64,000 nt of DNA from Euglena gracilis (GCA_039621445.1 CP154954.1:2790001-2854000); one strand, 5' to 3'. Shown: positions 1 to 64,000, counted from the stretch's first letter. Program-made: numbers and translations. The notes: a model not told the origin generated them from the sequence alone.

Positions 1-841
1 GGGCTTTCCAGCAACCGACCCATGAAATGGACCCCCGGTCTTATTTTTGGGGGGGGTTTAGTTTCTGAGACATGACAGTGTCCCGGAGGGGTTGTTTGGG
101 TCCCCAGAAGAAGCTTGCGATCCAGTTGCCACCACCCTTACAATTTTAAACCTTACATTTCCCATCCAGGTTGGTAAGTGTTTCCTGACACTTTCAGCAA
201 ATTGTGCCTATCAGCCTATTGTTCTTTTTCATCATTATTTATGTGTGTATGATTTTTTATTTGATTATTTTGTGTATGATTCTTTCGTCTGATTTGTCAA
301 CGTTCATGTCAATGAAATTCAAAGCTGTCATCCGTCGAAAAAGCCCGATTGATTTTGCTTCCGGGCCCCGATGCTAAAACGAGAGGGTTGCCACATGACT
401 GAAAGTACCATCCTGTCCATGGAGTTGTCTCCTGTCTGGAAAAGTCTTCTTCGGAGGACAGTGGCGCTGCTGTCTCTCAGGCCACAAGCCCACGACGTAC
501 CAGGAGTTTGTGAAGTCGCCCGAGAAGCGGCAGCGATATTGGGCGAGGGCATACCTCGGCTGGGACCGGTTTGCCCAGGCAAAGGTTTGTCTCCCCCCTG
601 TTTCCTTTCTTGAAAATATAGTTCCCAGCTTTTTTTTGGCCTCCTTTTGCAACATACTTGGAGGGTTGGAACCGCCGAGCAAGGTCGGGCTGGCAGTGCT
701 CGGTTGGCTGGGATGGCTGCTTGCAGGACAGGGGATGACAACTCTTTGATGACAATGACGAGACACGGGATGACAATAGCAAGTGCTTTGTGGTCCTCGG
801 ATGTGAGCCGGCTCTCCCCCTCCACCCCCCTCCCCCCACAG

Positions 842-3800
842 CCAAACGCCATACACTTCGCCCTGGCCGAGTTGGAGGCACGCGGACGGGTCCACCACAC
901 CCAACGCTGCCCCTGGACGAACGAATCGTGGCCATCCAGTCCCACCCCCCGTCCTGTGCAATTCTCACCCCCACAAAACGATCACAGAGCCCAGAAGACA
1001 CTGTCGGCCCAACATGGCAGCTTGGCCACTTTGGAAAGCTCCACAGATTTGTCACCCGGTTTGCACTCGCTGCCTCATGGACCGGGGGGGGGGGCAGATA
1101 CGTAGGTCCTTCCCCCCGCCGCCATGGGAAGTTCCCAGTGAAGGTTTGCGCCGTGCATTTTAAGCTGGCGGTTTTTTGATTTCCCAGACCCAGAACTGCA
1201 CGTGAAATTGTTTTGGTTTTATATGGTTGTGTGCTTGCTATTTTTTTTGTGCTTATCGACGGCCATTGAAGTTGAAGCAGAAGCGAACGAACCTGTTCGG
1301 TGACCACTTCCCTGGGGGGGGGGGTGAGCAAACCATGGCTGCCAGCCCCGGAACGGACACACGGACCGGCTCACTCTCCCGCCGGCCGCCGTGGCGCGGC
1401 AGCGGTGGCGCTGTGCTCACGCAGAACGTGGACGGGCTGCACACGGCGGCGGGCAGCCGGGCCGTCACGGAGCTGCACGGCAACGCCCGCTCCGTAGTCT
1501 GCCTCCAGGTCCCTTGCCCCATCCCTCACCGCTGTGATGGGGGGCCAGGACGTCTTAGCAGGACCTTTAAGCTGTAGGAACCCATCCCCCCCGGGGGGGG
1601 GGTGGCTTTTCCAGCCAGCCCATATTTTCCAGCCTCTGAGCTGGACCCAGGGATATGAAGGCTGTCAGTATTGGGTATGGGGGGCGACCCCCCCCCCCGG
1701 GCGGGCGGTGAGGTGGGGGTGTAAGGGGTACCTGGCCATACAGCAAACTGGGCCAGAAGCGAAGTTAGCGCCGGCCATGAACAGAGACACAGCCACAGTG
1801 CAACTAGGGGGGCGGTAAGGTGATAGGGGGGATCTGGATCCCCCCCCATGTGTTGGAGGGGGATCTGGATCCGGACCCCCCCTCCTCGGCAGGTTCCAAA
1901 AAAAGCGTGAACTTTTTTCCAGTGCTGCCACCGGAAAATGAGCAAAAAAAACACGTTTTGCTTCACTTTTGAGCACATTGCCTACCTTTTGATGTTTTTG
2001 TGTTTTCCAAGTCAGAAGTGTTCAAATTTTTTTTAAAAAAACATTTCAAAGAAAAATCAGGGATGTCCAACAATTTTGGCCTTGTATCTGGCCCTTTGCC
2101 TGTCCACAAAACCAAAAAAATTCCGGACCCATATCAGTTTCGATGTGGGGGGGGCTACCCCCCCCAAGGCTTCCCACCAGGCTTTTGCTTAAGGGATTGC
2201 AGTACCCCCCGGGGGGGGGGCTGGACTGCAGCTAGTCCAAATTTGGCTAGTGGGTTTTCTAGCAGCCCCCCCCCCCCCGGGGGGGTCTGCTAGCAGGGCT
2301 AGCTAGTGGAAATTTTTTTTCCAGTGACCGGCGCGAAGCGCCGAAAATTTTTTTGGGACCCCCAAAAATGGCCAAAAATGCCCGTTTTTGGCCATTTTTG
2401 GGAATTTTTGGAACAAAATCAGCCAAAAACCTGTTAAAAACCTCATTTTTCCTCCAGCGCACAGCGCCGGAGGAAAATTTTTTTTTCCAGTCCGGGGGAC
2501 CCCCGGGGGACCCCCACCCCCCCCCCCCCCCCGGGGGGGAGGGGGGGTCTAGCTAGTCCACTTTTTCCAGTGTCCAGCCGATTGGCTAGCCAGTACCCCC
2601 CCCCCCCCCGGGGGTCCTTAAGCAAAAGCCTGCTTCCCACACATCCCCCAGAGGTACGCTTGAGCCCTGTGGGGGGCCTCTCAGATCTGGTTGGGTCGAG
2701 CAACGACATGAAACAGGGCAGTGTCCATGGGTTTGGTGGCAATTCGTGCCCCAAGGCAAATGCGACCGGATTGACACGAGAGGGCACCCCTTCAGGTCGA
2801 CCCTTCCACCACCCTTTGCACTTCACCCAACGCCAAATCCATCCACTGCGCCCTGACCGAATCGGAAGCACGCGAGCTCCGTCGGTGTCCAATTGCCCGA
2901 TGCCGCCGTCGGCAGCCACATTCCAAGTTGCTGCATCCCCTCCCTTGGCTGCACCCACTTATCGGGCCACAAATTGAAGGTCGCCGAAGGTCACAGGCCA
3001 CCCCAAAAAGTTTGATTTCCCCCCCAGTATAAAGCCTGAGGGTTTTGAAATCCTGTCCAAATTTGAAGCCGGGGGGCTTTTGTATTTGGGGGGGTATTTA
3101 GGCATGCCGCGATTTCCAGTGCGTATCTTCTTCCCACGGGGGGGGGGGAGTGACCTTTGGGTGATAAGGTGGGCATCACAGAGGAGGGGGACAACTGCCC
3201 GCCCCGAAGTGGTCCAGAGCTCCTGGGCACCCCAAGACCCTTCCCAAAGGATCAGGTTTTTTTCTTCGACGCTCCAGCCGAAGGAAGCTCAGGGTTCTGG
3301 CATATTTCTACCAAATAATCATCCGTGTTAGCTTTTTGGTCGATTTTCAAGGGTGAACAAATGCAGCAGGGAGCTCCCCTGGCAGCTGGAGGGGGGGGCA
3401 TTGGAGTGTTCCAAGGGGGGGGGGTGACAGGGCCACCCGGTACCACTTCTCGACGTTTTGGTCCGGCGGCCCGGGAAGCGCAGCCAAAGTGGACATCTTG
3501 CACTGGATTCGGGGAGGCTGTTGTCCTGTTTATAGGAATGGGATCGGGGTTGGGATCGGCGTGCCGAAATTGGTCAACTTCAGGGTCCAAGTTAGGCCGG
3601 AAGAAATGTCTACGTTCGAGAAAATTTTTGGAAATAAATTTTAGCAAAAAAAATTGTTCGAATTCTGCCTAAATTCCTGACTGCGTCCAAAATGCGGCCT
3701 CACTTTTCCCAACTTCCTAAAAATGGGAGCCTACCGGGAGTCAGGCCGGAACCCTGACCCCAACTTTGACTTTCCCTAAACGTGGAACTGGGTGGCCCCA

Positions 3801-6800
3801 TATGCCCTCCTCCCCCCCGGTGCACCCCCGCCCCCCCCCCCCAAAGGGCGTTAAGGTGCTTTCTGCCACAAATTCATCCGGACGGGTTGCAGCAATGCAG
3901 CAGGAATGTGGCCATCGAAGGTGGCATCGGGAGCTCGCGTGCTTCCGATTCGGCCAGGGCGAAGTGGATGGATTTGGCTTTGCGGCGGGGGTTGAAGTGC
4001 AAAGGAGGCGGGGGGTCGACCTGAAGGGGTGCCCACTGTTACGAATTGCCACCAAACCCATGGACGCCCGAGGTGACAGCTACCCAAGGGAGGCAACTTC
4101 CGGTCCTCTGATCGGGAGAAACGGCAGTGCATTTTTTCGCCAAATTCCCAAAGAAACTTTCAAAGACGTGTCCTTTCGGGGGGGGGGTGATTATTGGAAT
4201 AGGAAAACGTGTACACACAATGGCCATGCGCGTGAATGCAGCCATGCAACAAAGTGTTTTGTTGTCGACGATGGTGGGCGATGCTGGACCCTGGGCCAGG
4301 GTTGACCAGAGGTACTCGCCCCCCCCCCCCCCAGTGCGGCGCTGTTTCGCCGCGGACGGAGCTGCAGCACCGCATGGCCGCCGCCAACCCACGGTGGGTG
4401 GGCCAGGCCTTAGCTTGAGGATTGCCCCCGGAGGCGGGCGGCTGGTCTGCAACCCGTCCAAACACCGGCCGGTGGGATTTGTATTGGACCACCCCACCAC
4501 TCTGGGGCTGCAGTGAGGGTCTGCTCTTAACCCCAGCCAAAACGCCAGCTTTGGGCATTTTTGGGGGTTTCGGGAATAAAATTTGCTAAAAACACACTTG
4601 ATTTCCGCATCGGTGGCTGGAGGAGGTATTTTTTTTTTTTGCAGCCGGGCTGACACCCCGACGTGGCGGGGGAGGTTCGGGCCGAGCCAGTGGTGTTCCG
4701 AGCCCCAGCCAGGGGTCCTGGAGCAGACGCCTGGGGTGGGCCATGGGCTGCGGGACTGGGCCCAAATGCGGCCCGACGGGGACGCCGAGAGCAGCCTGGC
4801 CGAGGCCCCTGCCCCGCGGGGCAAGCGCCCTTCCCCCCTCCCCCCGCATCTGGCCGGGCGGGGGACAGGCTTAAACTCCCGGACCCTCCCCGATACCCCA
4901 GCCCATACCAGCCCACATCTAAACAATGCGCTTTGGTTTGAGGTCCCAGAACAACCCCCCAATTATGACATTCTTCCATTGAATATTTCCAGAATAGAGA
5001 ACACATGTTAAAATAAACTTACAGAAGTGAAAATAAATATGCACCTGATGACGTTCAGCTCCTCGGTTTGAGCGTCCAATACACAGTGTGTTAGGTATTC
5101 GCCGGAGGGGTTCATTACATACAGGGTGCTGCAAAACTGCCCCGGCCTCGAGTGCGGGCGCCGCGGCTGACCCCCAGCTCTTCGCCGTGCCTGACTGCAC
5201 GGCGTGTGGCGGCGTGCTGAAGCCGCACGTCGTGATGTTCGGGGAGAGCATCCCCAAACACGTTGTGCAGGCGTGGCAATGCTGGCTGTTTATAATGATA
5301 ATTATTGCATTATATTTACCTCCCCCCCCCCTTGTCTAAGCACCACCCTTGTCTAAGCACCACCCCCCCGGTTCTTACCCATCTTTTTACAGGTCATCGT
5401 CACGGGGAGGTTTATTTTGTGTGCATTTTTAAGGGAAATTTCTCAGAAATTTCGAAGTTTCTCCACCTTATGAGCCCTGATTTAGAGAGGTATTGTTTAT
5501 TTCTGCATCCAAAGGTGTGTAAGTTCCAGGGACCTCAAATTAAGGGTAATTTTGCCTTCGGCGCGAAGCGCCGGATGCAGTCAAAATTTTCCCCCTTGTC
5601 TGCACACCCCCCTGGTTCTTACCCATCTTTTGGTTCTTAGACAATGAGGTTATAAAATATGTAATTAGATATAATAATTATAATCAATAATATAATAATT
5701 ATATTATTATATTATAATAATAAAAATTAAATAGTCATATGTTATTATAAATGATTTTCTGCATTTATTGTATTTATTATATTTATACATTATATTTTGC
5801 ATAATATTTTTTATTTGATATCATCATTCGCATACTGAATCTGAAATTCATGCAAAATGTGAGTCGTTTGACAACAAGAGACAGGACGTTCTCTGGCAAA
5901 TCTTTCCAAGTCTTGTCGCCAAGAGCCGGTGTTTCTCTCAGAACTCCGACCCCATTTCGTCCCTTCGTCCCTGCCCAATCCATGACCTTTCTCTTGTAGT
6001 GCGGCTACGAGCAGTCCAGGCTGGCTCCTCCACAGCTTGCTGGCATAGGGCAGGGGGGAATCGATAACCGCAGTTTGCCGCAATTTGCCCGCTGGCCTCC
6101 GATATCAATTCCCCCTCTGACGTGGGGCGTTTCTGATGCATAGAATGCCGGTCTGTTTTGGAACAGAATACGCGGTACTCTGCCGCCCCCACAGGGTGCG
6201 TGTGGTGGTAGTGTGGCCAACTGAAAAGGCGTGTTGCTGCTTGTCCGTTGCTGGCAAGGGACCGGCATTTGCCCCAAACGGCCTCGCTGGGGGATGGCTC
6301 TCCGGTGGGGGCGGTCTGCCCCCGCTGGACCAGAGTGACTTACTCCTGGCCCTGGGCACGTCGCTGCAGGTCCCGTCCATCTTTCGGTATGCCCTCGGCC
6401 CAAAGTGTCGGGGCCCCCCTTCTTTTGTTCTTAAATAACACACTATTTTTTTGATTGGCACCTTCTCTGGTGGGCTGAAGTCAATCTGGTTCACATCTGT
6501 CCTATCCAGGGTTTTTTTTTAGTCTTGGACCACGGGGGGGGGGTAGGGTGGGTGTCCGGCCGAGCCCGGGGGGGGGGGTGAGATAATACTTTTCGGCGGT
6601 GAAATTTTTTTGAAAAGGTGCTATTTTTAGCATTTTTCGCGATTGTTTGGCCATTTTCGGGGAAAATTGAGTGGGTCCCCCGGGACCCCACCCCCCGGCC
6701 CCCCAGGGGGTGGGTGCAGGGTTCGATATAAGGAGGGCGTACATGGTTTAGGTGGGGGGGGTGTCCCCCCCACCCCCCCCCCCCCCTCCTGGCCCGCAGG

Positions 6801-7378
6801 GGGGGGCCCGCACCCCCCCCCCCCCCACCTGCAAGGGGGGTCCGGACCGACCCTCGGGGGGTACCCGGGACCCCCCCCCAAAAAGGGTCAATTTTTTCCT
6901 CCGGCGCTTTGCGCCGAAAATTTTTTGCATTTTTGGCCAATTTTTGCCCAAAAAGTGCCCAAAATGGCACTTTTGGTCGTTTTGGGGGGTCAAAATTTTT
7001 CGGCCCGGCGCTTCGCGCCGGGCCGAAAATCGGTCACCCTGACCGCGCCACTGTTTAGGTGGGGGGGGGGGGGGTGTCCCCCCCCACCCCCCCCCCACCT
7101 GAGCCCGCAGGGGGGGGTCCGGACCACCCCCCCTCCTCTCCTTATATCGAACCCTGGGTGGGTGGGGGGACCTTCCCTTCCCCCCAGGTCTTAAAAAAGC
7201 CCTGGCCCCATCTCCTGCGTATCCCCTGCCATGGCCCAGGTACATCCGCCACGCCCACGCCAACAAGGTGCCCATCGTCATCGCCAACGTTGGGCCCACG
7301 CGCGGCGACGACCTGGCCTGCCTGAAGGTGGAGGCCCGCTGCGGGGAGGTCGCCGCCCACCTGCGCTCCTGCGCGTGA
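842..7378 (+). CDS. NAD-dependent sirtuin, SIRT4/class II-like (5' end upstream of or not found in window); exons 842-898, 1413-1508, 4335-4400, 4739-4797, 5156-5270, 6000-6013, 6324-6386, 7240-7378
   Basis: Spliced translation is continuous: [202 protein letters not shown]. It contains the sirtuin motifs [12 protein letters not shown], two CxxC, LKPxVVxFGE and GTSL, plus SIRT4-type PDGD and GPTRGD. Confidence 0.95.
899..1412 (+). other. Non-conventional intron (sirtuin)
   Basis: No GT/AG. 5' ACC-CAACGCTGCC pairs with 3' GGCAGCGGTG-GCGCT in the +4/-6 register; removal joins RVHH to VLTQNVD. Confidence 0.9.
2178..2632. mobile_element. hAT-type MITE, family A (free copy inside a GT-AG intron)
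   Basis: Perfect 17-bp TIR CAGGCTTTTGCTTAAGG; perfect 8-bp TSD CTTCCCAC (2170-2177, 2633-2640). Confidence 0.95.
2723..4065. repeat. Long inverted repeat, arms about 2723-2935 and 3888-4065
   Basis: GTCCATGGGTTTGGTGGCAATTCGT...GGGCACCCCTTCAGGTCGACCC...CCGAATCGGAAGCACGCGAGCTCC in the left arm recurs reverse-complemented in the right arm, with indels. Confidence 0.85.
4401..4738 (+). other. Non-conventional intron that is a family A MITE (element 4404-4733)
   Basis: CAG at +4..+6 and CTG at -8..-6; perfect 8-bp TSD GGGTGGGC (4396-4403, 4734-4741). Ends match the 2178-2632 element at 14/17 (left) and 18/22 (right). Removal gives [22 protein letters not shown]. Confidence 0.85.
4798..5155 (+). 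other. Non-conventional intron (sirtuin)
   Basis: 5' GGC-CGAGGCC pairs perfectly (7 bp) with 3' GGCCTCG-AGTGC; Y|R...Y|R borders; frame preserved (ct|g = Leu). Confidence 0.9.
5317..5652. mobile_element. TA-flanked MITE (Tc1/mariner/pogo-like geometry)
   Basis: TACCTC(C)nTTGTCTAAGCACC ... GGTTCTTAGACAATGAGGTTA inverted ends bounded by TA. Confidence 0.55.
6014..6323 (+). other. Intermediate intron: GT start, non-conventional 3' end
   Basis: 5' GTC-CAGGCTG pairs with 3' CGGTCTG-CCCCC (CAG/CTG in the +4/-6 register); no AG at the 3' end; joins ca|g (Gln). Confidence 0.75.
6507..7204. mobile_element. hAT-type MITE, family E (hosts a nested element)
   Basis: CAGGGTTTTTTT...AAAAAAGCCCTG ends; degenerate TSD GTCCTATC/GCCCCATC (6/8); internal similarity to 48069-48378 and 20709-20948. 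Confidence 0.75.
6717..7156. mobile_element. hAT-type MITE, family C (nested in family E)
   Basis: Perfect 16-bp TIR CAGGGTTCGATATAAG; perfect TSD GGTGGGTG (6709-6716, 7157-7164). Confidence 0.95.
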
Positions 7379-8419
7379 CACTGCGTCATACCGAACCCTG
7401 TTTCCGTTTCACACAACACAGCACACACAACTGCAAAATACCCCTCCCCCAGACTGTTTGGTCGAGAGCCCTTGGCGTCTCATCATCCTCCTGCTTGACC
7501 CCCCCATTTGGGTGCCTATCACCCCCCTGCCAGGTTGTTGATGTTCCATGTGAGACATGCCCAAGCTTCGTGTGAAACATGTCTTCTGGCGCAGTCAGGA
7601 CACCCAGTGGTCAAAGTTTTCACAGTTGCCCCTGCGGTCGTAGGGCACAAGACCGCATCCTGAATACATTTGACGGATCTCGGCGCAACTGCTTGGGACT
7701 GTCAAAAAGTGGTAACTTTGTGCGGTTCGATTTGTCCTATTGGGCGGAATTTTGGCCTAAGATCAGGTATCATTTGATTCGAATTCTCTCAATAAAAAAA
7801 ACACCTAGGATTACGCGGTATGCGGTCGCCCCAGCTGAAACCCTGACCCCATCAGGAGGATACCAACTTAGGCGGCCTGATCTCGCACTTGGTTGCGCAA
7901 AATCCAATCCTGAGTTATGAATAAATTACATCCAATCTGTTCCTGGAAATGAAGGCACTTTATAGGTATACTTCAGACTCTTTATGGGTTGGACAATGAA
8001 GATGGCGCCCCTTCCCCCACGTTTTACAGCTTCTTGTAAATGTCTGCCAAGTAATCCCCCAAAGGCCTCCAAAATGAACAAACCTTCTTATGAGGAGAAA
8101 GAAGGTCGAGCTTGTTTTTTTTCAACACAACGTCACAAAGACAGTTAGTGGTAATGATAAATCTTGTTTTCAGGATCCACCATTGGTTTGAATACAAATG
8201 AGCTTTGGTGCTCCAGAAATGAACGTGAACAAAAAAATAATCTCTGTAAAAAGAGTCGGGGGCTTGATGGCTTTGCTTTTCACCCAGTTTCAGCCTGCTG
8301 TTCCCTTCACCGTTTATGTTATTGGTTTTTTTGGTCTGCAGCCGGCATGGCTCTCCGCTGATGCTCTTCTCCGATGGAAAACGGCGAAGTGGCCATTTCC
8401 ATCGAGGGCCCCGCGGTCT

Positions 8420-11200
8420 TGCATTCCGCGGCGCCCAGCGGTCTGCCCATTCGCTTCTTCGTGGCGGTGACGCTGTCCCGTGGACAGGGCGGCTGTGTGC
8501 GGGGTGGGGGATGGCGGCCAAGGCAAACACATCTCGTTGTAGCACAGTTACGGCATCGGCATCTGTCATTCCACGAGTCATACATCTCATTGAGGTTTTG
8601 CAGTGGGTGCCGACCCCCTCCCCCCCCCTCCCGGTCTTAAAAAACCCCTGTTTGTGATGGTTTTCTAGATTTCTTTGATGTGAATTGGTTTCCATTTTGG
8701 ACAAACAGGGTGATAAATACGTAGCCATTTTTTTTCTGTGCAACTGAGGACTGTGACCATTTTTGAATACCTTTTTATTTTGTACCGGTGGCAAGGTTCT
8801 GTCAGCTGCTGATGGAACCCGATCAACCACCTCTTTAAGGACCCCAGGGGGATTGCTGGAGTGCTGAAAATTTGGGCTGGCTGTCCAGCCCTTCTGGCTG
8901 GCTGGGCTAGCAGCGACCCCTGGCAGGGGGGGGAGAGCTGCTGGGCCAAACAAAGTTTGGTAGGTTGACTCAGTTTTTGACAGGGATGGGATCATATCCA
9001 GGCATTTGCGTAAGGGATTGCAGTACCCCCCCGGGGGGGGTGGACAGCAACTAGTCCAAATTTGGCTAGTGGGATTTCTAGCAGACCCCCCCGGGGGGGG
9101 GGTTTGCAAGCAGGGCTAGCTAGTGGAAATTTTTTTTCCAGTGACCGGCGGCGCGAAGCGCGGAAAATTTTTTTTGGGACCCCCAAAAATGGCCAAAAAT
9201 GCCCGTTTTTGGCCATTTTTGGGAATTTTTGGAACAAAATCAGCCAAAAACCTATTAAAACCCTCATTTTTCCTCCGGCGCTGTGCGCCGGAGGAAAATT
9301 CTTTTCCAGCCCCCCCCCCCCCCCCCCCCCCCCCCGGGGGGGGAGGGGGGGTTCTAGCTAGTCCATTTTTTCCAGTGTCTAGCCGATTGGCTAGCCAGTA
9401 CCCCCCCCCCGGGTCCTTAAGCAAATGCCTGATCATATCGCGCCCCAGTATTCTGTTCTGTTATCTTTTTCTCTGCCACCATGTTGTTGGGTCGCTACTT
9501 TCCTCTTTGTCTTCCCCCCCTCCTCTGCCATCCCCCTACCAAAGCCTAATCTCTTCAAAATTGGCTTCACCTTGAATCCTTGTGGGATTCTACCTTGGCC
9601 AAAACAAAGACTATATCACAGTTCTCACATCATTGACCCTGCTCATGATCGTTCGGAAACCCGCCCATCTGAAGGCCCTGTGGTGGTGCGCTTTGGCAGG
9701 TGACTCCCTCATTGTTCCCATTTTGGAGGTCCTCGTGAAACACACACGAAACGGTCCACACTGGGAAACGATCCCCCCCCCCTTCGGAGAAACATTCACC
9801 AGAAACATCAGAAATACACGGAATCCATCCGCTGCTGTTCCTCAGGCACGAGAGCATTGGCGACCTAAAGGACCACCTCCGGCAAACCGTCCTGCCGGAG
9901 GGCAACTGGAATGTGCGACTGGTGGTGCAAGGTCCGACGGTGTTGTGTCTTCCTCTTGGCGCTCTACCATTTCCACCATACATCTCTTTAAGGACCCCGG
10001 GGGGGGGTTGCTGGGCTAGGGCTAGAAATTTGGCTGGCTAGAAATTTGGGCTGGCTAGAAATTTGGGCTGGCTAGCCCCCCCCCCCCCCCCGGGGGGGGG
10101 GGGGGGGCTGGACCCCGGCTGGACCCGAACCGGGCGAGCTGACTGATATCAGAAAACTGCCCAAAAATGTCCTGCAGAACACAGTTTTGAAAAAATGGTG
10201 CATCTGAAACCCCCCAAAAATGGCCCAAATGCCCCACAAACCACATAGTTAGCCACTTTTGAACACAGTTTTTCAAAAAATTTCGGCGCTTGCGCCGAAA
10301 ATTTTTGGGCTGGACCCCCAAAAAGGGGCTGGCTAGCTAGGGCTAGCAGCACCCCCCCCCCCCCCCCCGGGGGGGGGGGGGGTGCTGCGGCTGGGCTGGG
10401 CCCAAATCGGGGCTGGCTGCACCCCCCCCCCCCGGGGGGGTTCGCAAAACCTTAGAGAGATGTATGATTTCCACACCATTTTTTTTTTTCGCAGGGCTGC
10501 CCACCCTCCCGGAAGTTGCTCTTCCCCTCTTTGCTCGTTGACCTGTCCTCTTGGAAAGCGTCTCCTCGCCTTGCACCCACCAACCTGATATCGCAATTCC
10601 TCTTCTTTGAAAACAATAATGATTTTCTGAGGTTTAGAAATTTGAGTCTTGTCTCCAGGCTTCTGAATTTTTTTTGGATTTTTGTGTTGGTTGGTCGAAA
10701 GATGTGCACCTTTTCCCTCAGACCTGACCCCCCCCCCCCAGGAAATTGTCCCTGCTGCGAACTTGCTGACCTGTCCTCATAGGCGCAGGTCTCCTACCAG
10801 TTTCCCTGAGGGGTTCGTTCCCCTGTCTAAGGCACACCGTGCCATCGACCCTCTGTGCCAACAGCACTTTCTGGGGCAACAGGGGCTTCTCATTCATGCA
10901 TTGTGGCATTGACTCACCGTGTCATTGAACCCCCCCTGTCAACTGCACATCCGTAGAACATTTCTGTGCCTTGGACAAGGGAGGAGGAATGGGTCCACGG
11001 TGGCAGTTAGCGAGTCCCGGCGGAGAATAGTTTCGCAGGGAGCATAAAGCTTCGCCCATTTCCACCCCTCGAGCACTGCCCCATTTCAAACCCGTCCATC
11101 CTCAACAGCCGCTCTCCGCAGGCCGACAGTGCTCCGACGGCCACACCCTGCAACAGGCAGGCATCACGTACGGCGGCAAGGTGTTGGCCATCTGCTCCCC
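8420..11200 (+). CDS. Possible ubiquitin-like domain fragment (exon ending about 8465 joined to exon about 11120-11200)
   Basis: The join reads ...SGLPIRFFVA|GRQCSDGHTLQQAGITYGGKVLAICS, resembling the C-terminal half of a Ubl fold (RLIFxGxxLxDxxTLxxxGIxxG). The junction is only weakly supported and the rest of the gene is unresolved. Confidence 0.35.
8999..9431. mobile_element. hAT-type MITE, family A
   Basis: TIR CAGGCATTTGC(G/T)TAAGG; perfect TSD ATCATATC (8991-8998, 9432-9439); closely similar to 2178-2632. Confidence 0.95.
9977..10466. mobile_element. hAT-type MITE, family B
   Basis: TIR CATACATCTCT(T/C)TAAGG; perfect TSD ATTTCCAC (9969-9976, 10467-10474); GCTGG/GCTAG-rich interior. Confidence 0.92.
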
Positions 11201-14200
11201 GCCCGGCCCAATTCTTGTGGAAGGGTCGGTGTGTGGGTGGGTTGGGTGAGGTCTACCGACCCCCTGCCACCCTGTTGACAACGACGATGCTGTGTGTGGG
11301 GGGGGGTCCCGACCATGTGTGCCAAAATTTAGGCCAAAAACCTTGTCCTCCTTCGCGGATTGAAAGTTGGGGCACTCTTGGGTGCACTGTGAAACAGGGG
11401 CAGTTGCACCAGTAATTTGTTACTTGTGGGCTGTTTTCTTTGGCCAATGGACAATATCCAAGCATTTTTGGAATGTTTCTGGCAGCACAGTATCAACTCA
11501 GCAATCAACTGGTCCAGGGAGACCAAAACTACATTAAGGAGAAATCTACACTCAAGCAACAGTAATGCGCATGGCATTCTCCTTCACCTCCAACGCCCGC
11601 TGTTCACAATGTGCACTGTCGAACAGCCTATTCTGATTGGCAGTTCTGATTGGCCGATCTGGACCGAAACGCCGCAAGGTATTTGCATATTATTATGATG
11701 GTTCGAAATGCAGTGTCTGAATATTCGCAAAACTGTTAACCCCCCCCCCCCATTTGCAAAACCCCCGGGGTTTATTGGATCAGATCAGCTGAAGAGGTAC
11801 AGGTGGTCAAGGATTTGTTGGTGAGAATCCAACCCCAAAATGCCCCCAAACCCTGCATTGTCAAGTTTTGGCAAACTTTGTCAATAATGGCATTTTTGCT
11901 CATGGGTGTTCACATGGCATTTGCCAAAAATCAGTTTGGGGATTTTGCGCCCTGAAAACCGTGCCCAGCGCCCTTTGTTTTTGTTCATCGGGGGCGGGTT
12001 ATACGTCGTGCTTTGGTTGGTCGTCCTGGGGGTTTTCTCAAGCGGGGGGGGGGGTGGGATTAGCACGTGGGCTGGAGGGCGGGAGCCCCTCGGGGATGAG
12101 CCGCTGCCAGCGAACACGACGGCCCGCCCGGCCATTCCCGCCCCGGTGTCCAACGCCTTGCGGTGCCTCGTCGCCTGCGCCACAGTAGCCCAGAGGTTTC
12201 GACCCCAAGACCCTCTCGGGATTAGGCATCTCCCCCCATGCCGTCTCCCCCAAGCCGTGGTGCCCGCCCCGCCTTGACTGCCCTTTCAGGTGTTAAAAAA
12301 CCGCTGCTGCGGTCCTTAGCAGGATGAGGGCTATGCTGCGGGGCGCCAGGGCGGCGTGGCATCCGAAGCACCCAGACCGGCAACGGCCCGCCTTTCGCTC
12401 CGCACCTGAAAGTGTTCCGGTGGCCGAGTCGAGAAACACCTGCTATTCCCCTTTCTTCTTTTTCGTTTTTGCCGTCGTTGCCTGCAAACGCCTTCCCCTT
12501 CTCCTCAACCCCCCTCTCGTGTCAACCGCAGTTTTCCTGGACTTTGGCGTGGGGTACCATGCCCCCCCCCCCAAAGGACCCCCCGTTCCCTCAAAGTCTT
12601 TTATGGATGGGGGTCTTATACAGGCGGTGTCGGTCTTGGACAAGGGCCAGCATACATGGGGGCATGGCACACGTATGCACTGTTTCTACGTCATCTCATT
12701 TGATGGCGATCACATCATCGAAAGACAATGCTCACATGACATCCCATAATCTTGTTAATTTATTTGTTGTTGTTTTGTGTGCTACCAGTCCTCTTCCAAA
12801 GGTGTTGCCAGTCTGTTTGCGATGAGGCACGACAGTCTGTCCATCTGAAGCAAATGTGCTCAGGATTGGATGTGCAAGGTGTTTGTTTTGAATCTGAAGG
12901 GACCACCAGATTTTCCAGACCCCTCACTCCCAAGCTAATGTTTTTGAACGACTCCATTCTGTTGTGGAGCTTTGGGAAGTGCCCAACAACGTTTCGGCAT
13001 AAATGACGCCCCCGGGCAATTGTCACCCCCCTCTGTGCCGGCCAAATTGTCACCCCGGGAAATTGTCACCCCCCCTCCGTGCTGCCCAATTTGTTACGCG
13101 ACAATTGCCCAGGGGGGAGGGCGGGTAAATGTCTGCAAAGTTTTTTTTGGCTTCTTTCTGCCTACCTCGCTGCATTTATCTCATGGAATGTGTTGGCTTG
13201 CTTTCCTTTGGGAGTGCGCCACCAATCATTGCCCAGTGAATTGCCGTCAGCTGGCAGGTTGTGGGTGGGGCCATCACGTCCTTTGCAGTCCTGCCTGTGG
13301 TCGCAGCTGCTACAGCGTATGTGGAGCTCGGCACGGCTGAGCCTGCGGCCCACTCGGAAGGCCTCCGTAGTGCTCTCTGTCGTTCTGCGATGGCCCCAGG
13401 TTGCGGTTCGAAACCGTCGCCGAATGACGCCGTCCCAGACCATCCCCACGTCACACGTGTGCTACCAACTGAAGCGTGGCTGACCCTCGGCCGCTGCTTT
13501 TCTGAATGCTTTGCAAGTAGCATTCCACAACTGTGTCAAACCTCGCATTGGGCAGGGATTGTCGACCCTGTCCGACACCTGACTTTTGGAGTGTTGAATT
13601 TGTGAATGCGTATGCATCCTGCAGAAGCTTCTGCTTAGGTTTTGCAGTAGCAATTCCTGGGGGTGGGCTGGACTGCAGCAACTCCAAATTACAAGATTAT
13701 TGACTCGTCCAATTTGGGTTGTGGAAATCCCAGTGTGCCACCCAACAATTTTTTCGTTCGTCAAAGTGCCAAAGTTTGTTTGTCAAAATTTGTCAAAATG
13801 CCAGGTTTTGTACAAGAGGGTGTCTATCAGTGGCTTTTTTCTAATGGCCAGCACTTGCAAGCTAGTGGACCCCCCGGGGCCTTTAATAAGAACCTAAACT
13901 ACACCAGCGCAGTGTTCCTCAGGAGCAAAGTCAACTGTCTGTCAAATTCCTGCTTTTGGAATCGCGGAGAACACCCAGACACACCACCACCTGTTTTGGA
14001 GCTCTCCAATTGAAAAAAGCGGACTGATTGTGGTGGATCCTGCGTTTTCAGAGCTTCATATTCTGGCAATTATTTGTTCGCGATGCGAAGAGGCAGAGGG
14101 ACCCAAGAGTCCCTTTCTCAGCGAAGCCTGAACAATAAATGCACTTCAATTCTTTTGCAGAAAATTTTGGGGAAACTTTTCAAAGGAACTCATGCGGAAA

Positions 14201-14586
14201 ACAATTACTCCATGTTACTGGTCTATTTCCTCGTAGTCCTCCTCCATCGTATTTCCTGTTTCTCGGGTCCCAGGACCAGAGTTCACATGGAAATGTCTTT
14301 GGTACCAATTTGGCATCAAATCAGGTACTAGATGTCTGGTCAGTGCAAGTAGGGGGCATGTGGTTGGTTTTATCTTGGTCCCAGGTGCAATGCTTGTTCT
14401 TGAGCAATCTGAAAAAGTGCTGCTGGTGGTGCTGCTACTGCTGCATTATTTGTGAGCTGACCCAACTGGTGACAGCTTGCTTCCCATCGCGCGTGTAGAC
14501 TGAGGTTGTGGTCAGCTTCCCACCGCCCTGTTCCACGCTTGTCTCCCCGCACAGTGCGGCTTCGCTTTTCCCCTCCGCCACCAAAC

Positions 14587-15005
14587 ATGGCCATCGTCAT
14601 CCCAGACGAGTATGGGTACGTGGTGCTGGTGATCGGGCTCTCCTGGTCAGGCTTCCTTTTTTTGTTTTTTTTGACGAAGCTCACCCCGGGGGGGGGGGTG
14701 CTGTAGGCAGGCAGGGGGGAAGGGCATTTTCGACCTATTCGGGTTTTGGGTGGGTCGTGCTATAGCACACGCCCCGTTGCCGAAGGCACCGGGGCCTCAA
14801 AATGGCCATTTCAAGGGATAATTGGCTGGGTCAGCAGGCACCAGGGCCAGAACTGACCGGGGGGGGGGGGACTGCCCACCTGCTCATAGCACCCCCCCCA
14901 CGTTGGCAAAAACAAGCCTGGTCCTGGTTCACGAACCTGTACCTGATGACCCTCGTGATGAACGCCCGCAAGAAGTACAACGTGCCGTACCCGGCGCTGT
15001 ATGCC
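14587..15005 (+). pseudogene. Extra copy of MAPEG exons 1-2 (14587-14644, 14926-15005); could alternatively be an alternative 5' end
   Basis: MAIVIPDEYGYVVLVIGLS|WFTNLYLMTLVMNARKKYNVPYPALYA. Differs from the downstream copy by T vs M; there is no exon 3 before the next copy. Confidence 0.65.
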
Positions 15006-17833
15006 GCCCACAGGCTTCTCCACAGACTGTTGTACGGATCTGCTTCATTTCACTCCAGTGGGCAGCTCTCCAGAGGTTTTCTTAAGGCCGGGTGAGGGGG
15101 TTCGCACTGAACACCTCCCCACGCGGGGGAGGATCAGTTTGGGTGGTTTTCCTATTTATCGCAAAAAAAATTATTATTCCCCTTTCTTTTTCGTTTTGGT
15201 CCAAAAGCCTTGCAACACGCCCCGCGGGGGGGGGGTTTCAGGGGTGGCAATCGCGGGAGGACGAATGCTTATTTGTGCGGGGTTTTTGGGGGTCGCAGGC
15301 CCGTGGGCTAAAGGCACGGGGGGGGGGGGGGCCGTTTATGGGTCACACCCCACCCCACCCACAAGGGACACCAGCGGAAAGTTTGGCTGGGTCACCCAGG
15401 CCACGGCCAGAAGGGGTGGGCACCAGAATGTGCCATCGGGGTGGTGGTACTTGACCATGGAACATTGCCCCCCACGTTGATAAACATGTGTTTGGCTACC
15501 GTAGGAAGTTGGTTAACCTTAAACCCGATGTCACCTCGTGGATGCCCACGCGCGCAAGAAGTACTAACGGGAGCCGTACGCTGCTTGTGTTCTGATACCT
15601 GGGGTGGTTGGCCCACTCTTCGCGACGGATTTCTGCTTCTTTTCATCCTGGGCTCAAGGGGGTTTTTTAAGGCTGGGGAGGGTGAGGGGGGAAGCACACT
15701 TACGCGGGGGGAGGATTTGTTGGGTTTTTGTTTTTATCGTCAAAAAAATTATTATTCCCTTTCTTTTTTTGGTTTGTTGCAAACGCTTCCCCCTTCTCCT
15801 CAACAACGCTTGTGCATGTGGTACCATGCCCCCCCCCCAAAAGGACCCCCGTTCCCTCAAAGTCCCAGGGGTCTTTTATGGATGGGGGTCTTATACAAGC
15901 GGTGTCGGTCTTGGACGAGGGCCAGCATACATGGGGGCATGGTACACGTATGCACTGTTTTTACGTCATCTCATTTGATGGCGCTCAGATAATAGAAAGA
16001 CAATGCTCACATGACATCCCAATCTTGTTAATTTAATTTACTTGTTGTTGTTTTGTGTGTGCTACCAGTCCTCTTCCAAAGGTGTTGCCAGTCTGTTTGC
16101 GATGAGGCACGACAGTCTGTCCATCTGAAGCAAATGTGCTCAGGATTGGATGTGCAATGTGTTTGTTTTGAATCTGAAGGGACCACCAGATTTTCCAGAC
16201 CCCTCACTCCCAAGCTAATGTTTTTGAACGACTCCATTTTGTTGTGGAGCTTTGGGAAGTGCCCAACAACGTTTCGGCATAAATGACGCCCCCGGGCAAT
16301 TGTCACCCCCCTCTGTGCCGGCCAAATTGTCACCCCGGGAAATTGTCACCCCCCTCCGTGCTGCCCAATTTGTCACGCGACAATTCCCCGGGGGGGAGGG
16401 CGGGTAAATGTCTGCAAAGTTTTTTTTTGGCTTCTTTCTGCCTACCTCGCTGCATTTATCTCATGGAATGTGTTGGCTTGCTTTCCTTTGGGAGTGCGCC
16501 ACCAATCATTGCCCAGTGAATTGCCGTCAGCTGGCAGGTTGTGGGTGGGGCCATCACGTCCTTTGCAGTCCTGCCTGTGGTCGCAGCTGCTACAGCGTAT
16601 GTGGAGCTCGGCACGGCTGAGCCTGCGGCCCACTCGGAAGGCCTCCGTAGTGCTCTCTGTCGTTCTGCGATGGCCCCAGGTTGCGGTTCGAAACCGTCGC
16701 CGAATGACGCCGTCCCAGACCATCCCCACGTCACACGTGTGCTACCAACTGAAGCGTGGCTGACCCTCGGCCGCTGCTTTTCTGAATGCTTTGCAAGTAG
16801 CATTCCACAACTGTGTCAAACCTCGCATTGGGCAGGGATTGTCGACCCTGTCCGACACCTGACTTTTGGAGTATTGAATTTGTGAATGCGTATGCATCCT
16901 GCAGAAGCTTCTGCTTAGGTTTTGCAGTAGCAATTCCTGGGGGTGGGCTGGACTGCAGCAACTCCAAATTACAAGATTATTGACTCGTCCAATTTGGGTT
17001 GTGGAAATCCCAGTGTGCCACCCAACAATTTTTTCGTTCGTCAAAGTGCCAAAGTTTGTTTGTCAAAATTTGTCAAAATGCCAGGTTTTGTACAAGAGGG
17101 TGTCTATCAGTGGCTTTTTTCTAATGGCCAGCACTTGCAAGCTAGTGGACCCCCCGGGGCCTTTAATAAGAACCTAAACTACACCAGCGCAGTGTTCCTC
17201 AGGAGCAAAGTCAACTGTCTGTCAAATTCCTGCTTTTGGAATCGCGGAGAACACCCAGAAACACCACCACCTGTTTTGGAGCTCTCCAATTGAAAAAAGC
17301 GGACTGATTGTGGTGGATCCTGCGTTTTCAGAGCTTCATATTTTGGCAATTATTTGTTCGCGATGCGAAGAGGCAGAGGGACCCAAGAGTCCCTTTCTCA
17401 GCGAAGCCTGAACAATAAATGCACTTCAATTCTTTTGCAGAAAATTTTGGGGAAACTTTTCAAAGGAACTCATGCGGAAAACAATTACTCCATGTTACTG
17501 GTCTATTTCCTCGTAGTCCTCCTCCATCGTATTTCCTGTTTCTCGGGTCCCAGGACCAGAGTTCACATGGAAATGTCTTTGGTACCAATTTGGCATCAAA
17601 TCAGGTACTAGATGTCTGGTCAGTGCAAGTAGGGGGCATGTGGTTGGTTTTATCTTGGTCCCAGGTGCAATGCTTGTTCTTGAGCAATCTGAAAAAGTGC
17701 TGCTGGTGGTGCTGCTACTGCTGCATTATTTGTGAGCTGACCCAACTGGTGACAGCTTGCTTCCCATCGCGCGTGTAGACTGAGGTTGTGGTCAGCTTCC
17801 CACCGCCCTGTTCCACGCTTGTCTCCCCGCACA

Positions 17834-17866
17834 GTGCGGCTTCGCTTTTCCCCTCCGCCACCAAAC
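17834..17866 (+). promoter_or_regulatory. Candidate spliced-leader trans-splice acceptor (AG at 17833-17834) and short 5' UTR; duplicate AG at 14553-14554
   Basis: Pyrimidine-rich CTTGTCTCCCCGCACAG lies 32 nt before the ATG, and euglenids use SL trans-splicing. This is inference. Confidence 0.4.
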
Positions 17867-20800
17867 ATGGCCATCGTCATCCCAGACGAGTATGGGTACG
17901 TGGTGCTGGTGATCGGGCTCTCCTGGTCAGGCTTCCTTTTTTTGTTTTTTTGACGAAGCTCACCCCGGGGGGGGGGGGTGCTGTAGGCAGGCAGGGGGGA
18001 AGGGCATTTTCGACCTATTCGGGTTTTGGGTGGGTCGTGCTATAGCACACGCCCCGTTGCCGAAGGCACCGGGGCCTCAAAATGGCCATTTCAAGGGATA
18101 ATTGGCTGGGTCAGCAGGCACCAGGGCCAGAACTGACCGGGGGGGGGGTGACTGCCCACCTGCTCATAGCACCCCCCCCACGTTGGCAAAAACAAGCCTG
18201 GTCCTGGTTCATGAACCTGTACCTGATGACCCTCGTGATGAACGCCCGCAAGAAGTACAACGTGCCGTACCCGGCGCTGTATGCCGCCCACAGGCTTCTC
18301 CACAGACTGTTGTACGGATCTGCTTCATTTCACTCCAGTGGGCAGCTCTCCAGAGGTTTTCTTAAGGCCGGGTGAGGGGGTTCGCACTGAACACCTCCCC
18401 ACGCGGGGGAGGATCAGTTTGGGTGGTTTTCCTATTTATCGCAAAAAATACCGAGCAATTTTTTGCTCCTAAAGCTGATCTCCAGAAAGAAAGAAAGTGG
18501 TCATCCCGAATCCCCCCCCCCCAAGGGTTCGGGATGTCCACTTTTGTCAACTCTCCTGTAAAAAAATCTGTGCCCCGCTATCCCGAAAACGGCTAAGTCA
18601 CCACTGGTTTCGGCCGTAAATCGGCCATATTTCGGGCCAGGCGTTGCGGGGAAATCAAAATACCATTGAATAGTCATCGTAAGTGCTTCAATTTCGGACT
18701 CCAGAAGTTTTCTTTTGATTTTGCTTCATTTCTGAGTATTTTTTTTTGGAAACTTCGGTTTTTTGACCCCAAAAACGGCCCAAAATGGCCCAGCATTTGC
18801 AAGAAGGCTCTTCCCTTCTGGCACCCACCCTGGATCTCATGGGGAATGGGATGGAAGGCCCGTGCCGGGAGCAAGGACGACAAGGACCACGAGAAGTTCA
18901 ATTCTGTGCAGCGCGCACACCAGGGTCAGGGCCCACCCTGGGGAACTGCCATCGGTGCCGCCATGGACCCAACCCGCAACCTTTGCGTTCAAGTCGAAGC
19001 CTTGCTCCCGCAGCTGCTGAGCATGCTGCTGCTGGGCACATTCCAAATGTAATGCAAGTCAATCAATGTGGACCGCAGTCTCCACGATGAAGGCGGTCTC
19101 CAGACTTGAACAACAATAATTGCAACAAACAATTATGACAATATTGAAATGAAACTTCGTCTCCAGGGGGACCAGCTGAAGCCGGAGGGGACCCTCCCCC
19201 GGGGGTCCAGCCAGACAGCAACTTTTTTCCAGCCAGCACCTCCCAGCCAGGCTGCAGACCCCCCCCTGGGGGGTCCACACCCCCAACTGAAATAAAGCGC
19301 GAAGCAAAGCAAAGCAAAGCCAGCGAAGCAGAGCAAAGCAAAGCTGGGCCTGAAAATAGTTTGAAATAATGGGGGTAAATTGCCCCCAAAAACCCTCTTT
19401 TGGGTCGGGCTTGGGTTTTCCCTTTCAACTTTTGGTTAAAAATCCCAACCCAACTGAATTTGGGTTTTTTGGTCCCCGCCGGGCCCAGCTCCCAGCCGGC
19501 CGGACCCCTCCCTCTGGACCCCCATCCCCAAGTGGGGAGGGTGGGTGTCCAGCCGCACCTTTTTCCAGGAGCCTTTGAGAATAATCCCTGCTGGGGACCA
19601 AAATCAAGGATTCATTCATTCTTTTTGTCGACGTTTCTGGCCCTGTCCAAAACATTAACTTGAGTCTGTCATCTCCGAATATTTTTGCGCACCAGATGCA
19701 TGTTTTGGAGTCTGTGTCCCAAAATCAATTTTTGACACTCAGAACCAGGGTACTCCTTAAGGCGTAAACTTTTAAAGAGTTTTAATGTTTTAAGGCGTAT
19801 TCTGAGGTTTTTTTTTTAGTCATTTCTAGGTGTGTGTTTTCATGGACGTTCAAAGGGAGCCTTCCCGGGATCGAACAGGGTCAAATCAAAAAAGTTGAGG
19901 ACCCTATTCTTGACAATCTTCCAGTGATGCCAGAAATCATTTTCCCCCCATCTTACTTTTTGGTTTGCCGAGGTTTTACGGCTTCATTTTGGCTGTAATT
20001 TCGAGAACTTTTTTTTTAAAGATCTTAAGGCTTTAAAGGGATTTTTAAGTCATTTTGGCCAAGAAATTCATGGTTTTTAAAGGCGCTTTGTTATCTTATC
20101 CGTTATTTTTTTTGTGCTCCTGGTCTTCCTTGTCTCAACCCCAGGGGGATCTTCCCTTTCTGGAAACCAGCGCCGCCCTGGGCGCAACACGCTGGAGTCC
20201 TGGGGGCCCGTCCAGATCCTGATGCTGGTGGACGGGCTGCTGTTCCCCGAGGGGGCCGCTCCGCGCGCGTCCTCCCACTGCTGCTGCTGCTGTGTTGCAT
20301 GGCCGAAAGAAATGTCCATTGGTCTCCAAAACTTTGTCCAGCTGTCAACGACGGAAAATGTTTCTGAAAAAGTCAACGTTCCAAACCAAGGTCAAACGTT
20401 GTTGTCCCCATGAAAGGCACTCGTTGAGTTTCTCCTTCTGGAGAAATCTACAGAAGCTGTAAGAGTTTCTCATTTTTGTGTAGTTTCTCATTTTTGTGTT
20501 GTTTCTCTTTTTTTGTGTCGCCACATTTTCGTGTGTATGTGTGTGTGTGTGTGTGTGTTCAGTTATTTTTGCTTTATCACATGTGATGCAATGAAGCTGC
20601 CGGCGGTCCACAAGGTTGGTCCCTCCAGTGGCCCTGCCCCAAGCTTGCAGCGACGTTGGGCCTCGTGTGGGTGGCGGGGCGATTCCTCTACGGTGCAGGC
20701 TACGCGAGTAGGGGTTTTTTTATTCGTGGACCGGTGGGTGGGTTTGGCCGAGCCCCGCCGGGGGATGTCCCCCAGGGGGGAGTGGCATATGCTATTTTTT

Positions 20801-21620
20801 GAAAAATTTTCGAAAATGTGCAATTTTCGACATTTTTCGCGATTTTTGGCCATTTTCGGGGACAATTGAGTGGGTCCCCCGGGATCCCCTCTCAGGTGGT
20901 TCATGGGTGGGGGGACCCCCTCCAGGCCCCCCCCGCAACAAACCCGTGGATGCGAGCGGGGGGCCGGAGGGGCGGCGGGCGGGGGCCGGCCTCTCCGCCC
21001 TCGGGTGGCTCCCACTGGTGGTGCTCTCCCTCTACGTCGGGGCCGCTCTCGCGAAGCTGGTATGGGCAGGCTTCTTTCTACCACAGAAAACCGGTATTGG
21101 GGGAAGTTGCATTAATTTCATTAATTTTATTTTTTCATTATTTTCATTATTTTTTTCATTTTTATTTCATTAATTTCATTAATTTCATTTCTTTTAATTA
21201 ATTTAAGTTAAGACACCAAGCCCCAAGGTATGAGTATGGTCAAGGTTGAAGAAGCGTGTTGAGTACCAGAGTTTTTTTTATATTTTAAAAATGGTTCAAA
21301 AATTGAAGGGAAAGTGTGGGTGTGAGGGACGTTTCACTAGGCATTAGGCACACCAAGTCTGGGTTCGCAGTTTTTTTTTTTGCGGATGTATGTGTATGTT
21401 TGTGTGCACCAGAGGTATTATTATTAGGTTCCCTTTTCAGTGCCTTTTTCAAGCTATTTCTAAAGAGAAAAATTGGTCCCAAGCTACAGAGTTTAATACA
21501 AAAGGTGAAATATGAGGGAATTTGTTGGTTTTGAGGGTCTTACAGATGGGTCGTTTTAGCGAAGGTCCCCCAAGGGGTTCCACCCCGACACACCGCAGGT
21601 AACCAGAAGCCTGGGCGCGA
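17867..21620 (+). CDS. MAPEG family microsomal glutathione S-transferase 3-like, about 143 aa; exons 17867-17924, 18206-18285, 18870-18923, 20186-20248, 20641-20705, 20954-21063, 21619-21620
   Basis: MAIVIPDEYGYVVLVIGLSWFMNLYLMTLVMNARKKYNVPYPALYA|SKDDKDHEKFNSVQRAHQ|NTLESWGPVQILMLVDGLLFP|KLAATLGLVWVAGRFLYGAGYA|SGGPEGRRAGAGLSALGWLPLVVLSLYVGAALAKLV*. MAPEG motifs: ARKKYxVxYP, FNxxQRAHQNTLE, GRxxYxxGY. All six introns are non-conventional; the exon 3 start is uncertain by about 3 nt. Confidence 0.95.
17925..18205 (+). other. Non-conventional intron that is a family D MITE (element 17928-18200); duplicate at 14645-14925
   Basis: CAGGCTT...AAGCCTG in the +4/-6 register; TSD CTCCTGGT/GTCCTGGT (7/8); joins t|gg (Trp). 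Confidence 0.9.
18924..20185 (+). other. Non-conventional intron (MAPEG)
   Basis: GGT-CAGGGC ... GCCCTG-GGCGC; joins QRAHQ|NTLE. Confidence 0.9.
20249..20640 (+). other. Non-conventional intron (MAPEG)
   Basis: GAG-GGGGCCGCT pairs with AGTGGCCCT-GCCCC (9 bp including G:U); residual direct repeat TCCCCGAG/GCCCCAAG (6/8); joins LLFP|KLAA. Confidence 0.88.
20706..20953 (+). other. Non-conventional intron that is a family E MITE (element 20709-20948)
   Basis: TAGGGGTTTT...AAACCCGTG ends; TSD TACGCGAG/GATGCGAG (6/8). The interior (CATTTTTCGCGATT...GGCCATTTTCGGGGA.AATTGAGTGGGTCCCCCGGGA) is shared with 6507-7204. Joins GYA|SGGP. Confidence 0.88.
21064..21618 (+). other. Non-conventional intron splitting the stop codon (T|GA)
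   Basis: GGG-CAGGCTTCT ... AGAAGCCTG-GGCGC is a perfect 9-bp stem; splicing creates TGA right after AKLV. Confidence 0.85.
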
Positions 21621-24464
21621 GGCGGTGTCGCCTGCGCAGCAATGTCGCTGGCCATTGGCAGCGATTATTGATCTTTTTCTCAGCCTGAACTGCAGGCTTG
21701 CCCTGTGTTCTCGCTCCAGTTCCCGTGCTGTTCATTTCGGCGGTGGGTATCTGTGATGCCGGGTTGGCCAAAGCCCACCTGTTCGGGGCCCACCTGTTGC
21801 AAACGCGCTCAACTGTGGCCCGATAGCAGTCGCCGGTGCCTGTATGTCACTGACCGGTCCAGGCCTACTGGAGTGTCATTCTATTTACCAGACATGCCGC
21901 CCCGCCCCTCAAAGGGTTGTTTTTGCCCGGCTTTGTGTCGTTGCCCCTGATCCGCCGACTTTGGGGCGTCCATTTCTGGAGTCATTTCTAGGTCCGTTTC
22001 AACCTCAGGGCAATTCTAGTTTGGGCCTCTGCTGTGTGGGGTCAGCCTACAAACCATTCCGACCGGAATTTGAGAAATCAGACCCAAAGTTTCCAGCATC
22101 TCAGGTGGACTTTTCTCCTGGTCCATGAAGCAACACATTTAAAGTTTCAAATTTTGATTCTTGTGAGAGGGATGTTTTTGAGAGAGGGTGTGCTGGGCCC
22201 CCCAGGCAGGTCAGGTGCCGCTGGGGGGATGGCTTCTGGAGGGGGTTTTCACTTTTTCAATTTTCACTTCAATTTTTGAGGATAGCATATTCATATTTCT
22301 GTGGAAAAATATTCCCCTGGTTAAAAATTGACAATTTCTTCTGCCTTCTGATTCAGAATGTGAAAAGGCATCGCTTTACTGATTTTTTTTGTGTCAGCTG
22401 AGGTTCGAAAAAAATGTCATTTTCCCCCCGTCTGACCCAGAACCCATACAAAATTGTCTTCTGGTCTGGTACACGCTGCCCGTCTTCATACCTGTGTACT
22501 TCCTGATTTGTCTGGCGACAGTTTCCCAGGGGGCAGGTATGCTCTCATACATTTTCACACTATGTTTCACATGTAAAACATGGAAGGCGCGTCGCGGGTC
22601 GAACCTGATTTGTTTAGAAAAGAACCCAGCCCCCCCCCCCCCAATACAAACCGCCCTGAAGGTTTTTGGTTCCACTCCAGAGTTTACATGGGAACGTCTT
22701 TGGTACCAATTTGGCATCCAATCAGGTACTGGACGTCTGGTCAGTGGAGGGAGGGGCATGCGACTTTATCTAGGTCCCAGGTGCAATGCTTGTTTTCTGT
22801 CTGGTACACGCTGCTCCGTCTTCATATCTCTATGCTCGCTGATTCGTCTGGCGACAGTTTCCAGGGGGTAAGTATGCCCTCATACATTTCCACACATGTT
22901 TCACATGCAAAACATGGAAGGCGCGTCGTGGGTCGAACCTGATTTGTATAGAAAAGGACCCCAGACCCCCCAATACAAACCGCCCTCAAGGGGTGGTCCA
23001 GCTTCTTCAAAGAGCTTCAACGTCGTCACACAAAAACAAAGGAAATGGTTCCATAACACGGAACACCTGGAACACCTGGCAGTTGAAACCCATCGGTCGG
23101 CAGAGGTGGTAAACCACCGTTTTCAAAACGAAAAAAGTCGATTCATCCAGAAAAAAAAATGGGGGTCAATGATACCCATTTTGGTAACATTTTGGGGAAA
23201 AATGCACTGCCGAAGTCGGTGCGACACAAAACGCTGTTTTACAGGGACAAACCCTGGTCAGGTGAAACCTTTGAGCTGTCCCCCCTGTTCAGTAGTGTCC
23301 AGTGACTGCGCAGGTGCACATTCACCCCCTCCCCGTCCCGGCTTTTTCCTGAAGTTTTTGGACGGTAATTGTGGCTCCCGGGGGTGATTGTGGGAGCGGG
23401 TACCGTGGTCCATATGGTTAGACTGGAGGGGGTGTTCGGTGCCCTGCGTTGGAAGCAGGGCACAAAGGTGCGATGGTTTGTAATTGAGACATGCATGTGG
23501 CATGCGTTAAAAGAGTAATAGGGAGGATGTGTCGAAACCCACACCAGATGTCCGTGGGGAGGACTCGTTACACTCCTCAGGCTGCCTTCTGTTTACATTT
23601 CACACGGTGCACCTCACCCCTCCGCGACACATGCAGGAACAGCATCCCTCCAGTCGTGCACAACGTCCGCTCAGCATGCCTTCTCATATGCACCATGGCG
23701 CATCACCGTGTGGGACCTGGTTCGGGTATGCCGATTAGTATGGGGCATACGGTGTGTGTCTATTTAGTGGTCGTTGGACAAGGTGGGGGAGGTAGGAGGG
23801 GCTATCTTGCTCTCTTTTGCTGTGTGCCACTGGTTTCTAAAGCCACCGAGCAGAGCCCCGCTTCAACCCCTTTCTGCCACCAACTTTCTTCCCAGAACAA
23901 CCCTCACAAACAACATAAAACGACCCCCTCTCTGAGGACTCTCTGAGGACTAAAATGCGCAAGTGCGCACTCTTGAGGCCATTCCTTGGCTGGCTGGTGG
24001 TGATTCTGGCTGTATGGAGGGAGGAGTGCTGGGCGCACTGATGGGCTAAAAATAAGCGAAAATAAGCACAAAATATACACTCCGCACCTTCTGTTTAAGA
24101 CTGGGGCCTGCCCAGGAGGTGCCCACTACCCTCCCCCCCCGGGGGGGGTCGAAGGGATCCACGTTTTTAAGGGTCGATTCTGGGACCCAACAAAATAAAA
24201 ATGGACAAACCCCCTCCTTTGGCAGGGGATCAAAAAGCCTTTGGGCGTATCCCCGGGTGGAGGGGGTCTAGCAGGTTCCCAACCCCCCCCCCCCGGGCTC
24301 CAATGTTTAAAAACGCCTTGCCCCCCCATCCACCACAGCACCGTGCAAGCCCAAAAATATGGAATGGCCTGGTGGGAGAGAGGGAGGGGGTCGGGTCCCC
24401 ACGGACCCCATTGAGTTTTGGGGGTTCCTGTACGTGCCCCATGCCCCAAACTGCCAGAGGTTGT

Positions 24465-24592
24465 CAGCGCGATGGCCGCGGCGCAGGGCGTGCCAGCGGA
24501 GGGCTGCGCGGCGCGCAATGAGTGTCAGCCACGCGGTCCATTACCGCTTCAGGCGCAACTGGTGCTGGGCCCGCAGCAGCCAGTACAGCTCC
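24465..24592 (-). pseudogene. Disrupted duplicate of the minus-strand exon at 29230-29355
   Basis: Same sequence with clustered substitutions, including TAC>TAA (plus-strand TTA at 24541-24543). Confidence 0.55.
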
Positions 24593-24945
24593 CTGCACTG
24601 TACCAGGGGTACAGGACAGTGCCAGCGCGGCGCCGCTGGGGGGTGGGTCGAGTCAAAGTTGGGCACTGCGCACAATCTTCCAGTGATGCCAGAAATCATT
24701 TTCCCCCCATCTTACTTTTTGGTTTGCCGAGGTTTTACGGCTTCATTTTGGCTGTAATTTCGAGAACTTTTTTTTTTAAAGATCTTAAGGCTTTAAAGGG
24801 ATTTTTAAGTCATTTTGGCCAAGAAATTCATGGTTTTTAAAGGCGCTTTGTTATCTTATCCGTTATTTTTTTTGTGCTCCTGGTCTTCCTTGTCTCAACC
24901 CCAGGGGGATCTTCCCTTTCTGGAAACCAGCGCCGCCCTGGGCGC

Positions 24946-25292
24946 AACACGCTGGAGTCCTGGGGGCCCGTCCAGATCCTGATGCTGGTGGACGGGCTGC
25001 TGTTCCCCGAGGGGGCCGCTCCGCGCGCGTCCTCCCACTGCTGCTGCTGCTGTGTTGCATGGCCGAAAGAAATGTCCATTGGTCTCCAAAACTTTGTCCA
25101 GCTGTCAACGATGGAAAATGTTTCTGAAAAAGTCAACGTTCCAAACCAAGGTCAAACGTTGTTGTCCCCATGAAAGGCACTCGTTGAGTTTCTCCTTCTG
25201 GAGAAATCTACAGAAGCTGTAAGAGTTTCTCATTTTTGTGTAGTTTCTCATTTTTGTGTTGTTTCTCTTTTTTTGTGTCGCCACATTTTCGT

Positions 25293-25326
<34 letters not shown>

Positions 25327-26380
25327 TCAGTTATTTTTGCTTTATCACATGTGATGCAATGAAGCTGCCGGCGGTCCACAAGGTTGGTCCCTCCAGTGGC
25401 CCTGCCCCAAGCTTGCAGCGGCGTTGGGCCGCGGTTTGGTGGCGGGGCGCGGCCTCTACGGTGCAGGCTACGCGAGTAGGGGTTTTTTTATTCGTGGACC
25501 GGTGGGTGGGTTTGGCCGAGCCCCGCCGGGGGATGTCCCCCAGGGGGGAGTGGCATATGCTATTTTTTGAAAAATTTTCGAAAATGTGCAATTTTCGACA
25601 TTTTTCGCGATTTTTGGCCATTTTCGGGGACAATTGAGTGGGTCCCCCGGGATCCCCTCTCAGGTGGTTCATGGGTGGGGGGACCCCCTCCAGGCCCCCC
25701 CCGCAACAAACCCGTGGATGCGAGCGGGGGGCCGGAGGGGCGGCGGGCGGGGGCCGGCCTCTCCGCCCTCGGGTGGCTCCCACTGGTGGTGCTCTCCCTC
25801 TACGTCGGGGCCGCTCTCGCGAAGCTGGTATGGGCAGGCTTCTTTCTACCACAGAAAACCGGTATTGGGGGAAGTTGCATTAATTTCATTAATTTTATTT
25901 TTTCATTATTTTCATTATTTTTTTCATTTTTATTTCATTAATTTCATTAATTTCATTTCTTTTAATTAATTTAAGTTAAGACACCAAGCCCCAAGGTATG
26001 AGTATGGTCAAGGTTGAAGAAGCGTGTTGAGTACCAGAGTTTTTTTTATATTTTAAAAATGGTTCAAAAATTGAAGGGAAAGTGTGGGTGTGAGGGACGT
26101 TTCACTAGGCATTAGGCACACCAAGTCTGGGTTCGCAGTTTTTTTTTTTGCGGATATGTTTGTGTGCACCAGAGGTATTATTATTAGGTTCCCTTTTCAG
26201 TGCCTTTTTCAAGCTATTTCTAAAGAGAAAAATTGGTCCCAAGCTACAGAGTTTAATACAAAAGGTGAAATATGAGGGAATTTGTTGGTTTTGAGGGTCT
26301 TACAGATGGGTCGTTTTAGCGAAGGTCCCCCAAGGGGTTCCACCCCGACACACCGCAGGTAACCAGAAGCCTGGGCGCGA
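24946..26380 (+). pseudogene. Extra copy of MAPEG exons 4-7
   Basis: Exon 4 is identical; exon 5 reads KLAAALGRGLVAGRGLYGAGYA (loses W and F); it has no private upstream exons. Confidence 0.7.
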
Positions 26381-29229
26381 GGCGGTGTCGCCTGCGCAGC
26401 AATGTCGCTGGCCATTGGCAGCGATTATTGATCTTTTTCTCAGCCTGAACTGCAGGCTTGCCCTGTGTTCTCGCTCCAGTTCCCGTGCTGTTCATTTCGG
26501 CGGTGGGTATCTGTGATGCCGGGTTGGCCAAAGCCCACCTGTTCGGGGCCCACCTGTTGCAAACGCGCTCAACTGTGGCCCGATAGCAGTCGCCGGTGCC
26601 TGTATGTCACTGACCGGTCCAGGCCTACTGGAGTGTCATTCTATTTACCAGACATGCCGCCCCGCCCCTCAAAGGGTTGTTTTTGCCCGGCTTTGTGTCG
26701 TTGCCCCTGATCCGCCGACTTTGGGGCGTCCATTTCTGGAGTCATTTCTAGGTCCGTTTCAACCTCAGGGCAATTCTAGTTTGGGCCTCTGCTGTGTGGG
26801 GTCAGCCTACAAACCATTCCGACCGGAATTTGAGAAATCAGACCCAAAGTTTCCAGCATCTCAGGTGGACTTTTCTCCTGGTCCATGAAGCAACACATTT
26901 AAAGTTTCAAATTTTGATTCTTGTGAGAGGGATGTTTTTGAGAGAGGGTGTGCTGGGCCCCCCAGGCAGGTCAGGTGCCGCTGGGGGGATGGCTTCTGGA
27001 GGGGGTTTTCACTTTTTCAATTTTCACTTCAATTTTTGAGGATAGCATATTCATATTTCTGTGGAAAAATATTCCCCTGGTTAAAAATTGACAATTTCTT
27101 CTGCCTTCTGATTCAGAATGTGAAAAGGCATCGCTTTACTGATTTTTTTTGTGTCAGCTGAGGTTCGAAAAAAATGTCATTTTCCCCCCGTCTGACCCAG
27201 AACCCATACAAAATTGTCTTCTGGTCTGGTACACGCTGCCCGTCTTCATACCTGTGTACTTCCTGATTTGTCTGGCGACAGTTTCCCAGGGGGCAGGTAT
27301 GCTCTCATACATTTTCACACTATGTTTCACATGTAAAACATGGAAGGCGCGTCGCGGGTCGAACCTGATTTGTTTAGAAAAGAACCCAGCCCCCCCCCCC
27401 CCCAATACAAACCGCCCTGAAGGTTTTTGGTTCCACTCCAGAGTTTACATGGGAACGTCTTTGGTACCAATTTGGCATCCAATCAGGTACTGGACGTCTG
27501 GTCAGTGGAGGGAGGGGCATGCGACTTTATCTAGGTCCCAGGTGCAATGCTTGTTTTCTGTCTGGTACACGCTGCTCCGTCTTCATATCTCTATGCTCGC
27601 TGATTCGTCTGGCGACAGTTTCCAGGGGGTAAGTATGCCCTCATACATTTCCACACATGTTTCACATGCAAAACATGGAAGGCGCGTCGTGGGTCGAACC
27701 TGATTTGTATAGAAAAGGACCCCAGACCCCCCAATACAAACCGCCCTCAAGGGGTGGTCCAGCTTCTTCAAAGAGCTTCAACGTCGTCACACAAAAACAA
27801 AGGAAATGGTTCCATAACACGGAACACCTGGAACACCTGGCAGTTGAAACCCATCGGTCGGCAGAGGTGGTAAACCACCGTTTTCAAAACGAAAAAAGTC
27901 GATTCATCCAGAAAAAAAAATGGGGGTCAATGATACCCATTTTGGTAACATTTTGGGGAAAAATGCACTGCCGAAGTCGGTGCGACACAAAACGCTGTTT
28001 TACAGGGACAAACCCTGGTCAGGTGAAACCTTTGAGCTGTCCCCCCTGTTCAGTAGTGTCCAGTGACTGCGCAGGTGCACATTCACCCCCTCCCCGTCCC
28101 GGCTTTTTCCTGAAGTTTTTGGACGGTAATTGTGGCTCCCGGGGGTGATTGTGGGAGCGGGTACCGTGGTCCATATGGTTAGACTGGAGGGGGTGTTCGG
28201 TGCCCTGCGTTGGAAGCAGGGCACAAAGGTGCGATGGTTTGTAATTGAGACATGCATGTGGCATGCGTTAAAAGAGTAATAGGGAGGATGTGTCGAAACC
28301 CACACCAGATGTCCGTGGGGAGGACTCGTTACACTCCTCAGGCTGCCTTCTGTTTACATTTCACACGGTGCACCTCACCCCTCCGCGACACATGCAGGAA
28401 CAGCATCCCTCCAGTCGTGCACAACGTCCGCTCAGCATGCCTTCTCATATGCACCATGGCGCATCACCGTGTGGGACCACCTGGTTCGGGTATGCCGATT
28501 AGTATGGGGCATACGGTGTGTGTCTATTTAGTGGTCGTTGGACAAGGTGGGGGAGGTAGGAGGGGCTATCTTGCTCTCTTTTGCTGTGTGCCACTGGTTT
28601 CTAAAGCCACCGAGCAGAGCCCCGCTTCAACCCCTTTCTGCCACCAACTTTCTTCCCAGAACAACCCTCACAAACAACATAAAACGACCCCCTCTCTGAG
28701 GACTCTCTGAGGACTAAAATGCGCAAGTGCGCACTCTTGAGGCCATTCCTTGGCTGGCTGGTGGTGATTCTGGCTGTATGGAGGGAGGAGTGCTGGGCGC
28801 ACTGATGGGCTAAAATAAGCGAAAATAAGCACAAAATATACACTCCGCACCTTCTGTTTAAGACTGGGGCCTGCCCAGGAGGTGCCCACTACCCTCCCCC
28901 CCCCGGGGGGGGGGTCGAAGGGATCCACGTTTTTAAGGGTCGATTCTGGGACCCAACAAAATAAAAATGGACAAACCCCCTCCTTTGGCAGGGGATCAAA
29001 AGGCCTTTGGGCGTATCCCCGGGTGGAGGGGGTCTAGCAGGTTACCCCCCCCCCCCCGGGCTCCAATGTTTAAAAACGCCTTGCCCCCCCATCCACCACA
29101 GCACCGTGCAAGCCCAAAAATATGGAATGGCCTGGTGGGAGAGAGGGAGGGGGTCGGGTCCCCACGGACCCCATTGAGTTTTGGGGGTTCCTGTACGTGC
29201 CCCATGCCCCAAACTGCCAGAGGTTGTCA

Positions 29230-29355
29230 GCGCGATGGCCGCGGCGCAGGGCGTGCCAGCGGAGGGCTGCGCGGCGCGCCATGAGCTTCATCCACGCGGC
29301 CCAGTACCGCTTCAGGCGCAGCTGGTGCTGGGCCCGCAGCAGCCAGTACAGCTCC
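29230..29355 (-). CDS. Exon of an unidentified minus-strand gene
   Basis: Almost all codons GC3: ELYWLLRAQHQLRLKRYWAAWMKLMARRAALRWHALRRGHRA; preceded by TGTGCAG. Partner exons not identified. Confidence 0.5.
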
Positions 29356-30639
29356 CTGCACAGTACCAGGGGTACAGGGCAGTGCCAGCGCGGCGCCGCT
29401 GGGGGGTGGGTCGAGTCAAAGTTGGGCACTGCGCACTTATCCCAGCCCCCCCTTACATGCCTTTGAAACCACACGGCTGGGGTGTACACATCCCTGCGAG
29501 GATCGAATGGCAGTGGGGACGAGGAATCCCTCGAGCGAATCACCCTGGCCTTGTAACAAACGTCCCCCATTACACGGAACCTTTTTGGGACAGGTACTCA
29601 GAGTCGACACCCTGCACTGAAAACAACACCACCCATGGCCGTTGTGAAGGCCAAGGAAAGCATGTCTGCACACATTCTCTCCATACACCCCGTCTGCTGA
29701 GACTGCAGTCAAACAGTCAAACATGGAACAGCGGAGTGAGTACGTACCGGTGCAATCCCTTCTTGTGTCGCCTATTAGCACCCTGTGGGAGGTTGTCACA
29801 CAGGGCCATGCCAAACAACTGAGCACACAAGGCAAAGCACAGCAAATGAGACACACGCCGTCCACGAGAGTGCGGCGGACTGCGCAGGTGCACATTCTCC
29901 GCGATGTGAGCAGTCGTGTCTCGCACTCCAGAACCCAGTGCCACCACCCACACAATTGGCTTGAGATTGGGGCAAGGCAATCCCCACGACGCGCCACGAC
30001 GCGTTGGTGGCCTTTTTGTTAGCAATTTTTTTCAGGGGCATCGCATGGCACAAGTGGAATGCCCTAATAACTGCGCACCCCAAGGGTCAGAAACCTCCTT
30101 AAAAGTGCGCACGTCCACCTCCTTTCAGACTCCCATATTCTGCACACCCAAGGCCACATCCTAGCAGTCCACGCTTCATATCCATGGCAGGCAAACAATG
30201 TGCCAGCCAGCGTGTCCTGCACGTCATGCGCGGACGCGCATTCCCTTTCGCGCAGCCTTTGTGTCTATTCCAAAAATGCACACCTGCGCGTTTTTCGGGA
30301 TTGGCACTCTGTGTCACCCTTGTTGTTTCACCTGGGAGGGCTGTGTGTCTATGGCTGCAAGGAGTTTGTTCCCACGCTCAATCAGGACAGCTCTGAGGTA
30401 AGCCAAGCCGACGCACAGCTGGTCCTGAGTTTGCAAAATCAGCAGCTAATCCCAGACTGTAGACTGTGGAAACTCCATTGCAAAGGAGCTCTCCACACGA
30501 AGGAAATGTGTAATGAGGCGACCCTGCAACCTGGCATGCAGTGATGAAAGGTTATAGTTTTTGATATATTTATACTAATATTATATACACCCTATACATA
30601 TACTACACCTATCACATATACATACACACGTGCGTATGC

Positions 30640-31082
<443 letters not shown>

Positions 31083-31091
31083 TGTTTATAT

Positions 31092-31382
31092 CAGGCTGTA
31101 TTTAGTCGGGTGCTTACTCCACCCCGGGGGGGGTGCCTGCTTGGGCAGGCACTCCAAGGCACTCCCAATCCGCCCCCCCCCGGGCACATGGCCAAAAGTG
31201 TCCTAGCACAACCCTGGCGCCGAAGGCGCCGGGGAGCTAAACATAGCCTATTTTCAAAGGAATGTGCCTGGGCACCGCCGGAAATTCGATCTACCCGGGT
31301 GGGGGGTCCGTGCCTGCCTGGGCAGGCACTCACAGGCACTCCGGACCCCCCCTCCCCCCCGGGGTTGGTGAAAAACAGCCTG
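31092..31382. mobile_element. hAT-type MITE
   Basis: CAGGCTGT...ACAGCCTG ends; TSD GTTTATAT/GTTTATAC (7/8). Confidence 0.85.
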
Positions 31383-32029
31383 GTTTATACATGTATATAT
31401 GAAAGGTTTTAATAATTGCATGAAAGATATCACTGTTAAAAGGTGCCGTGGTATCACCAACCAGTATCGGATTACCTCTCTTCAGAGTTTCGTCTCACAT
31501 GCCACCCGCAGTGCTGCTACTCTGGGGCATCATTTCCCTCCCCCTTTTTTGTGTCGCCAACCCCCCCACCCCCCCCCGCCCCCACCTTGCTGTCCGCCCA
31601 GTCTGAGCTGCCCCCTCCTCTGGCGTACGGAGTGCATATGTGGGAAACTCCACCCCCCCAGCCCCACCCACACACGTTTCCCCCCCAAAACAACGCCCCC
31701 CACTGCTGTGTGACCTTAGTGCCATACATCTACTGTCTAGTTCGTCTTGTTTCTGTTACTTTTATAAACATTGAACGTTATTCCTTCTGAATGGAATATT
31801 GTTCGGTTGGAGATCATACATCAGTATTCCAGTTTACACCATAATTTTTCCGGTATCTTTCAAAGCGGTTTTCCGCTTCCTTTTTGGTTTATTGAAAAAT
31901 ATGTGCTGTGGAACCACATACGGACGCCTCTCAAGTTAGGAACCACCCCATTCCCCGATTTTTTTTTGGCAGTCATTTTTCCCATGTGACGTTGTGCTCC
32001 ATTGAAACTTTATGAACACGTTGCCGCAG

Positions 32030-32140
32030 GTGCTGGCGGAGCAGCTGGTCTCCCTGGGCCCTGACCCCCTCAACACCATATACGTCAGCGGCACCATGCG
32101 CGGCGTGCTGTGCCAGACGTTGCCCACCATGGTGCCCCAT
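32030..32140 (+). CDS. Isolated exon-like segment, unknown product
   Basis: After CAG: GC3-rich VLAEQLVSLGPDPLNTIYVSGTMRGVLCQTLPTM; not linked to other exons. Confidence 0.35.
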
Positions 32141-33117
32141 ACAACCCTTGCCGCCCATTGAAAGACTTAATGCAATACAGCCAGAATATAGTCATGCCGA
32201 AGGGTTGCCTAACATTCTCCCCCCTCATCACTTTCAATCGAAGCCCTGGGTGGTTATTTTGACTCTTGGTTGAAAACTCAAGGAGAGAGACTTTCATTTG
32301 GGTTTTTTTGCTTCAAAGTGCAAGTGAATACTCAGGGGGAATAATATTTGCAAGTTGGAACAGAAGTGGTTATTCTTATTTCAGAAATCGCGCACCATTT
32401 GCGTTCCGAGCTCTATTCAGGTTTATAGGTTTATATTTCTCTGGCAACAGTGGTGGGTCAAACAGAGATAGTCTTTTGCTGTCCTGCCACAGCTCAGCTG
32501 CTGGGCACGGTGTATGATGGAGAAGACGCAGTTGGGTGCTCCATCCATCCAAAAACGTTACCCCCCCACCCCTTTGTCCATTCACATGCATATTTCAGCA
32601 TGCTTTGTGTCCAGTCCATACAATCACTTAGTCACTGGCCGATCCCCCCCCCCCCCCCCGGGTTGGTGGCTGGTTTTTTCAGAGTGCCCCCCTTGGAGGG
32701 TCGGCAAAAAAACTACAAAAGTGACCTGACGTCCAAGGCGCTGGAAATTTTTGACCTTTTTTCATGATTTTGGTCAAATTTTCTTTGGATTCTAGAGTGG
32801 CCGACCCCCCCGGGGGGGGGTCACTGACTGGTTTCCCGAAGAAAAGTGACTGGCTGGTTTTTTGAAGAGTGGAGTGATCACCCGAGGGAGGGAGTCGGTA
32901 AAGAATTGTATGGTCCAGTCCCACCTGGACCTCTCTGTCCAAGAGAGAAAAGCCACAACCGACAGCTGCTGCATGAATGCCTGGTTGTCATTTCTTTGAC
33001 AGGTCCTGGGACGTCCCAAAGCAGTGTTTTGTGCCCTCGTACCAGGGCAATCACAGCCACACAATCCTCCGTGTTTATTCCCCAGGAACCAACCAACCTG
33101 CTGGCCCAACCACCTGG

Positions 33118-33249
33118 CCCTAACCCTAACCCTAACCCTAACCCTAACCCTAACCCTAACCCTAACCCTAACCCTAACCCTAACCCTAACCCTAACCCTA
33201 ACCCTAACCCTAACCCTAACCCTAACCCTAACCCTAACCCTAACCCTAA
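33118..33249. repeat. Interstitial telomeric repeat (CCCTAA)22
   Basis: 22 perfect CCCTAA units, flanked by CCTGGCCCTA on both sides and by (CCAA)n. Confidence 0.97.
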
Positions 33250-34579
33250 CCCTGGCCCTATCCCTACCCAACCAACCAACCAACCAACCTACCAACCAAC
33301 CAATCAACCAACCAACCAACCAATCCCGATCCAACTTTGCGATCAAGCGTGCTGCGTTCTTTGAATCTGGATGCCATACCTGGGATAAGTGGCTGGTGTG
33401 AATTGTGTACAAGCCGGGTATATACCTTGCACTGTAGCTTTGGATATTTTCTCGGGATTTGCAATCTTATTGAGCGACCAGGGTGGAACAAAAGAGAGAT
33501 ACGTCTCCACGCGCTTGCGCAAAGCCGCTCTGTCGGCAGTGCTCATTTTTGGGGGCATGAGAGCAACTGGGGACAAAATGGAAAGGGGAATTTGTTTTTT
33601 GGGGGGTATGTTTTTTGTGCTGTCAGGGGGGGTATGTTTTTCGTGTTGTTGGCAACCTGTACAATTGCACAAGCAAAGCAAGCTTCCTCTGCCGTTTTTG
33701 TTTGCGTATTGAAGCTTGCAACCAAAAATGGGGTTGGGTGATGCCCTGCCGCCAACTGCACGGAGTGTGCCTGCCTTCCGCTGATCTTCCACTGGAATGC
33801 CAGTGCCTGCTGTGCAGAGTTGGGATTCTCATCCCATAGACCAAAGGACAGTTTGGAAGAGGGCTGTTTGATGTTTGATTAAGCAAACACTTCAAAGAAT
33901 ATTTCAAATGTTGCTGGCTTTCTTCCCTTAAAGTGCCAACTTGCGGTCACGGGTTATTTTTGTTTAAGGCGAAAAATTTTAAGTTTTTTAAGGCGTTTTT
34001 TTTTAAGGTTTTTTTTTATGTTTTTTAGCATTGCTAAATTTTTAAGGCGTCTATTTTCCGATGGAAGTCCAAGGGCCGTCTCGGCGTCGAACGGGGGTCC
34101 AAAGCGGTCCAAAAGCGGTTGAAAACCATGATCCGGCGATGACAGAAATCCCCCCCCCCGGAGCTGTCTTGTTTTTGCCGAGATTTTGCAACTTCATTTT
34201 TGCTCAAAATTCAAAAAATTTGTCGGAAGGATTTTTTTAAAAAAGGTTTTTAAGGTTCTTGTAAGGTTGTTTAAGGCATTTTGGCCCAAATTTTAAGGTG
34301 CTTTTAAAGGGTTTTTTTAATGCGCCTTAAAAAATACCACCTGCATGGGATCCCTAGTTTGGCAATTTGGATTGAAAGATTCAGAAATACAACGATAATA
34401 GCATATCCTTGTGAAATTTCTTCTGGCTCCAACTGTCCAAAGGATGACTACATGGTATTATTTTCTTTTTTGAACGTGTGCAAATGAACCAAAATTTGTC
34501 GAAGATTGAGAGGAAGGTGGCCAGGCCAAAATCTGGGTAGATTATGTGTTTTATTAAGAGAGGTGAGTTTTTTTTCTAT

Positions 34580-34854
34580 TACCCCCCCCCCCCCCCCCCT
34601 TGTCGTACGACCACCCCTCATTTACGACCACCCCCCGGTCACAGGTTGCAGGTCATGGGGGTGTTATGCCCCCCCCCCCCCCATGTCACAGGTTGCAGGT
34701 TGCGAAAAATTTAACACCACCTTACCCACGACGGCCCCCGCATTTATGACCACCCCCCGGTCACAGGTTGCAGGTTATGGGGGTGTTACGACCCCCCCCC
34801 CTGGTCACAGGTTCACAGGTTGCAGGAACCCGGTCGTACAACAAGGGGGGGGTA
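34580..34854. mobile_element. TA-flanked MITE
   Basis: TA(C)nTTGTCGTACGACC ... GGTCGTACAACAA(G)nTA; internal GGTCACAGGTTGCAGG repeats. Confidence 0.75.
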
Positions 34855-36053
34855 CTTTTCTTGAGGTTTAGGTTTTCTTTTGCACTCGATCCGACCCCCC
34901 CCCCCCAGTCAGGGGTTCTCTGAAGCAGGAGGACCCTACATGTGGGGAGCTAGCCAGCACTTTTCCCCAGCTAGCAACTCTGAGCCGGGCTGCCAACCGG
35001 ACCCGCGCCCCCGGGTCCACTGAAATGAAATATTTGGGCCAGCCCCACACACAAAGGTTTTTTTTTTTAAGTTTGGTGACCCAGAGCAGAGAGGGACAAA
35101 AGGCGCGTGGGGGCGGGTCGAAGAATGACTACAGTTTTGGCTTTTGAAAACAGGGGTTCTGGGTCGGGGGGCCAAAAAACATGGTTCTGGGCAATTTTTG
35201 ATTTTTGGGGCTTTTTTTTTTTTTTTTTTTTTGTTTTTTTTTTTGGTTTTTTTTTTTTCTTTCTTTTTTTGATGTTGTTTGTTGATTTTTGTTTTTTTTT
35301 GTTTTTGGTTGTTGTTTGATTTTGTTTTTTTTGATTTGTTTTGATGTTTGGTTTTTGTTGTTTGTATTTATTTTTGTTTTTTGTTTTGTGTGATTGAATT
35401 GTGTTTTTCTTGTTGTTTTTTGGTTTTTTTTTTTGTTTTTTTTTTTTGTTTTGTTGTTTGTTTGTTTTTTTTTTTGATTTGGTTTGTTTTTTTGGTTTTT
35501 TTTGCTTTTTTTTGTCTTTTTTTTTTTTGTTTTTTGCTCTGATGCTTTTTGTTTTTGTTGGGGGGTTTTTTGTTTGAGGTTTAGGTTTTTTTTTTGCACG
35601 TCATCCGCCCCCCCCCCAGTCAGGGATTCTGAAGGCAGGCGACCCTACATTGGGGACTAGCCAGCACTTGTTTTTTCCTCCCCATCTCGCAACTCTGAGG
35701 CCGTGCTGCCAACCGGACCGCGCCCCCGGCGTCCACTGAAATGAAATTTTGGGGGCCCCCCCCCAATCCCCACACACAAAGGTTTTTTTTTTTTTTGGTG
35801 ATCCAGAGCAGAGAGGACAAAGGCGCCGGGGGGGCGGGTCGAAGAATTTTTTTTTTGTTTTAAAACAAGGTTTTTTTCTGGTCCGGTAGGCCAAAAAACT
35901 TTGGTTTTTTTGGGCAATTTTTTTTGTTTTTTTGGCTTTTTTTTGACAGGTGACAGGTTTTGACCCGTTTTGGGACCGGATCGAGTCCCCTCCCTGGGGC
36001 CCTGCTCCTGATGCGGACACTGCGTGACCAGTCGTCTCTGTTTCTTATTTGTC

Positions 36054-63430
<27,377 letters not shown>

Positions 63431-63842
63431 AGTGTCCACGCTGTCTTTTTGGGGGCGAAGGCAGCTGGGTTCAAGCAGGCAGTGCTGAGACTCAGCATTG
63501 ACATTGTTGCTGTTGTTTGGAGGGGAGTTTGCTTCCAGTAGCCTGACCAGACCAGGCAGACGCATGCCTGTATGGGAATCCCCCACCCTGTGGTTGGTGC
63601 GTGGGATTGGGTCGACCCCCTCCCACCCCAAACCTTGGGTCAGCGGGGGGGGGGGGTCCGACCTCCACCAGCCCTTACCGTATTTCTAGGGGTGTATTTT
63701 CAGGAAAATTTTCTTTCGTCGCTTTCGGCGCAAAGAACTTTTTTTTGTGCACGGAGCTATGGTGAATGGGGGGTCAACCCCCCCCCACCAAGCCTTCCAG
63801 TACAGCCCAGACCAGACCATACCACACCAAAAAAAAAAAAAA

Positions 63843-64000
63843 ACACACACACACCACACACAAAAAACACACACACCAACAAACACCACACCACACCACA
63901 CCACACAAAAACACCACACCACACCACAACACACCACACCAAACACCACACCACACCACACACACCACAAAACATACCACACCCCACCACACCACACCAC
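63843..64000. repeat. (CACAC)n-like low-complexity repeat running off the window
   Basis: Directly visible. Confidence 0.85.

Follow-up and report, generated by a model that had tools for sequence, protein, structure and literature searches.

In the Euglena gracilis DNA studied here, a MITE with an 8-bp duplication of its insertion site (TSD) lies in a coding exon of a SIRT4-like gene and is very probably removed from the transcript as a euglenid nonconventional intron, whereby the reading frame is restored. The gene is partly contained in a 64-kb window, i.e. the whole stretch of DNA that was analysed (G+C content of about 50–58 %). Where euglenid nonconventional introns come from is expressly posed as a question in the field. 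The kind of intron is known and its origin was predicted earlier; the locus documents the link between transposon and intron concretely and directly supports the as yet unproven transposon origin of the non-GT-AG introns of Euglena.

Sirtuin motifs mark the exons of the gene on the + strand. A search with the last sirtuin exon (45 aa) retrieved a single protein at 100 % identity, P0001 (288 aa), which belongs to the SIR2 family (Pfam SIR2, E 4.1e-43) and carries the label EG_transcript_17989; labels of the EG_transcript type are in use for transcripts of Euglena gracilis Z1 in the text of PMC6366073. Mapping by tblastn and joining of the exons led to a nine-exon model (Table 1) that translates to residues 56–288 of P0001 plus the stop codon, with 232 of the 233 residues being equal, while residues 1–55 of P0001 were not found in the window by tblastn. 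The one mismatch concerns residue 166, which is E in P0001 but G in the window and is separated by three codons from the junction considered below. Apart from P0001 itself, the best 119 homologues among the matches listed are 51–57 % identical; the named ones among them derive from bacterial metagenome bins (Thermoanaerobaculia, Acidobacteria), and no other eukaryote-labelled match is listed. These bacterial-looking homologues could reflect a bacterial ancestry of the gene or merely the make-up of the database.

Within the coding sequence of this SIR2-family gene, the element 4404–4733 is located between the motifs NPRW and RPDGD, the position (NPxW to RPDGD) given in the initial annotation. 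It is bounded on either side by the perfect 8-bp direct repeat GGGTGGGC, the intact TSD that had been claimed there. The element begins with CAGGCCTTAGCTTGAGG and ends with GGGGTCCTGGAGCAGACGCCTG, and its termini CAGGC...GCCTG form an imperfect inverted repeat which is complementary at 14 of 19 positions (74 %; arms 4403–4421 and 4716–4734) and at 11 of 16 positions in the CAG...CTG scan described below. A 10-nt repeat (GGGTGGGCCA) reported by the repeat finder at a spacing of 338 spans the 8-bp GGGTGGGC; its extra CA opens the element on the left side and the downstream flank on the right side. A 10-bp duplication GGGTGGGCCA was rejected, since the element would then be devoid of inverted ends and flanks of 9 or 10 bp occurred 0 times in the CAG...CTG scan.

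Table 1 Features of the sirtuin locus and related elements in the window (coordinates counted from the first base of the window)
Feature	Coordinates	Strand	Details
SIRT4-like (SIR2 family) gene, part in window	480–7378	+	9 exons, stop included
Sirtuin exons	480–584, 842–899, 1414–1508, 4335–4400, 4739–4798, 5169–5270, 6000–6013, 6324–6386, 7240–7378	+	
TSD, left copy	4396–4403	+	GGGTGGGC, in codons for W-V-G
Nonconventional intron	4401–4738	+	GGC-CAG...CTG-GGGTG then G; 338 nt (330 + 8), phase 0, placed by the published code (PMC12501133)
MITE-like element	4404–4733	+	330 nt, diverged member of family A, CAG...CTG termini
5' terminal inverted repeat	4404–4421	+	CAGGCCTTAGCTTGAGGA; repeat finder and duplex energy
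3' terminal inverted repeat	4716–4733	+	TCCTGGAGCAGACGCCTG; repeat finder and duplex energy
TSD, right copy	4734–4741	+	GGGTGGGC
Family A copy	2178–2632	+	TIR 16/16, CAGGCTTTTGCTTAAG; TSD CTTCCCAC at 2170–2177 / 2633–2640
Family A copy	8999–9431	+	TIR 15/16; TSD ATCATATC at 8991–8998 / 9432–9439
Second code-compliant nonconventional intron	6014–6323	+	GTC-CAG...CTG-CCCCC then G; flanking repeat gone
Elements of the CAG...CTG scan	2178–2632, 4404–4733, 6717–7156, 8999–9431, 40308–40876, 48069–48378		

The 64 kb were scanned for sequences that begin with CAG and end with CTG, are flanked by a perfect 8-bp repeat and have a terminal inverted repeat (TIR) matching at 11 of 16 positions or better. 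Six elements were detected, versus 0 in each of 50 shuffles. Rerunning the scan at flank lengths of 5, 6, 7, 9 and 10 yielded 1, 1, 1, 0 and 0 elements, respectively, versus the six at 8 bp; the flank length is specifically 8 bp across the elements. A motif-free scan (TIR of at least 12/14 and perfect 8-bp flanks, end motif left open) returned 16 rows, 8 of which are G/C-run artefacts, and 0 in 10 shuffles. Among the 8 other rows, 6 start with CAGG and 7 with CA. The element 4404–4733 was not recovered by this stricter scan, its TIR being too degenerate at 11/16. Its 8-bp TSD agrees with the hAT superfamily, for which this length is typical, as it also is for a few other superfamilies. No stop-to-stop ORF longer than 363 aa is present in the 64-kb window, and no autonomous element is evident there.

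Alignment with MAFFT showed the element to be colinear with the copies 2178–2632 and 8999–9431 of the repeat family termed family A at both ends and over an interior block. The semi-global score against the 2178 copy amounts to 91 (z about 17), as compared to 300 dinucleotide shuffles (mean 9.2, sd 4.8, maximum 29) and 300 random 330-mers of the window (maximum 64); the score against the 8999 copy is 81 (z 16.7). The assignment to family A made in the initial annotation is thus significant, though distant, with an identity of 240/327 (73 %) to the family as opposed to 403/428 (94 %) between the 2178 and 8999 copies. Judged from these alignments, the homology is real but distant. Since the identity to family A is just 73 %, the insertion would be either old or from a different subfamily; were it old, the intact 8/8 footprint would be a little unexpected. 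Overall, a TSD of fixed length (8/8), a degenerate TIR and two homologous copies elsewhere in the 64 kb characterize 4404–4733 as a MITE, and an intron gain at this site would follow from the insertion footprint alone. Both sister copies had been regarded as free: the 8999 copy indeed lies downstream of the sirtuin stop codon, at a distance of 1.6 kb, whereas the 2178 copy is not intergenic but resides within the GT-AG intron 1509–4334 of the same sirtuin gene.

The presence of these copies also bears on how the 8-nt repeat arose. In PMC4770533 the 8-nt junction repeat of a newly gained nonconventional intron, in gapC of E. agilis, is interpreted as a by-product of double-strand-break repair, and the same origin, in place of transposition, could be considered for the sirtuin repeat. 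It is highly improbable here, as the inserted sequence possesses inverted ends and full-length homology to two copies, each with a different 8-bp repeat, and as unrelated elements, too, show a repeat length of specifically 8. A reversed direction, with the nonconventional introns existing first and the dispersed copies representing introns that spread, e.g., via excised circular RNA, would accord with the circular RNAs reported for excised nonconventional introns in PMC11282704 and with the fact that a transposase was not found in the 64-kb window. The fixed 8-bp duplication and inverted repeats that are long and almost perfect (16/16 in two copies) nevertheless render this direction very unlikely, and copies are also found where splicing is unneeded, e.g., inside a GT-AG intron. 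Duplications of fixed length together with long inverted repeats are hallmarks of transposase-mediated DNA integration. Insertion of a transposon into the sirtuin exon is the reading pursued in the following.

Across the insertion site P0001 reads NPRWVGH, i.e. V-G occurs once, and the element plus one copy of the repeat (338 nt) are absent from the protein; the evidence for this absence is one transcript-derived protein that differs by one residue near the site. The cDNA ...CGGTGGGTGGGCCATGGG... that had been predicted from the loss of the element and one repeat copy is matched by P0001 at the protein level. In an alignment with 8 homologues no insertion was observed at the site, which falls into a variable loop where P0001 is shorter, and not longer, than most of them. 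For the removal of 338 nt there are 11 equivalent placements (starts 4396–4406), 0 of which have GT/GC-AG borders. CAG at +4 to +6, CTG at −8 to −6 and a purine as the next base are combined in 1 of the 11 placements only, namely 4401–4738, where base 4739 is G.

An ordinary spliceosomal intron would have to use GT 4398 and AG 4726, the only in-frame GT-AG pair, and the mRNA would retain 9 nt of the element. While this pair is in frame and adds just TPG, its product NPRW-TPG-VGH, the GT-AG-only outcome named in the initial annotation as a refutation, is absent from P0001, and the site lies in a loop in which this protein has 5 residues fewer than its homologues even so; such an intron is extremely improbable. 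Because the organism is Euglena, the 338-nt intron is a euglenid nonconventional intron and not a spliceosomal introner.

The code 5'-N3CDG-/-CH'GN5-6|R of these introns was defined genetically by Nomura et al. 2025 (PMC12501133), whose text describes knock-ins in E. gracilis in which it suffices for removal; synthetic 50-bp introns that follow it were spliced in E. gracilis, with pairing adjacent to the motifs being needed (PMC12501133). Euglenid nonconventional introns are described as lacking GT-AG borders, and the machinery removing them as unknown. For the two 25-nt ends of the sirtuin intron, an interrupted duplex of about 20 bp was calculated, with −26.8 kcal/mol, as compared to a mean of −15.8 (sd 3.2, best −24.6) for 200 shuffles. 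In the minimum-energy fold calculated for the entire intron the terminal stem is missing, and the stability does not exceed that of shuffles (z +0.62). By the duplex calculation, pairing of the intron ends is possible.

Since one residue near the site differs (E166 versus G), P0001 may stem from another strain, allele or paralogue, possibly one without the element. The window copy would then be an allele disrupted by the insertion, with the element kept in the transcript. This unlikely alternative could draw on the location of the mismatch only three codons from the junction, on P0001 being the 1 Euglena-like protein among the matches listed, and on the variable presence of nonconventional introns among strains, as described for gapC of E. 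agilis in PMC4770533. Against it, 4404–4733 has every code element that was sufficient in the E. gracilis knock-ins reported in PMC12501133, and the other 232 compared residues are identical with the stop codon in place, so that the window copy shows no sign of decay. Splicing of this very allele is therefore still preferred and is presumed below.

The course of events would be as follows. A non-autonomous DNA transposon (MITE with CAGG... TIRs and 8-bp TSDs) would have inserted into a coding exon of the SIRT4-like gene and thereby duplicated GGGTGGGC. The gene would still work, its transcript being processed by the euglenid nonconventional, non-spliceosomal-type intron pathway, presumably by the published splicing machinery. 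This pathway would recognise the paired CAG/CTG termini of the element, with one cut 3 nt before CAG and the other 5 nt after CTG, next to a purine. In the placement 4401–4738, the motifs CAG and CTG coincide with the outermost bases of the transposon, and the spacers consist of 3 nt from the left TSD copy and 5 nt from the right one. Because these spacers sum to the length of the TSD (3 + 5 = 8), removal would comprise the element and one duplication's worth of sequence, i.e. 338 nt, and the pre-insertion frame ...NPRW-VG-H... would be back.

That the spacers sum to the length of the duplication may well have a causal basis, and the locus thus suggests a simple explanation of why the code has spacers of 3 nt and 5 nt, lengths that would otherwise seem arbitrary. 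In its general form, with an even chance of being correct, the proposal reads that the nonconventional code is the anatomy of one transposon class read at the RNA level, CAG/CTG plus stem corresponding to the TIRs and the spacers summing to the 8-bp TSD. If so, any such MITE that enters an exon, in either orientation, would be born as a scar-free intron, and the families seen in the window, with at least 10 elements bearing 8-bp footprints in 64 kb, would be the ongoing source of the majority class of euglenid introns; nonconventional introns are reported to make up 71.8 % of all introns of E. agilis.

Overall, 8 introns of the sirtuin gene are located in the window: three with GT-AG borders (585–841, 1509–4334, 6387–7239), one with GC-AG borders (5271–5999) and four nonconventional ones. 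A micro-exon of 14 nt (6000–6013; coding CGYE-Q) separates the GC-AG intron from a nonconventional intron. For the nonconventional introns 900–1413, 4799–5168 and 6014–6323, no other copies were detected in the window at E up to 1e-3, and hence no tie to a family. Two of them (900–1413 and 4799–5168) break the published code; in both, ...GCTG directly abuts the exon, and a second rule may apply to them. Nested transposons are found in the last GT-AG intron of the gene, 6717–7156 (TIR 16/16, TSD GGTGGGTG) being located within 6507–7204, and together they constitute most of its 853 nt. The outer element (6507–7204) has the flanks GTCCTATC / GCCCCATC (6/8) and is related to 48069–48378 (71.5 % over 158 nt).

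Elsewhere in the window, tandem gene copies (14587–15005 and 17867–18285) are located 3,280 bp apart, and each holds a 273-nt CAGGC...GCCTG element (14648–14920 and 17928–18200, respectively) with the flanks CTCCTGGT / GTCCTGGT (7/8). The element splits the ORF starting with the ATG at 14587; dropping the element and one repeat yields a single open frame with the predicted junction MAIVIPDEYGYVVLVIGLSW/FTNLYLMTLVMNARKKYNVPYPALYA. The unit 14645–14925 obeys the code (GGT-CAG...CTG-GTCCT then G). A downstream exon matches Pfam MAPEG with an E of 8.1e-5 and 23.2 bits at a cut-off of 23.4. For a transcript of this MAPEG-like gene, the protein search gave no match at E up to 10, the representative search a single irrelevant repeat protein and the PDB search nothing. 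A relative of the 14648 element (73–79 % identity) is found at 46960–47244; it has perfect 8-bp flanks (ACTCTGGC) and its 3' end reads ...GTCAG, not ...CTG. Perfect 8-bp flanks together with good inverted ends also characterize the elements 9977–10466, 40308–40876, 51169–51465 and 61724–62959, none of which is clearly within a coding exon. One of these has different termini (CATACATC); in another, which resembles family A (CAGGCTTGTGCTTA), the 3' end is mutated (...CATG). A second tandem duplication, recognized from paired matches at a constant spacing of about 4.77 kb, comprises about 20800–24400 and 25600–29200.

That euglenid nonconventional introns originated from MITEs was proposed in 2014 (PMC3935182) and is still treated as a hypothesis in PMC6221363 (2018), in PMC11170887 and PMC11282704 (2024), and in the Discussion of PMC12501133 and in PMC12621601 (2025). 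At the sirtuin locus, one nonconventional intron displays the full anatomy of a transposon, and sister copies of it are present outside exons. The MITE-origin hypothesis therefore becomes countable genome-wide, in terms of the fraction of nonconventional introns belonging to MITE families, the lengths of junction repeats and an autonomous element with the same ends. The main texts of PMC12501133 and of the review PMC11282704 (2024) mention neither an 8-bp duplication nor the sum 3 + 5 = 8, and a literature search covering article texts retrieved no paper in which a nonconventional intron of euglenids is placed in a MITE family or in which the spacers are connected with a duplication of 8 bp. 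An 8-nt signal may already be contained in the sliding-distance distribution of Fig. 1B and SI Fig. S3 of PMC12501133.

As in the euglenid nonconventional introns described in PMC12501133 and by Milanowski et al. 2014 (PMC3935182), the sirtuin intron lacks GT/GC-AG borders, has CAG at +4 to +6 and CTG at −8 to −6, is followed by a purine in the next exon, and possesses borders rendered 'slidable' by the junction repeat; its ends may likewise be able to pair. Unlike the published ones, it can be assigned to a repeat family, the other copies of which bear 8-bp duplications of their own. The fourth intron of gapC in strain ACOI 323 of Euglena agilis (Milanowski et al. 2016, PMC4770533) is likewise nonconventional and has eight-nucleotide junction repeats, which are taken there as a sign of recent gain. 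The newness of this gapC intron was derived from strain comparison, break repair was invoked, and the account in PMC4770533 does not report a repeat family; for the sirtuin intron, in contrast, the family is established, but not a recent gain. Introner elements of Micromonas, Aureococcus and dinoflagellates, as reviewed in PMC11282704, are similarly MITE-like, with TIR and TSD, and create an intron upon insertion into an exon. They are, however, removed by the spliceosome at GT-AG-type sites that are partly built from the TSD (PMC11282704), whereas the sirtuin element has no usable GT-AG pair and conforms to the euglenid code instead. The MITE-derived introns of the tunicate Fritillaria borealis share both the transposon origin and the non-GT-AG borders, according to the same review (PMC11282704), but involve a modified U2 spliceosome and AG-AC/AG-AT borders, while the euglenid rule is one of paired internal motifs at fixed offsets.
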